A stretch of DNA of 31,781 bases from Fidelibacterota bacterium. Lineage in GTDB: Bacteria; Fidelibacterota; UBA2242; B5-G15. The notes beneath the pieces were generated by a model, which saw only the letters and a list, made by a program, of their open reading frames with translations, was not told where the DNA came from and did not search any database. This document shows, in pieces, positions 1 to 31,781 of this stretch. The position numbers and the translations under genes are program-made. How positions within the stretch are numbered: the first letter of the stretch is position 1; each line of letters opens with the position of its first letter. The stretch lies in the NCBI GenBank assembly GCA_003645825.1, contig QNCQ01000001.1, positions 1-31,781 on the forward strand. Reading direction: 5' to 3'.

Positions 1-1184
1 CCAATCGAATCCTTAATATAGGGAAAAATAGAAGGCCACTCCTTTGTATCAAGATACTCCTTATACTGAAGGCTATCTATTGTAACCCCCGGCCTCACAA
101 ACGAATACCTATTCTCTATAAGAAAATACTCTCTATCGTTGATCGGTACTTTCCACACGGTTGTATCAGCACCAGATTCTGCGTGTTTCAACCGCACCAC
201 GACATCGCCCTCAGCTACGATAGGTTCCTCCCATCCCATATAAACTCTTTCCCAGGCGGAAGGGAGAGCAGGAACAAACCCGTTAAGATTCATCGAACCC
301 TGATCCATCAAGCCAAATTTCCCGATACCCGATTCACCCGTTTCCGTATTAAAAAGAGCTGGCAATCCGAGGTAAAAACCAAACATAAGAGCAAAAGTTC
401 CGTTCAGGGCAATCTGATACTCACACAAATCTTCATAACCGGCAAAGATATCTTTGCCCTCGGGATAAAGCAGATGATTCTGAGTCTCAGGGAGAATAAT
501 ACCCCTGTTTATTAATGTCTGCCCACTGTCAACAGGGACACCTTTTGAATAAGGAAAAACTTCGCTTGAGACCTCCTCAAAATTCGATGGTCCCAGATAA
601 ACAGAAGGAATATCAAAAGGGGTAGGATCAAGCGTGATATTGAAATCCTGGCCAACTCCCGCATGGAATACCACAACAAGGTCATATCTGGAAAAGTCAA
701 CATCTCCGTCAGCCAGTTTAACCGCATCCACAAAAAGTTCAACCAGCCTTATATCAATCGAATCCTCTTTGGAAAAAGGGTGATAGTATGACATCTTATG
801 CGGAAGTACATATACGCTGTCATCTTCCACCGGAAAAACCTCGGAATTCAGAGTATCAATTATCAGTCTCCCATGCGATGCATGATAGTAATAGTTCGAA
901 AGAGCTCTGATATGATCCTTGAAGTATTCTCTGTTATGAGGAGGAGGGTCAACAACAAACCCACAATCTATATTGCTCTCTTTGAGAAATCTACCATCTC
1001 CAGTAGTTCCTTTTTCATTATCGGGGATAAACTCCACCCGCAATGCACAAATCTTCACTGTTCCGGTACTCTTAACCGAACCCGCTTCTCCTACCATAAC
1101 AAATGGTTTGAGTAACTCACCCGATTCCGAACTCCAAACTGACGCACATAGAAACATCAAAAAAATAAAACCATACCTTTTCAT
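1..1184 (-). CDS. Secreted immune-inhibitor-A/M6 metallopeptidase-like protein, 3'-partial (runs off the left edge); zinc motif degenerate
   Basis: Translated by hand; absent from the ORF track because no stop lies in the window. ATG at 1184 with GGAG upstream; open frame to base 3: MKRYGFIFLMFLCASVWS (signal peptide), KICALRVEF, VVVFHAGVGQD, GTFALMFGFYLGLPAL, GIGKFGLMDQGS, EYFLIENR, the M6/InhA motif order. Confidence 0.8.
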   Translation of the reverse strand, partial: MKRYGFIFLMFLCASVWSSESGELLKPFVMVGEAGSVKSTGTVKICALRVEFIPDNEKGTTGDGRFLKESNIDCGFVVDPPPHNREYFKDHIRALSNYYYHASHGRLIIDTLNSEVFPVEDDSVYVLPHKMSYYHPFSKEDSIDIRLVELFVDAVKLADGDVDFSRYDLVVVFHAGVGQDFNITLDPTPFDIPSVYLGPSNFEEVSSEVFPYSKGVPVDSGQTLINRGIILPETQNHLLYPEGKDIFAGYEDLCEYQIALNGTFALMFGFYLGLPALFNTETGESGIGKFGLMDQGSMNLNGFVPALPSAWERVYMGWEEPIVAEGDVVVRLKHAESGADTTVWKVPINDREYFLIENRYSFVRPGVTIDSLQYKEYLDTKEWPSIFPYIKDSI

Positions 1185-1265
1185 TTTAAAATTTTCTCCA
1201 CGAAGCCTTTATACCTTTTCTCTATTATATTTATTTAGCAACCGTTTCAATAAAAGGTTCGTACC

Positions 1266-2501
1266 CTAAAATTTTATGTTAAGCGAGAATAACATTGTAT
1301 TTTGCCTGGGATGCCCTGGATCTCCCGAAGTATAACCAAAGTCAAACGACATTCCAGCATACTTCAATCCTATACCAAAAGTTGGGACCGGATATTTCCC
1401 TTTCATAACGATTTTACCAGCTTTGTCATACAGGAAACCCACTCTCAAAGCAAACATTTCGGAATACCAATACTCGACACCAAAATTATGAACAATAGAC
1501 TCAAGCTCCTTCTTCAAAGACCCATCATGAGTATTGCCATCCTCATCTTTCTCTCCGATACCATCAGCACTCGAATCATAGAGCAAAAGCCAGTCATCTA
1601 TCCAGGATGTAAAAATCCCAATATACCAGGGATCAGAATATTCCGTTTCACGTCTCCCATCCTTATTGTACATTCCTCCTTTTTTGGGTCTACCGTTTTT
1701 ATCATATCCTCCTATCTTACCATCACCATCAATATCCCTGGCCGGGTAGGAAGCAACCAGAAGCTTGTTCATATCATACGCAATAGTAATTTTGTTATAT
1801 TTATCTCCCATCGTATAGCTGATCCCCATCTTCAGGTTGGTTGGCATGGGATCAGCCTGATTCGCGTCTATAAAAGCTATCTTTGGACCGATATTCGATA
1901 TCGCTAAGCCAAAATTCATATTATCCAAAATAAATTTTTTCTTTATATAGCCAAAATCAAAACCAATATTTGTAGAGTACCCTTTACCTTTCTCTGCTCC
2001 GGCAAGAATATCCGTAAGATGCTGATGTATTAGTTTTACACTAACTCCAATAGCATCATATTTACTTAGCTGAGAACCATAAGAGAGTGTCACTGCAATC
2101 ATATAGGAAGCGAACGTTCCCAGATAGTTTGCCCTTTCGTCCATCGCTATCTGCTCACCAAGATTCATCATGACCACATGTCCACCAAATGTTCCCCAGT
2201 ACCTTACATGATAGTAAGCTCCTATAAAATCGTAATATATATCAGAAGCAAGATTTGGCAACCAGTTTGTATGCATCAATCCAATTTCTTTTCCCCGAAG
2301 GAAACCAAGCCCCGCCGGGTTCCAGTAACTTGCATAGGCATCATTGGCTATAGCTACACCTGCTTCCCCCATCCCATCTGCTCTTGCACCAGGATTAATT
2401 AAGAGCCATATAGCACCGGCCTGGCTCTGAGCCATGACATGAGCAACATTTATTAGTACAAATACCAATGCAATGATAAAAATCACTCTCGAGCGACCCA
2501 T
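1266..2501 (-). CDS. porV: PorV/PorQ-family outer-membrane beta-barrel (T9SS PorV-like)
   Basis: WLLINPGARADGMGEAGVA, YWNPAGL, H-x-x-WL, NIGPKI, PTNLKMG, YDMNKLLV, GVEYWY, FDFGY and C-terminal F match PorV. Start placed at ATG 2501 (GGAGG just upstream, signal peptide follows) rather than 2537. Confidence 0.85.
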   Translation of the reverse strand: MGRSRVIFIIALVFVLINVAHVMAQSQAGAIWLLINPGARADGMGEAGVAIANDAYASYWNPAGLGFLRGKEIGLMHTNWLPNLASDIYYDFIGAYYHVRYWGTFGGHVVMMNLGEQIAMDERANYLGTFASYMIAVTLSYGSQLSKYDAIGVSVKLIHQHLTDILAGAEKGKGYSTNIGFDFGYIKKKFILDNMNFGLAISNIGPKIAFIDANQADPMPTNLKMGISYTMGDKYNKITIAYDMNKLLVASYPARDIDGDGKIGGYDKNGRPKKGGMYNKDGRRETEYSDPWYIGIFTSWIDDWLLLYDSSADGIGEKDEDGNTHDGSLKKELESIVHNFGVEYWYSEMFALRVGFLYDKAGKIVMKGKYPVPTFGIGLKYAGMSFDFGYTSGDPGHPRQNTMLFSLNIKF

Positions 2502-2519
2502 TCTTTTCCTCCCACTAAC

Positions 2520-2552
2520 AAAAAACCGAATGCCCAACCCCTAACATTCGGC
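2520..2552 (-). terminator. Intrinsic-terminator-like hairpin in the porV 5' leader
   Basis: Minus strand reads GCCGAATG-N12-CATTCGGT followed by a T run, ending about 20 nt before the porV ATG. Confidence 0.5.
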
Positions 2553-2634
2553 CACTATAAGCTCTTTTAACGGTTCTTTTACACTCAGCCTAATAACAAG
2601 CCTTAGATACAACCTCCGGCAAAAAACCTAGAAG

Positions 2635-2663
2635 AAATTACCAGTTTTTTTCTCAACAATCAA
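2635..2663 (-). promoter_or_regulatory. Predicted sigma70-type promoter of porV
   Basis: TTGATT-N17-TAATTT on the minus strand, about 130 nt upstream of the ATG. Confidence 0.45.
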
Positions 2664-2823
2664 GTAGAATTGAAAGAACGGCAAATCTGCTAAACTCTGC
2701 ATTGGAACTTTAAAAGATAAGCACTAGATAAGATTTTTCTCCGTGCTGGTGTTAATTCCGGAAGATGTACACACTAAGTCTTCAACACAATTTTATTGGC
2801 ACGCCAGGCATTCTCTTTACTAT

Positions 2824-2852
2824 TTGCAATTGCCCCATAGAAGAATTAAATT
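2824..2852 (+). promoter_or_regulatory. Predicted sigma70-type promoter of mltB
   Basis: TTGCAA-N17-TAAATT. Confidence 0.45.
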
Positions 2853-2886
2853 TAGGCGATTTTTGAGCCTACCTTTTAGGCAGAGC

Positions 2887-2902
2887 TGTGATTTAAATCA
2901 AA
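2887..2902. promoter_or_regulatory. CRP/FNR-family-like operator
   Basis: TGTGA-TTTAAA-TCAAA containing the perfect 12-bp palindrome TGATTTAAATCA; one mismatch to both CRP (TGTGA-N6-TCACA) and FNR (TTGAT-N4-ATCAA) consensus. Confidence 0.4.
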
Positions 2903-2993
2903 TCTTTCCAAGGCCTCACTAAAAACGTGACAACAAACAAGTAGAAAGTAAAATCTTTTTATTAGAATTAGGAGTCAAACTGAAAGCAGTGAT

Positions 2994-3899
2994 ATGCGTA
3001 GTAATAAGAAGCTAATACATAAAATAAAAGTTTTAATATTAATAGCCTTTGGGATGTATCTCATACTTCTGAGACCTTCCCAAGTGAAAAGGGAAAAAAC
3101 AGTAAAACCAGAGTTTCAGAGCCTTGTGGTGTATCTGAAAGAGCAGGGTTTTCCCGAAGACACCATAAAGGCCATTTTCTCTGACCCCCGGGTGGAATTC
3201 TACGAGCAGGTAATTTACCAGAATCTGTCAAGAGAAGTTCTCTCGCCTGTTTCTCACCCTTATCGTGATCGAGTACCTGTGTATGAGATAGAAGATTTCA
3301 TGAAAGAGTACAGATCCTACCTTGACCTGGCGGAGAAGAAATATGGTGTAGATAGAGAGACAATCGTGGCTGTTCTCTTTACCGAAACCAAGCTCGGCAG
3401 AATACTGGGGAGATATCCTGTGTTTAATGTTTTGAGCTCCCTGGCAGTAGCCGGGAACGAGGAAAACCTGCGTAGAATAGAAAACTATGTACATATAAAG
3501 TATCATTACCTTGATTATGATTCAAGAATAGGTGTGATCAAAAGGCTGCAGGAAAGAGCAAAGAAAAAAAGTAAGTGGGCAAAGAACGAGCTCGCTTCTC
3601 TTATAAGGCTTCATCTTACAACCAATATAGATGCTCTTTCTCTTGTGGGATCATATGCTGGAGCATTTGGACTTCCGCAATTCATGCCTTCCAGTTTTCT
3701 AAAGTTTGGAGTTGATGGGGACAAAGACGGTGAGATTGATTTGTTTTCTTTTCCTGATGCCATAATGAGCGTCGCGAACTTTCTGAGCAGGGCTGGGTGG
3801 GGAAATCACTACCTAAGCCAGAGAAGAGCTCTCCTTAGATATAATTACAGCAGGGTTTATGTGTCAAAAGTTTTGAATTTAGCCTCACTGTTGAGATAA
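2994..3899 (+). CDS. mltB: Lytic murein transglycosylase, MltB/SLT_2 family
   Basis: N-terminal anchor; catalytic LFTETKLG; GSYAGAFGLPQFMPSS; EF-hand VDGDKDGEIDL; SVANFL; YNYSRVY. Confidence 0.9.
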   Translation: MRSNKKLIHKIKVLILIAFGMYLILLRPSQVKREKTVKPEFQSLVVYLKEQGFPEDTIKAIFSDPRVEFYEQVIYQNLSREVLSPVSHPYRDRVPVYEIEDFMKEYRSYLDLAEKKYGVDRETIVAVLFTETKLGRILGRYPVFNVLSSLAVAGNEENLRRIENYVHIKYHYLDYDSRIGVIKRLQERAKKKSKWAKNELASLIRLHLTTNIDALSLVGSYAGAFGLPQFMPSSFLKFGVDGDKDGEIDLFSFPDAIMSVANFLSRAGWGNHYLSQRRALLRYNYSRVYVSKVLNLASLLR

Positions 3900-5426
3900 T
3901 TTTTCATAGCTGGGTATTAAAGTAAAATCTATATTCCCTCTTTCAAATTTGAAGAAGAATTTTCTGTTTCCCCATACTACAACAAGATTAAGAAAAGAAT
4001 TTGTCCTGCCATGAAAAGTAAAAGTGTTTCCGGCGCTCCTCTTAACCTCGATGGAGACAATGTTATCCCCAAAATGGAGATTTTTAATCCCCCATCTCTT
4101 CATTCTTGAAGGCAGACGAATAAAGAGCTTATCTTCAGGAGCTGACGGAACGAAGCCCATTAGATGCTCGATCACCATAGATATAGCAGCGAGTCCGACA
4201 AAGCTTGACACCTCGGAGCTGCAAAAGCATTCGTTTTTCCAGTCTGTGGCAGGAGCTACAAAGTCCGGGGAGTAAGCTTCCCACACTTTTCCTCTTCCTG
4301 CGGAGGGATTTTCTCCCGCATACACCCTGCAAATTACCTCTATTAACCGCCATGCAATTTCCCTTGATAAAGAGTAGTACCCGTATTCAGATAAGGAGTT
4401 TATCAGCATATAAACGATAGAAGGCCATACAGCACCCCGCCAGTAAAACCCCTCCGAATGAAAAAAAGGTTCTGAAGCGGCAACTGAGGGAACCGAAAAT
4501 CGCCTGAGGAATTTTGTAGTATCTCTGAGAGCTGAAAGCAGGTATTCAAGTCTTTCTTCTTTAGCAACTCCCGCGATGATTGGCCAGAAACCAGATATTG
4601 TACGGCATCTTATAAAACGCCCTTTTTCGTCAACATTGTAATAAAATCCTGTTTCTGAATCCCACAAATATTCATTAATATTCCTGGAGATATTGTTGCA
4701 CTTTTCCTTGAAAAAAGCTTCTGCTTCTGCATCACCCACAATACGGGCTATTTTGGCCATATCTTTGGCAAATAGTGCCATCTGGGAGGAGATATCAACT
4801 CCAGCCCCTTCGCCATAATCACCGGATGGTAGGTTTATCATTCCTGAACCGAGAACGGAGTTTCTATACAGATCTACCCTCCTGCCTTTTAGATGTGTTG
4901 CACAGTTGCGATCAAGCCAATGAAAATACTTTTTAAGTACTTTGAACACCTTCTCCAGTCTCTGAGTGTCAGCGGTTACCTCAAAAAGTTTCAGCTCGGC
5001 CGTGGCAAACAGCGGGGGATGAATTAATAGCTCCTGTCGAGAAGGCTGATGCAGAGGTGTCCCATCTTTTACAAAGTAGACCCTTGCAATAAAACCGTCT
5101 TCCCTTTGCCCCCGATAGAATTGATCCAGAGTCTCTTTTATGAGAGATCTTCTGAAATGATAAACCCCGAAGAGAGCTGTGTATATAGTCTTATTCTGAA
5201 CAATAAAGTTCTCATCTGATAAAAGGACCCTTGTAGATTTTCCATTGACAGAGACATCAGTAATTTCGCTACGAAACAGGTGCCAGACGTGGTTGTAAAT
5301 TCGCTGGACCAATGGATAGTCAGGAATCTCTATCGTGGGATAGTCGGGGGATCTACAAGAACAGGTACTCAATGTTAAGAGAACAAGAAATAGAAATGTT
5401 ATTTTACCTAAATTTGAAGTGGACAC
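3885..5426 (-). CDS. GH63/MGH1-like (alpha/alpha)6 glycoside hydrolase-like lipoprotein; putative catalytic Asp replaced
   Basis: Lipobox-like LSTCSC; HPPLFA, LWDSETGFYY, YWRGAVWP and VWEAYSP motifs; SGMINLP where the family has SGMDNSP. Confidence 0.75.
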   Translation of the reverse strand: MSTSNLGKITFLFLVLLTLSTCSCRSPDYPTIEIPDYPLVQRIYNHVWHLFRSEITDVSVNGKSTRVLLSDENFIVQNKTIYTALFGVYHFRRSLIKETLDQFYRGQREDGFIARVYFVKDGTPLHQPSRQELLIHPPLFATAELKLFEVTADTQRLEKVFKVLKKYFHWLDRNCATHLKGRRVDLYRNSVLGSGMINLPSGDYGEGAGVDISSQMALFAKDMAKIARIVGDAEAEAFFKEKCNNISRNINEYLWDSETGFYYNVDEKGRFIRCRTISGFWPIIAGVAKEERLEYLLSALRDTTKFLRRFSVPSVAASEPFFHSEGFYWRGAVWPSIVYMLINSLSEYGYYSLSREIAWRLIEVICRVYAGENPSAGRGKVWEAYSPDFVAPATDWKNECFCSSEVSSFVGLAAISMVIEHLMGFVPSAPEDKLFIRLPSRMKRWGIKNLHFGDNIVSIEVKRSAGNTFTFHGRTNSFLNLVVVWGNRKFFFKFERGNIDFTLIPSYEKLSQQ

Positions 5427-5450
5427 TTTAACTTCTGCAGTAACCAGTAC

Positions 5451-6485
5451 TTATAGAGTCATTTCTTCAGCGATAAACCCTAAGCTCAAATAGTTTCCAT
5501 CGGGCTTTGTTCCGTAATCAAGGTCCACCTGGTACAAATCAAGCAGGTGTTTTAACCCTTCAAAAGTCCAGTCCAGATTAATCTTTTCTACAAAGCAACC
5601 TGTGTAAGTGTTTGAATCCAGCAGCACTTTTTCAATTGCGGATTCAACAAGCTCTTCAAGTGAAACACCATTGCTTGAAAAATTTATGTGTACCTTTCCA
5701 TCTTTATAACCTGTTTCAACTCGTATAAATCGATCCCCCTTATCTTCCACACTTTTAAAAATGATGTAGAAGAACGCAAGAAATATTTGCGAAAGGTCTA
5801 GAAATCTCCCCCTGACCATTCTGGGTAGGTTATTTAAAACCACCTCTTTTCTTATTTTATGCTTTACATAGGAGTTTGCATTCAGAAATTCCATGTTCAC
5901 TTTGATGATAATGTTAATGTCAATAGTCCCTTCTTCATTTTTCATTTCTTTTATGCTTTTCAGGCTAACATTATCAAAAATGTCCTGGATTTTTCTAATT
6001 TCAGTTATTAGAGAGGTCATCTGATCTGGTTCAATGCCCTTCATCTTCATTATCTGAATCTTGTTTAACACTACCGTCATAGGATTGCTAACGTTGTGAA
6101 TAATACCTGGAATACTACATCCCATAAAGGCAAAGCTTTTTATTTTCCTTTTTATATTGCTTAATGGTTCCAGGAAGGATAGTAAGTACAACTCTCCATT
6201 CTCTTCGACAGCAATAGTTCTAAAGACCACAGGAATTTTTTCTGAGTGTACGCTGCAGACCACCACACTTTCGGCATAAGAGTTCTTTAGAACTTCCTGA
6301 AGGTGTTCTTCAATAGCTGCTGCACTATCTCCAAACACCTCTGCGACTTCGGCGTACTCTCCCGATAGAGAAATTCCAAGCAGATTTTTTATCAGCTGGG
6401 AAATATGAACAACTTTTCCTTCTCTAAAAACAGCAAAAGGAATCTGTAGTTTATTAAAGAGCTCCAAAGGTATATTGAACTTCAT
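5451..6485 (-). CDS. PAS-like domain histidine kinase homolog with degenerate ATP-binding domain
   Basis: H-box GIIHNVSNPMT (H130); HATPase-like strand/helix order but N, G1 and G2 boxes not conserved; no TM segment evident. Confidence 0.7.
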   Translation of the reverse strand: MKFNIPLELFNKLQIPFAVFREGKVVHISQLIKNLLGISLSGEYAEVAEVFGDSAAAIEEHLQEVLKNSYAESVVVCSVHSEKIPVVFRTIAVEENGELYLLSFLEPLSNIKRKIKSFAFMGCSIPGIIHNVSNPMTVVLNKIQIMKMKGIEPDQMTSLITEIRKIQDIFDNVSLKSIKEMKNEEGTIDINIIIKVNMEFLNANSYVKHKIRKEVVLNNLPRMVRGRFLDLSQIFLAFFYIIFKSVEDKGDRFIRVETGYKDGKVHINFSSNGVSLEELVESAIEKVLLDSNTYTGCFVEKINLDWTFEGLKHLLDLYQVDLDYGTKPDGNYLSLGFIAEEMTL

Positions 6486-6569
6486 TCATAACTCCAAAAA
6501 GTCTTAAAGTTCGCTCCAATAAACTGCCCTTCTGCGTTCTATATTAAACAAAAACCTAATCTTTTCCAA

Positions 6570-6598
6570 TTTATATTTTGGGGACAACAAATTGACAA
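6570..6598 (-). promoter_or_regulatory. Predicted internal promoter for the HK-GH63 unit
   Basis: TTGTCA-N17-TATAAA on the minus strand in the 129-nt gap after rho. Confidence 0.4.
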
Positions 6599-6614
6599 AG
6601 GGAAAATTCGCTCT

Positions 6615-7898
6615 TCACTGATTCATTGTTTTCAGAAACTCCCTGTTATCCTTTGTTTTCTTCATTTTATCGATCAAAAACTCCATAGCTTCTATAGGGT
6701 TCATTTCGTTGAGAAGTTTTCTGAGTATCCACACCCTCTGGAGCTCCATGGGGGTCAGGAGCAATTCTTCCTTTCGGGTACCTGACCTGTTTATATCCAT
6801 AGCGGGAAAAATTCTTCGATCACTCAAACGTCTATCGAGCACGAGCTCCATATTACCAGTTCCTTTAAATTCCTCGAAAATCACATCATCCATCCTGCTA
6901 CCTGTATCGATAAGTGCAGTAGCAATAACAGTAAGGCTCCCCCCTTCTTCTATATTTCTGGCAGATCCAAAGAACCTTTTTGGTTTGTGTAAAGCATTTG
7001 CATCAATTCCACCTGATAGAATTTTACCACTGTGCGGTACGACAGCATTATGGGCCCTGGCAAGCCTTGTAATACTATCCAGGAGAATGACCACATGATA
7101 TTTCAATTCAACCATCCTTTTGGCTTTTTGGAGAACCATTTCCGCAACCTGGACGTGTCTTTCCGGAGGTTCATCAAAAGTAGAGCTAACAACTTCAGCC
7201 TTCACTGATCTTTCCATATCCGTTACTTCCTCAGGCCTTTCATCAATCAGCAGAACAATCAGAATTATTTCTGGATGGTTGGTTGTTATACTATTTGCAA
7301 TTTGCTGAAGAAGAGTAGTTTTGCCGGTTTTAGGCTGGGCTACTATCAGACCTCTCTGGCCTTTGCCAATAGGACACAACAAATCCATTATTCTCATCGA
7401 AATATTGTCAGAATCTACTTCTAATTTTATCCTATCCATAGGATACAGCGGGGTCAGGCTGTCGAACGGAGTACGATTTTTAACTACTTCCGGGTCCATC
7501 CAGTTAACCGCTTCAACTTTCAAAAGAGCAAAGAATTTTTCATTGTCCTTTGGAGGCCTTATTTCACCGGATACAATATGCCCTGTCTGAAGGCTGAAGC
7601 GTTTTATCTGCGATGGCGAAATATATATGTCATCTGGTCCAGGGAGGTAACTCTGCTTTTCGGATCGTAGAAATCCATACCCCTCGTCAGTTACCTCGAG
7701 TACCCCTGTAGCAAATAGTTTCCCACTGCGGAACGCTCTCGCTTCCAGAATCTTGACAGCCAACTCGTGCTTTCTTAGATCTCCTGAGCCATCGACTCCA
7801 TAGCGGTGAGCAAGTTCAATTAGCTCTTTTGTCTTCATTGAATGCAACTTTGCGATGGTAAGTTCATCTTCCATTTTATTTACTACCTCTTCTTTCAT
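6615..7898 (-). CDS. rho: Transcription termination factor Rho
   Basis: [71 protein letters not shown]. Alternative start at ATG 7874. Confidence 0.98.
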
Positions 7899-7913
7899 TG
7901 TTTCTAAACCCTC

Positions 7914-9197
7914 TCAAGGACAAATGTTAGGATTTCCAATGTTACTATACACATCCTGAGCAATATAATGACTCCCTAGAATAAGCAAGATCCCTTCCTT
8001 GTTTTGCACATAATCTTTTAGAAATGCCCCTAAATCTCCTGAGCTACAAAGAAGTTTCTGTTCACTCGTATACTTTTCAATCAGTTCTCTCAAGTCCCGA
8101 AAACTGTAGAACTCACTTGATTTTGCTATAATGTAAATGTTACCCCGTAAAATTGCAAGTAGTTTTCCTATATTTTTCACTCTTTTTGTTTTTTTTAGAG
8201 CAAGAACCACATCAATTTTTTCCTCGGGGAAAAGCTCTCTCATACTCCTGACGGTACTGGCAATACCCGATGTATTGTGTCCCACATCATAGAATATATA
8301 AGGATTTTTATGAACAATCTCAAGTCTTCCAGGCCACCTAACAGATTCAATGCCTCTCAGAAAAGACAACTTATCTATTTTTATCCCGAATCTTCTTTCA
8401 GCTGAACTTACTGCAACAAGTCCGGTAGCAAGGTTTTCAAGCTGATGCCTCCCATGAAGCGGATACTTTACTCCTTTGATGGTTGAATTATAAAAATGGA
8501 TATCCACTTTTTGATTGTCGATGCTGAAGTCGATTCGAGAAACCTTACAGTACATAGGGGCATAGCAAAACGAAATCCCTTCCTCGGTGCAGAATTCTGT
8601 TAGAAACTTCTTTACAATATGATGCTGTTTCCCTATGACACACTCTGCCCCTTTTTTTATTATCCCGGCTTTCTCCCGGGCAATGTCACGAACTTTCTTA
8701 CCGAGTTGTTTTTCATGGTCTTTTGATATACGAGTTATTACAACAACCCCTGGAGAAATGACATTTGTAGCATCCCATCTACCACCCATTCCGGTCTCAA
8801 CTACCGCAAAATCAACATCCATTTCTTTAAAATAGTAAAAAGAAAGAGCTGTTGTAACTTCAAAAAAGCTGGCCTCCATTTTATCTATCTCTTTTCTAGT
8901 TGAATTAATAAACTCAACAATAAAGTCATCGGGAATATAAACATCGTTTATACGTATCCTTTCGTTATACTTTGCAAGATGTGGAGAGGTATAAAGTCCC
9001 ACTCTATACCCGGCACTTTTGAGTATTGAGTACATCAGAGCGCAAGTGCTTCCCTTACCATTGGTTCCGGCAATGTGGATGAAATTTAACTTCTTTTCCG
9101 GGTTGCCAAGATACCTGAGGAGCGATTTTATCCTTTCCAGCCCTGGCTTTATCAGAGAGGGTTTCAAGTTGTAAATATATTTTTCTACCAGATTCAT
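7914..9197 (-). CDS. folC: Folylpolyglutamate/dihydrofolate synthase
   Basis: HIAGTNGKGST, GLYTSPHL, FFEVTT, VETGMGGRWDATN, IAREKAGIIK, WPGRLE, DVGHN. Confidence 0.95.
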   Translation of the reverse strand: MNLVEKYIYNLKPSLIKPGLERIKSLLRYLGNPEKKLNFIHIAGTNGKGSTCALMYSILKSAGYRVGLYTSPHLAKYNERIRINDVYIPDDFIVEFINSTRKEIDKMEASFFEVTTALSFYYFKEMDVDFAVVETGMGGRWDATNVISPGVVVITRISKDHEKQLGKKVRDIAREKAGIIKKGAECVIGKQHHIVKKFLTEFCTEEGISFCYAPMYCKVSRIDFSIDNQKVDIHFYNSTIKGVKYPLHGRHQLENLATGLVAVSSAERRFGIKIDKLSFLRGIESVRWPGRLEIVHKNPYIFYDVGHNTSGIASTVRSMRELFPEEKIDVVLALKKTKRVKNIGKLLAILRGNIYIIAKSSEFYSFRDLRELIEKYTSEQKLLCSSGDLGAFLKDYVQNKEGILLILGSHYIAQDVYSNIGNPNICP

Positions 9198-9210
9198 TTA
9201 TGTATTGAAT

Positions 9211-10014
9211 TTATTCAAGGTAAATCTTTCCAACTCTCTTCAGATTTTCTCCAGTAAAAAGCTTCGCCATTTCTTCAAATCGTTGGGGAAAATCAGAAAC
9301 ATAGAAAGCATCTTCCCTTGCAGTTTCACCTTTTGATAGAATTCCCTCTCTCTTTAATAGTTCATGAACTTCCCGAGCAACCTCTACTGAGGAATCTATT
9401 ATTCTGACATCTCCATCAACATATTTTGCAATGACATGTTTTATAATAGGGTAGTGAGTGCATCCAAGGATCAAAGTGTCTATTTCCCCCCTCAACGATT
9501 CCAGGTAATATCTTACCACCATTTCCACAATTTCCCCATCGGTCATACCTTCTTCGACAAGTGGCACAAACAGTGGACACTCTTTTTGAATAACCTTGAT
9601 CTTACTATTCATAGAGCTTATTGTATCTTTGTAAGCTCCGGAGTTCATGGTTGCTCTGGTTCCAATAACGCCAATGTTGCCGCTTTTTGTTACGGAAACC
9701 GCTTTCTTACAAGCAGGTTTAACCACACCAATAACAGGAACACTTATCTCCTGACTTAGCAGATCGAGAGCAACACTTGATGAGGTATTACATGCTACCA
9801 CAATTAGCTTTACTCCCTTTTTTTCGAGAAACCTGGCTATTTCCAGAGAGTATTTCCTCACTGTTTCATTACTTTTTGAACCATAGGGCAGTCTCGCTGT
9901 ATCTCCGAAGTAGACAATATTCTCCTTCGGTAAGAGCTTTTTTATCTGTTTCACTACTGTCAGACCACCCAGCCCTGAATCAAATACACCTATTGGCGAA
10001 TTTCTAACCTCCAC
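9211..10014 (-). CDS. murI: Glutamate racemase
   Basis: IGVFDSGLGGLTV, PYGSKS, VACNTSS, LGCTHYP (both catalytic Cys present). Confidence 0.97.
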   Translation of the reverse strand: MEVRNSPIGVFDSGLGGLTVVKQIKKLLPKENIVYFGDTARLPYGSKSNETVRKYSLEIARFLEKKGVKLIVVACNTSSSVALDLLSQEISVPVIGVVKPACKKAVSVTKSGNIGVIGTRATMNSGAYKDTISSMNSKIKVIQKECPLFVPLVEEGMTDGEIVEMVVRYYLESLRGEIDTLILGCTHYPIIKHVIAKYVDGDVRIIDSSVEVAREVHELLKREGILSKGETAREDAFYVSDFPQRFEEMAKLFTGENLKRVGKIYLE

Positions 10015-11548
10015 CGGCTACTTCCTTCTCACAAACATTTTTAAACCCTACTATACTCTCGTACAGAGCTTGTGCTATTAACTGCCTGTATCTGGGGGAA
10101 TTGAGTTTTCTTTCGTCTTCCCTGTTAGAAATGTACCCCAGCTCGCAGAACAGACTTGGCATCGAAGCTCCTATCAACACATAAAATCCGGCCTGTCTCA
10201 CCCCTCTATTTTTCATGGGTACAATCTCGGTGAATTTCCTCGAGACTATTTCGGCCAGTCTTTCACTGTCTTTCATGTAAGCTGAGAAAACCATATTCGC
10301 CAGAATATTAGATATATCATCATAGCCTTTGTACTTCTCTCTATCCGCTTCTGTTTCCAGCTTTATAACAGAGTTTTCTTTCTCTGCCACGGCTATTGCT
10401 TCTTCTGATCTACCGGGCCTGAGCAGGTAAAATTCAACTCCTGAAATTTTCCTGTTGTCACAGGCATTAACATGTATGCTGATGAAAAGTTTTCCGTTAG
10501 CATTATTTGCTATCTGTGTACGCTTCCATAGGGGAAGGAAGGTGTCCGTTTTTCGTGTATAGACCACTCTTAGCTTTCCCTTAGTTTCAAGCAGCCTTCC
10601 AAGACGTAACGCTATATCGAGGGCAATATCCTTTTCATTTAGTCTGCCCCTTCGCCTCAGCGTTCCCGGGTCCTTGCCACCATGTCCGGGATCCAGAACC
10701 ACTGTATCTATAAACCACCGGGTTCTGGCTTTTTCTATTTTTTCTTTTACCCTTTCTCTATCTGGATAAAACAGAGATACCAGTACCTTGCTTGATGCAA
10801 AATCATAGTGCACATCCGAGGAGTTAAATTCTCTGACAAGCTTAAAAATGAACTGCACAGATTCGTTTAACTGCATACACTCCACAGTTTTAAGTAGAGA
10901 CGACCTATTTTCTACAATCAGCTTAGAAGTATCAACTTCCGCAGCGTAAATGGTCAGGTAGAATTGATCCCCCTTTCTGAAATAATATGAAAAGTTGTTG
11001 TCTGGTATCGGCCTGTCCACATCAATGAGAGCAACTAGGCCGTTGAATTTATCCTCAATGCTGATCTTTCGGATAGTGCTAAACACTATCTCCTTCCGGG
11101 TGAAGGTTTCGCTCCTTGGCTTTGTAATAGAATATCTCATACCTGTGGGAGTTACCCTGTAAACAAGCCGTTTAAAACTAACATCTCGCAGTATCTTCAA
11201 AAAGCTCTCAAGAGGCACATAGATCTCTTTATTCACAAGGAGGACTTTGCTTCTGAGATTCAGGGTTTTATTCCCCACTACGACAAAAGAGCTGTTTACT
11301 GTGAACTTTAATATCTTACTCGGCAAGAAAAGTAGGATCTTGCCATTGTCGGGGCGGTAATATGTTCTGAAATCGGCAGTTTTTGCAAACGTATTAAGTG
11401 AAATATATTTTACGCCACTTTTCTCAGCTATGTTGAACTTAAAATCCTTTCCTGCCTCCGGAATGTTTATCTCAATGAGATCACCGGACAAATTTCCCGC
11501 AATAACCAGAATAATTACCAGAAATTTCTTCAGCACACTTCCCCTCAC
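10004..11548 (-). CDS. N-acetylmuramoyl-L-alanine amidase (Amidase_3) with N-terminal accessory domains
   Basis: Signal peptide; LDPGHGGKDPG, NEKDIAL, FISIHVN, CELGYISN zinc/catalytic motifs intact. Confidence 0.93.
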   Translation of the reverse strand: MRGSVLKKFLVIILVIAGNLSGDLIEINIPEAGKDFKFNIAEKSGVKYISLNTFAKTADFRTYYRPDNGKILLFLPSKILKFTVNSSFVVVGNKTLNLRSKVLLVNKEIYVPLESFLKILRDVSFKRLVYRVTPTGMRYSITKPRSETFTRKEIVFSTIRKISIEDKFNGLVALIDVDRPIPDNNFSYYFRKGDQFYLTIYAAEVDTSKLIVENRSSLLKTVECMQLNESVQFIFKLVREFNSSDVHYDFASSKVLVSLFYPDRERVKEKIEKARTRWFIDTVVLDPGHGGKDPGTLRRRGRLNEKDIALDIALRLGRLLETKGKLRVVYTRKTDTFLPLWKRTQIANNANGKLFISIHVNACDNRKISGVEFYLLRPGRSEEAIAVAEKENSVIKLETEADREKYKGYDDISNILANMVFSAYMKDSERLAEIVSRKFTEIVPMKNRGVRQAGFYVLIGASMPSLFCELGYISNREDERKLNSPRYRQLIAQALYESIVGFKNVCEKEVAGGG

Positions 11549-13395
11549 TGACTGTAATATAAATGAACAATTACTTTTTTCAGCCTTCTGCCCCCAGAAT
11601 TTCCACTATAGCTGAAACCAACCTTATATGCAAAAGCAATCTCTAAATTCTCATTCAAACGCCCGCATAAAGCTATAAAAAATCTATAACCATTTCCATA
11701 CAAATTTGCAAAATCGAAATGATACGGGATAGAAGATTCAAAAATGGTAAAACCTTCCCCGTCAACAACCTGAAATTCAGAGGCTCCAGATTTTATGTAC
11801 CAATTTCTTCCAGTATATCTAAAATATGGAGAGATGGCAATGGAAGGGTGTTTGTCATGTTCCAGTCTCAGTCGCAGACTATTTTCAAAGGTAACTCTTT
11901 CACCGAGCATAAAGCTGTATCTAAAATACACTCGCTTGAAAGACCCTCCTTCAGGAATGTAATCATCAACGAAGTCTACGGTAAAATTCCCTTTGCCTAT
12001 TCCACAAATTCGTGTGCAGAACAATCTTCCCCATTTTAAGTCGTTTATGCTTTCATAACTAAGACGCTGATGAAAATCTGTGAGCAGTTTAACTTTCAGT
12101 TTCCGGAATTTTCTTTCGATTATATAAAGCATCCCTTCTTCATCCGAGTTATACCCGCTGAAATATTTCCTAGTTGATCCGAGTCTGTAAAAATGGTTTT
12201 CGCTCAAGTATCTGTAGCTTATTCCGAAACCAGCACTTTCAACCGTAAACACCAGACTTCCTGTGAAATTGAGTTTACCATTGATCACCAACATCTCGCA
12301 TCCAAAATCTACAAATTCACCAGCTGTTGCACAATAAAATGAAAGAGCTTTTATTTGCTTAGAGCAGCCCATATATTTCAAATACCTGTTATAAGAGGCA
12401 AATGATACCATACAACCCGCTGATACCTTGCCGCATTTTATATCTGCCCCGATTCCGATAACCTCCTCCCTGAGATTTTTTCTGGAGATCAGCTGACTTC
12501 CTGAGGCATGATAACCAGAATTTAAAAACTTAATCACTGTATCTCCTTCTGCATGAGAGTCTATAAAATTGCTTGAAGCAAAAAAAAGGAGGTTGTAAGT
12601 ACCGAAATTTCCAAATAGCCCCACGCCTCTAAGGAAATTGTTTTCGTCAGTGCCAGAATAGGGGGTCAATCTCGGGTTTCTGATCCTTAGGCTCCTCGCC
12701 CCAGCTTGCCTCAGCATTGAGTAAAGAGAGTTGTTGTACAGCAGCCCATATCCCCATCTCACCCTGAAAGTACCTATGGAGCATGACAGTCCGTTAGCAG
12801 GAAGTCTTTTGAGTAATACAAAGATGTTTTTACAATCGAAAAGACTCTTTTCTCCTTCGTCGTACTCCCCCGTGAAGCTGATATCAAGAAAACTACTCGA
12901 GATATTTAGCTTGAATTTATTTCTTGCTATGAAATAATTGTTTCCCTCATATAGTTTGAAAAAAGTTTGCTCCAGAATGCTCACTCTCTGTGTTGTTTCT
13001 CTTCTTAGGGAAAAGAAGCTCTTGATGAACTGTAATTCTTCTCTGTTTAACCTTGCTATTCTTTTCACATCCTGCCATGTGGAGGCGGTTTTTAGTGAAT
13101 CAAGACTTAAAAGAAGCTTATACTTTAGTTCGAAAGATATTGGGAGCTCTTCTATCTCTTCCATTGTACATCTCCTGAGATCAATAGGATTTTCTTGATA
13201 TTCAGCAAGAATATCTTCGACCTCAGTCTCGCTAATTTTGTCGCTCTCAAAGTAGTCAACAATGTAGTTGTAATCTGCTCCACATGCAGGATCTGGCCCC
13301 AGCGCTACCGAGAACAGCAGCCAAAGCCATAATATAGTGTTCCAGGCAAGATGCTGTGATTGAAATAGGCAAATGAAACCCTTATTCCTCTCCAC
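11545..13395 (-). CDS. Helix-hairpin-helix (ComEA-like) domain outer-membrane protein, FCB type
   Basis: NPIDLRRCTMEEIEELP resembles HHH_3; downstream YDEGEKSLFD, GTFRVRWGYGL and ENNFLRGVG motifs plus alternating beta-strand pattern. Start uncertain (GTG 13395 overlaps the upstream gene by 91 nt). Confidence 0.65.
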   Translation of the reverse strand: MERNKGFICLFQSQHLAWNTILWLWLLFSVALGPDPACGADYNYIVDYFESDKISETEVEDILAEYQENPIDLRRCTMEEIEELPISFELKYKLLLSLDSLKTASTWQDVKRIARLNREELQFIKSFFSLRRETTQRVSILEQTFFKLYEGNNYFIARNKFKLNISSSFLDISFTGEYDEGEKSLFDCKNIFVLLKRLPANGLSCSIGTFRVRWGYGLLYNNSLYSMLRQAGARSLRIRNPRLTPYSGTDENNFLRGVGLFGNFGTYNLLFFASSNFIDSHAEGDTVIKFLNSGYHASGSQLISRKNLREEVIGIGADIKCGKVSAGCMVSFASYNRYLKYMGCSKQIKALSFYCATAGEFVDFGCEMLVINGKLNFTGSLVFTVESAGFGISYRYLSENHFYRLGSTRKYFSGYNSDEEGMLYIIERKFRKLKVKLLTDFHQRLSYESINDLKWGRLFCTRICGIGKGNFTVDFVDDYIPEGGSFKRVYFRYSFMLGERVTFENSLRLRLEHDKHPSIAISPYFRYTGRNWYIKSGASEFQVVDGEGFTIFESSIPYHFDFANLYGNGYRFFIALCGRLNENLEIAFAYKVGFSYSGNSGGRRLKKVIVHLYYSQ

Positions 13396-14114
13396 TTTAT
13401 TATGCTCCCTATGGAAAATCTGTCAGGGTTTAGTTGATACCCCGCTACGAGAAAAAGAAATTTTATAAGCTTAACTTTTGTCCCCAACCTTAGACTAAAC
13501 GGAAAATACACGTCTTTGTATACCTCTAAAAACAGCTTTCCTGTGTCCCTGGGACTGTATACAAAACTGCAATAAAACTCCTCAGGGATATTACTTCCTG
13601 CTTTTCTGGTAAATGCCTCGGAAAAGTTTCTAAAAAGAATTGCAGAAATCAGCTTTTCTGTAAGTGAGAAGGTAAATCCCATATCGATTGATGCTCTGAA
13701 GCACATGGGGTATCCCTTTATCCATAAGCCATACAGGTTTAAGCTGGCACCAGCCCAGAAGATATCACTATACCTGTAACCATATTCGCAGTTGTAGGAA
13801 TATTCCCTGTAGAGAGAGTTGCCCAGATAGCCAACCCGCATTCTGAATAAATACCCCTTTTTCGATGTGTAGGAGGCTATAATTTCTTTTCCCTGAATAT
13901 CCTTTAATCCATAAAGATTTACATAGCTCGCCGAAAAATCGAAACCTACATCAGTAACGTAAGAAGGGTTAAGAGACATGCTACCTGCTGAAGTTACTCC
14001 CCCGATTCCGATAATCTCAGGGCTAAAACTCTGTAATTCGAACGCTGGGGAAACCATCCCCTTTAAGGCTAATAACAATAGAAAGATCAAAATACTTTTG
14101 AATCCGCGAAACAT
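13305..14114 (-). CDS. Putative PorV-like/FadL-type outer-membrane barrel, hypothetical
   Basis: Signal peptide, IGIGGV...SLNPSY (cf. GMGGA...NPAG of PorV-like barrels), amphipathic strands, IDMGF, LRLG. Confidence 0.6.
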   Translation of the reverse strand: MFRGFKSILIFLLLLALKGMVSPAFELQSFSPEIIGIGGVTSAGSMSLNPSYVTDVGFDFSASYVNLYGLKDIQGKEIIASYTSKKGYLFRMRVGYLGNSLYREYSYNCEYGYRYSDIFWAGASLNLYGLWIKGYPMCFRASIDMGFTFSLTEKLISAILFRNFSEAFTRKAGSNIPEEFYCSFVYSPRDTGKLFLEVYKDVYFPFSLRLGTKVKLIKFLFLVAGYQLNPDRFSIGSIIKWRGIRVSFAYFNHSILPGTLYYGFGCCSR

Positions 14115-14158
14115 TTCTTTACTCTTGTTTGGTTTTTGCCGCAGCGGGCTCTAAGCTA

Positions 14159-14845
14159 TTACATTTTTACCAGATCAGCGTCAATATAGATTTCCACACG
14201 TCTATTCTGAGCCCGCCCTTCCGCTGTACTGTTATCAGCTATCGGTCTGAACTCACCATATCCTAAAGCACTGAAAAACCTTTCGGGAATAGAGGTGTTT
14301 TTTATAAGGAAATCAACTACGTTTAGCGCTCTGGATGTCGAGAGCTCCCAGTTGTTGCGATATTTTCCAGAACGAATAGGGAGGTTATCAGTATGCCCTT
14401 CCACTCTGATCTCGACCTGGAGTTCAATACCTTCCTGTCTCAAAGCTCTTATAAATCTTTTAAGCTCTTCATATCTATCAAGATTCATCAGCTTTGAGCG
14501 TCCTATTATCCTTCCAAGATCACGGAGGATAGGTTTAAATTCATCTTTTATCTCTGCTTCATTGATATTGAAGACTATGGAGCTACTCATCAGAAGCTTT
14601 ATACCTTTTGTGTCTCTGGTGACCTTGATAAGGTTTCCCAGATTAGCTCCCTTGAGGTAATCTTCTATTTCCACTTTTGTCTCATTGAGCAACACGTCTA
14701 CAACCCTGTATATGTTACTCTGGGCTTCGTTGACAATAATTAGCGTTAAGACAAAGAAGGTAAGAAGCAAGGTAACCATGTCTGCGTAGGTTATAGCCCA
14801 GTACCCTTTTGGAGCTCCTGTGGACTTTCCTTCAGAGTCAGCCAT
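14159..14845 (-). CDS. motB: MotB/PomB-family stator subunit with OmpA-like peptidoglycan-binding domain
   Basis: WAITYADMVTLLLTFFVL (D22); VEGHTDN, NNWELSTSRA, GYGEFRP, NRRVEI. Confidence 0.93.
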   Translation of the reverse strand: MADSEGKSTGAPKGYWAITYADMVTLLLTFFVLTLIIVNEAQSNIYRVVDVLLNETKVEIEDYLKGANLGNLIKVTRDTKGIKLLMSSSIVFNINEAEIKDEFKPILRDLGRIIGRSKLMNLDRYEELKRFIRALRQEGIELQVEIRVEGHTDNLPIRSGKYRNNWELSTSRALNVVDFLIKNTSIPERFFSALGYGEFRPIADNSTAEGRAQNRRVEIYIDADLVKM

Positions 14846-14857
14846 CAGGCTCTTCCA

Positions 14858-15694
14858 TTATTTATAAAAATTTTCTTTCCTCTCACGAGTGGGGATAAAA
14901 GTCATGAGCTTCTCTCTGACAATCAGAGGATGTTCGCGGTTATGAAGACAGAGTATACCTTCCACCATCACCTCTTTGAGCATAAGCTCTTCTTCTGATC
15001 TTCTTTTCAGTTTTCCACCTATGGGAATGAATATCAGATTAGCAAGGATTAAACCGTAGAAAGTTGTCAGAAGAGCCATACCCATCCCGCCAAGCAGTTC
15101 TTTAAATTGAGTTGCAATATTAAAGTCCATGCTACCTATCAGAGACTCTATCCCACCTGAGTTAATTCCAGTCATGGTGAAATTTTTTAGCATAACAATC
15201 AGCCCGATGATCGTTCCAACCATCCCAAATGCAGGAGAGTATGTCCCCATGTAAAAGAAAATTTCCTGTCCCAGTTGGTGCCGTTTTTTCATATTAGAAA
15301 GCTCAAGATTAAGATAATTGCGAAGCCTATCAGGATCTCTCTCATTTATGGCAAGCTCGAGCCCGTTTCTCATGAAGGTATCTTTAATGTGTGGAAGTTC
15401 TTCCTCGAGGCTCATTATGCTATTTTTTCTTACCTTGTCCGCCAGATCAACAAATTTTTCCATTATTTCTTCATAGGTTAATTGATTTGCCTTGAAGACA
15501 TTTTTTAAAACTTTAAATACGCGCCAGACACTTTTGAAAGGGTAATTCACAAACGTGGCTGCAAGCGTGCCCCCGAGAACTAGCAAAAGAGAAGGATAAT
15601 CCCAGAAGTACTGAGCTGCTCCTTCCTTGGCGAAAATGGCGAACACTATGAGTCCAAAACCAATAATTAAGCCAAAAAGAGTTGTTAAATCCAT
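14858..15694 (-). CDS. motA: MotA/PomA-family stator subunit
   Basis: PSLLLVLGGT, RKNSIMSLEE, PAFGMVGTIIGL, ALLTTFYG, EGILCLHNREHP. Confidence 0.93.
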   Translation of the reverse strand: MDLTTLFGLIIGFGLIVFAIFAKEGAAQYFWDYPSLLLVLGGTLAATFVNYPFKSVWRVFKVLKNVFKANQLTYEEIMEKFVDLADKVRKNSIMSLEEELPHIKDTFMRNGLELAINERDPDRLRNYLNLELSNMKKRHQLGQEIFFYMGTYSPAFGMVGTIIGLIVMLKNFTMTGINSGGIESLIGSMDFNIATQFKELLGGMGMALLTTFYGLILANLIFIPIGGKLKRRSEEELMLKEVMVEGILCLHNREHPLIVREKLMTFIPTRERKENFYK

Positions 15695-15740
15695 CTGTCA
15701 GTTTCTTACTGGCTCAACTCCAAAATATAAAAAGAAATTT

Positions 15741-17359
<1,619 letters not shown>

Positions 17360-17372
17360 TCAAATCCGCACA

Positions 17373-17401
17373 AATTTAGGCTATTAAACGCTTTTTAACA
17401 A
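17373..17401 (-). promoter_or_regulatory. Predicted promoter of the eno-rho operon
   Basis: TTGTTA-N17-TAAATT; also fits Bacteroidota-type TTTG-N20-TAnnTTTG. Confidence 0.5.
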
Positions 17402-17441
17402 ACGTTCAAAAATGGGTTTTCTGAGAAATAAGGAATCAGGT

Positions 17442-17470
17442 TTGAATATTAAACCAATTAAATCTAATTT
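17442..17470 (+). promoter_or_regulatory. Predicted promoter of the four-gene radical-SAM operon
   Basis: TTGAAT-N17-TAATTT, about 35 nt before the ATG at 17505. Confidence 0.45.
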
Positions 17471-17504
17471 AGAGGGATAGCTTTCATAGCAGCGAAGAGT
17501 TGTA

Positions 17505-18080
17505 ATGAGAATTCTATTTTGCATAGCGAGTACAAGAGAGGTAAATGAGGCAAAGATAGCTACAGAACTTCGTAATGGATCAGAATTTGTTTTCCGTTAT
17601 ACTGGCGTGGGGGTGAAAAATCTCCGTGCTATAAAAGATGAGATTTTCACAGGAAACTATGACCTAGTTATAAACGCCGGAGTTGCTGGCATTCTGAATG
17701 ACAGTTTCCAGATTTTTGATGTGGTTGTTCCCTATAGATATATCTTTACTTTCGGAGGTGAAGTTCGGGAGTTACAATTTCCTTCGCCCGGGGTGAAGAA
17801 ATGGAAGGCTGGTTGTATAGTAACTACCACCAGACCTATTGCGAATGAATGTGAGAGACAGAACTTATGGAAAAGGCTTGGAGCTGATATAGTGGATATG
17901 GAGTCGTATTACCTTGCAGACCTTACTCGAAAGAAAGGAATACCTTTTTATTCGATAAAGGTCTTGACAGACAGAGCAAATTCTACCGCTGCAGTGGATT
18001 GTTTTAGAAATCTAAAAAGGGCACGGGAGATACTGTCGGATATCATTCCGATTTTTATCAGCGCCATTGATGCAATATGA
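17505..18080 (+). CDS. Nucleoside phosphorylase/nucleosidase, PNP_UDP_1 family (MTAN/HpnG-like)
   Basis: FRYTGVG, INAGVAG, DVVVP, IVDMES, KVLTDRA. Confidence 0.85.
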   Translation: MRILFCIASTREVNEAKIATELRNGSEFVFRYTGVGVKNLRAIKDEIFTGNYDLVINAGVAGILNDSFQIFDVVVPYRYIFTFGGEVRELQFPSPGVKKWKAGCIVTTTRPIANECERQNLWKRLGADIVDMESYYLADLTRKKGIPFYSIKVLTDRANSTAAVDCFRNLKRAREILSDIIPIFISAIDAI

Positions 18081-18919
18081 ACTGGATTCAATTTATATCT
18101 GTAATCATTCCAACTTACAATAGAGCTGTTTACCTTAAGCGGGCAATTGACTCGGTACTCAACCAGACATTTAAAAATATAGAGTTAATAGTTGTAGACG
18201 ATGGATCAACTGACAATACACCTGACGTTGTACGAATGTATGAAGATAAAGTAAAATATATTCGAATAGAGCATTCCGGTGTCTCGGCTTCAAGAAACAC
18301 CGGAATAAAGGCTGCATCCTCCAAATGGATAGCCTTTCTCGATTCCGATGATTACTGGCTGAACAAAAAACTGGAAATACAGACAGAATACATGGAAAAG
18401 AACCCGCACCTCCTAATTTCCCAGACAGATGAAATCTGGATTCGAAACGGAGTCCGAGTCAACCCTATGCTGAAGCACAGAAAATACGGTGGATGGATAT
18501 TTAAGGAATCTCTTCCTCTGTGTATAATCAGCCCTTCTGCTGTATTGATTCATAGATCAATATTTGAAGATGTGGGTTACTTTGACGAAACTCTTCCCAT
18601 CTGCGAGGACTATGACCTGTGGTTGAGAGTAACGCTAAAGTATCCCGTAGGGTTGATTAAAGAAAAACTAATCGTTAAAACTGGTGGTCATGACGATCAG
18701 CTCTCGAAGAAACTATGGGGGATGGATAGATATCGGGTCCTGGCTCTCGAGAAAACCCTCAATATGGTCTCAGATGTGGAAAGGAGACGACTTGTGCTGG
18801 AAGAACTGGTAAAAAAGTTAAGTGTTTTATCTAATGGAAGAATGAAAAGAAAACACCTCCCCAACACTTATAAAATCAAACTGGAGTTTTATAAAAATGA
18901 AATTAAAAAGCTTGGGTAA
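18077..18919 (+). CDS. Family 2 glycosyltransferase
   Basis: SVIIPTYNR, VVDDGSTD, SRNTG, FLDSDD (DxD), EDYDLWLR. Confidence 0.93.
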   Translation: MNWIQFISVIIPTYNRAVYLKRAIDSVLNQTFKNIELIVVDDGSTDNTPDVVRMYEDKVKYIRIEHSGVSASRNTGIKAASSKWIAFLDSDDYWLNKKLEIQTEYMEKNPHLLISQTDEIWIRNGVRVNPMLKHRKYGGWIFKESLPLCIISPSAVLIHRSIFEDVGYFDETLPICEDYDLWLRVTLKYPVGLIKEKLIVKTGGHDDQLSKKLWGMDRYRVLALEKTLNMVSDVERRRLVLEELVKKLSVLSNGRMKRKHLPNTYKIKLEFYKNEIKKLG

Positions 18920-19808
18920 TCTGTCGCTTCTTCCAGTTGAAAAATTTAATAGGGATGATGCTGAATTTGACTTTTTCCCGAGACCAAAAGGTAAAACAAT
19001 CCTTTATCCGCTTCTTGTTTCAAAGGAAAGGTCAGGGTATAGAATAATCTATGGGCATCATCTCCTGGAGCAGTTTACAAATTCTGGCTTCAGTATGATT
19101 CCCTCCATAATTGTGAAAACTCGGGATCCCAGAGACACTCTTATTGCAGCAATCAATTATCATAAGAACATAGGAGACATTCTCCCATCCGCACTTTCTA
19201 AAATCCTGCTATTCATGGAGAGACATCGACTCTCCAGAGATCCGGAGTTACTGTACCTTCTGAAGATGGCAGACTATGCTGACTTTTGCGACGAACTAAA
19301 GAGAATAAGTTCTTTCCCACAGCCCGTAAGGGATTATCTTGATTCGAAAAAAGCTCCTATAAAAGTGTGTTATCTTACTTCAATTGTAACTTCCTCCACT
19401 AAGGATTTCATTCTAAGTCTAATAAAGAGACTTTCACCGTCCCTTAGTATTTTCACCGAGATAATTTATGGCGTGTATGAAGTCTCAAGGAGAAAAGAGC
19501 TTGATGTAGCGTCAGTTGTAACCAAATACGGTCTTATTGACTCCATTGAACATGGAGACCTGAATTCTCTCAGAAAACAGGTAAGGCGGCTGTGCTTCCC
19601 TACAATCTCAAAGTTAAATGATGGAATAGAGAAAGAAGTGAAAAAACTCAGGCTCCCTGCCAGTGTGAAGCTGCATTGGGATTGGACGCTGGAAAGGAAA
19701 GCTATAAGTATAAATATTGAATTCGACAGTATGAGTTGTGAAAATCTTAGAGGTTTTCTGTCTTCTGGATTTTACAATGATCTAAAAAGATTATTGGATA
19801 AGATGTAG
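18897..19808 (+). CDS. ParB/Srx N-terminal-domain-like protein with helical C-terminal region
   Basis: ILYPLLVSK...YRIIYGHHLL resembles the ParB-N strands and GxRR helix but with HH in place of the arginine patch; followed by an all-helical region. Confidence 0.5.
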   Translation: MKLKSLGNLSLLPVEKFNRDDAEFDFFPRPKGKTILYPLLVSKERSGYRIIYGHHLLEQFTNSGFSMIPSIIVKTRDPRDTLIAAINYHKNIGDILPSALSKILLFMERHRLSRDPELLYLLKMADYADFCDELKRISSFPQPVRDYLDSKKAPIKVCYLTSIVTSSTKDFILSLIKRLSPSLSIFTEIIYGVYEVSRRKELDVASVVTKYGLIDSIEHGDLNSLRKQVRRLCFPTISKLNDGIEKEVKKLRLPASVKLHWDWTLERKAISINIEFDSMSCENLRGFLSSGFYNDLKRLLDKM

Positions 19809-20930
19809 ATGAGTATAAAAGTATTTGCTACCAAGGACATTCTAAATGACAGGTGGGCTATAAAGATTTTAGGGGAACACAGCCTCTCCTATGAATTAAT
19901 TGATTCTGAAGATGAGATCCATCAAATTTGCCCCGGGTCTGACCCCAAAACTTCAATTCTGTTGACCAGAAGCAAAGGCGAGGTAGTAAAAAACTGTCCC
20001 GGCACTCAGGAAAGTTATCTCTGTTGTGGTTATAAGGTAATAAATCAAACTCTTAATTGTCCGATGGAATGTACATATTGTATCTTACAGTACTATCTGA
20101 ATCAACCCGCAACGGTTGTATACACTGACTTCGATAGAATTTTTTCCCAGGTAGACAGTTTGCTGAAAAATTCAGAGGGGAAAATATTAAGAATTGGAAC
20201 AGGCGAGCTGAGTGATAGCCTTGCTTTGCCTGGCTCTATTATTTTTGCTCGAGAGGCTATAAAATTTTTCTCATCTAAAAAGGACGTTTTCTTTGAATTA
20301 AAAACGAAAACAGTAAATGTAAATTCCCTGATAGGAATACACCATGGTGATAATATTGTAATATCATGGTCTCTCAACCCAGATCCAGTAATTGCAAAGG
20401 AAGAGAAAAAAGCATCGAGTCTTCGCAGTCGTATAGACTCTGCAAGAAAAGCTATGGAGGATGGGTATCTGGTGGGGTTCCATTTCGATCCTATTATACT
20501 CCACAACGGCTGGGAAGAAAATTACCGAGAAATAGTTCATTTGATATATGAAAACATTCCGCCTGAGAGAATAGCGTGGATCAGTCTTGGAAGCCTGAGG
20601 TTTCCTCCAACTACAAAGGAAAAGATTGCGCGAAGACATCCGGAAACCAGGATTATTTTTCAGGAAATGATTAAAGGGCTTGATGGGAAGTTGAGATACC
20701 CACGACCATTGCGGGTAAAGATGTACAGACTTATCTTCGAAGAGCTAAAGAAGGTTGATAACCCTCCGTTCATTTACTTCTGTATGGAAAGTCAAAGTGT
20801 CTGGAAAGATGTGACAGGAATTACTCCACAAAACAACAAGAATTTCGAGTTTATTTTTGCCAGGAGCCTCTTCGAGAGGTTTCCCGAACTAAAGCTAACG
20901 CCACCACGAGAGGAAATTTATCTGAGGTAG
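19809..20930 (+). CDS. Spore-photoproduct-lyase-like radical SAM protein
   Basis: C84-xxx-C88-xx-C91; colinear with SplB (ELKTK, SWSLN, SLRSRIDSA, GFHFDPII, GWEENY, KLRY); extra C63, C72, C73. Confidence 0.88.
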   Translation: MSIKVFATKDILNDRWAIKILGEHSLSYELIDSEDEIHQICPGSDPKTSILLTRSKGEVVKNCPGTQESYLCCGYKVINQTLNCPMECTYCILQYYLNQPATVVYTDFDRIFSQVDSLLKNSEGKILRIGTGELSDSLALPGSIIFAREAIKFFSSKKDVFFELKTKTVNVNSLIGIHHGDNIVISWSLNPDPVIAKEEKKASSLRSRIDSARKAMEDGYLVGFHFDPIILHNGWEENYREIVHLIYENIPPERIAWISLGSLRFPPTTKEKIARRHPETRIIFQEMIKGLDGKLRYPRPLRVKMYRLIFEELKKVDNPPFIYFCMESQSVWKDVTGITPQNNKNFEFIFARSLFERFPELKLTPPREEIYLR

Positions 20931-21503
20931 TTAGAGTTTTATACCAAATCTCCTTTTCAAATTCTCATCCCCAAGCAATCTATCTGCTATGAGAACACCG
21001 ATTATGGTTTTAGAATCCTTTATATCCCCGGCAAAAATTCTCTCCACCGCTTCAGAGATAGACATTTTCATAACCTCTATGTTTTCATCTGGATCAGGTC
21101 TTTCCCCAATGTAACTCAGCTCTTGCGCCCAGTAAACACAGAGGATTTCATTTGTATATCCAACAGAAGGATAAAAGCAAAGAAGCTCTACAAACCTATT
21201 GGCTCTGTACCCAGTTTCTTCTATCAACTCCCTTTCCACAGTGGCGATAGAGTCTTCTCCAGTATCGATCTTACCAGCAGGAAGCTCAACAGTCACTTCT
21301 CTAACGGGATATCTATACTGTCTCACGAATATTAGTTCACCGTCTCCAACATAGGGTATGACAACAGCCGCTCCGGGGTGCTTTATATACTCTCTTACGG
21401 CAGTTCTGCCAGATGGTAATAAGACTTCGTCCACGTAGACATCAAGCAACTTGCCCTTGAAAATATTTCTAGACGATTTTGTTTTTTCTACAAATTCTTT
21501 CAT
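20931..21503 (-). CDS. nudF: NUDIX hydrolase, ADP-ribose pyrophosphatase-like
   Basis: Complete Nudix box GKIDTGEDSIATVERELIEETGY; REYIKHPGA, QYRYP, ELPAG. Start reassigned to ATG 21503 (GGGAG SD); the 62-codon extension in the ORF track is not credible. Confidence 0.88.
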   Translation of the reverse strand: MKEFVEKTKSSRNIFKGKLLDVYVDEVLLPSGRTAVREYIKHPGAAVVIPYVGDGELIFVRQYRYPVREVTVELPAGKIDTGEDSIATVERELIEETGYRANRFVELLCFYPSVGYTNEILCVYWAQELSYIGERPDPDENIEVMKMSISEAVERIFAGDIKDSKTIIGVLIADRLLGDENLKRRFGIKL

Positions 21504-21542
21504 GGTACTCCCTGTAATTCTGACGTTATCAAAAGTATATAT

Positions 21543-21632
21543 GAGGAGGATGACCGTAGCGGGAGGAGATCCCAAGGAAGGAGGGAGGCTTGGATTATAA
21601 GAGGCAAAACCGTCCTCAAGGTCATCCCCCTC
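21543..21632. ncRNA. Candidate structured RNA of unknown class (nudF leader or sRNA)
   Basis: 13-bp terminal inverted repeat with one G-U-type mismatch (21543-21555 and 21620-21632) enclosing two further hairpins; markedly GC-richer than the flanks; TAAAAT lies just upstream on the minus strand. Confidence 0.5.
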
Positions 21633-21791
21633 GTGGAAACAAATTTTAAGTTCAAATATCAGTAGTAATATAAGAATTAGCCGGCACAATTACATTGAAA
21701 ATATGAGCGCACCTACATTTGAACTTGTAGCCGAATTCTCTGTAATGGAAACTGTAAAAAACAGAAGTTTTCGCCCGTTGTTGTTTATTCA

Positions 21792-21820
21792 TTGCTGATT
21801 TTCAATTTTTAACTTATTTT
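21792..21820 (+). promoter_or_regulatory. Predicted promoter of the K+ channel gene
   Basis: TTGCTG-N17-TATTTT. Confidence 0.3.
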
Positions 21821-21844
21821 AGACAGGTAAATCTATATTGTACT

Positions 21845-22858
21845 ATGAGAAATTCTAAGGAGTCTCTTAAGCACATCAGAATTTCCATATTGCTTGTAGC
21901 TCTCGTGTTAGTTATAGGGACAGTTGGATATATATTAATCGAAGGCTGGAATCTGATTGACTCTTTTTATATGACCGTTATTTCAATAACCACTACAGGT
22001 TTTGCGGAAGTCAACCCCCTTAGTGCTACGGGGAAAATATTTACAGCCTTTCTCATCGTCATGGGCTTGACAACCATAGGATACACATTAGGACGTTTTA
22101 CTCAGTACTTCGTGGAAGAATATATTTTCAGGAGAAGAAGAATGAAAGAAAGAATAAAAAAGCTGAAAGATCACTACATAGTATGTGGTTTTGGAAGAAT
22201 GGGAAAACAGATCTGCAAGGAGTTAGCAGAAAGCGACATTGATTTTGTGGTGATAGAAAACAATCCAGAAAAGATAGAAGAACTGAAAGACTCAGGCTAT
22301 CCACTTATAGAGGGAGATGCTACAGATGATGAGACTCTCAGGGAAGCGGGTATAGAAAGAGCAAAAGGGCTTGTGTCCGTTGTTGATAAAGATGCAGATA
22401 ATGTTTTTGTTACGCTTTCAGCAAGAGGATTGAATGATAAAATTCTTATAGTAACCCGCGCAATAAGCGAGAACACAGAGAAAAAGTTATACAAAGCTGG
22501 TGCAAATCGTGTAATAAAGCCTTACGAGCTTGGTGGGCACAGAATGGTTCAGATGCTACTACGACCGTACGTTGTAGATTTTATTGATATAATCGGGCGG
22601 AGAGCCAGTTATAATCTTGTCATGGAAGAAATCCCGATTAGAGAAAAGTCCTCTCTTGTGGGTTTAACTCTATCACAGACTCCAATAAGGAAAGAGTTAA
22701 ATATAATTGTGGTTGCAATATATTCTCCGGACGACAAATTCCATTATAACCCAGGCCCCAATACTCATATACATGTAGAGGATACTCTCATTGTTATCGG
22801 AGAGGAAAAAAACATAAAAAAACTAAAGGAAATTGCTTCCTCAGGAATTCAGGAATAG
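21845..22858 (+). CDS. Two-TM potassium channel with RCK (TrkA_N/TrkA_C) domains
   Basis: Pore helix DSFYMTVISITTTGFAEV; VCGFGRMG; GDATDDE; C-terminal TrkA_C with GDTL-like EDTLIVIG. Confidence 0.92.
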   Translation: MRNSKESLKHIRISILLVALVLVIGTVGYILIEGWNLIDSFYMTVISITTTGFAEVNPLSATGKIFTAFLIVMGLTTIGYTLGRFTQYFVEEYIFRRRRMKERIKKLKDHYIVCGFGRMGKQICKELAESDIDFVVIENNPEKIEELKDSGYPLIEGDATDDETLREAGIERAKGLVSVVDKDADNVFVTLSARGLNDKILIVTRAISENTEKKLYKAGANRVIKPYELGGHRMVQMLLRPYVVDFIDIIGRRASYNLVMEEIPIREKSSLVGLTLSQTPIRKELNIIVVAIYSPDDKFHYNPGPNTHIHVEDTLIVIGEEKNIKKLKEIASSGIQE

Positions 22859-22862
22859 ATAT

Positions 22863-24545
22863 TTATTTCTTGCTTCGGAAAATGTCCCACAACAGCTTAA
22901 TACCTATTATAAATGCAAGCACATATCCAGCCATGCCAATAAGCGGATAGCCCAGCACTTTTGGTCCTACGGGGAGCTGAATAACAAGCGAAGAACCTAT
23001 GATGAGAGCTGCAATTACTAAAGCAGAAGCAAGTCTATTACTGGATCGGTTTAGCTCACTTATAAGATTCTCGAGGTTCCTGTGCTCAAACTGAATCGAA
23101 AATTGCCCGGAAGATGCTTTTGATAAGATGGAACGCATTTTCCCAGGGAAATCCTCCATTAAAAGAGCAAGGTCATCTATATTAGTGAATCCTTTTTTAA
23201 GTTTCACAAATGGATTGTATCTTCTTTTTATGATCTCTGTAACAAAAGGTTTAATTTCATCCAGCACTTTCAGTTCCGGATAGAGCATTCTTGCTAAACC
23301 TTCAGCTGTAACAAGCGCCCTTGACATGAGGGACAGCCTGGTTGAGACCTTAAGCTTAAAAGAGTATGCCAGATTAAATATTTCTGAAGCTATATCCTCT
23401 ATGCTATAGGTATCAAGCCGGGATCCAGAGAAGTTGCTTATAAGTTCTCCAATTTCGGCCTTCAGCGCGGGTACATCAGTTGAGGAACTTATCATATCCA
23501 TACGCTCCATTGCCCGAATAATTATCTTCGGATCGTTTTTCACAAATCCTTTGAGCATGTCTGCTATAAAGTCTATCATCTCAGCATCAACGTATCCGAC
23601 GATTCCAAAGTCAAGAGGAACAATTACATTGTCGCCTATAACCAATATGTTCCCTCCGTGGGGGTCGGCATGAAATAGCCCCAATTCGAATATTTGTCTG
23701 AAACTCAGTCTGACGCCGCGCTTCGCGATGATTTCAGGATCAAATCCTTCTTCCAGCAATCTCTCTTTATCAGAAGCCTTTATCCCTTCAACATACTCCA
23801 TTACGAGAATTTTATCACTGCTCAACCAGTGATAGTAGCGAGGAACATAGACCGTTCTATCTCCAGAAAAGAATTCTCTGAACCGCTCTATGGTTCTCCC
23901 TTCCCGAAGAAAGTTTAGTTCCCGATGTATAACCTTGTCGAATTCTTTTACTACCTCGACAGGGTCAACTGGTATCTGATCTTTCAGATATTTTTTTGCC
24001 ACCCGGGCGATATCACTCAGTATTTCAATATCAATCTCCACTTGTCTCCTTATTCCTGGCCGTTGAACCTTCAGAACCACCTCGTCACCGGTCTTGAGAG
24101 TGGCTTTGTGTACCTGAGCAATGGAAGCGGAGGCGATTGGCTTTTCTTCAATCCTGCTCAGACATCCCGCAAGTTTGCCGTTACCTTCTGATTCAATTGA
24201 AGCCAGGATCTGTTCAAAGGGTATAGGATTCACTCTGTCCTGGAGTTTTTGTAATTCTGCTATGTATTCAGGAGGCAAAAGGTCAGGCCTCATGCTCAAA
24301 GTCTGGCCGGCTTTTATAAAAGTTGGCCCTAACTCCTCGAATACCAGCCTGAGTCTTTCTGCTCTTGACGCAGTTTTTGTAAGCGTGGTTCTTAGTCTCG
24401 GTACAAATTTCTCACCAAACCGGGTTATCAAATCATTACTGATGACATTTACGACATCAGAAAATCCGTATTTTACGAGAATTCCTAATATCTGTCTATA
24501 TCTTCTAAGGTGTTTCCACGTCTTCGGGATGGAGGTTAGTTTCAT
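22863..24545 (-). CDS. ubiB: UbiB/AarF/ABC1 atypical kinase with C-terminal TM helices
   Basis: LGPTFIKAGQ, ASASIAQVH, VLKVQRP, FHADPHGGN, LDFG. Confidence 0.92.
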   Translation of the reverse strand: MKLTSIPKTWKHLRRYRQILGILVKYGFSDVVNVISNDLITRFGEKFVPRLRTTLTKTASRAERLRLVFEELGPTFIKAGQTLSMRPDLLPPEYIAELQKLQDRVNPIPFEQILASIESEGNGKLAGCLSRIEEKPIASASIAQVHKATLKTGDEVVLKVQRPGIRRQVEIDIEILSDIARVAKKYLKDQIPVDPVEVVKEFDKVIHRELNFLREGRTIERFREFFSGDRTVYVPRYYHWLSSDKILVMEYVEGIKASDKERLLEEGFDPEIIAKRGVRLSFRQIFELGLFHADPHGGNILVIGDNVIVPLDFGIVGYVDAEMIDFIADMLKGFVKNDPKIIIRAMERMDMISSSTDVPALKAEIGELISNFSGSRLDTYSIEDIASEIFNLAYSFKLKVSTRLSLMSRALVTAEGLARMLYPELKVLDEIKPFVTEIIKRRYNPFVKLKKGFTNIDDLALLMEDFPGKMRSILSKASSGQFSIQFEHRNLENLISELNRSSNRLASALVIAALIIGSSLVIQLPVGPKVLGYPLIGMAGYVLAFIIGIKLLWDIFRSKK

Positions 24546-24851
24546 TTAGCCGGTCTTTTTGTGTTCCACCTTGCGATGTTTTTCTATCTGTTTTTTTAAA
24601 TCGTCTATCTCCTGGCGGGTTGGGACATCCAAAGTTTCAAGGACCTTTCTAACTTCTTTTTTTATAAACTCTCTTGTTTCAGCCTTTTTTTCCTCGGCCA
24701 CTTTGAGCAGACTTTCCACGAGGGATTTTTTTTCTTCGGCAGCTACCTCTCCTTTTTTGACAAGTTCATCCACTATCTCTTCAGCCTTTTCCCTGGTAAT
24801 GCTTAAAGCTCCCAGTCCCGCCAGATATAATTTTTTTAAAATTCCGACCAT
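24546..24851 (-). CDS. Phasin-family (PhaI/PhaF-like) small helical protein
   Basis: LAGLGALSITREKAEEIVDELVKKGE and LDVPTRQEIDDL; ATG 24851 with GGAGG 5 nt upstream; stop abuts the ubiB start. Confidence 0.8.
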   Translation of the reverse strand: MVGILKKLYLAGLGALSITREKAEEIVDELVKKGEVAAEEKKSLVESLLKVAEEKKAETREFIKKEVRKVLETLDVPTRQEIDDLKKQIEKHRKVEHKKTG

Positions 24852-24877
24852 GACGACCTCCACACTTTTTCTTAATT

Positions 24878-24906
24878 AATTTATCCAGTATTTTCAGATA
24901 TTGCAA
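24878..24906 (-). promoter_or_regulatory. Predicted promoter of phasin-ubiB
   Basis: TTGCAA-N17-TAAATT. Confidence 0.5.
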
Positions 24907-25383
24907 ACTATGATTCTCTGTCTAAACCTACTGCCATAATTCTGCTGTATCAGGTGACAAGTTATTTTACGCAGTTTTTAACGTTTTCTGTCTGCCCAGA
25001 TCTCTTTCTGGCCATTAGCCCACCACAGACAAAGGGAACCATCTCATTACCGTGTTGAAAGTTTAAATGATCACTGACACCAGATGCCCATATCCTGTAT
25101 GAAATGAGTTCGATTTCGAAACAAAACCATTCTTTTGCATCCAGCAATGCCTGTAACTCCCAGAGACAAAGCGTTTGGTGAATTTCAAGAAATATCCTCA
25201 TTTTATCTCTGTAATGAATAACCTGAGAAACACATGAGCTCAAGATTTTTAATAAAACGACCAAAGCTAACACATGGCTCAGCCTCACGGAAAAATGAAA
25301 CTCACAACTTAGTCTTAGAACACCAGAGCGTTCGGACATTAGGCCATGTTTTTTATTGCCGATTTGGGGGTAGAACAAAAATA

Positions 25384-25412
25384 TTGTCTTTTAATACATT
25401 TTTCCCTACTAT
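25384..25412 (+). promoter_or_regulatory. Possible promoter of the trehalase gene
   Basis: TTGTCT-N17-TACTAT, about 225 nt upstream of the ATG. Confidence 0.3.
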
Positions 25413-25637
25413 CCAAGTTATAGAAATGTGTAAAAAGGAGCTTTTTACACCACATGATACACCTCTGGAAATTGCAAGAAAATGCATAATACAAAGATTA
25501 ATCCCTGATGGCTACTTGGAATCCAGTACAGGGACCTCAAAAAATATCTTCTATGATACAGGTTTTCCCGCTCCTCTCTCAACGGTTAGAGAAATATCAA
25601 AAAACTTTATTTTCAAAAAATATTGGGGTGAATAACC

Positions 25638-27632
25638 ATGCTTTACATGAAAAATAGGCCTCTAACTGTTTGCATTTTAGGAATCATTCTGATGATTCAT
25701 GTTTGTGCTCTGACAGCCTCAGATGGGATACAACTAGATGTGATTACTAACCTATATCGTCTTCTACAAGAAGAAGACACTGATGGCGATAAAAAGATTA
25801 CAATTAACGACCACTACATCGCTGGCGAAAAGGGCAACAAAAAATTTTGGTTGATAGACATTAATGGCAAAAAATATGAAGTCTGTGGAACATACTTTCT
25901 TTCAAACCTACTTCAAGAACTGAAATTAATGGAAGAAAAGGGCTACAGAATTGCCAGCCTGAAGCGAGACCGTATTTACGAAAGTCCTGTTCACCGCATC
26001 TCAAGACTGATAAGGGACTCTTACTGGAGAGGACTAACAAGAAAAATCAGCGAAGAAAGTCTACCTTCAATAATAAAAGACCCCAAAGTTAGCACAAAAG
26101 ATAATTTCCGGTATATCTACGTACCTTATGATGATTCCTTAGCATTCAATTATTATCAAGATATATCAAAAATACATCCAGAATTAAGGCTGAAGGTTTT
26201 ATTTCTGCCAAAGCTGATTACTCCAGAATGGGTCCGTAACCTCGATGGGTATCACGGTTTACTATCCCTTGCATTAAAGTGTAATGAAGATGGAAAACTG
26301 GAAGCCGTACCATACGTAGTTCCCGGTGGCAGATTCAACGAAATGTACGGGTGGGATAGTTATTTTATATTGCTCGGACTCATATCCGATGAGAAAATTG
26401 AACTGGCGAAAGCAATGGTAGATAATTTTGTATATGAGATAAATCACTATGGGAAGATCCTCAACGCCAACAGGACATACTATCTCACACGCTCACAGCC
26501 ACCTTTTTTAACTTCTATGGCCCGTGCCGTTTATGAAAAGTTACCCCATAACCCCGAGAACAAAAAATGGCTGAGAAAAGTTCTCTCCGCAGCTATTAAG
26601 GAATATTATAATGTCTGGATGGGTGAAAAAAGATTAACCAGGACAGGCTTAAGCCGGTATTATGGCGAAGGTTTCGGTCCCCCACCTGAAGTTGAGCCAG
26701 GTCATTTCAATGTAGTATATGCCCGCTATGCCAGAAGGTATAGTATGAATATCAAAGATTTCGAAGAAGCATACAGGAATGGTAAAATTAAAGATCCGGA
26801 GCTGTTTAGCTTCTTCAAACACGATAGAGCTATGAGAGAATCAGGTCATGATAAAACGTACAGATGGGATGACCGCTGCGCAGATTTTGTAACTGTGGAT
26901 TTAAACTCGCTCCTATACGGAACAGAAATGGACATTGCCCAGACTATAAAAGAGGTTTTCAAAGATTCGTTGGTGCTGGAAAGCGGGAAAGTAGAGAAAA
27001 GCTCAACCTGGTTTGAAAGGGCTAAGAAAAGGAGAAAATTAATCAACAAATACCTTTGGGATAGTGAATACGGATTATTCTTTGACCACGATATTGTAAA
27101 CAATCAAAGGAAGGTTTATATATCGGCCACTGTTTTTTACCCCCTCTGGGCGGGATTGGCTACTAAAGAACAGGCTGAATTGATAGTTGAAAATGCCACA
27201 CCCTTTCTGGAAATGCCCGGTGGGCTTGCTGCTTCCAGTAAGGAGTCAAGAGGAGAAATCTCCATAACCCGCCCGCAGAGGCAATGGGACTACCCCTATG
27301 GATGGGCTCCTCATCAGATAATGGCCTGGATAGGTTTGATAAATTACGGCTACGGCGAAATCGCCTGCAGGCTAGCATACCGATGGCTTTACACCATCAC
27401 AAGGAATGCCGTCGATTTTAATGGAACTATTACTGAAAAATACAACGTCGTTAAAAGAACCCACCAGGTTTTTGTTGAATACGGAAACGTAGGAACAAAG
27501 TTTTCCTATATCACAAAGGAAGGTTTTGGCTGGACAAATGCAAGCTATCAGATAGGAATTAAACTACTACCAGAGGATTTATATAAAAAATTGGAAAACT
27601 TAATCCCCCCGGAGTGGATCTGGGGCTATTAA
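25638..27632 (+). CDS. Alpha,alpha-trehalase GH37, neutral (Nth1-like) type with Ca-binding motif and signal peptide
   Basis: PGGRFNEMYGWDSY, NANRTYYLTRSQPP, RESGHD (acid Asp), QWDYPYGWAPHQ, TEKYNV (base Glu), EGFGWTNAS; LLQEEDTDGDKKITIND Ca motif. Confidence 0.93.
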   Translation: MLYMKNRPLTVCILGIILMIHVCALTASDGIQLDVITNLYRLLQEEDTDGDKKITINDHYIAGEKGNKKFWLIDINGKKYEVCGTYFLSNLLQELKLMEEKGYRIASLKRDRIYESPVHRISRLIRDSYWRGLTRKISEESLPSIIKDPKVSTKDNFRYIYVPYDDSLAFNYYQDISKIHPELRLKVLFLPKLITPEWVRNLDGYHGLLSLALKCNEDGKLEAVPYVVPGGRFNEMYGWDSYFILLGLISDEKIELAKAMVDNFVYEINHYGKILNANRTYYLTRSQPPFLTSMARAVYEKLPHNPENKKWLRKVLSAAIKEYYNVWMGEKRLTRTGLSRYYGEGFGPPPEVEPGHFNVVYARYARRYSMNIKDFEEAYRNGKIKDPELFSFFKHDRAMRESGHDKTYRWDDRCADFVTVDLNSLLYGTEMDIAQTIKEVFKDSLVLESGKVEKSSTWFERAKKRRKLINKYLWDSEYGLFFDHDIVNNQRKVYISATVFYPLWAGLATKEQAELIVENATPFLEMPGGLAASSKESRGEISITRPQRQWDYPYGWAPHQIMAWIGLINYGYGEIACRLAYRWLYTITRNAVDFNGTITEKYNVVKRTHQVFVEYGNVGTKFSYITKEGFGWTNASYQIGIKLLPEDLYKKLENLIPPEWIWGY

Positions 27633-27806
27633 AAACGGCAGATCCGCCGAACTCGCTAACAAAAACACAGCTCTAAACTTATCATCCGATTTCTATAACC
27701 TATTTTCCACTCCGGGACTCATCTTATTCTTCTTGAACAACAGTTTTTGTTTCTCTTTACCCTCAGGTCTTCTTAAGTTTTGCTGTATTTGTGAAATACG
27801 GATACA

Positions 27807-28892
27807 ATGAAAGTACTTGATAAACTCGTTTTAAAAAACTTCTTTTACCTATTCCTGCTGGTCATTGCAACCTTCATTTCCATTTTTTTAATCGTAGATG
27901 TCATCGAAAAAATTGACATTTTCATAAAAAATCGACTCACTATAGATCAGGCCGTAATGTATTATCTCTATCAGCTACCTTTCTTTGTCAACATTGCTCT
28001 ACCCATGTCCTTGCTGATTGCAACGGTATTTACTCTGGGCTTCCTGAAAAAGAATAACGAGCTAGCGGCTATAAAGTCTTCGGGCATCAGTATGTACAGG
28101 GTATCGGCTCCACTCCTTATCGCGGGGGTTTTGTTTACTCTGTTTTCCTTTGTCATCGAGGATTACCTTGTCATACCGGCAAACAGGAAGAGAATAGAAA
28201 TCGAAAGGGATCAGCTAAAGAGGCGCAAATACAGGAAAAAGACCACCCTTGAAAACCTTTCCTTTCAGGATTCCCAGAATTGCAACGTTTTTATTCGCTG
28301 GTATTCGGTAAAGATGAATTATGGAAAAGATATATCTATACAATACTTCAATGACAATGTTCTGATAAAAAGGGTCGACGCAAAAACGGTAAAATGGGAT
28401 GAAAAAGAAGGCACGTGGAGGATAAAAAACTACATCTTAAGAGAGCTGGATCCTGAAGATGGACAGTTTTTTGCCAGAAGTGGCATCGACAGTACGGTAA
28501 ATCTCAGGCTGAAACCTGAAGATATGACTTTCCTCACGCTCAATCCAGAGGGTATGAGAATAAAAGAGTTAAGAATATTCATCAAACGCATTGTCTCTAC
28601 TGGTAATGACCCTGCAAGATGGCTCGTTAATCTACACTACAAGTTTGCTTTTCCTTTTACCTGCTTTATTGTAATCCTTATAGGAATACCTATTTCGGTA
28701 CTCAGACCCGGTAAAGATATTGCCTTTGGTGCCGGTTTTAGTCTCCTTCTAATTTTTATTTATTACGGGCTAATAAAATTCGGCCAGTCCCTTGGCTACC
28801 ACCAGATACTTCCCCCAGCTCTCTCTGTGTGGATAGCAAACTGCCTCTATTTCGTTACGGGCGGATATCTATTTTACAGAATACGCCAGTGA
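27807..28892 (+). CDS. lptG: LptF/LptG-family LPS export permease
   Basis: 3+3 TM layout, NELAAIKSSGIS, KFAFPFTCF, SVWIAN. The G versus F assignment is tentative. Confidence 0.85.
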   Translation: MKVLDKLVLKNFFYLFLLVIATFISIFLIVDVIEKIDIFIKNRLTIDQAVMYYLYQLPFFVNIALPMSLLIATVFTLGFLKKNNELAAIKSSGISMYRVSAPLLIAGVLFTLFSFVIEDYLVIPANRKRIEIERDQLKRRKYRKKTTLENLSFQDSQNCNVFIRWYSVKMNYGKDISIQYFNDNVLIKRVDAKTVKWDEKEGTWRIKNYILRELDPEDGQFFARSGIDSTVNLRLKPEDMTFLTLNPEGMRIKELRIFIKRIVSTGNDPARWLVNLHYKFAFPFTCFIVILIGIPISVLRPGKDIAFGAGFSLLLIFIYYGLIKFGQSLGYHQILPPALSVWIANCLYFVTGGYLFYRIRQ

Positions 28893-28899
28893 AAATTTT

Positions 28900-30228
28900 T
28901 TATAGCTTCGAAGTATACACTAGAAATGAAAACTTCACCCCTTGCATCTTTCTCAGAATAAACCCGTTGCAGAATCCTACTGCCCAGTCGATATTAACCA
29001 GACCCAAGTGGTAACCACCCCCCAAAGCAAATTCCCTTATCTCTTTTCCACCAACTGACACACCCATACGAACTGGGGCTTTTACCGATCTCAGAACCTC
29101 GACACCGATAGCAAACTTCCAGCGACCGAAGCTATACAGCCGATCTTGAAAACCCGCCACAAAATCCGAAGTCAGAACCACATCTTCAATTACTTTTGAG
29201 ACGCTGAATCTAAAAAGAGCAGGGTACTTCATTATAAAAACTGAGGTATCTCTGAACGTTCGCCCCTCTCCAACGATTATTTCGTTATAAGGAATACCCT
29301 GAAAAAATTTATCAAATCGAGCCTCATTCACTCTAAAACGGTATTCATAGAAATCCCCCTCAGAAGGGAGAATTTTCTCAGGCTTGACAAGTCTTGCAAG
29401 CAGAGTTCTTTTGTTCCAGTAAATCCGGCCAAATACATTGCTTAAAGATATCCCCAGCCTGTATCCATCTATAAGCCGGGAGGTCAAGCCAATATCAAAA
29501 GAATACCCCATACCCCCCACTGTCTGCTGGAAATAATATCTTCCTTCCCCCTCTATGTAGTTTTTCTCCGGAGTAAAATGGGTTGTGATATAACCGAAAC
29601 TCGAATCAGGATTAAACCCCATATAGAGTAATCCCTGAAGATATTTGAAAGAAAAGCCTATATTAAAGTCTTTAAACGGTACTCCAAAAGAAAAAGCCCA
29701 CTGTCCAATTCCCACAATTTCCTCATTCATCCTAAGGTCAAGAGTTTTGTTTACCTCATTCCCTTCAACAAGAAACCTGACAAGATCTTTTGCTATGCCT
29801 ATATCAGAAATGAGCAAAATATCGTAAGTAATGGCGTGATTTCCCTTTGAGTAGTTCACCATTGGTACAGGTACATGTAAGTCCATGAAAATTCGCCAGC
29901 CGACATCCGGAATTTCAGAAAGGAAAGCCTTCTTAAGCCGCTGATTATTAGCCTCAAAATCCTTACCGTTGTACTTTTTATATCTCTTAATCGAAAGAAA
30001 GTTGTTGATTACGCTAAAGCCCGCGCCAGCAATCAGTCTTACCTCGCTTACCCCATCTTTTATAGCCAGATTTGCTGGATTGTAATCAACACAGAAAAGG
30101 CCTCTGGAAACTGTACCGTAAGCACCACATAAAGCCATTGCTCTTGGATCTGTTCTCGTCTGGGAAAGAAGTACTCCATTTAGAAGAGAAGAAACTATAA
30201 GGAAAGCAAGAATATCTGAACTTCTCAT
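28900..30228 (-). CDS. Outer-membrane beta-barrel, DUF5723-like
   Basis: Signal peptide; DPRAMALCGAY...YNPANLA; SFKYLQG, GYSFDIG, NVFGRIYW; amphipathic strands. Confidence 0.6.
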   Translation of the reverse strand: MRSSDILAFLIVSSLLNGVLLSQTRTDPRAMALCGAYGTVSRGLFCVDYNPANLAIKDGVSEVRLIAGAGFSVINNFLSIKRYKKYNGKDFEANNQRLKKAFLSEIPDVGWRIFMDLHVPVPMVNYSKGNHAITYDILLISDIGIAKDLVRFLVEGNEVNKTLDLRMNEEIVGIGQWAFSFGVPFKDFNIGFSFKYLQGLLYMGFNPDSSFGYITTHFTPEKNYIEGEGRYYFQQTVGGMGYSFDIGLTSRLIDGYRLGISLSNVFGRIYWNKRTLLARLVKPEKILPSEGDFYEYRFRVNEARFDKFFQGIPYNEIIVGEGRTFRDTSVFIMKYPALFRFSVSKVIEDVVLTSDFVAGFQDRLYSFGRWKFAIGVEVLRSVKAPVRMGVSVGGKEIREFALGGGYHLGLVNIDWAVGFCNGFILRKMQGVKFSFLVYTSKL

Positions 30229-30236
30229 TTAGCCTT

Positions 30237-31781
30237 TTATTGTTCTTGCTGTTCTTGAATTACGTTCCTGGTATCTATAGTAATGGATAACAGAGAAAGA
30301 ATTCCTATTTTATTGTCTTCTGAAATTCTGACATAGGATGTAGTGCTGTCGAGGTGTATTCTCGGTCTTATGTAATGGGTAATATCTTTTACTAATAACC
30401 TGACCTTTGTTGTATCAAATGGAGCTTCCTGACTTTCAACTCCAGGTTGAAGAATAGAACCACCCACTTCATCTATCAGTGCAGGAGGCAACCGGAGAGA
30501 TATCAGAGTATCTATATCAATGTAGCACAAGCCTGTATCTGTTTCGGCAAAAAGCGAATCGCCTATCCAGATGAAACCCGAATCCAGATGCTCAGGTAAA
30601 CTATCAAGAGGAAAGTAATCATAGTTAGAAAAAAGAAGCTGAAGAGTCCCAGAAAGCGGACAACCATTACTGACATTATAGAAAAGACTCGCACTAACCA
30701 ATCCCGAGTTGATTTTATCACGGGTCGTTTCATCAACTGGCTCCAGCACCGTGGATTTGACAGGAATGAACGTTACAGGACGCGTCTTCACCACGAAAGG
30801 AACCTCAACATTGTACTTTCCCCAGAACGATTTCCCAACCTGCAGCCGGGATGTATCATTGGAAGGAATATATGCTGTGCCAGTGACTCTGATGGAATCC
30901 GGGAGAATATTAAATATTGGCGCAAGATTCACCTTTATCTCTGATTCGGCAATGGGTTTGTGATCCGTTGCCTTTTTTATGGTATCTGCAGTCATTACCT
31001 CCGCAGCAACTTTCCCTTCTTTGTATCCAGAAAGCTGCATGTCCAAATAGGTTTGAGTTTGTATTTCGTTGTAAATGGTTACAACAAGGTATGCGTATTT
31101 AAACTCTATGAAGTCAAATCCCTCAGGGATATTTTTTATTACCATCGGGGGTATATCAAAGTAAAGATTGAAGAAACCAACTATTTCAGAAAGCAAAATG
31201 TCCGAAATAAAAAAGTTTACATCTATGCTTCCTGCTCCCGAACCAACTTTTATGGTAACCAGAGAATCATCTGTATTAGGCAACAGTTCAAAGAATGCTC
31301 CCACCAGAATTGAATCGACTACGGACATTCCATCAGGATTGCGTAACGTATCACCATCAATTCGAATGGAACTTAAGCTACTCAAATTTGCATGGACTGT
31401 ATCTGAAAAAGTAACGTATCCATTTTCATCAAAGAAATTCAAAAAACTCAACCTGCACAAAAAGTTGATGTCAGTACTATTGTCAAACCGAAGGGATATA
31501 AAGTTTGTATCGGAGGGATTCGTTGCCGTCTGCGCAATGACAGCTCTTATGATCGTATTCTTGGATCTTGGTAGGGCGTTTTCAAAGGCTATAGAGAAAG
31601 GTTTAGGAATACCGGTGACGCTTTCAACATCGTTAACACTTAATTCCACCATCAGAGAGGCGGAAGGATCGGTCCCCGCAGGAATGGTATAAGGCTCCCC
31701 ATCTGTACCAGCTACGGTAGCAGCAATAGCAAAATAAACCGAGTCGGAAATCCTGACTCCAGCTAAGTTATTTCCACCTCC
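30237..31781 (-). CDS. Large beta-rich hypothetical protein, 5'-partial (probable partner of the downstream barrel)
   Basis: The frame of ORF 30237..31652 stays open for 43 more codons to the window edge (GGGNNLAGVRISDSVYF...), so the ATG at 31652 is internal. Confidence 0.7.
   Translation of the reverse strand, partial: GGGNNLAGVRISDSVYFAIAATVAGTDGEPYTIPAGTDPSASLMVELSVNDVESVTGIPKPFSIAFENALPRSKNTIIRAVIAQTATNPSDTNFISLRFDNSTDINFLCRLSFLNFFDENGYVTFSDTVHANLSSLSSIRIDGDTLRNPDGMSVVDSILVGAFFELLPNTDDSLVTIKVGSGAGSIDVNFFISDILLSEIVGFFNLYFDIPPMVIKNIPEGFDFIEFKYAYLVVTIYNEIQTQTYLDMQLSGYKEGKVAAEVMTADTIKKATDHKPIAESEIKVNLAPIFNILPDSIRVTGTAYIPSNDTSRLQVGKSFWGKYNVEVPFVVKTRPVTFIPVKSTVLEPVDETTRDKINSGLVSASLFYNVSNGCPLSGTLQLLFSNYDYFPLDSLPEHLDSGFIWIGDSLFAETDTGLCYIDIDTLISLRLPPALIDEVGGSILQPGVESQEAPFDTTKVRLLVKDITHYIRPRIHLDSTTSYVRISEDNKIGILSLLSITIDTRNVIQEQQEQ

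Follow-up and report, generated by a model that had tools for sequence, protein, structure and literature searches.

Which machine does a flagellar-type stator serve when its genes lie among genes for cell division and the cell wall? An expanded torque interface of at least four cytoplasmic helices defines the FIT class of stators (Puente-Lelievre et al. 2025, PMC12505986), and this class (TGI4-type stators) has been treated as flagellar, its presence being taken to signify flagellar motility (PMC12505986). The stretch analyzed here, referred to as the window, comprises 31,781 nucleotides of a Marinimicrobia (Fidelibacterota) MAG and carries such a motA-motB pair, which we call motA1-motB1 (proteins MotA1 and MotB1, together MotAB1). 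To place this pair, we compared its gene neighborhood, protein features, paralogs, and distribution across the phylum.

The gene string around motA1 and motB1

The pair belongs to a string in the order eno-ftsB-motA-motB-barrel-HhH-amidase-murI-folC-rho, in which all genes lie on the minus strand and either overlap or are separated by gaps of at most 46 nt. Its features, including two insertions discussed below, are as follows.

16055–17338, minus strand: eno (enolase; Pfam Enolase_C and Enolase_N), which heads the string
15741–16058, minus strand: ftsB (DivIC family; Pfam DivIC, 3.5e-18), immediately 5′ of motA1
14858–15694, minus strand: motA1, flagellar-type stator A subunit, 278 aa (Pfam)
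15101–15172, minus strand: clade-specific insertion in the periplasmic TM3-TM4 loop, MotA1 residues 175–198
14159–14845, minus strand: motB1, stator B subunit, 228 aa, with the transmembrane Asp22, plug, and OmpA-like domain (Pfam)
14429–14482, minus strand: clade-specific insertion in the OmpA-like domain, MotB1 residues 122–139
13305–14114, minus strand: outer-membrane beta-barrel, PorV/PorQ/PorP-like, 269 aa, directly 3′ of motB1
11545–13395, minus strand: 616-aa protein of a helix-hairpin-helix (HhH) family, kept behind the barrel gene
10004–11548, minus strand: N-acetylmuramoyl-L-alanine amidase (Amidase_3; Pfam, 6.5e-51)
6615–10014, minus strand: tail of the string (Pfam), consisting of the following three genes
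9211–10014, minus strand: murI (Pfam)
7914–9197, minus strand: folC (Pfam)
6615–7898, minus strand: rho (Pfam)

The open reading frames of motA1 and motB1 are intact and separated by 12 nt, and the spacing between ftsB and motA1 is 46 nt. The ORFs, strands, gaps, and Pfam matches confirm the preliminary description of a motAB pair inside a tight string running from eno-ftsB to rho. Similarly, its statement that no fli, flg, or che gene lies within the 31.8 kb agrees with our family search, which returned no such match among the large ORFs of the window. Between positions 5000 and 18000, a promoter scan (30 matches versus 26.9 in shuffles) and a terminator scan (11 versus 9.6) did no better than chance; thus, a TTGAAA-16-TATATT match in the ftsB-motA gap proves nothing.

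Neither the 269-aa barrel nor the 616-aa protein has a match in Pfam or NCBIfam. The barrel carries a signal peptide, stays behind motA1 in 11 relatives, and has structure neighbors in the Atlas at TM scores of 0.83–0.88, including PorV/PorQ and PorP_SprF clusters, while the Atlas feature matches of the 616-aa protein at 0.98 are clusters of HhH-domain proteins. Because motA1 directly precedes the 269-aa gene in most relatives, we considered whether this gene encodes a divergent MotB-like partner. The signal peptide, the beta-barrel pattern, and the PorV/Q/P-like structure neighbors rule this out, and the relatives with this arrangement possess true MotB1 orthologs at other genome sites.

Additionally, the amidase, the 616-aa protein, murI, folC, and rho are syntenic across the host order, and folC and rho flank motA1 in other orders too. 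Wherever a Marinimicrobia locus has sufficient flanking sequence, ftsB-eno adjoins motA1; these genes are co-directional with motA1 in the host order, whereas they are convergent with it in other orders, so co-transcription with motA1 is not conserved. The motA1 and motB1 genes adjoin in the window and in a second genome of the host's family (G001), as they do at 25 loci in other orders. In contrast, they are apart in families f2–f4 of the host order, with motB1 elsewhere in the genome. In other orders, motA1 and motB1 are followed by a third gene encoding a secreted protein of approximately 191–196 aa, for which tblastn (E 1e-3) found no homolog in the host genome.

Structural features of MotA1 and MotB1

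MotA1 matches Pfam MotA_ExbB (1.4e-24) and MotA_N, and its best NCBIfam matches are MotP, MotA, and PomA, every one of them under its cut-off. The AF2 model of MotA1 (pLDDT 87.9) shows four cytoplasmic helices between TM2 and TM3 (residues 53–66, 74–91, 93–102, and 106–117), followed by a continuous TM3 helix (residues 121–177). In a Foldseek search with this model, the top 23 matches are flagellar MotA or PomA throughout (TM 0.65–0.90), and the closest solved folds are 8ucs, 8brd, and 6ysf (flagellar MotA/PomA; TM 0.78–0.90). The rotor-contact residues R89, K90, E97, and E98 noted earlier are indeed present in the MotA1 translation. R89 is found in 51/52 MotA1a proteins and E97 in 52/52, and P154 and P224 are invariant; from their motif positions, we take R89 and E97 to be the counterparts of R90 and E98 of Escherichia coli MotA. 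MotB1 matches Pfam MotB_plug (37 bits) and OmpA (59.6 bits), and its alignment shows invariant D22, GHTD, NW, R172, and NRRVE, with D22 invariant in 36 sequences. Collectively, the sequences and predicted structures indicate that the MotAB1 pair is an intact flagellar-type stator of the MotA5B2 kind with a four-helix torque interface.

Two insertions set the pair apart. The periplasmic TM3-TM4 loop has 41 residues in the window's MotA1 and 32–41 aa in 52 MotA1a proteins, compared with 22–27 aa in MotA2 and 19 aa both in Bacillota MotA and in the MotA encoded in flagellar operons of the phylum. The insertion of about 20 aa proposed for this loop is thus borne out (41 versus 19 residues), and the model places a short helix in it at residues 183–187 with lower confidence. 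For MotB1, one segment of the OmpA domain spans 37 residues in 31/31 orthologs and 12 in MotB2 and MotB3, and the AF2 model (pLDDT 88.5) contains an additional helix at residues 126–137 and then a long strand, in line with the helical insertion recognized before. Furthermore, the linker behind the transmembrane helix of MotB1 is approximately 32 aa shorter than that of the flagellar MotB3.

Compared with TGI4 stators (Vibrio PomAB, Clostridium sporogenes and Bacillus MotAB, and MotPS), MotAB1 is alike in its four transmembrane helices, torque interface, continuous TM3, and R/E charges, and MotB1 is alike in its transmembrane Asp, plug, and OmpA-like domain. In contrast, the TM3-TM4 loop of MotA1 is 13–22 residues longer, MotB1 carries the 25-residue helix insertion and the shortened linker, three families of the order carry the A and B genes apart, and the pair is kept in genomes without a flagellum. 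With the 5:2 motors of Tol-Pal and ExbBD-TonB (“GIT” class), MotAB1 shares the plan of an ion-driven motor in the inner membrane that has its partner in the periplasm, and the window's pair adjoins a cell-division gene. However, the fold match is poor (ExbB and TolQ reach TM ≤0.5 against the MotA1 model in Foldseek), the torque interface is expanded, and the partner is MotB-type and OmpA-like.

Flagellar genes, paralogous stators, and the FliG-B cluster

The suggestion of a non-flagellar role started from the premise that the genome might lack flagella, and this premise fails. The host MAG encodes fliF, two fliG, flhA, fliM, and hook, rod, and flagellin genes. Two motA loci exist besides that of the window, one of which lies directly behind flgE in the flagellar operon, while the other belongs to a third motAB pair; the genome additionally encodes a separate exbB-exbD-exbD-tonB cluster. 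The term “orphan” hence applies to the window but not to the genome. The preliminary description had also allowed for the case that the genome holds all flagellar genes and just this one stator pair, which would make MotAB1 the ordinary flagellar stator; the two further motA loci, one in the flagellar operon, rule out that it is the sole one. The flagellar-operon motA is on contig C202, which ends after 45 aa of the gene, and these are 80% identical to MotA3 of G001. Contamination is an unlikely source of the flagellar contigs, as a 230-kb contig of G001, a 99% complete genome, bears the same operon, with proteins 65–80% identical.

By BLAST, MotA1 is 40% identical to the flagellar MotA3 (E 3e-75) and 38% identical to MotA2 (E 2e-61). 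In a tree of 98 MotA proteins, flagellar-operon MotA forms one side of a branch (100/97), and MotA1 (100/99) and MotA2 (100/100) are sister clades (98/93). Collectively, the sequence comparisons indicate that MotAB1 is not the flagellum's own stator and belongs to a Marinimicrobia-wide paralog clade, which is marked by the longer MotA TM3-TM4 loop and by the 25-residue helix insertion and short linker of MotB.

To follow this clade, we used 41 genomes of the host order and a phylum sample of 151 Marinimicrobia genomes, with incomplete MAGs among them. In the phylum sample, FlhA was found in 38/151 genomes, MotA in 112/151, and FliG_C in 118/151. MotA1 at ≥50% identity is present in 50 genomes, of which 38 have no FlhA and all 50 have a FliG_C match. 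Within the host order, FlhA occurs in 21/41 genomes, and at least 13 of the 20 FlhA-less genomes have full-length MotA1 and MotB1. FliMN_C was detected in 0/5 non-flagellate genomes, with control genomes positive. Moreover, the dN/dS of MotAB1 between two FlhA-less genomes is 0.030. To judge by these sequences, MotAB1 is under purifying selection in genomes without the export gate, FliM/FliN, canonical FliG, and flagellar-operon MotA.

The presence of MotAB1 follows another gene, FliG-B. This short FliG paralog, encoded on contig C322 in the host genome, is built of N, M, and C domains and bears charges on its torque helix, and its cluster includes a stripped FliF, TPR proteins, and MotAB2. 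Among the FliG-B genomes of the host order, 24/26 have MotA1 and 25/26 have MotB1, whereas the 13 genomes without FliG-B include one with MotA1 and none with MotB1. Flagellated members of the order that lack FliG-B (genera g6, g10, and g12 of family f3; G018 and G021) have neither MotA1 nor MotB1, and the MotA-less groups (family f11, 0/12; genus g21, 0/11) are also without FliG. Exceptions exist on both sides: families f5, f14, and f24 have FliG-B and MotA2 without MotA1, and G008 has MotA1 without FliG-B or MotB1. Related genomes and incomplete MAGs underlie these counts, which correspond to about four independent events of joint loss within the order rather than dozens. Hence, of the earlier proposal of a non-flagellar job, the premise falls away, while the proposal itself gains from the retention of the clade without FlhA, the purifying selection, and the tracking of FliG-B.

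The gene preceding fliG-B encodes the stripped FliF, termed FliF-B. A BLAST comparison with the host genome's own FliF found nothing, whereas a three-sequence profile matched the solved FliF structures 9yh6 (E 2.8e-6) and 6scn (E 1.3e-5). The match spans residues 241–439 and 466–558 of 6scn, that is, RBM3, TM2, and the C-terminal FliG-binding tail. MotAB2 is linked to this rotor cluster, while MotAB1 is unlinked from it in the host genome and in most others. In G061, a complete genome on a single contig (2,788,509 bp), the rotor cluster is present, and a MotA1-clade gene and two motB genes share the strand of fliG-B and lie 7 kb further downstream.

Possible roles of MotAB1

We give about even chances to the reading that MotAB1 is a second stator type of a flagellum-independent FliF-B/FliG-B rotor. 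MotAB1 would dock onto the FliF-B/FliG-B ring and either turn it or be turned against it, the R89/E97 charges of MotA1 would act on the conserved torque helix of FliG-B, and MotB1 would serve as the peptidoglycan anchor. Such an arrangement would resemble dual-stator flagellar motors, in which a flagellum uses two pairs, such as Shewanella MotAB and PomAB, Pseudomonas MotAB and MotCD, and Bacillus MotAB and MotPS. As in those motors, paralogous pairs lie at separate loci, one rotor is proposed, and only one pair is rotor-linked; the proposed FliF-B/FliG-B rotor differs in being without FliM/FliN, export gate, rod, hook, and filament. Since FliG-B and MotA2 occur in the absence of MotA1 in some lineages, MotAB1 would be an accessory at most. 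In addition, the location of motA1 in the eno-ftsB…amidase string beside PorV/Q/P-like barrels hints at an envelope or surface output.

A more far-reaching reading, which we put forward tentatively and at somewhat less than even chances, is that MotAB1, MotAB2, FliF-B, and FliG-B form a stand-alone ion-driven rotary machine that is part of no flagellum. This machine would be conserved in the greater part of the abundant marine phylum Marinimicrobia, dispensable in the most streamlined lineages, and used to drive structures of the envelope or surface, such as PorV/Q/P-like barrels or giant adhesins, with MotAB1 as a variant whose periplasmic insertions would specialize it for a partner in the periplasm or outer membrane. 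Our literature search found no description of a Marinimicrobia FliF-B/FliG-B rotor system in print, no paper pairing “FliG-like” with MotA, and no relevant link between Marinimicrobia and MotA. A preprint mentions motAB plus fliG in non-flagellate Elusimicrobiota (10.1101/2022.07.08.499144). Both cases have rotor and stator genes apart from any flagellar gene set, and those of Marinimicrobia have TPR and outer-membrane barrel genes in their vicinity; in Marinimicrobia, however, FliF-B and FliG-B are separate genes, and there are two stator clades, of which that of the window is unlinked from the rotor cluster.

Several observations speak against the second-stator reading. Gene order makes MotAB2, not MotAB1, the own stator of FliG-B; either rotor would preserve the conserved R/E charges; and in flagellated members MotAB1 could also serve the true flagellar rotor. 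The last point leads to an alternative in which MotAB1 is an auxiliary stator of the real flagellum, recruited depending on conditions, and the copies in non-flagellates are leftovers or repurposed. FlhA and flagellar genes do accompany MotA1 in the host genome and in 11 further carriers, MotA1 shows every feature of a flagellar stator down to the rotor-contact charges, and BLAST places it slightly nearer MotA3 than MotA2. We nevertheless consider this alternative unlikely: the tree groups MotA1 with MotA2, apart from flagellar-operon MotA, FlhA is absent from most carriers (38/50), the low dN/dS (0.03) in non-flagellates speaks against relics, and MotA1 and MotB1 are missing from the flagellated order members that lack FliG-B.

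The remaining alternatives dispense with the FliG-B rotor. As a Tol-Pal-like motor independent of FliG, MotAB1 could draw on ion flow and on its anchoring to peptidoglycan to aid outer-membrane constriction or wall remodeling together with FtsB, the amidase, and the barrels. The loss pattern fits poorly with an essential role of this kind, since MotA was not found in 39/151 genomes, whole families included, and the conserved rotor contacts, the tracking of FliG-B, the placement of motB1 elsewhere in families f2–f4, and the convergent ftsB-eno of other orders also count against it. Set against these are the near-gapless string that joins the pair to ftsB, amidase, and murI on one strand, both in the window and order-wide, the constant proximity of ftsB-eno to motA1, and the clade-specific periplasmic insertions, which suggest a new periplasmic partner; moreover, in six genomes we found one ExbB-type protein besides the MotA paralogs and no separate TolQ. 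Overall, the septal role raised in the preliminary description is not supported, and we regard a FliG-independent envelope or septal motor as improbable. The second proposal made there, that the motor energizes type IX secretion (T9SS) in place of GldLM/PorLM, is disfavored by the distribution of SprA, which occurs in 151/151 genomes (versus MotA in 112/151 and FliG in 118/151), including all 12 f11 and 11 g21 genomes without MotA and FliG; secretion thus does not require the MotAB1 motor. The related idea that MotAB1 drives the movement of a surface adhesin lies outside that argument. In favor of such links, the genomes encode SprA, a PorV-family protein (1266–2537 of the window), and 54–106 proteins with a T9SS C-terminal signal per genome, and a PorV/Q/P-like barrel gene directly follows motB1. 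In other families, motB1 lies behind genes for a TPR protein and for an adhesin-like protein of 1715 aa with an FlgD_ig-type tail, and this locus lies approximately 13–14 kb from sprA in two genomes. However, given how common T9SS cargo genes are, adjacency says little for a T9SS link. GldM was not found in ten genome searches (TIGR03517, PF12081), but we do not claim its absence because no control genome gave a positive. Taken as a whole, a T9SS or adhesin role appears very unlikely.

If the stand-alone machine is real, the torque core of the flagellum also serves as a general envelope motor, and a “flagellar-type stator” is an unreliable marker of flagella. The distribution of MotAB1 bears on the origin or reuse of this torque core. 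One genome allows a three-way comparison of a flagellar-operon stator, a stator linked to the FliF/FliG remnant, and the stator of the window, the latter two of which are maintained by selection in genomes that have no flagellum left. For annotation, matches to motA, motB, and fliG in Marinimicrobia MAGs are no evidence of swimming. The role of rotor proteins in non-motile bacteria has been raised as a question and left unanswered (PMC12199754), and Fidelibacter multiformis IA91, the only cultured species, is non-motile (2.79 Mbp, 45.6% G+C; PMC11652737). The sequencing runs listed for the locus include no RNA run, and its DNA runs come from metagenomes of marine sediment, seawater, and hydrothermal vents.

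Gene neighbourhood of the window's stator pair

The stator genes motA1 and motB1 (MotAB1) lie in a string from eno to rho, all on the minus strand, with spacing of at most 46 nt or an overlap throughout. The near-gapless string reported in the preliminary description was borne out by the open reading frames, family matches and gaps, and the genes are arranged as follows, with two further barrel genes of the window.

Genes of the string and further barrel genes in the window
16055-17338, minus strand: eno (Pfam)
15741-16058, minus strand: ftsB/DivIC (Pfam)
14858-15694, minus strand: motA1, 278 aa (MotA_ExbB and MotA_N matches)
14159-14845, minus strand: motB1, 228 aa (MotB_plug and OmpA matches)
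13305-14114, minus strand: outer-membrane barrel after motB1, 269 aa (predicted structure like PorV/PorQ/PorP-type barrels)
11545-13395, minus strand: helix-hairpin-helix protein family member, 616 aa (family assignment)
10004-11548, minus strand: Amidase_3 protein (Pfam)
9211-10014, minus strand: murI
7914-9197, minus strand: folC
6615-7898, minus strand: rho
1266-2537, minus strand: PorV/PorQ family gene (family match)
28900-30228, minus strand: DUF5723 outer-membrane barrel gene

Other than MotA and MotB, no flagellar or chemotaxis family was matched by the window's large open reading frames, in agreement with the earlier statement that fli, flg and che genes are missing there. The rotor-contact residues described as kept, R89, K90, E97 and E98, are likewise present in the translation of MotA1, and the transmembrane aspartate of MotB1 is D22. 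Additionally, the two T9SS-associated barrel genes at 1266-2537 and 28900-30228 share 32 kb with the PorV/Q/P-like barrel after motB1. A promoter-like match (TTGAAA-16 nt-TATATT, 10 of 12) lies at 15724-15751 on the minus strand, at the end of ftsB just before motA; overall, the scan did not outperform shuffled sequence.

Throughout the taxonomic order, the arrangement eno-ftsB-motA1-barrel-616-aa protein-amidase-murI-folC is conserved, and this wiring of motA1 into the string is order-specific and new here. The eno-ftsB-motAB-amidase order singled out for checking holds order-wide for motA1, while motB1 is in place between motA1 and the barrel only in this genome's family (this genome and its close relative G001). 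For families f2-f4 (L016-L025, L029; L081-L086), no motB follows motA1, and motB1 is found at a distant locus, following an adhesin-like protein of 1715 aa and a TPR protein in some cases and adjoining a pair of cohesin-domain proteins that carry T9SS-type tails in others. This separation in sister families is also new here; it is unusual for the A and B genes of a stator to lie apart. In other orders, motA1 and motB1 stay together, and a conserved secreted protein of ~191-196 aa is encoded after them (L046-L071, e.g., L047:7541-8131), for which this genome yielded no homologue; ftsB-eno is convergent with motA1-motB1, and folC-rho is sometimes on the opposite side. The ftsB neighbourhood of motA1 is phylum-wide, but co-transcription with ftsB is not. 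Furthermore, at two loci (L049:8383-10592 and L060:8366-10581), a tandem second module, comprising a 1b-subclade motA and two motB paralogues, directly follows motA1, motB1 and the third gene.

Stator classes in a flagellated genome

The window is contig 1 of a metagenome-assembled genome of 350 contigs, 86% complete, from the phylum Marinimicrobia (Neomarinimicrobiota or Fidelibacterota). The premise that this genome might lack flagella fails: two FliG_C genes, FlhA, three flagellin-family genes, and rod and hook genes were found in it. Mapping the G001 flagellar operon onto the genome located fliF-fliG on contig C253 and the downstream flagellar genes through flhA on C67. On C202, a motA starts after flgE but is cut off by the contig end after 45 residues; this fragment is 80% identical to the flagellar-operon MotA of G001. 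A further motA-motB pair (MotAB2) lies behind a TPR gene on C161, with identities to the window pair of 37% (MotA) and 34% (MotB). The window pair is thus not the only stator in the genome, since motA is also found on C202 and motA-motB on C161, and the refutation named in the preliminary description, flagellar genes with no second stator pair, does not apply. Contig C104 carries an exbB-exbD-exbD-tonB cluster. The coexistence of MotAB1 with a true flagellum in one genome permits a three-way stator comparison, which is new here.

When 98 MotA proteins of the phylum were placed in a maximum-likelihood tree, with outgroups comprising Bacillota MotA and one ExbB, the flagellar-operon MotA (MotA3) formed one side of a branch with support 100/97. 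The C161 type (MotA2; 100/100) and the window type (MotA1; 64 rows, 100/99) are each clades, and the two are sisters (98/93). The periplasmic TM3-TM4 loop of MotA1 comprises 32-41 residues (41 in the window protein); MotA2 loops have 22-27 residues, and those of MotA3 and Bacillota MotA have 19. Similarly, the OmpA-like domain carries 25 inserted residues in 31/31 MotB1 orthologues, and the linker past the transmembrane helix is ~32 residues shorter than that of flagellar MotB. In AlphaFold2 models (pLDDT 87.9 for MotA1 and 88.5 for MotB1), the MotB1 insertion is an extra helix at 126-137. Because loop lengths, orthologues and models agree, both insertions noticed in the preliminary description are real and clade-defining. 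With four short helices in its cytoplasmic part and a continuous TM3, the MotA1 model shows the 'TGI4' pattern of flagellar stators described in PMC12505986; among solved structures it is closest to flagellar MotA and PomA and far more distant from ExbB and TolQ. Collectively, the window pair is an intact flagellar-type stator that belongs to a different clade from the flagellar stator.

Two flagellated relatives carry a further MotA (L103 in G005:C2 and L105 in G002:C16) that groups with Bacillota MotA (100/78), outside every Marinimicrobia clade, and may be an acquired additional flagellar stator. The MotA1 of another flagellated relative, G008 (C6:96374-97339), has ~50 extra residues between residues 71 and 77; MotB1, MotA2 and FliG-B (a short FliG paralogue) were not found in G008, and this copy may be changing function or decaying.

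Retention of MotAB1 without flagella

FlhA, the marker of the flagellar export gate, was found in 21 of the 41 genomes sampled from the order. At least 13 of the 20 FlhA-less genomes encode full-length MotA1 (64-69% identity), with fragments in three more; these MotA1 genomes also carry MotB1 orthologues (50-57% identity), and canonical FliG and flagellar-operon MotA are absent from them. Across 151 genomes of the phylum, each at least 85% complete, MotA1 at ≥50% identity occurs in 50, of which 38 are without FlhA, and whole families have a MotA1 orthologue but no FlhA (e.g., f19, with FlhA in 0/13, f20, f22 and f15). FliM/FliN (FliMN_C) was found in 0/5 non-flagellate genomes, with control genomes positive. 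Moreover, comparison of two FlhA-less genomes gave a motA1 dN/dS of 0.030, and three further close pairs gave 0.035-0.043, indicating that these copies are not decaying. MotAB1 is therefore kept under selection in the absence of flagella, and we consider it quite probable that it is not primarily a flagellar stator. A published classification separates flagellar from generic ion transporters and takes the flagellar class as flagellar (PMC12505986). Fidelibacter multiformis, the sole cultured member of the phylum, is non-motile (PMC11652737).

The non-flagellar role proposed earlier is thus likely, although its premise was wrong and neither mechanism suggested for it, septal or secretory, gained support. 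Parts of type IX secretion are present, namely SprA, a PorV-family protein and 54-106 secretion-tail proteins per genome; GldM was not matched by two models in the Marinimicrobia genomes searched, in searches that had no positive control. However, SprA occurs in 151/151 genomes, and families that have neither MotA nor FliG carry it in all their members, so secretion is independent of the MotAB1 motor, and the suggestion that the pair energises it in place of PorL/PorM is not supported; a role of the motor in moving surface adhesins would be a separate matter. This use of SprA distribution to assess the motor's role in secretion is new here. A core divisome motor would fit the location beside ftsB, but the patchy distribution of MotAB1, the convergent ftsB of other orders and the split of motA1 and motB1 in some families argue against it; an accessory septal or envelope role is possible.

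A FliF-B/FliG-B rotor as candidate partner

FliG falls into two classes, one of ~345 aa in flagellar operons and FliG-B of 310-333 aa. In ~20 genomes of the order, FliG-B is ~3 kb from MotA2, and this linkage also occurs in non-flagellate genomes of other orders. The cluster TPR-TPR-motA2-motB2-X-fliG-B-TPR (G001, L027:4392-12550) is conserved over most of the phylum, FlhA-less genomes included; in this genome, its parts lie outside the window on C161 (L004:1201-3253) and C322 (L002). FliG-B has all three FliG domains and keeps the charged torque helix (QRTRIILEDEM vs KRAAALLKDEL of Thermotoga FliG). The X protein (431-517 aa) has an N-terminal transmembrane helix, a periplasmic domain, a coiled coil, a second transmembrane helix and a conserved tail, GQPDAA.RI..WL. 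Because a profile of three X sequences matches the RBM3 region, TM2 and FliG-binding C-terminus of solved FliF structures (E 2.8e-6, 1.3e-5), X is a stripped FliF retaining only these parts (FliF-B).

In the order, MotA1 is present in 24 and MotB1 in 25 of 26 genomes with FliG-B, compared with 1 and 0 of 13 genomes without it, counts that come from related, often incomplete genomes with only about four independent joint losses; MotA1/MotB1 presence shows no such link to FlhA. Phylum-wide, FliG_C (118/151) and MotA (112/151) are distributed nearly identically family by family, and family f11 (0/12) and genus g21 (0/11) have neither. The full MotA_ExbB complement of each of five non-flagellate genomes is three genes: an ExbB, a MotA2 beside FliG-B, and a MotA1. 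MotAB1 is thus co-distributed with a FliF-B/FliG-B rotor remnant and its sister stator. We found no published description of a MotAB1/FliG-B system in Marinimicrobia; an Elusimicrobiota preprint (10.1101/2022.07.08.499144) mentions motAB and fliG where a genome has no structural genes for a flagellum, and terms their role unclear.

On this evidence, all of it genomic, we give roughly even odds that MotAB1 works on the FliG-B rotor. MotA1(5)MotB1(2) units would dock on a FliG-B ring via the conserved R89/E97 charges, and the modified OmpA-like domain of MotB1 would anchor them to peptidoglycan. Ion flow through MotAB1 might then rotate a ring lacking a C-ring, an export gate, a rod and a filament. 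In addition, a clade-specific periplasmic partner might bind the enlarged MotA1 loop, of which each unit would have five, and the MotB1 insertion. The motA-motB-motB arrangement of the tandem module recurs in G061, a complete single-contig genome, where the unit, with a MotA1-clade motA (L087:15148-17358), is co-directional with fliG-B and 7 kb downstream of it.

Follow-up and report, generated by a model that had tools for sequence, protein, structure and literature searches.

Spore photoproduct (SP) lyase, for which SplB structures from G. thermodenitrificans are available (4FHC-4FHG), is a DNA enzyme whose H-atom donor is Cys141 in Bacillus and, in the Clostridium type, Cys77 upstream of the cluster motif (PMC3467042). 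Thymidine hypermodification also makes use of an SPL-like radical SAM enzyme: gp53 of Pseudomonas phage M6 is an isomerase acting on modified thymine in DNA within a multi-enzyme pathway, its substrate 5-N-glycinylthymidine being derived from kinase and transferase steps (PMC8989533). Phage thymine dioxygenases depend on ParB for activation and have GT-A enzymes as neighbors. Together with the base J pathway (JBP and JGT), these cassettes (5mYOX type) represent a three-part logic, comprising an enzyme that activates the C5-methyl group of a pyrimidine in DNA, a ParB activator and a GT-A sugar transferase (PMC13229309; bioRxiv 10.1101/2023.12.21.572611). Finally, the HpnH/HpnG/HpnI and MqnE/MqnB routes combine a radical SAM enzyme with an MTAN/PNP-fold nucleosidase, joined by a GT2 enzyme in the case of hopanoids.

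We analyzed a window of 31,781 nucleotides (the whole stretch of DNA under study; contig QNCQ01000001.1 of a Fidelibacterota bacterium) that harbors four co-directional open reading frames at 17505-20930, all on the + strand, encoding a nucleosidase, a GT2 glycosyltransferase, a ParB-like protein and an SPL-like radical SAM enzyme. Our literature search found no paper on this gene set. The genes are coupled as tightly as the preliminary description had claimed, with an ATGA at the nucleosidase/GT2 junction (18077-18080), a 23-nt overlap of the GT2 and ParB-like genes (18897-18919) and the ParB-like stop codon TAG (19806-19808) directly followed by the SPL-like ATG at 19809. Its single predicted promoter fared worse: a sigma-70 consensus scan returned no site in the 166-nt spacer (17339..17504, + strand) that separates the operon from a divergent enolase gene and presumably contains the promoter region, where reading by eye reveals a weak TTGAAT-N17-TAATTT at 17442-17470. 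The four family assignments all held up, as detailed below.

The last gene (19809..20930, + strand) encodes an SPL-family radical SAM enzyme of 373 aa (PF20903, 101.5 bits) that scores 108.8 bits against the SP lyase model TIGR04070, with a cut-off of 400. The profile of its family matches SP lyase structures at E 3e-30 over residues 85-292, and the enzyme shares with SplB a homologous N-terminal layout, the CX3CX2C cluster motif (C84/C88/C91, 20058-20081) and the SAM ligands K167, S188 and R264, which are invariant and correspond to K174, S195 and R273 of G. thermodenitrificans. In a MAFFT alignment including the true SplB proteins of C. botulinum and B. velezensis, the invariant C63 (19995-19997) aligns with the cysteine of the C. 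botulinum "SCKPS" motif, putatively at the Clostridium-type donor position. The position of Bacillus Cys141, in contrast, is taken by an invariant Glu133, and that of Tyr99 (B. subtilis numbering), proposed in work on SP lyase as part of a SAM-regenerating radical relay, by Ile92 in all members. SP lyase residues contacting the base are likewise lost, R193 being Ser/Ala and the E268 position gapped; a basic residue is retained at the phosphate-binding K309 position. Unlike SplB, the enzyme carries two family-specific insertions with three additional invariant cysteines, C72-C73 (20022-20027) and C325 (20781-20783), and all four extra cysteines recur in a 28%-identical variant. It further differs from SplB in coming with a ParB-like partner of its own, a GT2 and a nucleosidase, in the absence of a SplA gene beside it in the window and the loci examined, and in its host lineages, which are uncultured, non-sporulating anaerobes. 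Its sequence sets the SPL-like protein apart from canonical SP lyases, the enzymes that repair 5-thyminyl-5,6-dihydrothymine in spore DNA. With M6 gp53 it shares the SPL fold; gp53, however, is a phage enzyme with no ParB, GT2 or nucleosidase pairing (PMC8989533), and phage collections yielded no close relative of the enzyme in the window.

The third gene (18897..19808, + strand) encodes a protein of 303 aa that has no match in Pfam. Positions 3-200 of its family profile nevertheless retrieve Spo0J, ParB and Noc from the PDB (E 1e-18 to 1e-14), and Foldseek matches the AF2 model (pLDDT 94) to Noc, ParB, KorB and PadC, with a probability of 1.0 for ParB/Noc-type clamps. Profile and fold thus indicate that the "ParB-N-like" protein of the preliminary description is a real ParB homologue, and one whose homology extends from the ParB/Srx N-domain (approximately residues 1-95) into the helical middle domain of the ParB/Spo0J/Noc CTPase clamps. 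It deviates from these clamps in three respects. Its CTP motifs are degenerate: GERR (GERRxRA) reads YGHHL, with the glycine kept in 62 of 69 family members and the last arginine in just 32, while the ENLQR site reads NYHK and is not conserved across the family. Compared with ParB, the helix-turn-helix segment is shortened; given this and the missing GERR and ENLQR motifs, the protein is no more than a putative DNA binder. Third, the C-terminal dimerization domain is replaced by a family-specific part (approximately residues 195-303, nt 19479-19805), of which residues 200-303 gave no match to the ParB C-domain by profile or Foldseek, and which contains the most conserved residues of the family, E195, R199, P235, P254, D262 and E266. 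No parA gene lies beside the adaptor gene, and genomes holding it also contain a separate, canonical ParB of ~290 aa.

Pairwise complex prediction, proposed in the preliminary description as a check, gave a co-fold score of 0.75 for the ParB-like and SPL-like proteins in three runs, compared with 0.05 for the best control. Scores this high occur in 58 of 80 solved complexes and in two of 110 mismatched pairs, counts that apply only roughly here because our own alignments were used. On the adaptor, the predicted interface comprises residues 129, 156, 195, 198-201, 233-240, 264-268 and 303 and coincides with its most conserved residues; on the enzyme, the contact would lie near the element that in SP lyase touches DNA. 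The model favors a complex between the ParB-like protein and the radical SAM enzyme, in which the new C-terminal domain would serve as the docking part.

The GT2 glycosyltransferase (18077..18919, + strand; 280 aa, GT-A fold) scores 136 bits against PF00535, well above the gathering cut-off of 23.3 bits, and carries an invariant metal/donor motif DSDD at D89-D92 (18341-18352) as well as a family-specific C-terminal motif, GGHxDQLS..WGMDRYR. Orthologues from different phyla are 43-71% identical and share 60 invariant columns. The AF2 model (pLDDT 92.5) has generic GT2 enzymes such as SpsA, TarP and K4CP as fold neighbors, that is, ordinary polysaccharide and teichoic-acid enzymes. A GT2 orthologue (>300 bits) adjoins the ParB-like/SPL-like pair in at least six phyla, and its presence or absence by family is identical to that of the SPL-like gene.

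The first gene (17505..18080, + strand) encodes a nucleosidase of 191 aa with a PNP_UDP_1 fold (PF01048, 69 bits). Its best NCBIfam matches are HpnG (57.4 bits) and MTAN (45.8 bits), both far under the curated cut-offs of 187 bits (HpnG, TIGR03468) and 169 bits (MTA/SAH nucleosidase, NF004079). Alignment to S. aureus MTAN places the catalytic equivalents at E12 (17538-17540), M132-E133 within a DMES motif (17895-17906) and D156 (17970-17972), which we take to be Glu12 (catalytic), Met173-Glu174 (ribose binding) and Asp197 (adenine-N7 donor) in E. coli MTAN numbering; E12, D131-M132-E133 and D156 are invariant among 15-18 orthologues. The gene is restricted to Marinimicrobia and Cloacimonadota, where no family lacking the system has it and where it invariably adjoins GT2, even if these two genes are apart from the ParB-like/SPL-like pair. 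None of 121 genomes of the window's phylum encodes a canonical MTAN above cut-off, and families without the system lack this nucleosidase, too. Taken together, the nucleosidase behaves as a dedicated component of the system. Its membership in the module, as claimed before, stands for these lineages, with MTAN catalytic residues kept, but most other phyla have modules without this gene, which places it outside the universal core.

The same four-gene order recurs in at least 17 other species-level genomes with different flanks, far beyond chance, and in 51 of 81 species-level loci the immediate upstream neighbor of the SPL-like gene is the ParB-like one, a pattern seen across Marinimicrobia, Cloacimonadota, Aminicenantes, KSB1, Thermodesulfobacteriota, Aerophobetes and a Clostridia-labelled class. 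The SPL-like gene is present in 86 of the 121 genomes from the window's phylum, and 83 of these 86 also encode a full-length ParB-like protein alongside a canonical ParB. Synteny is not universal: the two genes are ~62-71 kb apart in genus g21, the ParB-like gene is found elsewhere in the genome in Calditrichia and Omnitrophota, and a variant operon, GT2 > PNP-like > distant SPL-like, is devoid of ParB. The GT2-ParB-SPL neighborhood that the preliminary description mentioned for other non-sporulating anaerobes does recur there, and the co-occurrence of the four families, on which its proposal hinged, is observed at genome level. Together with the overlapping and abutting genes, these data support the view that the four genes form a functional unit, kept together across many uncultured anaerobic bacteria. 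The module is single-copy and vertically inherited; no relative was found on viral contigs, PADLOC and PHROG contain no match for the ParB-like/SPL-like pair, and no nuclease partner was detected.

Our preferred explanation is that the four genes specify a modification system, chromosomal and inherited vertically, with DNA as its most likely target. As in 5mYOX-type cassettes, a ParB homologue is partnered with the putative base-activating enzyme, here by adjacency, co-occurrence and co-folding with the SPL-like protein, and a GT-A enzyme completes the set, so that the three-part logic would be preserved. In both settings, the ParB partner no longer serves chromosome segregation and can apparently do without its NTP motifs. 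Differences from these cassettes are nevertheless substantial: the activating enzyme is an oxygen-independent radical SAM protein rather than an Fe/2OG dioxygenase, with no TET/JBP domain found by Pfam search in the operon proteins; anaerobic bacteria carry the module as a single, vertically inherited copy on the chromosome, not on phages; the adaptor combines a retained ParB middle domain with a novel C-terminal one; and the GT2 shows no particular closeness to JGT. In our best reading, to which we assign a probability of about 0.45, a pyrimidine in DNA is modified by radical chemistry at the expense of SAM and then glycosylated; this would be the oxygen-independent equivalent of the phage cassettes that combine a dioxygenase, ParB and GT-A. 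The ParB-derived protein would bind the SPL-family enzyme as activator or DNA adaptor; the enzyme would split SAM, probably consuming it, unlike Bacillus SP lyase, and perform radical chemistry on a thymine-like pyrimidine base; the nucleosidase may strip adenine from 5'-deoxyadenosine or from a 5'-deoxyadenosyl adduct; and the GT2 could then add a sugar to the newly created group. The DNA target, the use of SAM as a consumed substrate, the sequence of the steps and the final product are all inferred. The link to DNA draws on SP lyase being a DNA enzyme and on the SAM ligands and the basic residue at the K309 position kept in the SPL-like enzyme (PMC3467042). A more far-reaching version, in which sugar-hypermodified DNA is an oxygen-independent housekeeping feature of many strict anaerobe phyla, the ParB adaptor loads the enzyme onto DNA, the enzyme either converts thymine to a hydroxymethyl-type handle or adds a 5'-deoxyadenosyl unit for trimming to a ribosyl unit by the nucleosidase, and the dedicated GT2 glycosylates the result, is doubtful at present; if true, it would constitute a bacterial, anaerobic analogue of base J.

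Several observations fit a DNA target less well. The base contacts R193 and E268 of SP lyase are not kept, the fold neighbors of the GT2 are ordinary, with JGT not among the top 30 Swiss-Prot models, and a single-copy, vertical, non-viral and nuclease-free module is unlike known DNA-modification cassettes. Some lineages possess the SPL-like, GT2 and nucleosidase genes and no ParB-like gene, for which a small-molecule pathway fits equally. C63, putatively at the Clostridium-type donor position, would in turn also be compatible with genuine lyase or repair chemistry instead of a modification.

The most probable alternative, in our estimate still an unlikely one, is a small-molecule or lipid pathway following the adenosylation logic of HpnH/HpnG/HpnI, MqnE/MqnB or arsenosugar synthesis: a metabolite would receive the 5'-deoxyadenosyl radical from the radical SAM enzyme, the nucleosidase would take off adenine and leave a ribosyl unit, and the GT2 would glycosylate it, with the ParB-derived protein as a scaffold or activator that does not bind DNA. 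The dedicated nucleosidase tied to GT2, which has HpnG as its best NCBIfam match and so parallels the hopanoid route, favors this pathway, and the fact that system-free families manage without it in a phylum lacking canonical MTAN speaks against simple 5'-dA scavenging. The ParB-free variant operon, the degenerate CTP motifs of the adaptor, the resemblance of the GT2 to cell-envelope enzymes and the soluble appearance of all four proteins point the same way. The only characterized SPL-family members, however, act on DNA thymine (PMC3467042, PMC8989533), the radical SAM enzyme is one of that family and lies outside the HpnH, MqnE and ArsS families, and the module has no conserved transporter, lipid-carrier or further biosynthetic gene as a neighbor. 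A ParB/Noc-type partner has no counterpart in the HpnH and MqnE routes, and with its middle domain retained it is hard to explain for a metabolite. A link to hopanoid side chains in particular is ruled out, as squalene-hopene cyclase (PF13243) has no match in the 86%-complete genome.

DNA repair appears quite improbable. In this scenario, the ParB-like protein would guide an enzyme of the SP lyase type, which would undo a dihydropyrimidine lesion or a non-UV C-C crosslink in anaerobes, and the nucleosidase would clear 5'-dA. In its favor, C63 aligns with the Clostridium-type H-donor cysteine of true lyases (PMC3467042), the SAM ligands and the basic phosphate contact are retained, COG1533 splB genes belong to SOS regulons of several non-sporulating phyla (PMC8565304), the core-gene distribution suits a repair gene and an SSB gene adjoins the module in four loci. 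The GT2 would have to be linked for another reason, which leaves its adjacency in at least six phyla and its co-occurrence by family without an account, and the same applies to the nucleosidase tied to it. Isoleucine in place of the relay tyrosine and the loss of base contacts also disfavor repair, and the three further cysteines in the insertions point to different redox chemistry.

Modification of tRNA, rRNA or protein, in which a ribothymidine, another RNA pyrimidine or a side chain would afterwards receive the sugar and the ParB-like protein would be adaptor or substrate, is very improbable, as domain searches detected no RNA-binding domain, the ParB/Noc family binds DNA and translation-related neighbors are not conserved across lineages, despite a housekeeping-like distribution and a GT2 whose 55-60% identity across phyla suggests an invariant, universal substrate. 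Such translation neighbors do occur in some loci: RlmH is one in Omnitrophota, and the variant operon has an aminoacyl-tRNA synthetase of class II.

The four genes lie on the forward strand and encode an MTAN/HpnG-like nucleosidase (protein 1, 191 aa, 17505-18080), a GT2 glycosyltransferase (protein 2, 280 aa, 18077-18919), a ParB-like protein (protein 3, 303 aa, 18897-19808) and an SPL-family radical SAM enzyme (protein 4, SPL-like, 373 aa, 19809-20930). The tight coupling reported in the preliminary description is borne out in full: genes 1 and 2 are joined by an ATGA at 18077-18080, genes 2 and 3 overlap by 23 nt (18897-18919), and the TAG stop of gene 3 is directly followed by the ATG of gene 4 (19806-19811). 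The single promoter proposed for the unit could not be recovered, as a scan of the upstream spacer for the sigma-70 consensus returned no site; the sole promoter-like element visible there is a weak TTGAAT-N17-TAATTT at 17442-17470. Downstream, a gene for a NudE/NudF-like NUDIX hydrolase (20931-21689, reverse strand) converges on the operon with no spacer, its stop TTA abutting the SPL-like stop TAG at 20928-20933. A NUDIX gene occupies the same place in 13 related loci; called from a TTG at 21689, the ORF in the window is probably too long, its homologue in the closest relative (L001) having 190 aa. Just upstream of the operon, on the reverse strand (14858-17338), are an orphan motA-like stator gene, ftsB and enolase, and this eno-ftsB-motAB block borders the operon in L001 as well.

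The four-gene unit is real and conserved. Scanning one genome per species yielded at least 593 relatives of protein 4, the best 80 loci of which were examined. In 51 of 81 loci, the SPL-like gene is immediately preceded by a ParB-like gene, mostly with a gap of 0-20 nt, and these 51 loci span Marinimicrobia, Cloacimonadota, Aminicenantes, KSB1, Thermodesulfobacteriota, Aerophobetes and a Clostridia-labelled class. Calditrichia and Omnitrophota have other SPL-like neighbours, yet a full-length ParB-like gene is encoded elsewhere in the genome, and Calditrichia MAGs carry both genes. Caldithrix abyssi is a possible cultured carrier; a protein labelled as belonging to this species is a GT2 orthologue (57% identical). 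Within the phylum of the window, Fidelibacterota, the module occurs in about 70% of sampled genomes, and it is found in many other uncultured anaerobic phyla. Among 121 genomes of this phylum, the SPL-like gene occurs as one copy and is carried by nearly every member of some families (19/20, 23/24 and 25/25) but was not found in others; the GT2 orthologue follows the same family-level pattern, and adjoins the ParB-like/SPL-like pair in at least six phyla. Full-length ParB-like proteins are present in 83 of the 86 phylum genomes holding the SPL-like gene, in addition to a separate canonical ParB.

Several families have the module split into a nucleosidase-GT2 and a ParB-like-SPL-like pair at different genome places. 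Two further families of the phylum harbor a variant operon, in the order class II aminoacyl-tRNA synthetase, GT2, PNP_UDP_1-like and distant SPL-like gene, without a ParB-like gene (contigs G120:C44, L113:2609-5522, and G060:C13, L114:2288-4919). The SPL-like proteins of this variant have 463 or 333 aa and are 28% identical to the family of the window, with the CP..CC and LCME cysteines kept. The enzymatic core is composed of the SPL-like enzyme and GT2, to which a ParB-derived adaptor is added in most lineages and a dedicated nucleosidase in the phylum of the window. At two loci from Thermodesulfobacteriota/Deltaproteobacteria MAGs, the usual place of the ParB-like gene directly upstream of the SPL-like gene is taken by an NTPase_1 gene (PF03266, THEP1-like; L063:5479-6225 and L081:7320-7886, gaps of -3 and 4 nt), and one NTPase_1-carrying genome (1.1 Mb) yielded no ParB-like match at all.

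Protein 3 has no match in Pfam. A profile built from 69 family members nevertheless aligns with Spo0J, ParB and Noc over positions 3-200 (E 1e-18 to 1e-14), and the AF2 model (pLDDT 94) has structural matches to Noc, ParB, KorB and PadC. Both CTP motifs, GERR and ENLQR, have degenerated, and the best-conserved residues (E195, R199, P235, P254, D262 and E266) are located in the family-specific C-terminal part. When co-folded, the SPL-like and ParB-like proteins gave a score of 0.75 in three runs, compared with 0.05 for the best of three controls; among solved complexes 58 of 80 attain this mark, and among mismatched pairs 2 of 110, counts that apply only roughly here as our own alignments were used. 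On the adaptor side, the predicted interface comprises 195-201, 233-240 and 264-268, the most conserved positions of the protein, and on the enzyme side 271-301 and 328-334. According to a sequence alignment that is uncertain in this stretch, the enzyme region flanks the equivalent of the beta-hairpin of spore photoproduct (SP) lyase, which is thought to flip the lesion out of DNA (PMC3467042).

Protein 4 belongs to the SPL family (PF20903, 101.5 bits; cluster cysteines C84/C88/C91) and scores 109 bits against TIGR04070, with a cut-off of 400. In Clostridia-labelled MAGs that carry the module, a search for true SP lyase gave none over the cut-off; true SplB sequences from C. botulinum and B. 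velezensis were therefore drawn from plasmid records for alignment with the family. In place of the Bacillus hydrogen donor Cys141 the family has an invariant Glu133, and Tyr99 is replaced by Ile92, whereas the invariant C63 (K-x-CPGT) aligns with the Cys of the C. botulinum 'SCKPS' motif, the Clostridium-type donor (PMC3467042). Judged from this alignment, a Cys appears to be kept at the position of the Clostridium-type donor. The SAM ligands of SP lyase are retained (K167, S188, R264), and the K309 position, a phosphate contact, is still occupied by a basic residue. Insertions absent from SP lyase carry the invariant C72-C73 and C325, which persist in the 28%-identical variant and may make up a second metal site or a thiol relay. 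The N-terminal 110 residues of the family have no match in the PDB.

Protein 1 displays a PNP_UDP_1 fold (69 bits), its top curated matches being HpnG (57 bits) and MTAN (46 bits), both well under cut-off. Because E12, M132-E133 and D156 align with the catalytic Glu, the ribose-binding Met-Glu and the adenine-protonating Asp of S. aureus MTAN and are invariant among 15-18 orthologues, protein 1 very probably hydrolyses 5'-substituted adenosines. A mere housekeeping MTAN can be rejected: canonical MTA/SAH nucleosidase (NF004079) exceeds the cut-off in none of the 121 phylum genomes, and the PNP-like gene is restricted to families holding the system. The nucleosidase is therefore dedicated to the system rather than a general scavenger, which in turn argues that the system consumes SAM. 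Substitution by canonical MTAN in nucleosidase-less operons is unsupported, with 0 of 5 such genomes over cut-off. Apart from the operon nucleosidase, the genome of the window has no more than a fragment of a PunA/MTAP-like phosphorylase (G000:C311). In 10 Marinimicrobia loci (e.g. L005:3165-3446), though not in the window, the nucleosidase gene comes after a small ORF of about 88 aa that is rich in Cys and resembles a zinc ribbon.

Protein 2 is a GT2 enzyme (136 bits) with an invariant DSDD motif, and its orthologues are unusually strongly conserved, being 43-71% identical between phyla. In its predicted structure (pLDDT 92.5) the protein looks like an ordinary GT-A enzyme, with SpsA, TarP and K4CP as examples, a likeness that does not reveal the acceptor; base J glucosyltransferase is not among the top Swiss-Prot or PDB fold matches. 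Fusion to a nucleosidase is seen in none of the 120 best GT2 homologues.

By analogy, DNA would be the most likely target of the module, because of three published cases: SP lyase itself; gp53 of phage M6, an SPL-like isomerase acting on modified thymidine (PMC8989533); and phage thymine dioxygenases, which depend on an activating ParB homologue and frequently occur together with GT-A DNA glycosyltransferases (PMC13229309; bioRxiv 10.1101/2023.12.21.572611). The phage dioxygenase/ParB/GT-A cassettes and the module have a three-part logic in common; unlike the dioxygenases, the enzyme of the module is oxygen-independent and its hosts are anaerobes. We propose a chemistry in which modification, SAM use, adenine removal and glycosylation would be combined, and give sugar modification of DNA a probability of roughly 0.45. 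If DNA is modified, the chromosomal marks produced would be of a chemically new class, and the module would be the third instance of a ParB homologue taken on as partner by a DNA-modifying enzyme. Among radical SAM enzymes, action on DNA is to our knowledge established for SP lyase and one phage isomerase only, and we know of no route preparing DNA pyrimidines for glycosylation other than oxygen-dependent TET/JBP dioxygenases or pre-replicative thymidylate-synthase-like enzymes. Full-text literature on ParB with SP lyase, SPL-family neighbourhoods and radical SAM enzymes with ParB-like DNA modification yielded no description of the module.

The tie between nucleosidase and GT2 is at least as compatible with the stripping of adenine from an adenosyl adduct as with local clearance of 5'-dA. 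HpnG and MqnB remove adenine from adenosyl adducts in the way envisaged here, and a metabolite pathway following the same adenosylation logic is the foremost rival to DNA modification, albeit a rather unlikely one. Such a product would extend radical adenosylation chemistry to an enzyme family so far regarded as DNA-specific. A hopanoid link is ruled out, the genome of the window being without squalene-hopene cyclase. With four small soluble proteins, the question of DNA versus metabolite is directly testable. DNA repair appears improbable: the SP lyase base contacts R193 and E268 are lost in protein 4. RNA or protein modification is very improbable.

A defence system or phage origin is rejected, with no PADLOC matches and no nuclease partner; PHROG searches returned generic GT2 matches only, close relatives were not found in IMG/VR, and vertical, single-copy inheritance counts against a mobile element. 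In the plasmid collection, a chromosome-sized 2.1 Mb record of Fusobacterium vincentii (L105, NZ_CP084075) has a gene for a protein of 623 aa whose distant SPL-like domain scores 138 bits with the family profile; the surrounding 5 kb hold no match to the ParB-like protein, GT2 or nucleosidase. In an unverified 'Bacteriophage sp.' record (L112, GenBank MT835514), the distant SPL-like gene neighbours genes for GreA, cardiolipin synthase, a CDF transporter and a B12-radical SAM protein, and this record looks bacterial rather than viral.
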